This document shows, piece after piece, positions 1 to 64,000 of a stretch of 64,000 nt of DNA (position 1 is its first letter; each line of letters opens with the position of its first letter). The stretch covers positions 3,038,001 to 3,102,000 of the forward strand of contig CM035350.1 in assembly GCA_020137815.1 (NCBI GenBank), written 5' to 3'. Under the pieces are notes generated by a model. It was not told the DNA's origin, ran no database searches, and was given only the letters and a program-made list of their open reading frames with translations. This DNA comes from Hormiphora californensis. Taxonomy: Eukaryota; Animalia; Ctenophora. The translations under genes were made by a program, and so were the position numbers.

Positions 1-3852
<3,852 letters not shown>

Positions 3853-3862
3853 TACATATCCC

Positions 3863-4782
3863 TCACAGAACACGCAAGGAATGAAGGTGAGCAGGATCTA
3901 GGAACACCCCTCCCTCTCCTCTCCCGCACGTGCTGTTGTTCACGCCAATACCACTCATCTTGCTGCAGGAGCACCCCTCCTCCTCAACATCCCATTGTGT
4001 TAGGTTCATCTCCCGCACCACTGAGGGGTGGTTCCGGGTATAGAAATGGGACATCATTTCCTGGTTGAGAGTCCCCGAGCCAAACTCACACAGACACACC
4101 TCCCATGATCCCTCAGCAACCTGAAATAATGGGCGGGCGGTTACGTTGGTTACGAAATAACCCCTCTAAGGGGGGGGGGTTACGATAGTTCAGCTAAATC
4201 GTTGTCAGACACTGACTGTACATCGCGCAACCTCGATGCTACGCGGCCTCACGTAGCCGCACCGGGCCTTCGGCCCGGTGCGAAGAGGAGGGTCTCATAT
4301 GAGACAACTAAATCGTCATTATACTGTAAAGCTAGGGAAGAGTACTGTAAAGGACGAAATGTTTCATTGGGGAGACAGAATTGAACAGGGGCATGAAAGA
4401 GATTGTTCAAGATCCAGACAGTAATTATTACATCATAAATGGGGATGGTTACAATTCTGATAGTAAATTCTAATAGTCTGAGGTTGCCGGTCTCAAATTT
4501 ACAGTCAACACGTCTCAGATTCGAAAAGTGTCTCATCGCTCCAAACTTGGTCACGGGGTGGCAATCGTCGTACGGCTACCAAATAAATGGTAGCATTTAA
4601 TGTCTGTATAACCTCAAGTCTGTCATTGTTTTACCTCAAGTACATGTGTTAATCGGAAGAACCCGAGCGCCTCAACAAGCTGTTCCGTGTCAGCGGGTTC
4701 ATTGAAATCCACCCAATCCCCAAATCCAGTCATAACTTTGAGGGAGGGCTCAGTGTACCCCATAATGCCACCAATCAGTAAT
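3863..4782 (-). CDS. 3' exons of an uncharacterised spliced gene convergent with FIGNL1
   Basis: Exons 4782-4635 and 4120-3863 have canonical AG/GT ends and join in frame (LLIGGIMGYTEPSLKVMTGFGDWVDFNEP...HVLE|VAEGSWEVCLCEFG...LRVL*). Upstream exons are unresolved and no family is recognised. Confidence 0.5.
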
Positions 4783-4850
4783 CTAGGGGATAAAACATTA
4801 CATCATACAGCAGTAGAGTTGCGGGATTTGCCCGTCTCCCATTCTATCAT

Positions 4851-4988
<138 letters not shown>

Positions 4989-6005
4989 GACAAATTACAG
5001 GGGCTACACAATCGTTGAGGCAATAACTCATATATGACATGGTCAAACTAGCAAGGATGTCTCACTTTACGACCCTTGTCAAGGGGTAGAGCCAAGAGGA
5101 CCGCTCTTTTACACCACTGCTGGCTGTATAGGTGTTTGTGTGTGTGTATGTATACTGTATGTGTGTGTGTTTGTGTGACTATACTACCGCAATATCGATT
5201 ACAACATTACACCTATAAAACTTGGTGTCCGATCCTTCCACAAGCTGGCTTGCTTGAATAAAATAGCACACAATACCTGATCTACCAAACCCTCACAGAA
5301 TGTTCGTAACGAAGTTACTCCTCCCTTGCCAGTACGCGAAGGGGTGACTTCGTAACCAACACAGAATGACCATTTGAGCCAAACAATACCTAAGCGCATG
5401 TGAAAACAGCAGCTTCTCCAGTACTTACTTTTATGTTCTAACCAGCTCCTTTACATAAATACGAAAAGGGGAGTGAGCTAGGCAAGTACTTATTGTTCTA
5501 AATTATTGTTCTAACCAGCTCGAGCTAGGCAAGCACTTACAATGTTAGCAGTTGATGAGTCATGGTGAAGAGATTTGTTACAAAGGAATAGAACAAAATA
5601 GAGATTTAAAGTGGTTTAAATCCGCGAGGGGGGGTTCGAATTTGTTGAACAGTACTTTGTGTGGGTGGCAGGTGTAAAATTGAGTTTTCTGTACTAGTGT
5701 GTCATGGTGGCTGCAGCTGTTACTTAGTCAGATTACTCTGAGTTACTCGGATTATATTAAAACGAATTAGTTGCAATTCAAGTGAACTCTTGATTTAAAA
5801 TCTACAATAATAATATTATACCACACAAACACACAACAACAACAAACGAACAGAGAAAATAACGTCACAAAAACGTGAAATATTAAAAAACGCCATTATT
5901 AAAAGCAATCATGTGTCCCCCGCGATCAACCCTCTCAAAAAGTCTCTGCGAGTGTCTGTTTCAGCAATTGTGTCCCGCAATTACCCCTCTCGAAAAGATA
6001 GTGTT

Positions 6006-7508
<1,503 letters not shown>

Positions 7509-7645
7509 ATGATAAGAGAGAGAGTGAAGAGATCAGTGACAATTGCAGTGCAAAATAAAACCACGCGATCAACAAATGAGAGCTTAGAACACCACTTGAT
7601 TTGCATGATCATCGGGGGGAGGTGGACTGTTTAACCACTGTTCTC

Positions 7646-7659
7646 TCGTGACGTCACGA
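7646..7659. promoter_or_regulatory. Perfect CRE (TGACGTCA) within the 14-bp palindrome TCGTGACGTCACGA, ~140 bp upstream of the EGR ATG
   Basis: Motif seen directly. Function is inferred from CREB control of EGR genes in bilaterians. Confidence 0.5.
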
Positions 7660-8879
7660 CGAGCAGTTAATTCGAGGAAGAGGGGGATAGAGGGGTAGAG
7701 AGAGGGGGTAGAGAGAGAGAGTGGTGAGTACTTGATAAAAGTCTGAATACCACGCTCCACACTATTTCATACATGTCTCAACTATCTAACCGACAACTTT
7801 CTCTCTCTCTCCCTCTCTCTAACCGACAACTTTCTCTCTCTCTCTCTCCCTCTCTCTCTCTCTCTCTCCCTCCTTCTTAGTTAACTATACGACCAATTGA
7901 GACTAGACAATAAAATATTTGAAGGTGCAGATTAGATACTATTGCTGCAGACAGTTTAACGGAGGTAGTGGTAGAGTAATGGCTTGTCTTCAATGCAGTA
8001 CATAGTTGAAGATGTCAGTAAAAAAGTAGTAAAGGGAATAATCTACTAGACATTCCTGATACATGCTCATTTTACTAAGATTTATAGAAAATTGAGGCGG
8101 GCAAGACCATGTGAATAGTAAACAAGGGTACCTATAACATATGTCTAATAATCAACACCAGCTAGAATTGTGGCACAACCATTATATGCAACACAATTGT
8201 CCCCGGGGGATATCTAAGTTCATTGTAATTGTATGCTTTGAATATTAATAATGATCCGTGTGAGTGGGTGGGATGATATTGCTCGGCGGGGGCGACTGCA
8301 GCAGGAGTCTGGCGACACAGTTCGGGATGTGCGTGGGGGTTACGAGTGGGCACAAACTACTGCACTATGAGTGGGATGACTCCCGGCCTGTCTGTACTAT
8401 ACTACTAGTAGTTGTTTGTAGGCTTGCATTTAGTTGCTCCATGATCCGTGCAGACTTTAATGACTTCCATGTTGATGTATCTTAGAATTTGATGGTGTTT
8501 CAGCAGAAATGTAACGATTAAATGTTTTTTAATATCGAGTTGGTTTCAGTTTGGAGTCATGAGGCAGTCAACCTTTCTCCGGCTCACAAAGGGCTCACAA
8601 AGCACCGTTTATTTCTCGTGTCCAGTCAATTTTTTCTTGTCTAGGTTCAATTGTTTCTTGTCCAGGTTCAATTGTTTCTTGTCCAGGTTCAATATTGTCT
8701 CTCCATGTCTAAAAGTGCCTATTTTTTGGACCCATACTGCTCATACTAATGATTCATGAACCTTGGCTGAAACTCCTAGTTTTTTATTCCTAAAAAAACC
8801 GAGTAAAGATATTAATTATATTATTATTACAAGTACTAATATGAATTAATATTCTTGAAAATCTTGGAAATCTCTCGTC

Positions 8880-9844
8880 TACGGTGGCAGATTCCGGCCA
8901 AGTGTTTTTTCAATCAAGTGAAATGTTTTTGTTTAAAATTTTATAAAAATTTTATTTCAAAATGAAAATAAACATGTCGTTAAAATTATTGGCCGGAATC
9001 TGCCACGCGGGTGGCAGATTCCGGCCAAGATTCTCAAAAAACCTTGGCCAGAATCTGCCACACACGTGGCAGATTCTGGTCAACCAACTAAAACTTGTTT
9101 ATATCAAAGCGAAAACCACTGTACCCGACTAATTTTGATACGCTGAATCACGTAAGATACTTTTCCAATCCCCCAGAGGTCGGGAAAGTGTCATAATTGA
9201 CCATAATTGGGTCTAATTGACCCCACTTACAACTTTTCACCTTAAAACGATAGACGCTTATGTGAAGGCACTTTTCCGACGTAATTTGATACGCTGAATC
9301 ACGTAAGCAACTTTTCCAAGTCCTTAGAGATCGGCAAAGTGCCCTAATTGAGCAATTAAGGCTAATTATACCCAATTAAGGTACTTTCCCGACCTCGGAG
9401 GGCTTGGAAAAGTTGCTTACGTGATTCAGCGTATCAAAATTAGTCGGAAAAGTGCCTTCACATAAGCGCCTATCGTTTTAAGGTAAAAAGTTGTAAGTGG
9501 GGTCAATTAGACCCAATTATGGTCAATTATGACACTTTCCCGACCTCTGAGGGATTGGAAAAGTATCTTACGTGATTCAGCGTATCAAAATTAGTCGGGT
9601 ACAGTGGTTTTCGCTTTGATATAAACAAGTTTTAGTTGGTTGGCCAGAATCTGCCACGTGTGTGGCAGATTCTGGCCAAGGTTTTTTTGAGAATCTTGGC
9701 CGGAATCTGCCACCCGCGTGGCAGATTCCGGCCAATAATTTTAACGACATGTTTATTTTCATCTTGAAATAAAATTTTTATTAAACTTCAAACAAAAACA
9801 TTTCACTTGATTGAAAAAACACTTGGCCGGAATCTGCCACCGTA
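8880..9844. mobile_element. Non-autonomous foldback DNA transposon (~480-bp arms), termini TAC...GTA, 6-bp TSD CTCGTC (IS3EU-like)
   Basis: TACGGTGGCAGATTCCGGCC at 8880 mirrors GGCCGGAATCTGCCACCGTA ending at 9844. CTCGTC lies at 8874-8879 and 9845-9850. No ORF. Confidence 0.85.
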
Positions 9845-9947
9845 CTCGTCATTATAATCCTAACTAACTACTTGCTGTCTGTAAATCAGGAGAGAGAGGG
9901 GAAGATAGAGAGATGGAGAGAGATGGAGAGAGATAAAGAGAGAGAGA

Positions 9948-10043
<96 letters not shown>

Positions 10044-10402
10044 AAGTGATAGAGATTAGAGATTAGAGAGAGAGTGTGAATTTTACCTTTGACTAAGATA
10101 AAGTAATCGAGGCGACGCGACAACGTGGAACCCACTTAACTAGAAGAATTTGCATCTAGTTACCCCGTCCTGTTTTGCGAAAAAAATCTTAGTTACTACT
10201 TTTTCGTCTGGTATGCTTCGTGGTATGCTTCGTGGCCAATAATCGTAGAGTTGATCATATTGTCACGTGTTTTGAATGAAAAACCAACTCAAGCTCCTTG
10301 TAAGGTTATAAAAGTCAAGATTTGTCTCTCGAACGGGCTAGGCAGGAGTCTAACATAACTCTAAGCCTAAAAGATGGAGACCCTCTGTAAAGACTTCACC
10401 CT

Positions 10403-10502
<100 letters not shown>

Positions 10503-10746
10503 CCCTATCTGTACTACTTTTCCAACTCTCCGGCGGCACGCGTCGTAAGTTAGCCCAGTAACCCGGGTGTATCACGTGACGCCTGTTCTCTGATCTCATT
10601 GGTGTAGGGGAGCACTGAGGCACCAGGAAGTGTGAGCTATCATCAAATGGTCGCGTGCCGCGGAAAAATAGTACTCCGTCGCGAGTCAGACAGCTCGAGA
10701 TAGAGAGTGAGAGGGACAATGGACAAATGAGGGCCCGGAAATGCGT

Positions 10747-11373
10747 TTAGGGCGTGCAAAAGGGCAGACCTGTCACTGGTAGATCTTCTGCAAACCATAA
10801 TAATAATAATAACCCCATATAACATGGTTAGATATCAGAAAATGAACTTAGATAACGTGATACTACAGAGGTTGAGAGCCTTCAAATGAAGTTTGGACTC
10901 AGGGTTGTCAATATGACCATACTAAACTGCAGTACAGTAACAATATGAAAATCAACTATACCACAATGTAACGTACCAATATGAGGGGATGGGTTGGCGG
11001 CGGCAGAGAGCGTGTTGTTGAATGAACTGAAGTTACACATGAGGTCCAGATCCAGACTCTCATCTGGCCAGGTATCAAAGGTGCTGCTGCTGTGGTCCTG
11101 TAGTGGGGGGAGAGGAGGGTAGACGAAGGGTAGACAAAAGGGAGGGAGATGGGGGGAGGATGGACGTACGGAGTTGAGGGATCCGAAAAAGGATTCCAGG
11201 TTTGAGGTATCCAGGGCCGGACAGTCCGTGGCTCCGATTGTGCTGTCTGTCAGGTTGGCCAGGGTATCACTGAGGGCTGGAGTTTGGTCCCCTGTTACCA
11301 CATCGTCCAGCAGATGATCGTAGCAGATCTGTTCGTCTAATCGCTGCTGCATCCGGGGTACTGAATGATCTCG
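10747..11373 (-). CDS. Probable last two exons of an uncharacterised gene with an acidic/Pro-rich C-terminus
   Basis: Exon 11373-~10977 (RDHSVPRMQQRLDEQ...PDESLDLDLMCNF...SPHI) splices in phase to ~10788-10747 (EDLPVTGLPFCTP*). The 5' exons (candidates up to ~14100) could not be joined. Confidence 0.35.
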
Positions 11374-11949
11374 CTAAAATATATTGTCGTGTTAAACTGA
11401 TACTGAACAACTATATAGGGGGCTATAAAGGTGCAATTGGGGCAACAATCTATAGGTCATAGTTCATACTAGTATTTAGGGTTATAGTAGTTATCTGACA
11501 GGAAATTATAATAGCGTAGCTCAAGCTGTTGTTCTAGGCCATAAAAGTCTAAATAGGGCTAGCAGTCGAAAGATTTAAAAAAACCACAAATAAATTAGCT
11601 ATGTGCGTTTAAGATTGAAAAGTCTATAATGCTGCAGCGAACACTGCTGTATAATAGACGCACAGGTAAAAGTACTGCCAGATAGGTCAGGTGTACCATG
11701 TGATATAGTATCCCTCGACCAATAGCATCCCGCAACACACATCACGTGATCTAGTAGTGCGGATGATCGTAAACTGCTGCAACGTGTAACTCAGAGAGAG
11801 AGAGAGAGAGGGTGAGCGAGAGAGAGTGAGAGAAAGAGAAGGTATATCGCACTACGATTCCGGCTGATCCTGCTAGACCCACCCTTATTGTGCTGGATTT
11901 AGCTAGTGCAGCAGTGCTGCAAAACACAGATGAGGGCTGGGTGCAGGGT

Positions 11950-12935
11950 GAGGGACAAAACACTAGATGTGGGCTGTGTGGGGCACAAAACACTAGATGT
12001 GGGCTGTGTGGGGCACAAAACACTAGATGTGGGCTGTGTGGGGCACAAAACACTAGATGTGGGCTGTGTGGGGCACAAAACACTAGATGTGGGCTGTGTG
12101 GGGCACAAAACACTAGATGTGGGCTGTGTGGGGCACAAAACACTAGATGTGGGCTGTGTGGGGCACAAAACACTAGATGTGGGCTGTGTGGGGCACAAAA
12201 CACTAGATGTGGGCTGTGTGGGGCACAAAACACTAGATGTGGGCTGTGTGGGGCACAAAACACTAGATGTGGGCTGTGTGGGGCACAAAACACTAGATGT
12301 GGGCTGTGTGGGGCACAAAACACTAGATGTGGGCTGTGTGGGGCACAAAACACTAGATGTGGGCTGTGTGGGGCACAAAACACTAGATGTGGGCTGTGTG
12401 GGGCACAAAACACTAGATGTGGGCTGTGTGGGGCACAAAACACTAGATGTGGGCTGTGTGGGGCACAAAACACTAGATGTGGGCTGTGTGGGGCACAAAA
12501 CACTAGATGTGGGCTGTGTGGGGCACAAAACACTAGATGTGGGCTGGGTGGGGGACAAAACACTAGATGTGGGCTGTGTGGGGCACAAAACACTAGATGG
12601 CTGGGTGGGGCACAAAACACTAGATGTGGGCTGTGTGGGGCACAAAACACTAGATGTGGGCTGGGTGGGGCACAAAACACTAGATGTGGGCTGTGTGGGG
12701 CACAAAACACTAGATGTGGGCTGTGTGGGGCACAAAACACTAGATGTGGGCTGTGTGGGGGACAAAACACTAGATGGCTGGGTGGGGGACAAAACACTAG
12801 ATGGCTGGGTGGGGGACAAAGCACTAGATGGCTGGGTGAGGGACAAAACACTAGATGGCTGGGTGGGGGACAAACACTAGATGGCTGGGTGGGGGACAAA
12901 ACACTAGATGGCTGGGTGGGGGACAAAACACTAGA
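11950..12935. repeat. Minisatellite: 30-bp unit GGGCACAAAACACTAGATGTGGGCTGTGTG grading into a 27-bp variant
   Basis: Directly visible. Homogeneous 30-mers on the left, 27-mers (...CTAGATGGCTGGGTGG) on the right. Confidence 0.97.
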
Positions 12936-14176
12936 GGGCATGGACAAACTGCTAAGGATGATTTTCCCAGTCCGCCCACTCACTTTAAATAATAGTGGTT
13001 CAGAGTGCGCCTCATGCTCACATATCAGGCTCACTACTGTACCGAGCTTGTTAGGACATACCAGCTCCTGTATCACATGGCACCCTTTCAGGTGTGATCA
13101 GCTACCAGTGCCGATATTGTTATGACGAAGATATGTGATCCTGACGGCCACCACTACCAGTCGCATACCACGTTACCATAGCAATGGCAATGCGCCCCCT
13201 GGAATGGCAGGGAAATGATGTATGAAAGACTCTTTGATAAGGCAAGTGTATTGGGATGAAAGACTTTGTAGCATTTGACCTATGACGTCATATATTTTGA
13301 ATGGTTTTGTATCATATTTTTCTAATTTTTAACCGTTTGTAAACTCAGTAGATTACTTCATGATATAATGGGGCTGATCTCACTTAAAATATTTCCCATG
13401 ACGCATGATAATTATCCGTCCTTTAGTACTAAAGGACGGATAATTATAAATGCTCTCATTTAGTAAATGAGAGCAATCTAGTCGAGCCCTTCTTAGTGTG
13501 ATCCCCGTCCTAATCACTTCTGTTTATATGGGGGGAACCCCCCCCCCCCCCCGTTTATATGTACAATGAGGTCACTACTGCAGTTGCTACATCCCAATCT
13601 ATGCCCCATTTCTCCCCGTGCGATCAGCCTCACTTTGTACACAGACGAGAAGGTCCTGTTTTGGTCATGCAAAATAGTAAGAAGATAATTACAATCAATA
13701 ACAGGGAGAATAATATATAAGAAATCAAATTATCAGTCTTCGCATCACTTAACACTGAACAATAATAATAATATATAGGTTATCACTCAGAAACAAACTA
13801 GTTTCACTCTCGCAGAAGAGGTAAGCACATTTGCCCCACTCCTGCTTATAACAGCAATGTACGTGAAGGGAATACACAATCTTGCTGCTACACTTATCCA
13901 CATCGCGATATGTCGACTTGAAAGAGAGGGAGAGGGAGGGAGAAAGACCACCGACTCTCAATAAGGGAAGTTCGACTTTTCTCTCTCTCTCACTCTCTCA
14001 CTCTCCCATATTCATCATGGGTATCCGTCGGAGTCCCCAAGGTCTTTTCAACTCTTGACTTTTCCGGAGAACGTGCTTCGGCTCTTCCACATAGTATATT
14101 TTCATGCCTAACAAATCCTTTGTTCATTTTGGTACCCCTCTATCGCGTGTAGTGCGAAAAATTGAGATAGATATAG

Positions 14177-14317
<141 letters not shown>

Positions 14318-14474
14318 GAGAGATAACGTTAGGGATTGAGTGCCCAGCAATGGCGTTTTTTTTTGTAACATGTCTAATCGGTTGTAGCAGGGTATAAAAA
14401 ATGTCTATTATCCCTTCTCAGTTCTCATTGCCACCCCCAGAAACTCTCAGAGTTATCATATATTAGTGTCCTCT

Positions 14475-22914
<8,440 letters not shown>

Positions 22915-23560
22915 CTCAAATCTTCACCGCATCATTGCTTGGGAAAAGTAATTAAATAGGTGTAATAGTTGTGCAGTTATTATGTCTTCATCTTTTAAAC
23001 AAGTTCTTCACTGACTGTCGATTGTAAGAATAGTTTACAGGCCCCTCGGTAAGTGTGCGGGATAATTCAGTAACTTCGATGTCGGTTTTAATTTGCAACT
23101 TTCTCTTAGGGGAACATTAGTAGAATTCATAGCTCCAGAACGTGCGACCAGGACTGTATGTCTGTTATCACACGCTACGTAAAAACTTTGTAAAGTCTTA
23201 AGTCCCTTTTAGGGGCATCTCGTGTGGAATCGGTCACATTCTGTCTCAAGGATCACGAGCCTCCTAAGTTTTTACAGGCTCTTTGAAGGCTCTTAAAACC
23301 CAAGCACTCTTTTTTCGGCCCTGCTTCGTAGCTCGTCTATCTCACGGAACCATGAGGGGCTGCAGCAGCGTATTCCAAGAACAATGGCTTCATCAACCAA
23401 CACAACCCACTAGGGACATCAGGGGTGAAACGGTGCAGAGTAACCACTAGACACGGTGAGGTGTGAATCAAGTCATCATACGGTCCCCCGGGGACCGTCC
23501 CCGTATGGGTTGTGCAGAAACATAATGGCTTCATCGATTTTGCAAAATTCTCAAATGAGG

Positions 23561-23704
23561 GGCCTCGGAAATGTTCAGCCCACGTCACGCCCACCAATCA
23601 CAGCGCAGAACAGCTCTTGTGATCCGCACGTTCTGAGCTGTGATTGGTGGGCGTGACCTGAATGTGCATGACCAGTGAGTACTGACCTAAACATTTCCGA
23701 GGCC
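23561..23704. mobile_element. Small MITE-like hairpin element
   Basis: TIRs GGCCTCGGAAATGTT / AACATTTCCGAGGCC. Inner stem GTCACGCCCACCAATCACAGC / GCTGTGATTGGTGGGCGTGAC. Confidence 0.7.
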
Positions 23705-23805
23705 ACTGATGCAAATTCGATTTAATGTGAAATGAAATCCAAAGAAAATAAATTACAATAAATTACCCACACACCCTCATATACTCATTCTCCCTCTCTC
23801 TCTGC

Positions 23806-23970
23806 TCACGTATCTCGAAAGTCAACATCTTCCACTCTGACTGGGATCACACGTCTTTTGGTGCCCCTAAGCGCAACAAGTGTTGATCTCAATAAGCTGA
23901 ATCGTGTCTTTTCACGGATGAAGGACATGGTTTCAGCATAACATTCCTTGTGCCTGTCACAGATCTTCCT
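23806..23970 (-). mobile_element. 3' remnant of an RLE-type (CRE-clade-like) non-LTR retrotransposon
   Basis: Peptide YAETMSFIREKTRFSLLRSTLVALRG resembles the C-terminal motif of CRE-like elements (recognised from memory, not searched). Confidence 0.55.
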
Positions 23971-24113
23971 GGGCGCCGTTACGATCTGGGTGTTTGGAGG
24001 CCTGTTTACAGGTGCGCGCTGCCAAAAAAGTTGATTCACTAAAATGGCTCTAACCGCCAAACCACTCAACCGTTTTGGCTGATTCAAAGTTTATCTGGTA
24101 GGGAATGTCAAGG

Positions 24114-24170
24114 CCTAACCCCAACCCAAACCCCAACCCTAACCCTAACCCTACTTTAGCCCTAACCCTA
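24114..24170. repeat. Short degenerate interstitial (CCCTAA)n tract inside TE-rich DNA
   Basis: CCTAACCCCAACCCAAACCCCAACCCTAACCCTAACCC...CCCTAACCCTA. Confidence 0.7.
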
Positions 24171-25577
24171 AAAAACCGTTTGTCAGCACTCCCAAAACAC
24201 CCAGATTTATCGCTGGCCTTGGCATACGTTGCAGGCCCCTTATAATATAATATAAGGGGCCTGGAGGGAATACCGCGCTGGGGGGGAATACATAATCAAT
24301 CATATCTCCGGTTCCAGATAAGGTACAGAAATCGTTTTGGTAGCGTTGGAAAGAGGAAGATAACAGCTTTCAAATGCAACCGGTTTCAGGTCTCTATCTT
24401 ATCAGGAACAGGAGATATGAATCAAACTCCGCAAAATCGAGTGCGGTAAAATAAAAAAATTCGAGATTTTAATTCAAATTTGAAACAAAGTGTCCCTGCA
24501 GGGATCTGTGACGTCACTTTTTGAAAACAACCCATCTTTGAACGGTTATTGCTCAGCCTCCTGAAGTCCAATTTACTTCTCTCAAAAACAGCAAGGTAGA
24601 TAATTGTCAGATCTAACAGCTAGTGAAAGAATCAAGTTTAACGGACTTCAGGGGCCAAAGTTATAAGCACCGCCGTTTTTTCGCTCGCAAAGTTATCTTC
24701 GACCCAGCCGGGCCCGTCCTGAGCTCAGGCCAAACGCGCGCGCGGCATTCCCTTCAGTCCCCTCGTTGCGGGGGTGCGCGCATGAGGGGGCTGCAGCGCA
24801 TTCCAATCGCTGGCCGATCTTCCTGGCCGCACGCTCCAAAACCTGAAATCTGAACTTTTTCAAATAAAAACGCGCGCGCGCTTATCTTTCTCCGCGCCGC
24901 CTCGGAAAATGCATTTGAATGTTACGCGCGGAAGATGATAGCAAGCGCTGCCGCGATTTAGCTCTTTTCAAAGCGCGCGCCATAACAATTTCGGCATCCA
25001 AACGAAATTTCGCGAAAATTGCCTCATTTTTAATTGAAGAAGAAAGGCGAAAGGCGAAAGGCCTTCTATTTTCTTCCCTTCTTTCGCCCAAAAAGTGGAT
25101 CTAGCCTCTAGGACCCACTGGACGCACGCTTTCTTCGCCCCTGGGCCTGACCTGATGAGACTTCATCCCGGTTGCATTGGAAAGAGAAATGAAAGATCGT
25201 GAGCCGGTCAAATGACCCCCTGTCACCTGTGTGTGTCTATTGAACAAAAAAATTCGACAGAAATATCTCTAGAAGGAAAATAAAGCGAGATGATCCGCGA
25301 GGGATCACAACCCGGAGTGGGGGTGTTACACACCGTACAAAGTTTAACACGATTTATTGACTGATATCTAGATTATTTAGAATCTTAGAGTCTTAGGTAC
25401 TTATAGGAACGTAGACCGGAGTAGAGTAGACGCGAATATTTGCACTATGGAAATTCATAGTGCTGTATTCCTTGGTGATGCAATCACCTCTTCGTTTGCC
25501 TCCCTTAGAGCGGCTGTTAGTGTAGAGGTGACTGCGTCACCAATGTATTTCCCTCCTTTAAAGAATCAGAAAAGACA

Positions 25578-25713
25578 CGACAGACAGAAGACGATCTGGT
25601 GGTGATTCCGAAAGGATGATCCGGCACTATGCTGTCTCGCCTGTTCGGCGAGACTTGGCTGTGTGACTGTTTACAGTCCCAGATGAGCGGCCCAAACCAA
25701 ACCAAACCAAACC
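25578..25713 (+). mobile_element. Short retroposed insert (LINE 3' end or SINE) with (CCAAA)n tail and 14-bp TSD
   Basis: AATCAGAAAAGACA at 25564-25577 and 25714-25727. Internal stem-loop GTCTCGCC-TGTTC-GGCGAGAC. Confidence 0.8.
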
Positions 25714-25826
25714 AATCAGAAAAGACAGGTGATGTGACTGGTATAGGATGTGACTGAGTCATAACTTACTAAGTTTTTTACACGTTGGTAAGTCACTGCT
25801 CCACACGTTAAGCAGTTCCCACGTTG

Positions 25827-27063
25827 TTAATTTGAGATATGTCCCTAGGATGGCGGAACCGCCCGTAGGGGCAGTCCCAAGCTATGACGACGATGGAGAA
25901 GCCCAAGAAATCTTCAAGTATAGGAGAATGTTTGGGTAGTACGATGAGAAGTACACTGTTTAGTGCAATGAGTGATATAATGTTGGTAAAGAAAGGAACT
26001 CTGAATCGTCAACGCGAGCGAGAAGCGGTAGAGGATTTACTAAAAGAGATCTTGGAAAAGGATACGGAGGATAATGAGCGTCAATTTATTGAGGAAGCAC
26101 TACCGCTAGATTACAAGTTGAAGGAGTACCAGGCAGAAAAACTCCAGGCTATCACTAAGAAACTCTGTCGTCACATTCTCCAGTTAGGGAGGGAAATAGG
26201 GAATGAGAAACGATTGTGTGAAACTAAGATGAAGAACTATGAAAGTGCTAGAACGAAAGAAAGCCTGCAACTGGAGGACTGTAATAGGAAACTGGAGGAG
26301 GTACAGAAAGAACTTAGCACGTTCAAAGAAGAAGTCGACAAGCATCGGGTAGCAAGGATTGCATTGCAAGGGAAGCTGATAGAAGCACAAAATAGTTTGA
26401 TTGAAGTACAAAAACGTGAAAACAACTCGATGTCAGAGTCTGTCCAAAAGCAGTTGCATGACTACTCCAAGGTCCTTGTACAGAATTGTTCTGCTGCTAT
26501 TGCTCCATCTCGCCTGAAGGAAGCATGGAAGAAGGCGACAGTTTCCTCTCCACCAACAGAAAGAACAACTCCGGATAGAAAGCTGAATTTGGTTATATTT
26601 GGGCTCCCAGAAACCACTGCCAGGGCTACTGATCATGAAGTTCAGGATATCTTTGCTGAGCTAAATGAGAAACCTGTCGTGACCTCCACAAAGCGGGTTG
26701 GCCTAAAGACTGATGACCGAGTGAGACCTGTTATCGTCACCCTTGAAAGAAGGGAATCCTTGCTGCAGCTTCTTCGGAAAGCAAAGCAGCTGCAGAGTTC
26801 AGAGAAGTTTTCATCCGTTTTTCTCTCTCCCGACCTATCACCAGACGAACAGCGAGAGCGGAAATCTCTTGTTGATACTCTGAAAGAACTAAAACGAGAT
26901 AATCCGAATGGACGTTATTGGATTAGTAAGGGGGTCATTAAATGTGGCTAAGTGAACTCTAACCATTGAATTTTAAATCGAAAGGACTATCCAAATTGCC
27001 CACAAAAAGGGGCGTATATGTATGCAATGTATACATTTTTAGATTTAATAATAATAATAATAA
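25827..27063 (+). mobile_element. ORF1-only retroelement copy 1, starting with the SL 3' end, with (TAA)n tail and 10-bp TSD
   Basis: TCCCACGTTG at 25817-25826 and 27064-27073. Starts TTAATTTGAG; tail at 27046-27063; no RT or endonuclease ORF. Confidence 0.88.
25884..26951 (+). CDS. LINE ORF1p-like protein (coiled coil + RRM + CTD), 355 aa
   Basis: Intronless. Coiled coil followed by NLVIFGLPE...KRVG...RPVIVTL...VFLSPDLSPDEQRERKSL, typical of CR1/L2-clade ORF1 proteins. Confidence 0.85.
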   Translation: MTTMEKPKKSSSIGECLGSTMRSTLFSAMSDIMLVKKGTLNRQREREAVEDLLKEILEKDTEDNERQFIEEALPLDYKLKEYQAEKLQAITKKLCRHILQLGREIGNEKRLCETKMKNYESARTKESLQLEDCNRKLEEVQKELSTFKEEVDKHRVARIALQGKLIEAQNSLIEVQKRENNSMSESVQKQLHDYSKVLVQNCSAAIAPSRLKEAWKKATVSSPPTERTTPDRKLNLVIFGLPETTARATDHEVQDIFAELNEKPVVTSTKRVGLKTDDRVRPVIVTLERRESLLQLLRKAKQLQSSEKFSSVFLSPDLSPDEQRERKSLVDTLKELKRDNPNGRYWISKGVIKCG

Positions 27064-28796
27064 TCCCACGTTGCAACTGTCTGGCATGTCAGTTTTGCCT
27101 CCCCAATCAGAACATGTTGCCCCTTACATTCCACTTCGATAACACTTCCTACCTCATGACCATCCCAGGAATGGGTTACCGATCCCTCTATAATCACATC
27201 TGGGCACTTCAAATCTGGGATCGAGAAATATCTTGTCAGTGATGGTATATCCTAGACTATTCCTACCAAGTTACTACTCTATAACTATTGCTTTTGATTA
27301 TCAAATCATATAACGATTTACCTGATGTGAAAGCACAGGAACATGCACTGTAATTCCATGAACAAGATACGTCAAACCAACCACCATTGCCTTTATTCAG
27401 TATTACACATCGCTCATTTGGCTGCATTGGGTTCATCATCGCGCCAATTACTCCACTGTAGGGATTTGTCATCAGGCCAAACCCAGTCTTTGTTGTCTCC
27501 CGTTTTATCATATAGACCTATACGGGATAATATTTATTGGATAAAAAGGTTAAATGTTAGGCAGAAGTTTAGATAACTTACCAAGCCATGTATTCTTTCC
27601 GCGGTAATTTGTATGCCAATACAATTGCTCGTTCTCTTCTTCGTTGAGAATCGTCGGTAGTTGACCGTTTAACTCAGAACAGTAAGTGCTACACCCAGAT
27701 TGGGAAGCTCCAGATGTTTCAGGGAATAGAACTAACAGCTTGACCGGTTCTAAATATTTTCTATAGTTGGTCAATAATGTTAATCACGCACAAAATCTGA
27801 AGACAGTAGTTTTAGCTCATAGTTTGGTGAACCCTTGACTGTCAAAATTACTATTAAAATACATTTATTACCTGTAAAAGTTATTGGTTTTGAGGCAGCC
27901 CCACAATCTGGCGTCTCTATGTGCTGATCACAGGTCACTATCTGCTCCTTCCACCCATCGTTTCCACAGTACAAGTAGAGAGAATCTCCAATGCCGACCT
28001 TACCAAGCCCAGCAGTTGGGACGTACGATATAGTTATATTACTCGAGCCCAGCGTACAATCTGGTGATAGAAAAGAATTAAACGCGTGAACTAGGTTGGC
28101 AATCGAGTCAGATTCAGTAGAAACCACCCAGATGACTTACCTGTAACTTTGTAGATCATAACTTCTGCTATGTTCATGATCAGGTCATTGTGGCCTTTGT
28201 CATATGTCTCCTCCATTACGTTATCAGAGAGTAAAACTGTAATTGTTTTCTCGGTAGTAGCGGGACAGGAAACCGTGTAGGTTTGATCACTCTCAGATTC
28301 ACCATTTGAGTTGACGGAGTTGATAGTCCCACATGTTGTGTTACTTGTAGCACCGATAAGAGAGACCATTGTACCCAGTAGACGGTTAGAATAATATGCA
28401 ACGGTAGACAATCTAGAAAATATACCATTTAGTTTTATAGTCTTTAGAAAGTAATGCAATTTTATTTTGAATGTTTCATTCATGTAGGTACATACCTGTT
28501 AATGATTACCACTTTTTCAACATCCTGCGGTTCCGTCAATTCTAGATTTAGCCACTGTTCTTGGTTACTCAGATCAGAATGGTAAAGAGTGTCAGTGTTA
28601 CCATCTAGTACTTTGTCGGGTTTATTGCCGCTCTTATAATACACAGTCCCTGCAGTAGCACTGGCAACATCAACTTGTTCAGCTCCACAGAGTGCTACAC
28701 CAAGAATCAGGAGTACAACAAATCCTCTGATCATCTCAACAATCCATTTAGATACTAATTGATAGATCAAAGTTAATTTAGGGGTGGTACTAATGG

Positions 28797-29109
28797 TTAG
28801 GTAGGCGGTAGATCTGAGAGTACATGCAAAACCACGTTTTTGTCCATAACTCAGTCATTTCTTGACCAATTTGCAAAATCTTGGGCGTGTTGGAAAAAAA
28901 ATGTGCGGTGTCATGGCGCAAAATGCGTGTTTTCGCCACCACACCCCGCAATTTGAGCCAATTGATATTTTCTTGAGCTCATTTGAGAGATCTCAATGTC
29001 CTCTTTCCAATGAGCCAAAGATTTTGCAAATTGGTCAAGAAATGGCTGAGTTATGGGCAAAAACGTGCGAAATTCTCACAGATCTGGTTAACATTTACCG
29101 CCTACCTAA
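28797..29109. mobile_element. MITE just upstream of the lectin gene
   Basis: TIRs TTAGGTAGGCGGTA / TACCGCCTACCTAA. Inner inverted repeat CCATAACTCAGTCATTTCTTGACCAATTTGCAAAATCTT. Confidence 0.75.
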
Positions 29110-29913
29110 TCTGCTAATCTGTTAATGGTTATGTTTGGAAAGTGTCTCAAAAATTTTGTTCTAAATTTGTAGCAGGAAAAGAAAAAAAGTAAAACTTCAA
29201 GAAAAACAAGAATTATTTGCATTATGTACCAAAGCAGCTTTCCTAATTCTAGAACTACGGGACATTAGCTCTCGTGACTCGTTATCCCTCTCTCCCTCAT
29301 TGTTTTCCCTCTCCCTCCCTTTCCACTGGTCCTTTGCCAAAGCATCTAGCCCTCTTAGATCAGAGAGCTCCCAAAATAGGAGAGCTCCTACCTCCCTCTC
29401 TCGAGAGCCCCACTGCATGTACTTCACACTGATATATCTATAAAAAGAAACCAAGAATTTCTTTACTAAACAGTAAACACAGTCCCCCTTATTGGTTCCA
29501 ATTATTGGGCCACTGCACATTAGTACATGATGATATCTCAGTACTCAGTAGTTAGTATGACTGATCAATATATCAATAGTCACTGATACCAGTTACTACT
29601 GATAAGCCTCCCTGTGCCAAGCTGGGCCGCATGTTTGATAACTTTTATGTACAAAAAGACCTCTCCAATACATAAAATGTTTAGTTGGAGTGGTCTTTTT
29701 TTGGTCGCCAAAAAATGGGTTTTTAGGTCCTTAAAGGGATACTGACATATTCAAATCGACCATCACAAATTTAATAAAAACATTGCTCAATCAAATCATC
29801 TGAGAGAAAAAATGCGTTGTGTCGAAGTCCGAGCTCTCTACTCCCTCGCTTTTTCGCTTTTTCGCTATGGACGTCATAGGAACCTGAGATATGTCGCATC
29901 ACCCCTCACCTTG

Positions 29914-31224
29914 TAGTCAGGGCATATGATGTCAATTTCATGGTGATTTTCGGCATAATTGTTATTAAGCTAATTCCACTTTTAGGAGGTCCTATTAGGT
30001 CCCTAGAACCACCAAAAAAAATGTTCGCGATTTGGTGGATGAAGAAGTTGGGTTTCCGGGCCACGCCCTTCTACTAACTTTTTAGCCTAAGGCATAAAAA
30101 CGCCAAAACTGTGCTTAGGGTAGGAGTAGGGACAAAATCAAGGGCACTAGAGTATTCAGCGTCCTCGCATTAGTGGGGGTAGGTGCTGGAATTAAGTCTC
30201 TATCTCATCTGGTTAATTATATAATTGGATAGTTAGCTCTGCGCATAGCCGTTTTTGGCCATATGGCTATAGCCATGTTAGGAAAGGAGTAGAGACAAAA
30301 CCGAGGGCACTAAAGTGTTCAGCGTCCTCGAATTAGTGGGGTAGGTGCTGGAATTAAGTCTCTATCTCATCTGGTTAATTAGATAATTGGATAATTAGGT
30401 CTGGGTATAGCCATTTTTGGCCATATGGCTATAGCCACTTAGGAATGGTTTATCGACTTTTCATTGGTGCCATTTTGTTCAGAAAAAAATTTCAATCTAA
30501 GAGTTGTGGAAAAATATAGAGCCTATCTCTTACCGTTTTGGCGTTATTTGCGGTCAAAGTAGGCCAATTAACTAATATTTTTGGCTTTTTCGGCTGATTT
30601 GGCATACTTTGACCGCAAATAACGCCAAAACGGTAAGAGATAGGCTCTAAATTTTTCCACAACTCTTAGATTGAAATTTTTTTCTGAACAAAATGGCACC
30701 AATGAAAAGTCGATAAACCATTCCTAAGTGGCTATAGCCATATGGCCAAAAATGGCTATGCCCAGACCTAATTATCCAATTATCTAATTAACCAGATGAG
30801 ATAGAGACTTAATTCCAGCACCTACCCCCACTAATTCGAGGACGCTGAACACTTTAGTGCCCTCGGTTTTGTCTCTACTCCTTTCCTAATATGGCTATAG
30901 CCATATGGCCAAAAACGGCTATGCACAGAGCTAATTATCCAATTATCTAATTAACCAGATGAGATAGAGACTTAATTTCAGCACCTACCCCCACTAATGC
31001 GAAGACTTGATTTTGTCCCTACTCCTACCCTAAGCACAGTTTTGGCGTTTTTATGCCTTAGGCTAAAAAGTTAGTAGAAGGGCGTGGCCCGGAAACCCAA
31101 CTTCTTCATCCACCAAATCGCGAACATTTTTTTTGGTGGTTCTAGGGACCCAATAGGACCTCCTAGAAGTGGAATTAGCTTTATAACAATTATGCCGAAA
31201 ATCTACCATCATATGCCCTGACTA
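29914..31224. mobile_element. Nested ~1.3-kb foldback palindrome
   Basis: TAGTCAGGGCATATGATG mirrors CATCATATGCCCTGACTA. Centre near 30590; each arm contains a ~170-bp internal duplication. Confidence 0.85.
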
Positions 31225-32363
31225 TTGGCTATAGTGGTACATGTACATGCGGGCTTTGGTGGAAGCATTAGGGTGAGCTTCATAAAACAGTCTTAGTCCA
31301 ACCGACATACACGGAATCCGGTGATTAGTTTCTAACCGATCACAACGTCAAGGCTGGGTGCATGCATGTTGTCCCGGGTTCCGTGCCGGATCCTGAACTG
31401 TATCCGACGTGGAGGGATTTTGGAAGAAGGGAGAGATGCGTAGAGTAGAAGAGAGATTTTGAAAGAGCTTAGCCTGATCCGAGAGGTCCCCATGATGACT
31501 CGAGGACAGTCGGGGGAATCAGGCTAGCTGAAAGTAAATCCAGAGCTTCTCAGTCGACTCTCTGTGAACTTGAACTGTGACATAAGGCAGCCTGTAACAG
31601 TAGAGGGTTAAGGTATAGGGAAATAGGGAAATGGAAGGTGAAGGGTATGGATAAATTGTATGAATATTCTACTCCCTCTACTTCTCAAGATATAGGGTCC
31701 CAAATATTAACACCCACTTATTGGTTTGGGTAAGAGGAGGAGACCAGCATTACAGATTACAGGTAAACACGAGCCTGTTTTTTTTTCGTATCTTCTCCGC
31801 ATCCATAGTTTTGCAAGGAGTTAACCTTTGTTTCTGTATCTCAAGGGCTGCCTTACAAAACATGAATTCACCGCGCCCCATCTTGCCCTCTGTCTTTTCG
31901 ACACGAACGCTGCACAGCCCTGCTCTCGTCACATGAGTATAGACTGCTAATTGAATATCAACGTTGATGGTTGCTCTTCAATCAAGAGTCGCACGAGAGA
32001 GCAGCGTGGTTGTACAGCTAGACAACATAGTTTGGGATGGCATTAGTTCCGACGGCACAACCTTATACAGCGCTTACCAGCGCGGGGTGAACCTGCTAGG
32101 GCCGTCCCGACCACTCTCTTTTTACAGAAAGAGCCTAAATTTTACGAGCTACAATCACTAATGTGGGTCGGGACTGCACCCTAGCAGGTGTAATTGATAT
32201 AAGAAGGAGAGGAGACATAGACAGAGACAGAAAAAGAGAACGGATAAATTCAATATACACAATGTATAAAGACAAGATCCGATCCCGGCTGGCTCCTACT
32301 GACATATATTAACAATATTATAATAATATCATTATGACAGTAGCGAGAGGGAGAAAGGTAAAG

Positions 32364-32405
<42 letters not shown>

Positions 32406-32983
32406 GATAGAGATAGAGATAGAGAGATAGAGAGATAGAGAGATAGAGAGATAGAGAGATAGAGAGATAGAGAGATAGAGAGATACTAGATAGAGAGATA
32501 GAGAAATAGCCTGTTTATATGTCATTATCTCAGCTACTACACATGCGATTTTGACCGGGTTTTTTCTGAAAACTTTTAGACCACTTCTAGTTTTCGATTT
32601 TGGTTTCCGTTTGTCTCTAGTCTTGTCATGAATAGCTAGAACTATAACTAAGCAAGACCATGATTTATTTGAAATGTATGCTTTCTTAGAACGATATTAT
32701 CATGTCAATCAGATTTTGCTGGATTTGCTCAATTATTCACACTAATTGTTAATATTTAGCCCATAGTCAATAACAAAGTCAAAAGTTACTAACTATTCAG
32801 CCCTGAAATGAATATTGTATCCCTAAATGTCTGTTTGTGTTGTCCAAACTTGCTACAAATCATTAAATATAGTTTACTACCTACTTCCTCCAGCAACAGA
32901 TATCATATTGATTCTAGTTTGTGTTGAACGTAATAATTGCTTGCTTATAATTGATAGAGTATTCTCTCTCAGATTGATATTTC

Positions 32984-33229
32984 ATGGTTCGTAATTGTGC
33001 TGTTGGAGGATGCTCGAACTCCACTACCGCCAAGCCTACCCGCCATGTGTTTATGAAATTCTACAAGTCTCCAGATCTTAGTGCTAGTGATCAGAAGCTT
33101 CGTGAAACATGGGACAAGCGAATTAATCGACTGCCCATTCATGTTAAAACCAGGAAATTTTATGAGGTGTGCAGAGAACATTTTTCCCCGGAGCAATTCA
33201 ATCCCTCAGAATACCGCATTACCGGTTAA
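32984..33229 (+). CDS. THAP zinc-finger domain ORF (81 aa), probably a transposase remnant
   Basis: MVRNCAVGGCSN...F..F...W...I.R...VCREHF matches the C2CH THAP signature. Confidence 0.8.
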   Translation: MVRNCAVGGCSNSTTAKPTRHVFMKFYKSPDLSASDQKLRETWDKRINRLPIHVKTRKFYEVCREHFSPEQFNPSEYRITG

Positions 33230-33573
33230 AAATGCGGTAATACGCACCGAGATATAAGTCAAAACATTGCACTCCAGTTCACCTCAAACTTCAAAGTTTG
33301 TTTGTTTATTTACGGTTTTTTTCCGGTCATTCTGATAAATCATCATCAAATACTAAACGTTTAAATCATTTCTGACTTTCAGAAAAAAATCTGGTCAAAA
33401 TCGTGCATGTGAAAGTTGAGATATTGACCGATAAACAGACTCGTGTTTACATGTAATTTGCAATACGGCTCTCCCTCTATACCCTAACCAATTAAGAAGT
33501 GATAAAAGGTGGGGCCCATATATCTTGAGAACGAGAGGGAGTAGAGAGTTCGCACTTCGACTCATCGTATTTT

Positions 33574-34117
33574 TGGGGGGGGGGGGGGTGCAGCCCAAAA
33601 AAAACCAACCATACCCTGGATTTTCAAAAGTGTTGATTTTTTTTGGTCGTTTTTGATTTTTTTTTGATTTTTTTTGATCTTTTTTGATTTTTTTAAATTT
33701 TTTTTGATCTTTTTTGATTTTTTTTGATCTTTTTTGATTTTTTTTGATCTTTTTTGATTTTTTTTGATCGTTTTTGATTTTTTTTGAATTTTTTTGATCG
33801 TTTTTGATTTTATTTGATCGTTTTTGATTTTTTTTAAACTTTTTGTTCAACATTAAACAATCAAAAAAAATCAAAAACGATCAAAAAAATTCAAAAACGA
33901 TCAAAAAAATTCAAAAAAAATCAAAAACGATCAAAAAAAATCAAAAACGATCAAAAAAAAACAAAAACGACCAAAAAAAAATCAAAAACGACCAAAAAAA
34001 ATCAAAGAAATTTCAACCAAAAACGACCAAAAACGACCAAAAAAAACCAACCATACCCTGGGTTTCGGAAAAAGTTTGAATTTTTTTGGGGCTGCACCCC
34101 CCCCCCCCCCCCCCCCC
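33574..34117. repeat. Inverted-repeat element with G-rich TIRs and opposing ~10-bp satellite arms (TTTTTTTGAT / ATCAAAAAAA)
   Basis: GGGGGGTGCAGCCC...GGGCTGCACCCCCC termini. The T-rich arm flips to an A-rich arm near 33850. Confidence 0.85.
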
Positions 34118-34324
34118 ATTTTTATCTCCCAACCAGTTACTGAATATGTCAGTATCCCTTTAATATAAAATTTTTGAATATGTCAGTATCCCTTAAATAT
34201 AAAGTCATTGAGATATCACATGTCCTAGCTCTTACATTGGTGCTTCCAGAACTCCTCCCCGCTTGCTACTGAGAGCAGTAACTAAATATCCCCTTCCTGT
34301 AGAGTTTAGGATGTTATAGACGGA

Positions 34325-37300
34325 ATGGCAGATCATATCATTAGGATAATTAAGAGGGGCGGTGCGGATGGAGTTAAGTATCCTGTCAACAAACAAGATA
34401 TTACATTTGGAACGTGAGTTGTAGAACATCGAGTATTTTTCTTCTATCTTCAAATTTAAGTTTATATAAAATTGAGAGGATTTCTCACCAGCTAGATCTG
34501 CACATGGATTCAACACCCCTAATCAGCTTAATGACATTATTTTCCCTTCAGAGATGCAAAGTGTGATATCAGAGTTAGGATACCCAATGTTGAAGGACTG
34601 CACATGAGGGTTCACTTCCCTGAGAATGGGGTAAGAATTCAGGAAACTGATTTGGGCGGGAATTTGGGGTGCGGAGGCTGGAGGGAAACTAGCCCGAATG
34701 GCGAATAATCCGGATGGGGGAATATATGGTTGCTGCATCAGTGTATTATTCGCCAGGGGGAGTTTCCTGCTTGTGTAGTGTGTGTAAGAGAGCTAAGAGA
34801 GAGGGAGGGGGCTGGTTACACGGGGCATGATCTAGCAAGTTTTAGTGGGGTATCAAACATCGCCCTACATATTATGTTTTATTTAACTAACCCTCCCTTT
34901 CTTAACAGGGTAATGTGAGTATTCACAACTACAGTATTGATCACCCTGTATTTGTTAATGGGAAGGAAGTGTACGATCAACTCCCTCTGCAGTCAGGAGA
35001 TGTCTTCACTATTATTGACCGGAGTTTCAGATACGAACTGGCGGCACCACCTCCCCCATGATATTTGTAAGTATCTTGTAGCTCAGTAATGTAGATGAAT
35101 TATGTATGAGTGTACTTACATTCTTTGTGTGTGTGTGACACACTGAAAAACAGGGCGGCAGATTTTTTGAATTGTTTGAGGTGGTTTGTAGCGCGCGCGC
35201 TGTAACCTCCCTGTATAGAGGTGGGTGAATTTCGGTTGTCAGCACTTGAAGCCCGAGTTGGCGCTAAAATTTGTTGTCCTGCGCGGCTTCCCACGTAGCT
35301 TTGTCTGTGTTTGTTCCTTGTGTGTGTGTAAACCGACCCTCTCCTCTCACAGGACGAGAAAGAAAACGAGATGACTCCTCCGCCAAAACCTCGAAAGAGT
35401 AAGATCATGTTTGGTCCCGAGTTGACTCCCGAGGAATTCGACAAGAAGTTACCCGTAGTGAAACCGATATCCAAGGGTCGTACACCACCTCGCCGATCCT
35501 CTACAGGATACTCTATTCTAAAGGGGGCTGAGAGGACCAAAACAGCAGGAGTTCTGGGGGAGGAAGAAGGGTCCCCTGAGGATCTGGGAGAACCGGGTAC
35601 CCCTACTAAGACACCCGGTGAAATTCCACGGTTCAACCTAGACAAGAGTATACGAGAGGAGGAAGAAGCTGCTTCAAATATAGAACCTGTAAAGGAGTCA
35701 ATAGAGGAAGATATTCCCCCTCCTGCAGACGAGGAAACTACAAACTCTGCAGAGGAACACGTCCCACAGCCCGCAGAGGAACTAATCCCAGCACCGGCAG
35801 AATCCAGTGCATCCCCAGTAATAGCTGCCCCGAGAGTGAGCGATATCAGCAGTGCAGCGTCGAGTGAAGACAACATTGTAATCTACGATACGACAACTTC
35901 TGATGCTGACCAGCAGCTAAACTGTACAATTGATGATTTTCTGGTGGGGGGAGACAAGTCCCTTAACCAGACCCGCAAATCTGATGTTATTCCCCTTGAG
36001 ACGAGTAACCTGAATACCACAACAAGCGATGGTGGTAACACAACACAAAGTACTGACAATATTATAATTTACCACACTGATGAAGAGGAGGGGGGAGAAG
36101 GAGGAGAGACCCCAGATCTAGATGCAACAAGACTAGAGGATGCTGATGTGACGCGATGTGAGGCATCCATCCTAACTGAGCCCCCTGTTAACACCACTAT
36201 AGATGACTTCATGGCTGAGGGTGGGGGTGCATCTGCTGCAAATACCCCCGACCAAGCTGCAAGGAGGAAGAGTGTCAGGTTTGGTCCATCTCTGACCCCT
36301 GAAATGTATGACAAGGCGCTCCCCGCTAACACCCCCGTCCGGAAGGGAGGTCTACCCGGGAGGTACTCTGTTCCCAACCCCCAGCTAAGTGCAGGGAGGA
36401 CCCCAATGAGGAAAACAATTGCTACATGTCCGGAGCCGGTAGGGAAGCTTAAGCTGGACGACAGTTTTGAGTCAATGGGATCCTTTGCATCCATGGGATC
36501 CCTGGACTCAGCTAACCAGGAGGGAGAGGAGAAGGCGAGGACAACTAGGAGACGCTCCATGACCCCCAAGGAGGTGAAGGCTAACGTGATATGGGCTGAT
36601 GTAAAAGAGGTACACACTGATTCCCCCATCATTACCACAACCCCAAAGATACCTCGAGCAAAGATAAATGACGTTCTGGTAAGAGGCGTTTAGTTTTTAC
36701 ACGGGGGGGGGGGGGGGGGGCTTTGACACAGTTTTGCTTACATAATTTTTTTTGGATTGTTGTATTGATTATAAAACAGTTCTAATAACCCCACCCCCTT
36801 TACCAGGCAGAAGAAGATACTCCAGATTGTACACCGGAGAGCAGTCCCCAGCCGGAACAAAAGGTGTTTGGAAAACTAGCTAACTCAGCCAAGACACCTG
36901 TGTCTGCTAAAATTACAAATCCTGCTGAGTGCCGAGCTTCCCCTCCAACACCCCTGCCCTTCAAGTTAGTTAAAACTTCGATTTTCTAACACTGATTTTT
37001 AGTACTTAGTACGTTTTTTCCCGGGAGAGAAAGGTCTATAACACTTGATGTACCGAACCCTCACAGAGCGTGCTCGCTTTGTTATGAAATAAAATGACGG
37101 TGTGAGCCACACAATATAACACTGAAAATCCTTTCAGTCGGCCGGCCCTGAATAAACCAGAGAGTCTTCATTTGGCTCTACAGAAGGCTGCGGCTAAGAA
37201 GGCTATGATCGAACAGTCCCAAGTCAAGGTAAATATAAGCAGGATCAGTTTAGCTCATAATTTCTGTGATAATTATATGCCTAACTTTGGGGGATTTCTA

Positions 37301-40300
37301 ACTCTATAGTAACTGAAAGTTGACATGATCACCTCTCTACTCAGGTTGATGAATCGAGCTCTACCGACTCCTCCAAGCGAACTCCTGTTGCGGCACCTGA
37401 TACCGACTCCAAGCGGCGAAAAACAGAGGAGAATACCTGGGCGAATGTGGCGTCTAAACTGTCCAAGTCGCCATGGCAACCAGCCAAGAGTGCTGACACT
37501 GTCAAACTACCACCCAAGACACCCCTTGCAGCGAGGGCTGCTAAAGCAAAGGCTAAGGGTGGAACTGCAAAACCCGTCAAGGCTGAGCCCGTGAAAGCAG
37601 TAGCTGTAAAGGCAGCTCCTGTGAAGACATATGTAAAGAGGAAATCTATTGGTAAGTTTAAGATAATATGTGATTCTGATAAGTACTAATATTATATTAT
37701 TCTACTAATATTATATTAGTCCCCTATTAGTCATCTCTTTTTCAATCCCTTTCCTATTTTACCATCCCATTTCTTCCTCCAGGTGTGGTAAAGCAAGTAG
37801 TGAAACCGGTAGTAAAGAGGAAGAGTCTTGGGGCACACATTCCACTACGGACACCTGCTAAATCTTCTGTCAAAACACCTGCAAAGAAGACCCCAGCTGC
37901 TAAGAAGACCCCGGCTGCTAAAACGTCTGGTGCTGCTGCCCTTCCCGCGACCCCTGCCTACGCTGTCCAGTCAGCCCTAGCTGGTGTGGTATCCGAGGAG
38001 GCCTTGGAAACCCTCCTCCGAGCTCCCAAGGGGTCCCCTCAAGCTGCGTTGATAACAGGAGCCCTGGTGAAGCGATGTGAGGCGGCTATCCGTGACAGTT
38101 TCACAGAGGATCCCCAGGAGGCCCTGGACATCCCTCTAAAGAAGTGTGAGGAGGTGTTGTGCGATGAGAAGAATGAGATCAGGGCGGAACCCCAACTCGA
38201 GGAGTTGGTTGAGATATTCACCGATGACTTCCAGCCTGACTCCGTGGACCAGCTGTGCAGGTTGATGGATCCCATTGTGATGATGCAGTACGAGACGGAC
38301 CCTGAGTTCGATTATGGATCTGTGTCTGCCCTTCTCAAGGAGACGGAGGCAGGGCCTGCCGTGGATTCATCCGCAGTGAGGAACATGCTGAATGGCAATA
38401 AGAAACAATCACGGAAATCTGAGGTGGATGCAGTGGCGCTGATCAGATTGTTTGCTAACCCCAAGGTATTCAAACGGAAATCAGCTGTAGTTGACGGGGA
38501 TGCCCTCAACAACTTGTTCGATGATGCCATGGAAACTGAAGATTTCGAGATGTTATACCGTGAGGCAGATGACGATGGCAACATTGTAGATGCGGAGCAG
38601 GCTAAGAAAGTGATCAGGAAGTCACTGCTGAAGGACAGCATTGTCCCGGAGGATCTTTGCAGAGTGTTCCAGTGGCCAGACTGCAGCAGCTCAGAGGGGG
38701 AGGAGAGCGATACTGAGAATGAGGAGGAGGAAAGGGAACAGGATGTTAAGGTTGATACCCTCTGTGCCGCCATTCAACCAATGATCCGTAAACGATGGTC
38801 CGAGAACTCTAACTTCGATTTCGGGGAGTTGGAACATGTTATCAAGTTTAACGAGGGAGAGCCTGAGGTTGACAGATTCGCTCTGAGGAGGTCCTTCAAG
38901 ACACCTGGTTCCAAGAGCAAGCGATCTACTGATATCGATCCTGCCTCCATCATCAAGCTCATCCTGAAACCCGAAGTGGCTGCTAAGATAACTGCAGAGG
39001 CGGTTATTGATGGAGTGGCATTGAGGAACTTGTTCCGGACCCCAAAGAAACCTAGAGAGCCTGTTGAAGAAGTGGATCCTGAAGGTATGACTGAACTCTT
39101 CAAACCTGATGAATCTGTATTTGAGGAGACCGAAGAGTCTGTAACACCTGAATCTGAAGAGTCGGTAGTAGGTTTGGAGACGGAAGCAGCTGAAGAAGTT
39201 CCAGTTGTTCCTGAGCAGGCCTCAGTCCCTGCTCCTGAAGATGAGGTTGTCCCTGCTCCTGAAGATGAGGTTGTCCCTGCTCCTGAGGATGAGGTTGTCC
39301 CTGCTCCTGAAGATGAGGTTGTCCCTGCTCCAGAAGAAGAGGTTGTCCCTGCTCCTGAAGATGAGGTTGTCCCTGCTCCTGAAGATGAGGTTGTCCCTGC
39401 TCCTGAAGATGAGGTTGTCCCTGCTCCTGAAGATGAGGTTGTCCCTGCTCCTGAAGATGAGGTTGTCCCTGCTCCTGAAGATGAGGTTGTCCCTGCTCCT
39501 GAAGATGAGGTTGTCCCTGCTCCTGAGGATGAGGCTGTCCCTGCTCCTGAAGATGAGGTTGTCCCTGCTTCTGATGTCAGTGAGCCAACACGCAGCGAGG
39601 AAGCCGAGGCAGAAGTAGCCGAGCAGCCTGAATCAGTAGAAACACCAGAAGTAGTTGCTGAGGAACCGATGATTGAAGAGGATGAGATTTACCAGGCGTT
39701 GGAGCCCAAGTCTCTAAGCAGTGTCCTGCAGGGCCAGTCCAGACGGCGAAGCAGCACGATCGCGGCTGATGTTTGCCGGTTGTTTGTTGAGGAGGGTAGT
39801 GTAGCTGAAGCAGTGATTAACGAGTTTACCGAGACAGTCCGTTCCACTCGATCTACCCGCCGTACTAGGAGAACTGTGAGTGAGGAGGAGGTGGAGGAGC
39901 TTGAACCTGCCCCTGTGAAAACACCAGGGAGACGAGGACGACCTGCCAAGGCCAAGGTTGTAACAGAGAATGAAGAACCAGCTCCTGCAAAGACCCCTGG
40001 TAGGCGAGGTCGACCTGCCAAGGCCAAGGTTGTAACAGAGAATGAAGAACCAGCTCCTGTTAAGACCCCTGGTAGGCGAGGAAGAAAGGCTAACATTGTT
40101 GAACCCGAGCCAGAAAGTGAACCTGAGCCTGCTCCTGCAAAGACCCCTGGTAGGCGAGGACGGAAAGCGAAAATTGTAGAGCCGGAAACAGAGACAGAAC
40201 CTGAGCCAGCTCCTACGAAAGCACCAGCAAAGCGAGGACGAAAAGCGAAAATAGTAGAGCCGGAAACAGAGCCCGAACCTGAGCCCGCTCCCTCAAAAAC

Positions 40301-41372
40301 CCCAGCAAAGCGAGGACGAAAAGCTAAGATTGTAGAACCAGAGACAGAGACAGAGGCAGCACCCGCGCCCGCCAAGACACCTGCAAAGCGAGGGCGAAAG
40401 GCCAAGGTTGTGGAAGAGCCTGAGGTGGAGCCAGAGCCCGTACCTGTAAAAACTCCCGGGCGGAGGGGCCGAAAACCAAAAATCGTCGAGCCAGAGGTTG
40501 AAGCTGAGGTAGCTCCTTCAAAGACACCCGCCAAACGAGGAAGGAGGGCGAAGGTGTCTGAATCTGAAACTGAAACTGAGCCAGCAGCCACTAAAACCCC
40601 AGCAAGACGTGGAAGAAAACCCAAGGTTGAAGAACCAGAACCTGCCAAACCAGCTCCTGCCCGAAGAGGTCGAAAGGTGGTAGAGGCGGAACCCGTTGTT
40701 GCTGAACCTGTACCCACAAAAGCTCCTACTCGACGGGGGAGAAAGGCAGCTGATCCTGTACCAGAGGAGCCTGTTGTAGAGTTGGTAGAAGAACCAGTTA
40801 TAGAGGAGCCAGTTAAAAAGGGAAGGGGAAGGTCTAAGAAGGTTGTCGAGGAAGAAACTCCTGTTCAAACCGAGGTAGAAGAACCCGTCAAAAGAAGGGG
40901 AGGGAGGAGGAAGGTTTCTGCTGAGGAAGAGGTGAAAGAAGAGGAGCCTGCAAAACCAAAAAGGGGAGGAAGAAGGAAAGCAGAGCCTGAGCAGCAGCCT
41001 GAGGCAGAACCTGAGAAGCCCGCGAGAAGGGGTCGAGCCAAGAAAGCTGAAGAATCTGAAGAGGTAGCTGCTGCTGCTGCCCCTGTCAAGAGAGGAAGGA
41101 AAGCTGCAAAGAGGAAGGTGGATGAACTGGCTGATGTAAAGGCTGCCCTTGCCACGATAGAGAGTGATGAAGAGTCAACAGAACCTGCCAAGAAACCTCC
41201 TGCGAAGGGAAGGAAGGGTGCTGCAAAGAAGAAACCAGTTATAGTGGTGGAGAAGCAGGAAATAGAAGAGAGTCCTCCGACTGTTAAGAAACCCCGGCTA
41301 TCAACAATCAAGGAGACTGAAGAGAAAACTCCAAAACCAACGAGATCGACACGATCAACGCGAAAGCGATGA
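34325..41372 (+). CDS. MKI67: Ki-67-like proliferation protein (FHA, PP1-binding domain, repeats, basic tail)
   Basis: Exons 34325-~34412, 34552-34630 and 34909-~35066 give MADHIIRIIKRGGADG...FGTDAKCDIRVRIP...VFVNG...GDVFTIIDRSFRYE (Ki-67-type FHA). Also RRKSVRFGPSLTPEMYDKALPANTPVRKGG, TWANV, LFRTPK/SFKTP motifs and KTPGRRGRK repeats. The junction 35066-35353 is not resolved. Confidence 0.82.
39227..39568 (+). repeat. Coding 24-bp tandem repeat, ~14 x PAPEDEVV
   Basis: CCTGCTCCTGAAGATGAGGTTGTC units in frame in the last Ki-67-like exon. Confidence 0.95.
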
Positions 41373-42345
41373 GAGATAGAAACAATAAATAGACTGAATT
41401 GTTAATCTGATAATCTGAGCTGAAATTAACTGAGCCCGAAAGAGACAAGTCGTGTGGTAGGTGACAATGATTAAGACAGGAGTTCAGGTTTTTATCTGTT
41501 ATTTGCCCAGCGTGAAAGAATGAAACTGTCTGTTATCTGTGTTCTGTTGGTAGTCAACCCTGGCCAGAGTGTTTTTAAACTAATTATATTATTTAATTGG
41601 TTTCTATATTCTACATCCAAATAAGTAGTATTTTCAATTTGAATCCAAAATTTAACGAATAAAATTAAAATGTAAAAATTTGACCATAATTGGCACGCGC
41701 AAAAAATTTTCGCGCATATTGTCATGACGCGCGGCGCCGCACGAGCAAAATTGAAGTTTATCGGGCAGCTTTGACTGTCAACATGGGGTCGTCACGCTAT
41801 CGGCCCTCGGGTGAGGATACAGTTATAAACCGGATTCTGCCTCCGTGTACCAGGTTCCTATCTGGCGGTGCCAAACCCCGATCTGATTCTCAAATTGACA
41901 ATGCGCTTAAATGGGGATTGGGTCAGAGGGTCATCATCTTGGCTTTTGAGATGTTGGGTAGAGATGAGGGTAAAGAGAATTGGCCGAGTATGGGTCAGGA
42001 GAAACGAATCGTGTGACGTGCACGCCAAACGAAACGAATGAAAACACAGCTAACGCAGCGTACCCAATAAGAACAATGAACATTTGAAAGTGGTGATATA
42101 CTGTTGAAAAATGCAACCTGTGTAAATGTAATGGATTGTCTAATCTTAATATGCTCAATGTTCAAACCTCTTGTGTGATAATGTGATAACGATATGCTAT
42201 TTATAACTTAATACCGTTTTTTGGGTAAATATTAGGTTTTAATTTACATCCTTTTTGTGGTGAAAAATTTTTTAATTAATTTATTATACCGACTAATCCT
42301 GACAGTGTTTGTATGTGTGTGGCGTGTGTAGGCGTTGATTTTGGT

Positions 42346-42540
<195 letters not shown>

Positions 42541-42619
42541 AAGTTATAGTTAGTTAACTTATTAAACTATTTCTAACTTAATAATTAATTAACTTAGTTA
42601 GTTATTTTTACTGTTAAAT

Positions 42620-42841
42620 CTACCCATTGTCTTCTACCCAGATAGTTATTAGATCATTGTTTCCGTGCCTACTGTCCATCTCAGTCGCAAGCCCGCTTTA
42701 GGTAACTGCTGAAGCTCTAAGCCTCTCAGCCTTGTAGGATATATATGACTTATTTGTATATGTCTGTAGTGTGAGAGCGGGACGAGTCACTTATATGACT
42801 CTAATATAAATATTGAAGTTCATTTTCATTTTCATTTTCAT
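42620..42841 (+). mobile_element. Possible truncated LINE/SINE 3' end with (CATTT)n tail
   Basis: Hairpin GAGTCA-CTTATA-TGACTC followed by TTCATTTTCATTTTCATTTTCA. No TSD identified. Confidence 0.35.
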
Positions 42842-42864
42842 TAATTAATCGATGGGCAAAAGCA

Positions 42865-42905
42865 TTTCAAACTTTTCAACACTACTTTAAACAAATTAAT
42901 TTGAG
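42865..42905 (+). other. Genomic copy of a spliced-leader-like sequence TTTCAAACTTTTCAACACTACTTTAAACAAATTAATTTGAG (retroposed relic, not an SL RNA gene)
   Basis: Matches my recollection of the pleurobrachiid ctenophore SL. It is followed by CAGG rather than a GT donor, and its last 10 nt equal the TSD-defined 5' end of copy 1. Confidence 0.75.
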
Positions 42906-42961
42906 CAGGAAGATGAATCCGATGTAACAGCCCCGAAGGGCAGAAAAACAAAACGTTGATA

Positions 42962-43918
42962 ATGTCGGAAGCGAAGTACGAGGGCGATAACCCTATGATA
43001 AAACGATTAGAAGAGACGGTGGATGACTTTGTTTCTGAAGTTTACCTGTTGAATTCGGACAACACGACGAGCATCACACCAGATGAGTTTACTCAATGTT
43101 ATAGATCGATTCAAGCTGCACCAGATTCAATGTTAACCAACGACAGCTTAGCTTCGCCTAGCAAGCACTGGGGTTCGTACTTTAGACATTGTCTCAAGGA
43201 CCGAACTACGAGTGAAACAATCGAGGCTACTTCGCGTATTTTTCTCTCCAGTATGAAACTTGCCCGAGCAACAATGAACAATTTTGAAACGGTTATCAGT
43301 GTGGAAAACCTCGAGAAACAGCTGCGTGAATGTAAAGAAGAACTTGACCGCCATCGGGTTAACGTAATCGAGCTTCAGCAAACGGTTATCAACCACCAGA
43401 AGCAACAACTCAGTACAGTGACAGCATCGGTACAGAAGGTGAAAGCCTACTCTACTGTGCTAGCACAGAATTGTGCTGCAACCTCCCCCAAAGTGGGAAA
43501 ACCACTACCAGTGAATCATCCTACTCCCGTCCAACAGCCCGGAAGAGAGAAGAACCTGGTTGTGTTTGGTCTCCCAGAAACAACAGATAGAGTAGCTAAA
43601 ACTACTTTAGACGAACTTTTTGAGGAATTAAATGAGAAACCGAAAGTGACTACGATGAAACGCATCGGCGAAAGAAATGAGAAGCGCCCTAGACCGCTCT
43701 TAGTATCCCTGGAGAAGAGAGCGACTCTCCTCGCACTCCTCAGACAGGCACGAAACCTCAAAGACTCCAAACAGTTTTCGGCTGTTTATCTCTCTCCGGA
43801 TCTTACGCCCTCTGAACTGAAAGAGCAAAAAGCTCTAAGGTCCACTTTGAAGCGGATACGATCAGAAGATCCTGACGGCTGCTACTTCATCCGTAATAAT
43901 CTTATCCAAGTGGGATAG
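42962..43918 (+). CDS. LINE ORF1p-like protein, divergent homolog of 25884-26951
   Basis: KEELDRHRV, YSTVLAQNC, NLVVFGLPETT, FEELNEKP, KRIG, RPLLVSL and VYLSPDLTP all align by eye with copy 1. Confidence 0.85.
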   Translation: MSEAKYEGDNPMIKRLEETVDDFVSEVYLLNSDNTTSITPDEFTQCYRSIQAAPDSMLTNDSLASPSKHWGSYFRHCLKDRTTSETIEATSRIFLSSMKLARATMNNFETVISVENLEKQLRECKEELDRHRVNVIELQQTVINHQKQQLSTVTASVQKVKAYSTVLAQNCAATSPKVGKPLPVNHPTPVQQPGREKNLVVFGLPETTDRVAKTTLDELFEELNEKPKVTTMKRIGERNEKRPRPLLVSLEKRATLLALLRQARNLKDSKQFSAVYLSPDLTPSELKEQKALRSTLKRIRSEDPDGCYFIRNNLIQVG

Positions 43919-44324
43919 TTCCCCACTAACTCACCGTTATCAGAGAACCGTGCTAGGAGCAGGCAGTCTACTGCAGTCCCTTTCAAATTAAGGAAAACGA
44001 GTTGTCTGTATACAAACTGTGTCAGTGCGGGATATAAACTGTTACTATTATTATTATTATTATTATTATTAATGATTTCACTGTTGTTAACATGTCCACT
44101 CACGATTGAGCGGGCTGCAAGACAACCCGTGGTAGGGTCTGACGGTCATCAACGCCGAAATAGAGAACAACGTGTTTCTGAATGTGCTTTTAAATACGAA
44201 TCCAACGCAACCGGAATTAGCTTTCTATCTTGTCGGGAAGTATCGCCCCCAAAAACGGGTCCCGTGGCAATTTCAGTTTTTGGGGGAACAGTTGAAAAAA
44301 GGACTTTATGGTCTTGGGCTTGCT

Positions 44325-45150
44325 ATAAAGTGACCATCGAGCTCTTTCCTTGTTTTGTTCCGGGGCGCGGGAAAGGAGGGTCGAACAAGACAACTAGTTT
44401 TCCAAGGAACATGAGAATTGGGAGGGCCCCGGCCACCTGCCTCTCTTTCTCTCAGAGGAAGTGAGAAAAAGAAAAAGTGCTTTTGTTAGTGCCTTTGTTA
44501 GTGCCTTTATTAGTGGTCGGGCTTTCCTAACAGTACCTGCTTAGTGCTTATTTAACGTTGAACTATAATCTTGTAATTTGATCCAAAACTTTCCTAAATC
44601 GTGCTCTTTTAATTTTCACTTTTTGAGTAACGGGTGGAAACTCATATTTCTTGGTGGTGGCCGGGGCCTACCGAGTACCGATTCTCATGATCCTTGGAAA
44701 GAGCTCGATGGTCACTTTATAACAGGCCCAAGATCATGCGGATTGGTTAAAACTTGACCTTAAAGTTTAAAACAAAAATTGTCTACTACTACTACGTCTG
44801 GACTACGTATGAAAAACGTCAGGACGTAATCTAAAAATCCCGCCATCCCATTGCGTCCCATTGCGTCTAAACGCCAATTTTTAAACCAGGAATTTACTGA
44901 AACGTAACGTTCATAGTGCGTTTTCAATTACGTTTTTAGTACGTCTGCAAGGCGTCTGTAGGGTGTATGTAGGGCGTCTGGACTACACACTTTCGCACCG
45001 ACGTAGTTTGGAAGTATTTTTTACTCTGTAGTACATATGTCTGTACATGTAGTACGTCTCAGGCGATTGCGTCCCAAAGCATTACGTCTGGACTACGACT
45101 AGACTACGTCGGGACGTAGTTTTCCGCAAATGTGTTTTTGCCGGGAAGAC
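44325..45150. mobile_element. Degenerate MITE-like inverted repeats and GACTACGTC-rich subterminal repeats
   Basis: ATAAAGTGACCATCGAGCTCTTTCC (~44325) mirrors GGAAAGAGCTCGATGGTCACTTTAT (~44696-44720). Repeated ACGTCTGGACTAC motifs at 44790-45120. Confidence 0.55.
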
Positions 45151-45667
45151 CTATCGTGTAATGCTCAAACTTGTATTGTAAACTACCTATGGTTCCGCCT
45201 GCTCTGCAAAGAAATCTAAAATGTAGAAACGGAAATTATTACTGTACGTGTGATCATTTGATTTGTCCAGCCTCATTAGAAATGCTATGTTTGTCAATTT
45301 AAGAACAAATTTATATTTTGGTCTGCTCCATGTTCAACAGAAATTATAACCATTTCCATCCCATAATTAGAATGTTTAAGTTATAGTACGTTCGACAGAT
45401 GAAATTTCTCCTCAGCGTTTTTATCCTTTGTTTATTTCACGAGCTCTCCGGAACACCATGTAAAATACATTTAGAGGTGAGATCAAAAGTAGACAGCTGA
45501 CAGTTCTTATTTACATACCAAGCCATATGTCTACCAAATTTTTGCCTTGCTCGATTGATCGACCCTCTTTCCGTGTGCTTTACAAATGTAAAGGAGTGTT
45601 AGAACATAACAGCCATATGTCCATCCATAACAAATCATATTTGATTGAAGTAACACTTCCTTCACAG

Positions 45668-48600
45668 ACACACACACAGTCAAACATCGCTGGGGACCTC
45701 TCCTGCTATGGAGATGATGCTAAGGGCTCCGGAGTCCATGGAATTGAGCTGCTTTTCAACATCCAACAGGCCCCCAACCTGACCGGTCCCTCTCTTACTC
45801 TCAGTTCACCGTGAGTTAAATATCTGTGTACACGAAAATACAGCTGCACCTAACAATATGACGAGTAAATTACTCACAGAAATGTGTATAAATCACTCTA
45901 CATCGTCTGTGATTACGTGACTACCTATCTATCTGTGTAACTAACTCCTCCCCCTATTTTACTCTGTAACTACGTCCCCCCCCCCTATTTGGCAGGTTAG
46001 AGGGGAAGCTGGCCGAGTTTTACTGGGATGGCCACACAGTGACGCCCACCCTGTACGGCTATGATAACCACTCTACCCACCACACCGACCTCTTCCAGGA
46101 CAGTGACCAGTATCGGATCCTCCCTGCTCTCTCCACTCTGCTGGGGGAGGATTATAACGTGACAGCCCGGTCCTGGCCGATCAGTATTGTGCTATACCGG
46201 CTAGCACTAGCTGCTGAGAATAGACACGGGACGGATGCTGCAATGGAGCAACACATTGCTTCTCAGTCCCCTGTCAGACAGGTATTAGTGCCAGTATTAC
46301 GTCATAATATAGTTTTGGGAATATTGTACTGAGTGGTTGATAAATAAACAACTTGAATATGAATGCACTTGTATATAACCCATCTCTATACTATGCAAAC
46401 ATCATGGAAATGATATATGCTCCTTTCTTTTCAGAAGCGAGGTGTGTTGTCCCACAGTAAGAGATCAATAGAGAAGGTAGGGAATTATAGTGCTGCTTAC
46501 CACATAGTGTTTACCACACTGCACACGTGGCTTAACCAGTTGTTTTATTGCCTTGTTCAACCCTCCTTATACTTATATCGATCAGTTTCCGAGTCAGCAT
46601 GTCTACTATAATACTCTGACCTTATAATGTTGTTTCATCGCACCCCGTACCTGTTTTACAAATGTAAAGGAGTGTTAGAACACAACATCTCCGGCCCTTT
46701 TTTGGGTGGTGTAGTATAGAAAAACTCCACATTACTATTTTTATTTTTACTAGTATTATTATACTGTTTATTGAGGTAATGAAATAAAAAGTGACATCCT
46801 ATAACATCACACATATATCACTTCACAGCTCAGATTGAAGGGCCGGGGATCATGACTATGAGATACTACAAGTTGATCTATTGTTGTGCCATATCACTTA
46901 TCCTACTTCTAGTCACAAAACAACGCCATTCCATCAATCTCTCAGACAGTGGCTGGCAAGAATCGTCCGGGTCGAGCCGTCCAACAACTCTAAGACCAGA
47001 TGTTACAGCCGACTACGAGAACGAGGATCTAGTGGGTTTCTCTGATGGCGAGGATGATCATAAGGAGAATTGGCCCACAGAAGAGAGAAACCTGGAGGAA
47101 ATTTCAGAAGAAAGATACCCCGAGGTTCATTCTAGGGTGCAAGCTCGAATGTCCTACAGTAGGGAAGTGTGTGAAAGAGAGAAACCTGTATCCTCGAAAG
47201 GCTACCACATGTACCATTTTGAGAAGTTTGGAATAACATGGTTGCCCGTTTTTAAATCCTCCAGCACAACTTGGAAGATATTCTTCATTGACGAGATTTG
47301 TGGCCCGGATGCGAATTATAAGGGAAACCATGCCAGTTTTAATTTGCTATTTCCAAACAGACTATACGAAAAGGACCAGTTAAAACCTTCTAACAAGACC
47401 GGTCCGAGAAAGCGACAGTGGGCAGTGGAGCCAGCTAGTAGTATCAGATTTACCATTATCAGACACCCCTTATCTCGGTTGGTATCCCACTATCGCAAGA
47501 CGATGGTGAGTGAGAAGGATCAGGCAGAGTTTAAAGACCAATGGATAATACCTGCCGTGGTTCATGCTAGGAAGAAAACATCATGGACAGCAGCTCAGAA
47601 ATTGAAGTACAGGGGCGAGTTAGATAGAATGTTGACAGGGGCGCTAAAACCAGATCCAAACACAACCAACCCTTATCTTTCTCTGCCGACATTTCCCGAG
47701 TTCATTGAGTTTATTTTTTACGCACGTGCACACCACGATTGGAGGGGCACCAACGAACACTGGAAACCTAATTTCGCCCGAACTGATGTGTGTTATAACG
47801 ATTTGGATATCATTATCAAACTAGAAAACGAACAAGATGAACTTCCATACTTGTTGGATAAGCTGAATATGACACAGTTTACGGACAGGTTAATGAACAC
47901 CAAACAAAACCCTTCGGGGGCTTCAACTGTTGAGAATGCAGAAGTATTGAAACACTTAGAACAGTTGAACAGAGCGCAACAGGAGAATCTGAATAGTATT
48001 TACGCTTTTGATTATGAGATCTTCAAATATGAGCCAATATTTAGTTTTAGTGGAACTAAAGCTAAATTTTAGCTTTAGACCTAGGTTTTTTTTGAAATTT
48101 TCGTCCCGTTTTTATAAACAAAGAGCGCTGAGACAGTACGAACAATTCACGGTTTTTTGAATTTGGTGATGAGTCCATAATACCAGTCAATATTAAAGTG
48201 AGAGTGGACCGACATAGAATTGGACAAGATTGTTGTAGGTAGTAGAGAATAGTTCTCTGAGATAGTTCTCTGAGATATTTTTGTTACAATGGGAGAATGA
48301 CGTCACCAATCTATCTCTTGTATTATGTCCAATGTGCTGCCTACAGAGAGAATACAGAGAAAGATTGGTGACGTCATTCTCCCATTGTAACAAAAATATC
48401 TCAGTATAATGGAGGAAAAGGCAAAATGCTCACAGAACTATTCTCTACTACTTACAACACTCTTGTTCAATTCTGTGTCGGTCCACTCTCACTTTATGTG
48501 GTAATGTCGTTTTACTTCTTCGGCCATACACCACCTATTTATGCAGTAAGCTCCACAGTGGGAGGTCTTGTCTTGTTTGACCCTCTCCGCGCCACGTGGC

Positions 48601-49087
48601 GGCAAGAGAGAGGTTATAACAAAACAAGGGAGTTCATTAGAGAAGGTGCTCTTCCACTGGCCCACACTGCACACGTGGACTTCTTTTATTCTATGGAGCA
48701 TGTATTATTTTAGATGCTCTGCTTTATAACCGCGATATTAATGTTATACATTTCTTATTTTAATCCATCATTACCAAGCGTTCGTTATGACTTTTTCCTC
48801 TCTCACTCTCCTCTCCCTCCCGCTCTCTCTAAAGGGAGAGACCAGCTCTCTTCCTATTTTTTTCTTTCCCACCATTACCCCTTGTATAGTAGTGACATTA
48901 TGTCTGTTATAGGAACCAAGACATGCAGAGCTGGTAACAGACCCGCACAGAACAGATCTCAGATCTACAGATGCCCCCTTTCAGAAAGAGTGCCATAGCC
49001 CCGGTGGGACGTGTGACGCAAGAACAGAGCTGGAGGACGATTCACATTGCACCGATCATGGTGAACATCTCAATGAGGTGGATGTAG
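45668..49087 (+). CDS. Uncharacterised spliced gene; exons ~45668-45810, 45996-46280, 46435-46476 and possibly 48913-49087
   Basis: Canonical splice sites join ...LTLSSP|LEGKLAEFYWDG...SPVRQ|KRGVLSHSKRSIEK|EPRHAELV... in frame. Start not found, no family recognised, and the last junction is uncertain. Confidence 0.4.
46852..48072 (+). CDS. Golgi carbohydrate sulfotransferase (Sulfotransfer_2, HNK-1ST/CHST8-14 family), intronless, 406 aa
   Basis: Type II TM N-terminus; 5'-PSB WLPVFKSSSTTWK; 3'-PB FTIIRHPLSRLVSHY; NEHWKP; C-terminal IYAFDYEIFKY. Confidence 0.88.
   Translation: MTMRYYKLIYCCAISLILLLVTKQRHSINLSDSGWQESSGSSRPTTLRPDVTADYENEDLVGFSDGEDDHKENWPTEERNLEEISEERYPEVHSRVQARMSYSREVCEREKPVSSKGYHMYHFEKFGITWLPVFKSSSTTWKIFFIDEICGPDANYKGNHASFNLLFPNRLYEKDQLKPSNKTGPRKRQWAVEPASSIRFTIIRHPLSRLVSHYRKTMVSEKDQAEFKDQWIIPAVVHARKKTSWTAAQKLKYRGELDRMLTGALKPDPNTTNPYLSLPTFPEFIEFIFYARAHHDWRGTNEHWKPNFARTDVCYNDLDIIIKLENEQDELPYLLDKLNMTQFTDRLMNTKQNPSGASTVENAEVLKHLEQLNRAQQENLNSIYAFDYEIFKYEPIFSFSGTKAKF
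48196..48494. mobile_element. ~300-bp palindromic MITE
   Basis: AGTGAGAGTGGACCGACA...TGTCGGTCCACTCTCACT arms. Inner stem TTTTGTTACAATGGGAGAATGACGTCACCAATCT. Confidence 0.8.
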
Positions 49088-49409
49088 AGGTAATATTACA
49101 TTCCATCTCTGCAGTTGCTTACATTGTGCCTCACGCAATCACGTTCTGTATTCAACATAATAATGCAATTTTATATCCATTCTGATTGTTATACAAACAA
49201 ACCCACAAAATTATACTTCCTTTGGTGGGACCTTCAATCTTCATACAATGCAAGAGGAACTTTCTATATTATGGGGTTATGATGATAGTAACAGTAGTTG
49301 GTGTGTAGGTATATCTCTACAAAGACCAGTAGTTGTTCGGGACAGCTGATATTGGGAAAAGAAAGAGAAAGGGAGAGTTGGGGGAACACGGAAGTCAGAA
49401 CTTATAGAG

Positions 49410-49483
<74 letters not shown>

Positions 49484-49762
49484 TATCATAAAGCACTGAT
49501 TACTATTTACACAAGTCCCTGGTGGATGACGTGTGTCTAATATGCCTGCTTGGATATGTGTCACACACTCTCCGTACAGCTACTGTACTACCGTTTGTCG
49601 GTGTGTCTGTGTGTCTGTGTATGTTCCTTTGTGTGACTATTATATGAGAGTGCCATTGTCTCCAAAATTGTACACGCTGTTGTACGTTGTGACGTGTACT
49701 GTCCCTCCCAAGCCCCATGTAGACGTTAGGGTAGACAATGGTACACTGCTTGGCTTGTACAT

Positions 49763-50287
49763 TTAACAAGTCGCCATGACTGTCTAATGAATTAAACCCT
49801 ACTTCAATTAGCCCCTCCCGGCCCCCGTTGTCTCCCCTCACTTACCACCTGCACCCGTTCTTTACATTTAATTAACGAACCCACCCCCTCCCCAGAACTC
49901 CTGTAATGGTATGTGTGGTCCTGGGTGCAGTAGATGCTGGATCCACATCTGCGGGGACTGCTGCAAACACCCAGGCTGTCTATCTCACGACAATGAGTGT
50001 GCACAAAGCTACCTAAACTGGAGCTGTATCACGGGCAAGGGTGTGCTGTGGCATACCGCAGACGATAAGTGCTAAACAGGAAACACGTGTTTTGGTATAC
50101 GACCAAGTTAGACAGACAGACAGACAGTCTGTTCAGAGAGTGAGGTTGTTTTTGTTTTTGTGGGCTCTGTAATTGACGATTAGAACGAACTTTAGAACAT
50201 ACTCCAGACTCCTGAGAGATAAGTACTAATTAGACCAAGAAGCAAGGAAATGTAAGATCTTCTAATAAGCCTCAGTATAGAGTTCAT
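49763..50287 (-). CDS. Candidate small secreted six-cysteine protein (~90 aa, 3 exons)
   Basis: Exons 50287-50203, 50012-49846 and 49783-49763 join in phase. Hydrophobic N-terminus YISLLLGLISTYLSGVWS, then C-x8-C-x5-C-x5-C...C...C*. Confidence 0.45.
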
Positions 50288-51031
50288 TATTTAGTTCTGA
50301 TTCATAACTAAGAGTACAATAGACATCTTTAATTAGAATTTAGTTATCAAGCAGATATTTAAAGTATATTTTGAAAGAGAATTTATTTTGTTAAACGTTG
50401 AATTGAACAATTTTAGTTTGGTTTCAAAATTGGATGTTGTTTTATTCTCGAAAACATGCATTCTCAGACTGCCCTCGATCAAGAGCAGAATCATGCACAC
50501 CTCGACCGAATATTCGGGACACTCAACTCGACGACCCATGCTTGCCAACCATGCACCTGCTGCTTTTGGATCAACGGAGCGCGCATTGCAACAGATCTTG
50601 TGTTGTTCGCGCGCTTCAGACAGCGCGCAAATTATAAAACGCGCCGCGTTTCATCAAACCTGAGTTCTCGATGTGAAAATTCAGGTCGAGTCGTTTCGAT
50701 CGCGATATCAAATTTTGGAAGTTTTTAAACAAAAAACATCTTAGCACCGAAGATTTTCGTTCTTCTGTTCGGTATGAGCCGGGTCCAAGCAGAATGAGAT
50801 GTGATTTAATCGCATGAACAAACATTACCGGTTCCTGATTTCGGAATGCTCTTCAATCATGTCAAGAATTGCTGCTAATTTCCCACAATCAATAGTGCTC
50901 CCTGACAAGGACAAGACCACCTTGTTACTATGGTAGCTGGAGACTGTGTTGTGTCCTGCACGTGCAAGGTACTTGTTGTTGCTATATCACCCCACATACT
51001 GTCTCTGAATCCTGCACGTGCTAACCTTATC

Positions 51032-51938
51032 ATGGATCCTGTTTGTCCTTCTTCCGACCCCGCTGTCAAGTGCAATTCTTGCAAAGTGACCTTCAGGGAG
51101 CCCGACATTCTCAAATTAGAAGTTCCAGCCAAGGAACAAGAGGTGCCATGTATGGTTCACAGTACTTACAGGCGGGATTATCCCGGTCACAAGAGGATTT
51201 CACCACCTCTGGTGAGACGACCCCAGGATTCCCTGCCTATTGCAGTGGACTACAGTGACCAGCAGTACATCACCACTTGCCAGGACCGCTTTAAACCATG
51301 GGATATGAGACTGATCCCCAGGGTGGAGAACAAGGCACCCAGACGAGCATACACCCTCCCTGAGGTATGAGCATTTTCACCTTTCCTAAATTTGTAGTTT
51401 TTAATACCCGTCCTCCTTGTCTAAATGATCCTTCCCTCAGATCAAGATGCTGGGAACGACAAGTTACAAGGATGACTTTGCCAAGATCGCCCCTCTCCCG
51501 GAGGTTTCCCGTATGTCCAGGAACAAGAAGAAATACATGCTGAACAGTGTCAAGCTGGATCCCATGCAAACTGGAACTACCTACAAGAAGGACTTTGGAA
51601 CCTGGAAGGTAGGTGTTGTTTAATCTTTTTTGGTCCTGCAATTTATTGTGAATTTCTCAATTCTAGTTTGTATTTAATTTTCTACTTCTCAGGTGAGTGC
51701 CCGTGAGATTCCCCCTTGGGCCAAGAGGAAGGAAAGGACAACTCCTCCTCCCTTCCTTGCTGTAACCACCCAGAAGCGGGACTATGCCACTCCTGCCTTC
51801 GAATTCAAAGACCGAGCGACCCCTTACAGACCCAAGAATGGGTACACATTTATCAGCCAAGATATACCCATGAACATGACGACCATGTACAACTGTATCC
51901 ACGATGCACACCAGAGAACAAACGAAGTGTACGCTTGA
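51032..51938 (+). CDS. SAXO-like microtubule inner protein with Mn motifs
   Basis: Exons 51032-51364, 51441-51608 and 51693-51938. Spaced motifs STYRRDY, TTCQDRF, TTSYKDDF, TTYKKDF, TTQKRDY, TTMYNC. Start codon uncertain. Confidence 0.7.
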
Positions 51939-52151
51939 AGTCTTATTAATCCCTCCCCCTTGTAAATCTGTTTATTTGTAATATTGTAACACTGCTGTTT
52001 ATTGTACAACAAACCCGCGTTTCTCATGAATATATAACAGTGTTCTAGTTTGGGTGATTTTGACAAGCTGCCAGTTGTAACTTGTAATCATAAACATGAT
52101 TCTGGACCAATCCTTATAATTGTAGCTATCTTGTGATACCCATGTCCGAGC

Positions 52152-55100
52152 ATGCGGAGATCCGCCGCCCCATCTTCCCTCGATGGGCCCAACCGGAAGC
52201 GAATCAAGTTCCGGAGCCCGTGTTTGCGCCCCTCCATGACCAGCAGTCCTACTCAATCGCCGCCATTGCGGGAGCTTAACGAGGTCCAGGGCCTCCTAGA
52301 CCAGGAGAACAACAAGGAAAATATCCCGCCACACGGTAAGAGTGGGGGAGAGAAAATCAGTTTGGTTCATGTGACAACTGACAATGCGACTAAGTGGTAA
52401 TTAATTGATAATCTTGTCCACAGATCGAGATGTTTTTGCTAAGTCTCCTGAGGTAGTAGATGAGCCTAAACCTTCCCGGAGTTTTGTTCCACCTAGCAGA
52501 ACATTTGATGCCCCTCCTTCCCCGTTACCTACCCGAGGTTTAGGTGGTAGTTACAGTGTGAACTCTTCGCCAGAATCCCCAAAAATTATTGAACAAACTA
52601 TCTCTCCAAAGCCACAACAGCCAATAGTACAGAAGAAAGTGTTTGCTCCTCCCCGCAGATTTCAAGCGCCGGCCGCGGCTTCTAACCGCCCATCGCAGGG
52701 TCCCTCTAATACTTCCTCCGAGCCGGTAGCTAAACCTCGGTACTTCAAGGCTATGTACACAAAAGTGACAAAAAAGAAACATAAAACCTGGGAAGGAGAT
52801 GGAATACTTGTAGTCCGGCAGGTAACCCTGGAACTATTTGACAGTGACAATAAACCGCTTGGCAAAAAGAGCCAGTTCAAAGCAGCTGAGATATCCAGTA
52901 TTTCGGAAGGTTCCACCTACTTCATTGGAGGGAAGGAGGTGTTGGTGGAGGATGAGATAAGCGAGGAAACATACAACTCTGGTACCTGCTTTTCCAGCAT
53001 CTCCAAAGCTGGTGCAGCCGTGCCCACTAAATCATCCGCACTCAATACTGGTGGGAGGGGTTTTCAATGTCCACAGAGGGACAACAATGGTGCTACGGCA
53101 GTACCGAGAACGGTAATACTCAAGCCCCGACATGACCCTAACGCCCAAGGAGCAGTGATCTTGAGCAATCCCAAAAAGGGAGAGGAGAATTCAGTGGCGG
53201 TGGTGTTAGATCCGTATCTCTCTGACAAGATGAGAACTCACCAGAGAGAGGGAGTACAGTTCTTGTACAACTGTGTTATGAAACCAGCCGGTAGCACAGG
53301 CGCTGTTTTAGCTGATGACATGGGTTTGGGTAAGACACTACAGACAATCGCCCTGATCTGGACATTGTTAAAACAGGGCCCAACCGGGAACCCGGTTTGT
53401 AAGAGAATTCTAATTATCACACCAAGCTCCCTGGTTAAAAACTGGAAACATGAATTCAAGAAATGGTTGGGAGAAGAAAGGATTAGGGTTTGGGCCCTCA
53501 CTGCGGGCGAGAGTAGTGTCAGTGAGTTTAGTAAGTCGCCCCTGTTTCCGGTTTTGGTGATTAGTTATGAGATGTTTCGGAGGAGTATAGCAGACATCCT
53601 AAAGATAAACTGGGGTTTAGTGGCATGTGATGAGGGACATAGGTTAAAGAATGTGGCGGCCAAAGTTGCAGAGGCTCTCAACCAGCTTCCCTGTATGAAA
53701 AGGGTCGTCCTCACTGGCACCCCTGTCCAGAATAATCTCAAGGTAGGGTCTTGGTGCTCCTTCATCAACATTTTCAATTAAACCGAATTAATTTTCAGGA
53801 GTTTTTCACGTTGGTTAACTTTGTAAACCCCGGTATTTTGGGTACAAGTCGGGCGTTTACGAGTGTCTTCGCTGAGCCTATCCAGGCATCCCAACTTCCT
53901 ACTGCCACCTCTTCTGAGCTAGAGCTGGGTCGTGCCAGATCTGAACAACTCTCCACAATCACCTCCCAATTCATTTTGAGAAGGTAAGAGAATTCACAGA
54001 ACCTGAAAAGTGAAAACATGAAACATTGCTGCTAGATATCGACAACTAATTTCCCTGACCTAGGACGAAGGAGATAAACGAACAGTACCTCCCTCCGAAG
54101 AAGGTAGTGGTCCTGTTCTGCAAAGCCAGCAGCGCCCAGGCAGTACAATACAAGGACACACTGGCAAATCTACATCTTCACCGAATGGAGAGCACTGAAG
54201 TCCTGGAGGTATCTGAGATCAGTTCAGTATCTTTTACTAAAACCTCGATTTAATTTCTAACTGTTACTATCACCTCATTTCCAGGCCATTTGTACGCTTC
54301 GAAAGTTGTGTAACCACCCCTGCCTGACGGGTGATGGTGATGGAGGAGAGAGGAAGGGTGAGGTGGGTGCGAGTGGGAAACTAGCAGTTACCTCCGCTCT
54401 CCTAGAGGAACATGTTAACGCGGGGAGGAAGGTTGTCATGGTCTCTAACTTCACATCGGTACAATATATAATGAGTTGTTGTGGTGACTGGTGACCAACT
54501 ATAATGTGGATATAATTAAAAAAGTATGAACAGTTCAAGGTTTATTGAATTTGTGTCGTCGTTTCATATCTTTATCCCCCCCAGACGCTTGACCTGTTGG
54601 GTGTGTTATGTCAGGGAATGGGTCTCACCTTCCATCGTCTAGATGGAAAGACAGCCCAGGCGAAAAGGCAGGAGTTGGTAGACCGCTTCAATTCACCTCA
54701 CAACAGGTATTGGGATATGGAATTTAATTCATAAAGTCGTGTTCCCAATTTTATTCCCCTCCTTATTATAGGACACCAGTGTTCCTGTTGAGTAGCAAGG
54801 CGGGAGGAGTGGGGCTGAATCTGGTGGGTGGGAGTGTTCTTATATTGTACGATATAGACTGGAACCCTGCTAATGATCAACAAGCCATGGCCCGCATCTG
54901 GAGGGATGGACAGAAGAGTAATGTGATCATCTACCGGTTACTCACTACCGGTACTATCGAGGAGAAAATATTCCAACGGCAGGTACTATAATTAGAGTTA
55001 CATGCTGCAAGTTCAGTACTTCACACTCAAATAATCACCCCCTCCCCCCATTTTTTTATCTGACTATGTATCCCCCTCCCTAGATTAGAAAACAAGGTCT

Positions 55101-55436
55101 GAGTACGTGTGTAGTTGATAAGGGGGAGGCAAAGTGTAGTTTCTCTATGAATGAACTGAAGGATATTTTCTCATTTGATGAAAACACCCTCTCCTCAACT
55201 CACGATCTTCTCAAGTGTAACTGCAATGGGTATGTGTTAGAGCAGGGGGTGGTCCTGAAGTATCTTTTAGTAGTCCAATATTTATATTGGTTGATTTATT
55301 CTGTTGTTACAGGTCTGGTGAATGTGAGACAGCTACAGCAGGAGGTGAAGGAGGGGAACTGAGAGAGCTGATGAGATGGCAACATATCCAACACTCCAAC
55401 CCCCGTGTTTCATTTGCATTTCAAAAACAAACTTAA
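52152..55436 (+). CDS. RAD54B: DNA repair and recombination protein RAD54B (SNF2 ATPase), spliced
   Basis: Starts [11 protein letters not shown]54B-type [14 protein letters not shown]; [59 protein letters not shown] at 55434-55436; AATAAA at 55505. Confidence 0.93.
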
Positions 55437-55601
55437 TCAAAATGACCTGGATACTCGATTTTGTGTGACTGACGTTTGTAAATTTATTTGTAAAGTTTAT
55501 ACTGAATAAACTATTGAGTCATCTCTGCTAGTACCTATCTGAGTGTGACCCTATAAACCCTCTACTAGCACATTATAGATACACCCAGCTGTAGAGGCTG
55601 T

Positions 55602-58600
55602 ATGGTAACGGAGGGAAAGATAACCCAACTGAGGGTGGACCTCCTTGCTGGCAAGAAAGATGCCTCCAAGGAATTCTGGGCTCTTGCTACTAGGTATATA
55701 ATGAATCAACAAGCAATCATTACACTATAGTCCTTCACATTATAGACTACTTTTCTAACAGTCCATCTCTGATCCCACAGGATAGCCAGTCAAGAAAGCA
55801 GTATGCGGACAGCCCTGGCTAAAACATTTGCCAGTCGTCAGATTGATGAACCCTTGGAGAGAGATCTGAGAGGGAAGGGGAATACAGAGCTGCAGTGTGC
55901 TGCAGTCCTAGCTGTTGGATATTGTTTTGCTCGGCCAATCCTAGCACGGTAAGTTATGATGGTCTCACAAAAGACTAATGACTATCCTCTCCCCTCCGCG
56001 TGACAAGTTAGTTAGATATAAAGTACAGTACTAGAATTGGTCTCTTAACAACCCTCCTGCTGCAGTGAGTTGAAAGTGGCAGCACTGGTTGACACGATAT
56101 CCACGCTACCTGGCAACAGCTCCTTTAACCGGGGGCTCAGTATCAAGTGTCTGTGGGCCCTGGCGAACATGAAGCCCACAGAGATCTCCAAGACAAAGTG
56201 GCCTGGTGCATCGTCCAAGCTAATCAGTGATGTCCTCTCTAAGAAGAAGCTGAAGGAAGATGCAGCTGTGCAGAAAGAGAGTCTTAGACTGGTTGAGAAG
56301 TTGCTGTCAGTGTCACCTGGAGTGGCCTGTCAGGGGGAGTATCTGTCTGTCTGGTTACCCTGTGTATTACAGCAGGCTATCTGCACTGTCCAAGCGGTAA
56401 GAGACCAATACATACCTTTAGGCTTTACCAAATTGGTAATACCAAAACCTGATCATTGTTGTGGGCTTGTTGTGCAGGAGAGTATTAACACTAGTTAACT
56501 ACTGAAGTTTTGTAACTAAAAGAACTAATTCACAGATACGTGATAGAACGTTGGCAATGTTGAAATCCCACTCTGTTACCATCGTTAACACGGCATCAGA
56601 TACCAGCTCGGTAGTGGCTGGTAAAATATTCAACTCAAAGAATAGCAAGGTAAGACCATCTAGAGCCATAACCCCCAGCTACCAGGGGACAATAACCCAT
56701 TCCATCAATATTTAGTTAAGTTTTGATAAATTAAATTGTCTCCATCAGTCTAGTACGTATTTGAAAGATATGATAAAGTTGGTCTCAGACGGGAAACAGA
56801 GCGTGTACGTCATCGATTTGTGGGAGTGTTTGTTACAACTTTCTGTTAAGGTACTGTATTCTTATTCTTGTTACATTCTAAATCAGAAATATTAATGCCT
56901 GTCTTGGTTGAACCCTCGGACCCCCCTCTGGTTGTATTGTTGTATCTTGTTGTATCTTGACAGTACTGCTGCCTTGGGTTGTCCTTCCTGTTCCTCGTTT
57001 ATATACCCCCTTTCTCCACAGCATTATATAGTGGGTCAGCCGGCCCTAATGAACGACCTGTTCTCTGTACCAGACTACTACCTGAAACACCTGACAGATG
57101 AGGATAGTAGAGAGTGCCTCTTTAGTGCGTGGAGCAGGGCTGCTCAAACATTCAGGTAACAATTGCACTTCTCCAATTGTTTGACAACTGCAAACATGCA
57201 ACCCTTATCTTGTGCTGAAACAGTTGATGAGACAGTTGGAAAGAGATAAAATTATGAGTTAAGCGGGACCAAAACATGTCACAACAGAGTATTCAAAATG
57301 AAAAACATGAGAAACTGCAAATGTATGAACTCTCATTTTATTGAGAACTTTATCATTTATGGTAAAGAAATGCCTTCACTTCCTTCCTTTTATAATCCTG
57401 AATGCTAAAAACTCTCCCTACAGGACAGAGGATGATGAGTTCTTCAGTTCAACTGCTCGTCTAAAGTTATTCCTGACACCCTTCACCACAATCCGAGAGT
57501 GCAAGGAGAGTACAACCCTTAAGTTGGTACACTGCTGGTGGAAGGTATTTGTTACGATCGGACCCTCGCCTACAACACTCATAAAGGTACAACAACAATA
57601 TTATAGTTGAACACAGCTCATGTCCCATTTTCGATTTTAAGTACATATTTTAAGAACTTGTTGTTCTTAAAGTCATTGTCCTTTATAAACTATACCCCAC
57701 AGGTTGCGGAGCCCTGCCTTCAAAGGTGTTTCAAAGTTTCCGCTATGGACTCTGTCGTAGAGGCTGGGGCTGCCATGTTGAATCTGTTATTAGATTACAA
57801 ACTGCCGTCCAACCTAAATCTGGCGCCATTGCTATCCCCCTCTCCATTGAACTTAGATAATTCAATCCATTTAGCACTCATCTGCTCCTCCCTGTCACGA
57901 CTTATCGAGTATGTTGCTTAGCTAGTTTATTATTGTATACTAATCTATACTTGAGTATTGCTGTGTTGTCCCATAATTATTCTCTTGATTGTATAGATTA
58001 TCAAACATAACCCACATTTCAGAACGTCCCCCAAGTGTTTTGGTTTGTTAGTTTCAGTGTGGAGTACCCTGTGTGACTGTGGCCGAGTGGAACAACATAC
58101 ATTCCTGGACATGTTACCAGATATATCCCGATCCCTCCCACCCAGGAACACCCTGGTAGGTTGACAGCTGTTCCTTCCAAATAAAAGACACCCCATATAC
58201 ATGTAGTAACACACACCGTCCCTAACAACAGAGTCTCCTGGAGATACTAAGTGAAAGTAAGGTGATACGGCCCGCTGGGCAGGTGTGTATCTCCCAGTAT
58301 TTACTGCGGTGTTGTGGAGACGACGAGAAGTTAGCTGTGGGTAAAGTGTCTGCCCTTCTGAACAGACTCCTCACAACTACTGACTCCCTTGCTCTCCCCG
58401 TTGTGGCTGCATTGGTGGAGGAGGAAATGAGCAAGTAAGGGGCCGTTCTGTAATCGGGTCTGATTACTGATTAGGCCACAGTAGGGGTTGTTGTATTTCG
58501 CTGCTGAATTAGTGCAGATAATAGATATAATGTTAACCTGTGTGATTGTTCCAGGCACTCCCATGTGAGATCAGGTCTATGGAGTAGCCTTGTCACCTTC

Positions 58601-59415
58601 CTAGTCGACTACACGGGTAGGGGAGGTGACCTAAACGAGGGGAGGGCCATGGAACCAGACTACAAAACTACACACACCCTCCTTGTCATATCCTTTACTC
58701 TGTTTAGCAAGACAACGGATTTTAAACAGGTAAATAGTCCAGGGAGAACATGTATCTGAAACATGTGTGTTATCATATTGTGTTATCATGTGTTTGTTTG
58801 TTTTGTTTGTGATTGCTGCGTCTGGAGGATGACCTGCCCGAAAGTAGTAGAGGCCGTACCGAACACGCTTATTAGGCGCCCCGGCACGTCAACCACTCCG
58901 CCGTAGCAAGGCCACCCACCAATCAGTTTATGCAGAGCATGTTACTTCGGACGCTCCAGGAAGACCGTGATCAACCACTGGCGACACCGAGCGGCGAGAG
59001 CCGCACGGCCTCGACAGGGGTATCCCACTACTCCTGGCCTAAATCAAATTCTAAAGTTTATGTTGAGCTGGATCAGGTAACGTTTTGCCTTTGAGAGATT
59101 CTTGAGTTTGGTTTGGTCTGGAACAAGGTAACGTTTTGCCTTGTCATGTGTTATCATGTGTGGATATAATTATTGTGATATATCTGATATTATCTAACGA
59201 GAGAGATCAGTCTAAAGAGAGATACTATCTGCAGGTGGGAAGGCTGTGTGAGCTGTGGGGAAGAATGCTGGCAGTGTACTCAGAACAGACTGCATCTCCC
59301 CCTCTTATTGATACGATAGCTAGGCATCTACTGGAAAGTGATCTAATCGATTGGATGCACCTTCCTGCCCTCTTGACCACTACCAAGGTTTGTGCTCTCT
59401 CTCTCTCTCTGTCTC

Positions 59416-59495
<80 letters not shown>

Positions 59496-62400
59496 CTTTC
59501 GCAAAATTAGGAGACATTTTACGCCATTGCAGTGCACAAATTCCGTTTTAAATTGTTTCATCATATTTTATGAGACCAGGGAAATTATTCCAAGAAATCA
59601 ATTTAAATAAAAGGGCCATGGCGCTCTCCTGCTAAATCCCTCAGTACCTTGTCAGGCACTGACTGTTATACATGTCCCCTCAGCTGCTAGTAGAGGAGGT
59701 AAAGCCCCAGCAGTTATCTATCCTACCGAGACAGCCATCATCTACATTACATCTCTTCCTGAAAGCAGTCCACCTGACAGCCATTCAGCGAGACAGTACT
59801 GGTAATTGTCAATTGCCCTATTAGTTCTAGAACTATTATTGTTAATTACTTCTTGATTAATTATAATTCCAACATCTAACATCTACAATCCACCCACTAA
59901 CTCAGCTACCTAACCACTGTAACCTAATTTACAGGGGTCACCTCGGGAGCAGTATCACTCAGTATGGAGCTGTGTAGCAGTGCCTGGCAGGTCCTGACTC
60001 CCTCCAACCTACCCTCCACACTCACCTCCCTCTCCCCTGACTTCCTTTCCCTCGTTGGATACGATAAACATTACCCGGCACAACTCCAGAAAACCGTCCA
60101 TAACTCCTACCTCCAACTACTGACTAGGTACCATCCCGTTTGTTGCCTTGCTCGATCCAGTTTTTCCGCACGGGAAACAAATTTAAAGGAGGGTTAGAAC
60201 ATAATTACAACTCGTTTGTTAATTTCTGTAACATGTTATAAAATCCCCCACCTTTTAACTCGCCCCATTCTGTAGGGTGGAGAAGCTGGTGACATTCTAC
60301 CAGGCTACTACCCTGACCTGCCTAGAAGGGTACCTGATATACGGTCTAACTCATCACAAGAAACAAATCAGGACTGCTACGGCCACATTCTGGAATAGAA
60401 CATTTGGGGTGAAATATGACGGGACGTTCTCTGACAAACTAAGGTATGTTGATTCACATGCATCACACATGTGTCCAGTGTTTATAAAAACATTCCCCAA
60501 CTATATAACCCTCTTTCTCTCAGTGCGGTGTTATCTAGTGAGGCTAAGAGAAGTGCCCTGACCGTCCCTGATTCAGTATCATTAACAGTCCCGGACTCCC
60601 AGCACAGTACCACTGCCCAGATGGGGGGAGGATCTGGGGACTCCACTGGACCCCCTGATGTGACCGTGAAGGGTAGCTTCATGGGGAAACACAATAAGAA
60701 GGAGGCACCATCTCGGGTAGGCGCCGTGACACGCTTACAGTGGGAGTGATCTGGCGCGCGGGAATTCTCCCAAAGGGGACGCGCGCACCGCGGCAAATTC
60801 AGCCTGGCCCTGAGAAATGGAGTGACAAGCAAAATATGACAAAACAGTAATCCAATCATAATATTTTAGGTGACTAGGGCATCCATGAAGAGGGACCCTT
60901 CAGAGTTGTCACAGGAATGTGTCTACATTTCAAACAGTCCAAAAAAAGGAAAGGTACTCACCAAACATCAGAAGGAAAAGTTCAATGAACAAAAGTAAGT
61001 CTTATCAAAGTTGCTATGTTTTTTAAGAATTTAACCCCAACATTGCAATGGTTTTTAAGAGTTTAATCCCTCGTCCCTCTACCCAGATTGGAAAGAAACG
61101 TGCCAGTGATGTACAACAGTCTAGATCTGAACTCTCAAGAGCCGATAATTCTCGACATAAACTCCCAGTCTCAACAATTCTCTCCCGAGAAGAAAGTTGA
61201 CAGCACTCCAGCAGAGCCCCTTACTGTGGAGAAAGAGAACAATCCGAGGAAGTTATTATTCCTGTCTACAAATAATGACAGCCCATCCATAATCGGGAAA
61301 TCTGCTCTCAAGGCTCTCTATACCAGCCCTGAAACTCCTGTTATAGAGTCGTTACCTGTTATAGAGTTTCCACCGGTTAGTTGAACTGTACTACTGCAGT
61401 ACTTAATTAGTTCCACTTATTTCAAGTGATTTCCCAGCCCAAAGTTGCTAATCCTTACTAACACTCCCATGCCCTGTAGGAAGCGTCAGACGAGGATATA
61501 CTACCTTCTATCATGACGAACCCCCTTGGCCAGGAGGAATCACCCCTCACTCCCCCTACTGCAGTCCCTGCTTCCATGCCAATGACCCCCTCAGGCGGGG
61601 CAGGTGTCATCAAGTCCCTGTTCCAGACTATTGGGGGTCTCGTTGGGTTCTCTTCTAGTCAGGGAGATACTACCAACTCTACAGTATCTACCACCCTGAC
61701 CACTGATACGAGTCTGGATAGCAGCCAGCAATCTCCTCCTCTAGACCAAGTCACACCACTACCTCGAATAGATCCAGTGCCGCACCTCCCTCCAATTGAT
61801 CCTGTACCACCCTTACAGCCCATGGTTGTTCCTGATACTCTAGAGATCACTGATCTTGTAAAGGACTCCCTTGACGATACGAAGGAGACACCTGCTGAAG
61901 AGGAGGAAGAGTTCCCCAGTCAGACAGATGCCCTCAGTTCTAGACGTTCCGCCCGGCGTCTCACTAAGCGAACCAGTTCCAAGGGTAGCCAGGGAGACTC
62001 GCCGGTGAGGAAGAGTGAGAGACACAGACGGTCATCACAGAAGTTGTGCAGTGGGGAGTTTGTTAATGTTGGAATGCCTCAGTCGCTCAGACCGGAGGCG
62101 AGTTCACTGAAACCGATATCTGAAAAGAGTCCCGTGAAGATTAATGTGAATAAGGTGGAGAAGAATGTGGTGTTTGGTAGTGGGTATAGAACCTTCAAGA
62201 AACAGTCAGATCAGTTGAAAGTCCCGAGAAAGACTGATCCTGTTGGAAAACCTGTCTTCCCCGAAATACGGTTTAGCAGGACGAATAGCGACTTGAAAGA
62301 CGCTTCAGAGGAAACCCCTGACACTGCAATAACGTCTATTCCTGAATCCCAACAGTTTCACAATATCACAATACCAGATACCCAGCCCGATACACCACCC

Positions 62401-64000
62401 GATATTCCTTCCACTACCAAAGGAATACCAGAAGAACAGCGGGTACCTGATAGTTTACCTATACCCGAAATAGTCGCTGCTCCAGTACAAAAGATACCCG
62501 ACAGCTTACCACCATCGGACGAGCCTGAGACAAAGGTTATCCCTGATACGCTGGAGCGTTCAGCAGAGGAAACTATCATCCCTGACTCCCTGCACAAACC
62601 AGATCTGGACAGTTGTAGTCAGGACAGCACGGACAGTTTCAAGAGCAGCAGTCAGCAGAAGACACCCAAGAGGACCTACTCCAAGAGAGCCAGGACACCC
62701 TCCCAAAAGAAGGAGACTAGTGTCAGTAAGGTGAAGGGTAAGAGGGGTGCCAAGGTACCCTCCACTCCTCCTGACTCTAAATCCCTCATTACATCCTACC
62801 TCTCCCCCAAGATACCCCCCAAGCTGGTTACAATGGTGCCTGACTCCCTGGCTGCGGAAACACTGACCCAGTCACCCAAACTAGACAACTCCGTCGTGCC
62901 TGAGTGAGCCTCCTAAACAAGATGACACTATTGTTGAAGATATCTCTTTTACAGCTGTGAAAACTTCAACCCAGGAGGCTGAATCACCTCCCCCGACCGC
63001 TCCTGGATCGGTCATCCTGTCCCAAACAACACCGGAAACAAAACCCTCTCAACCAGTTCCTGATATTGTGCCATCTCAATCAGCTACTGATACTGCACCA
63101 TCCCAGGCCGAAACTTTAGTTTCTGCCCCTGCTACTGGACTGTCCCCAAACTCGGTAGAAACTGTATCATCACAAAATGAAACATTCATTCCTGGCCCGG
63201 AAACTGCCCCATCTCAGAATGAAAGTGTTGTTGCTGCCCCAGCGACTGTCTTGTCTCAGAATGAAAGTGTTGTTGCTGCCCCAGCTACTGTATCGTCTCA
63301 ACCTGAAAGTGTTGTTGCTGCCCCAGCTACTGTCTCGTCTCAACCTGAAAGTGTTGTTGCTGCCCCAGCTACTGTCTCGTCTCAGAATGAAAGTGTTGTT
63401 GCTGCCCCAGCGACTGTCACGTCTCAACCTGAAAGTGTTGTTGCTGCCCCAGCTACTGTCTCGTCTCAGAATGAAAGTGTTGTTCCTGCCCCTTCTCATA
63501 ACGAAACTATTGTGCCAGAAAAATCCGAGGAGACACCACAGCTCATACCAACTGAGACCACCTCCACTGAAGAGACCCAGAAAACAGAGTCCCTGCCCTC
63601 TCTGCCTCTCACCCAACCCAAGAAGAAAGGACCAGGCCGACCTCGTAAGGACAACTCAGCGGTGAAAAGAAAGCCAGAACGGCTGCCTGGATCTAGGAAA
63701 TCCATCAGGATTACTCGCCAGAACTCTGACTTGACGGATGATATGACCCCTTCCCAGCTGGATGAGAGCAGCCCTCTATCGCAGGTGATTGAGCTGCCTC
63801 CACCCAGCCAGGACACATCCCCTGAGAGAATCTCGATAGCTGAAAAGACATCTGCACAAAATCAAACCACTGTCATGGTAGTATCTAGTGGCGATGCTAC
63901 TCAGAACAGTTCTGTAACATCTGTTGAAACATTTGGTAAACCCGTTCTCAACCCGGTCTCTGTACCAGATACGATATCCCACACTCCGGAATTAGGATTG
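55602..64000 (+). CDS. RIF1: Replication timing regulatory factor RIF1, spliced, 3' end outside window
   Basis: HEAT-like N-terminus (NTELQCAAVLAVGYCF; RLKLFLTPF; CWW), LTHHKKQIRTATATFWNRTFG, VLTKHQKEKF...VPVMYNSLD, then a long S/T/Q-rich disordered region. Frame break at ~62905. Confidence 0.82.
58810..59052 (+). mobile_element. GC-rich structured insert in a RIF1 intron (probable SINE or LINE 3' end)
   Basis: Composition jump from AT-rich intron. Hairpin GCGGC-GAGA-GCCGC, long-range complementary blocks, and an AAATCAAATTCT end. Confidence 0.5.
63212..63490 (+). repeat. 42-bp tandem repeat (~6.5 x SQ[N/P]ESVVAAPATVS) in the RIF1 disordered region
   Basis: TCTCAGAATGAAAGTGTTGTTGCTGCCCCAGCTACTGTCTCG units in the frame that appears open to the window end. 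Confidence 0.9.

What the first reader, a model, noticed from the sequence alone, without database searches (positions are those of the whole stretch)
25817..44072. Spliced-leader-capped, ORF1-only retroelement family (two divergent copies): a possible promoterless retroposon that uses trans-splicing
Seen: two ~1.2-kb units (25827-27063 and 42865-44072) share one layout: a 5' motif ending TTAATTTGAG, a short UTR, a single intact intronless ORF1p-like gene, a ~100-120-nt 3' UTR and a trinucleotide tail, with no RT or endonuclease ORF. Copy 1 is bounded exactly by a 10-bp TSD (TCCCACGTTG), so TTAATTTGAG is its true 5' end. Copy 2 carries a 41-nt version. The proteins are clearly homologous but diverged, so these are separate subfamilies. 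Established: TSD, tail and variable 5' truncation mark target-primed reverse transcription; ORF1-only derivatives exist (HAL1); ctenophores add an SL by trans-splicing (I recall it ending AAACAAATTAATTTGAG); dinoflagellate retrogenes carry SL relics. Inference: the element RNA is SL trans-spliced and retroposed in trans by a partner LINE. The integrated T-rich ...TTTGAG end could act as a fresh trans-splice acceptor, so new copies could be cut out of any read-through transcript without a promoter. Caveats: the tails differ ((TAA)n vs (TTA)n) and copy 2 has no visible TSD.
Basis: partly seen in the sequence, partly recalled or inferred. Interest (0 to 1): 0.92.

Follow-up and report, generated by a model that had tools for sequence, protein, structure and literature searches.

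The report
Leader-capped half-LINE retroposons in comb jellies
A family of short jumping genes in a comb-jelly genome encodes only the RNA-packaging protein of a LINE and begins with the leader that comb jellies splice onto their messenger RNAs, so it likely copies itself from trans-spliced RNA with a borrowed reverse transcriptase, and it may account for many of the hundreds of stray leader copies reported in these genomes.

Summary
Confirmed. Both units are real. Copy 2 starts with the last 41 of the 44 bases of the published Hormiphora spliced leader (SL). Copy 1 has its last 10 bases, sits between a 10-bp target duplication, and interrupts a host Sushi exon; public DNA contigs show the empty site. 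The predicted fold's best matches are human LINE-1 ORF1p, and a relative is ORF1 of an autonomous APE-RT LINE. Two searches gave 41 related clusters. Where synonymous sites are unsaturated, dN/dS is 0.16-0.21. All four ctenophore-type copies with a complete 3' end run stop codon, UTR, microsatellite tail, with no ORF2. New here: two leader variants (A, B) occur at the same junction, both in the copy-1 clade and probably both in the copy-2 clade. The leader therefore behaves as a cap picked up in trans, not as inherited element DNA. Not shown: the partner LINE, any RNA with a leader joined to these copies, and the relic acting as splice acceptor (it ends GAG, and copy 1 is antisense to its host). 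ORF1-only LINEs are known (HAL1, HeT-A, Ag-Sponge); SL capping of one was not found in print. This scan noted SL-capped LINEs before, in dinoflagellates and Euglena.

The parts
25817..25826 (+). left target-site duplication of copy 1
   Evidence: empty-site joint 25816->27064, skip 1247, 10 letters fit both sides
25827..25836 (+). last 10 nt of spliced leader A; 5' end of copy 1
   Evidence: 3 contigs of run X1 continue upstream with 13 further leader letters
25837..25883 (+). 5' UTR of copy 1 with upstream ATGs at 25839 and 25850
   Evidence: the 25850 start appears in frame with ORF1 in P0003 and P0032
25884..26951 (+). ORF1p-like gene, 355 aa (coiled coil, RRM, CTD by alignment to copy 2)
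26952..27044 (+). 3' UTR of copy 1
27045..27063 (+). (TAA)n tail of copy 1
27064..27073 (+). right target-site duplication of copy 1
25770..27214 (-). host Sushi/CCP exon interrupted by copy 1 (exon ends inferred from AG/GT); part of an F5/8-type C, C-type lectin, Sushi gene reaching about 28854
   Evidence: Pfam Sushi E 7e-6, Lectin_C E 2e-4, F5_F8_type_C E 1e-6; frame is open with the element removed, stopped with it; boundaries read
42540..42845 (+). 3' end of another retroelement with (TTTTCA)n tail; 42689-42838 is shared with the 3' UTR of ORF1-only relative L003; candidate partner-type 3' end
   Evidence: 69% over 166 nt, E 1e-14; z 14.4, 0 of 300 shuffles; folding z -2.77, 0 of 200 shuffles
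42865..42905 (+). 41 nt of spliced leader A; 5' end of copy 2
   Evidence: identical to the last 41 of the 44 nt printed in PMC8527503
42906..42961 (+). 5' UTR of copy 2 with a 4-codon uORF (42913-42927)
   Evidence: same junction in L001
42962..43918 (+). ORF1p-like gene, 318 aa: N-terminal helices, coiled coil (about 83-172), RRM (about 195-280), CTD
43919..44041 (+). 3' UTR of copy 2, unrelated to that of copy 1
   Evidence: z 0.2 against shuffles
44042..44071 (+). (TTA)n tail of copy 2

Best explanation
These are two members of a ctenophore family of LINE derivatives that encode only ORF1p and carry the host spliced leader at their 5' end, likely because their RNA is SL trans-spliced and then likely reverse-transcribed into new sites by the ORF2 protein of a partner LINE. 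Steps: (1) insertion with target duplication, tail and variable 5' length (shown for copy 1; target-primed reverse transcription inferred); (2) ORF1 only, kept under purifying selection (shown), probably to package the element's RNA (inferred); (3) leader added in trans to the RNA rather than inherited as DNA (inferred from two leader variants at one junction across clades); (4) ORF2 supplied by CR1/L2-group LINEs that recognise the 3' end, with different subfamilies carrying different 3' ends (inferred; partner not found); (5) how a new copy is transcribed is open. I put about 0.45 on the relic's terminal AG serving as the next trans-splice acceptor in a neighbouring transcript, which would replace the relic without a scar, and about 0.55 on source copies that use some other promoter or acceptor.
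For: Leader identity. Empty sites: 8 of the 12 joints listed skip the element, in 3 of 3 DNA-type runs, two of them by exactly 1247 nt. Fold: the 11 Foldseek hits at E<=0.001 are all human L1 ORF1p, best E 2.4e-5; VIA-align ranks 1-3 are L1 ORF1p, Z 10.0/9.8/9.5, rmsd 2.6/3.9/5.4 over 86/128/118 residues. L005 carries an ORF1 relative (profile E 5e-17) followed by an endonuclease-RT ORF. Family: 14 + 27 clusters, 170 member sequences by my sum. 4 of 4 ctenophore-type copies with a complete 3' end lack ORF2 (window copies, L002, L003). dN/dS 0.16-0.21 in 5 of 10 pairs; the other 5 are saturated. Leader A: both window copies, 3 X1 contigs, L001, P0009. Leader B: one X13 contig on a 93%-identical copy-1 relative, L002, P0094, P0100, and P0072 (3 residues only). 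The tree puts A and B together inside well-supported clades. The 3' end of L003 is shared with a separate element in the window.
Against: No RNA evidence: the one RNA run laid (X9) gave 3 contigs, none reaching the 5' end. No partner LINE found in ctenophores. Run X1 may be the window's source sample; the empty-site joints vary in sequence and may come from paralogues of the host gene; the exact X1 joint has only 20 letters on its short side. Two relatives with readable upstream sequence show no leader peptide (P0008; P0095 at most the last few bases). Leader B was not found in print; it is called a leader from its 34/44 match to A and its position. The loose-end table showed 21 rows and hid 254. 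Copy 2 has no TSD. The mixing of A and B in the copy-2 clade rests on 3 residues of P0072. GAG is a rare 3' splice site (general knowledge) and copy 1 is antisense to its host.
Confidence: 0.76

Rival explanations
1. Processed pseudogenes of domesticated ORF1 host genes (L1TD1-like): ordinary SL-capped mRNAs retrocopied by LINEs, the copies being dead ends.
For: Purifying selection; intronless copies; SL capping is normal for ctenophore mRNAs, at least 56% of Iso-Seq reads (passages).
Against: Tails are microsatellites of several kinds, not poly(A); 41 clusters with many intact members; a 3' end shared with another element; no other leader relic in the window on a non-ORF1 gene.
Confidence: 0.09
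2. Split or operon-like LINE: ORF1 and ORF2 come from one bicistronic RNA resolved by trans-splicing, or from two separately mobile SL-capped halves; the ORF1 units are then one half of an autonomous system, not parasites of a normal LINE.
For: No ctenophore ORF1+ORF2 element turned up; the family is old, diverse and conserved; an element without ORF1 next to its 3' end shares that end with an ORF1 unit.
Against: No SL-capped ORF2 unit seen; my searches could not have found one; the ORF1 type sits in a normal two-ORF LINE in L005; ORF1-only parasites are a known kind.
Confidence: 0.08
3. The leader was captured once (template switch or one early retrocopy) and is now inherited as the element's fixed 5' end, perhaps acting as an internal promoter (an SL exon is a promoter element in Ascaris; recalled, not checked).
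For: Junctions are conserved within subfamilies; small-RNA/LINE chimeras are known (passages).
Against: Only the exon part of the SL is present; variants A and B both occur in the copy-1 clade and on three further lineages, which one inherited change cannot produce; copy 2 matches the published leader base for base while synonymous sites between families are saturated.
Confidence: 0.07

Closest known systems
ORF1-only non-autonomous LINEs: HAL1 (L1 clade), HeT-A (Jockey), Ag-Sponge (CR1) (PMC5753468, PMC5786205; passages read)
   Same: Single ORF1p gene, no ORF2, LINE-type 3' end, presumed mobilisation in trans.
   Different: Those keep the parent LINE's 5' end; here the 5' end is the host spliced leader in two variants, and 3' UTRs and tails differ between subfamilies. 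Independent origin in ctenophores is inferred.
Dinoflagellate SL-relic retrogenes (PMC12014239; passages read)
   Same: Genomic SL relic marks retroposition of trans-spliced RNA; a new SL is spliced on within the relic, a precedent for relic-as-acceptor.
   Different: Those are host genes and keep a tandem SL-relic scar. Here it is a selfish element, and the leader's only AG is terminal, so re-splicing would leave no scar.
SL-bearing TE transcripts in Hydra (PMC12220107; passages read)
   Same: About 30% of TE Iso-Seq reads carry an SL.
   Different: The passages report RNA only, not leaders integrated as the 5' end of genomic copies.
R2 and L1Tc/ingi elements released by 5' ribozymes (PMC5786205 passages; PMC4035085 and PMC3185411 seen as search listings)
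   Same: Strategy of cutting the element's RNA out of a longer host transcript.
   Different: Here the host spliceosome and SL RNA would do the cutting (untested). No Rfam ribozyme reached threshold in the window.
SL-gene-targeting elements NeSL, CRE/SLACS/CZAR (recalled)
   Same: Association of a non-LTR element with the spliced leader.
   Different: Those insert into SL RNA genes and encode RT; these carry the leader exon as their 5' end and insert elsewhere (copy 1 in a lectin gene).
Type II ORF1p of L1, CR1, L2 and R1 LINEs (PMC4120745; passages read)
   Same: Coiled coil, single RRM, CTD.
   Different: No Pfam PF02994 match at sequence level; detected by structure only.

Membership tests
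ORF1-only non-autonomous LINE (HAL1/HeT-A/Sponge kind) | encodes a LINE ORF1p | tested here: met
   copy 2 model; copy 1 by homology; L005 ORF1
ORF1-only non-autonomous LINE (HAL1/HeT-A/Sponge kind) | no ORF2; ORF1 followed directly by 3' UTR and tail | tested here: met
   4 of 4 ctenophore-type copies with complete 3' end; L001 ends 2 nt after the stop and is uninformative
ORF1-only non-autonomous LINE (HAL1/HeT-A/Sponge kind) | retroposition hallmarks: TSD, tail, 5' length variation, empty site | tested here: met
   met for copy 1; copy 2 has a tail but no TSD
ORF1-only non-autonomous LINE (HAL1/HeT-A/Sponge kind) | multicopy family with ORF1 under purifying selection | tested here: met
ORF1-only non-autonomous LINE (HAL1/HeT-A/Sponge kind) | 3' end shared with an autonomous partner LINE | tested here: inconclusive
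   L003 shares its 3' end with window 42689-42838, whose coding part is absent; no partner found
HAL1 proper | derived from a mammalian L1-clade element, poly(A) tail | tested here: not met
   ctenophore host and microsatellite tails; works like HAL1, is not HAL1
SL-relic retrocopy (dinoflagellate type) | 5' genomic sequence equals the host SL exon | tested here: met
   41 of 41 nt identical to the leader in PMC8527503
SL-relic retrocopy (dinoflagellate type) | transcript carries a new SL spliced onto the relic | tested here: inconclusive
   only one RNA run laid, on copy 1, with no 5'-end contig; contigs could not assign a cap to one copy anyway
Autonomous CR1/L2-group LINE | ORF2 with APE endonuclease and RT | tested here: not met
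   absent from both units and from the window
CR1/L2-group ancestry | RT phylogeny of the parent element | not testable with these tools
   no ctenophore partner RT in hand; type II ORF1, microsatellite tails and L005 point that way only

The most novel reading that the evidence does not exclude
A promoterless, scarless retroposon cycle: each inserted copy carries an AG-free leader relic ending in the only AG, the spliceosome uses that AG to cut the element out of any passing sense transcript and re-cap it with whichever SL variant is at hand, and the ORF1-only RNA swaps 3' ends to hitch onto different partner LINEs. Such elements would make up much of the 718 and 491 dispersed leader copies reported in Hormiphora and Mnemiopsis, turning SL trans-splicing into a route for TE propagation.
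Probability: 0.33. Interest if true: 0.88.

Novelty: new variant of a known kind. Interest (0 to 1): 0.72.

Why it matters
It gives a concrete source for the hundreds of dispersed leader copies in ctenophore genomes. PMC8527503 counts them and treats the 'shared first exons' as a mapping artefact, but in the passages read does not explain why the loci exist. It marks the true 5' end of a LINE-derived family with a host cap, so promoter dependence becomes testable with existing long reads. It bears on why SL trans-splicing persists and why leaders evolve fast. It also shows a young insertion that breaks a host lectin/Sushi exon.

Tried and rejected
Pfam gave no family above cut-off for either ORF, and a profile search of PDB sequences gave only keratin coiled coils; the ORF1p call rests on structure. 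Viral and prokaryote contig scans found no relatives. The search for longer fused forms found none (weak by the tool's own note). The one long hit, P0097, is an ORF1 half joined to host PSF3 in a gene model, not to ORF2. I first thought leader type followed host species; rejected, because proteins labelled P. bachei carry both A (P0009) and B (P0100). A 3'-end swap between L002 and L003 is only partly supported: they are 86% identical up to the stop codon and blastn finds nothing after it, but a weak residual likeness remains (z 3.9, 4 of 300 shuffles). The 3' UTRs of the two copies, L002 and L003 do not fold better than shuffles (z -0.6 to -1.5). An exon chain that would put copy 2 in a same-strand intron failed the frame test, so its host context is open; its neighbours are on the + strand. 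Contig lengths of relatives cluster at element size (median 1378 nt, 54 of 64 between 1.1 and 1.7 kb), but the collection's contigs are short in general, so this is weak. Summed depth was not used as a copy number. No read data were obtained for copy 2, so its TSD and empty site are open. The ESM Atlas gave no answer. Derelle et al. 2010 (PMC2844618) was not held, and the supplements of PMC8527503 could not be read; either may list leader B or discuss the dispersed copies.
Full report
Observation. Both units are as described. Copy 1 runs 25827-27063 between two copies of TCCCACGTTG, the only two in the window. Copy 2 runs 42865-44071 and has no flanking exact repeat longer than 7 nt. The shared 10-mer occurs only at the two 5' ends. 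The ORFs (355 and 318 aa) are 41% identical over 246 aa; their 3' UTRs are unrelated.

The leader. PMC8527503 (passages read) prints a 44-nt trans-spliced leader for Hormiphora californensis; window 42865-42905 equals its last 41 bases, compared by eye. The same passage reports the leader on 56% of Iso-Seq reads, 718 leader-like copies in that 110-Mb genome and 491 in Mnemiopsis. That density predicts about 0.4 long copy per 64 kb; the window has one. The host is therefore a ctenophore, likely a pleurobrachiid.

The protein. Pfam and PDB sequence searches were blank. An AlphaFold model of copy 2 (mean pLDDT 69.7, pTM 0.34; RRM-CTD region about 80) shows helices, a long coiled coil, an RRM and a CTD. 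All 11 Foldseek hits at E<=0.001 are human LINE-1 ORF1p. VIA-align ranks L1 ORF1p first to third (Z 10.0, 9.8, 9.5), ahead of ordinary RRMs at 8.6 and below, a modest margin. Of 12 metagenome loci, L005 has a relative (profile E 5e-17) followed by an 886-codon endonuclease-RT frame and a trinucleotide tail. This is a type II ORF1p as defined in PMC4120745 (passages). A profile search found 11,119 distant relatives at E<=0.001.

Copy 1 is a real insertion. Laying four runs on 24900-28000 listed 12 joints, 8 of which skip the element, in all three DNA-type runs (X1, X5, X13). Two skip exactly 1247 nt, the element plus one duplication: X1 (10 letters fit both sides, short side 20) and X13 (short side 43). 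Removing the element restores an open frame through a Sushi domain on the minus strand. The element is thus antisense inside a coding exon of a lectin-type gene. The joints differ in sequence, so some or all may be paralogous genes rather than the empty allele, and X1 may be the window's own sample. The pre-insertion state is shown either way.

The family. Two searches gave 14 and 27 clusters at 90% identity, 170 member sequences by my sum, from several samples. Four looked-up proteins are labelled Pleurobrachia bachei; I infer that others with names of the same form (P0085, P0094, P0095) share that source and that these are genome gene models (recalled). All four ctenophore-type copies with a complete 3' end go from stop codon to a 93-191 nt UTR and a microsatellite tail: (TAA)n, (TTA)n and two hexamer types. 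Nei-Gojobori dN/dS is 0.21 (copy 2 vs L001) and 0.16 (L002 vs L003), the two pairs with dS below 1; three more pairs give 0.19-0.20 at dS near 2, and five of ten are saturated.

The leader behaves as an exchangeable cap. Leader A precedes the same junction in window copy 1 (10 nt), three X1 contigs (23 nt or more), P0009 (12 residues of leader translation running into the copy-1 UTR), copy 2 (41 nt) and L001 (26 nt, contig start). A second sequence, B, 34 of 44 aligned positions like A, precedes L002 (42 nt), P0094 (14 residues), P0100 (13 residues, same junction as P0094, different flank), one X13 contig whose body has 14 differences from copy 1 in 215 nt, and P0072 (3 residues). On the tree the copy-2 clade (100/99) holds copy 2, L001 and P0072; the X13 contig and P0009 were not in the tree and are placed with copy 1 by identity. 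An inherited 5' end could not change in parallel in families whose synonymous sites are saturated; a cap added in trans can. Limits: most proteins start at their own ATG and say nothing (3 hits among 96 scanned, counting the 3-residue one; 1 clear hit among 183). P0008 and P0095 read upstream without a leader peptide, L003 starts at the last three bases, and B was not confirmed in print.

Partner LINE. None was found. One pointer: a 300-nt 3' remnant with its own tail lies 20 nt upstream of copy 2 and shares 166 nt (69%) with the 3' UTR of L003, while showing no ORF1. That is the pattern of a non-autonomous element and a partner sharing a recognition end, but the remnant could be a SINE.

The promoterless step. 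For: in both leaders the only AG is the last dinucleotide; junctions are kept exactly, including a CAG just downstream in copy 2 and L001 that would be lost if it were the acceptor; no tandem relic was seen in the longer 5' ends; dinoflagellate retrogenes are re-spliced inside their relic (PMC12014239, passages). Against: GAG is a rare acceptor (general knowledge), the relic is 55-56% pyrimidine, copy 1 is antisense to its host, copy 2's host context is unresolved, and no RNA contig reached a 5' end. I leave it near even, given that the family is mobile.

What is known. ORF1-only LINE derivatives are an established kind: HAL1, HeT-A, Ag-Sponge (PMC5753468, PMC5786205; passages). SL relics mark dinoflagellate retrogenes, and about 30% of Hydra TE reads carry an SL (PMC12220107, passages). 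L1 chimeras with spliced exons and small RNAs are known (PMC13174262, passages). Nine literature searches, judged from titles and abstract openings, showed no paper on a leader-capped ORF1-only family or on ctenophore LINEs with leaders; subscription papers, Repbase entries, Derelle 2010 and the Hormiphora supplements were not seen. This scan's notes list SL-capped LINEs in dinoflagellates and Euglena, unchecked by me; none was found for this sequence or genome.

Verdict. A real, mobile, ORF1-only LINE derivative with spliced-leader 5' ends: a new variant of a known kind. Confidence 0.76 in trans-spliced RNA as the retroposed template, about 0.33 overall for the full promoterless cycle. Interest 0.72.

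Noticed in passing
window 25565-25729: A roughly 140-nt repeat with a (CCAAA)n tail and a 14-bp direct repeat on both sides, at very high summed depth in all three DNA-type runs; two X13 contigs skip about 200 nt here. Looks like a high-copy SINE beside the same host exon.
   Followed up: partly
window 42540-42845: 3' end of another retroelement with strong stem-loops (z -2.77) and (TTTTCA)n tail, 20 nt upstream of copy 2; shares its end with L003.
   Followed up: partly
window 25770-28854 (-): Secreted F5/8-type C, C-type lectin, Sushi gene; variant joints suggest a multigene family with a variable loop at the insertion site.
   Followed up: partly
window 881-2261: 46 tandem 30-bp units, each encoding a Walker A-like stretch, inside an AAA-ATPase-like (fidgetin-like, from recall) exon; minisatellite expansion or assembly artefact.
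   Followed up: no
window 18438-18637: U3 snoRNA gene, Rfam E 7e-19.
   Followed up: no
window 32978-33229: THAP domain fragment, Pfam E 2e-9; possible DNA transposon remnant.
   Followed up: no
window 18895-20512: Long inverted repeats (406 nt at 99%, 269 nt at 99.6%) with internal 135-bp repeats; foldback or MITE-like element.
   Followed up: no
window 35371-41372: Ki-67/RepoMan-like gene (name recalled) with a PP1-binding motif (Pfam E 4e-22) and long repeat-rich exons.
   Followed up: no
L005:2-3695: Nearly complete autonomous LINE (ORF1, APE, RT, trinucleotide tail) from an unnamed metagenome contig; host unknown.
   Followed up: partly
L006, L007, L008: Short contigs with ORF1-like genes of 370-410 codons and no ORF2 frame downstream; L007 and L008 share a 3' region. 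Possibly another ORF1-only family in a different organism.
   Followed up: no
protein P0097: Gene model joining an ORF1 C-terminal half (90% to copy 1) to PSF3/GINS3 exons: a copy next to or inside a host gene on the same strand.
   Followed up: partly
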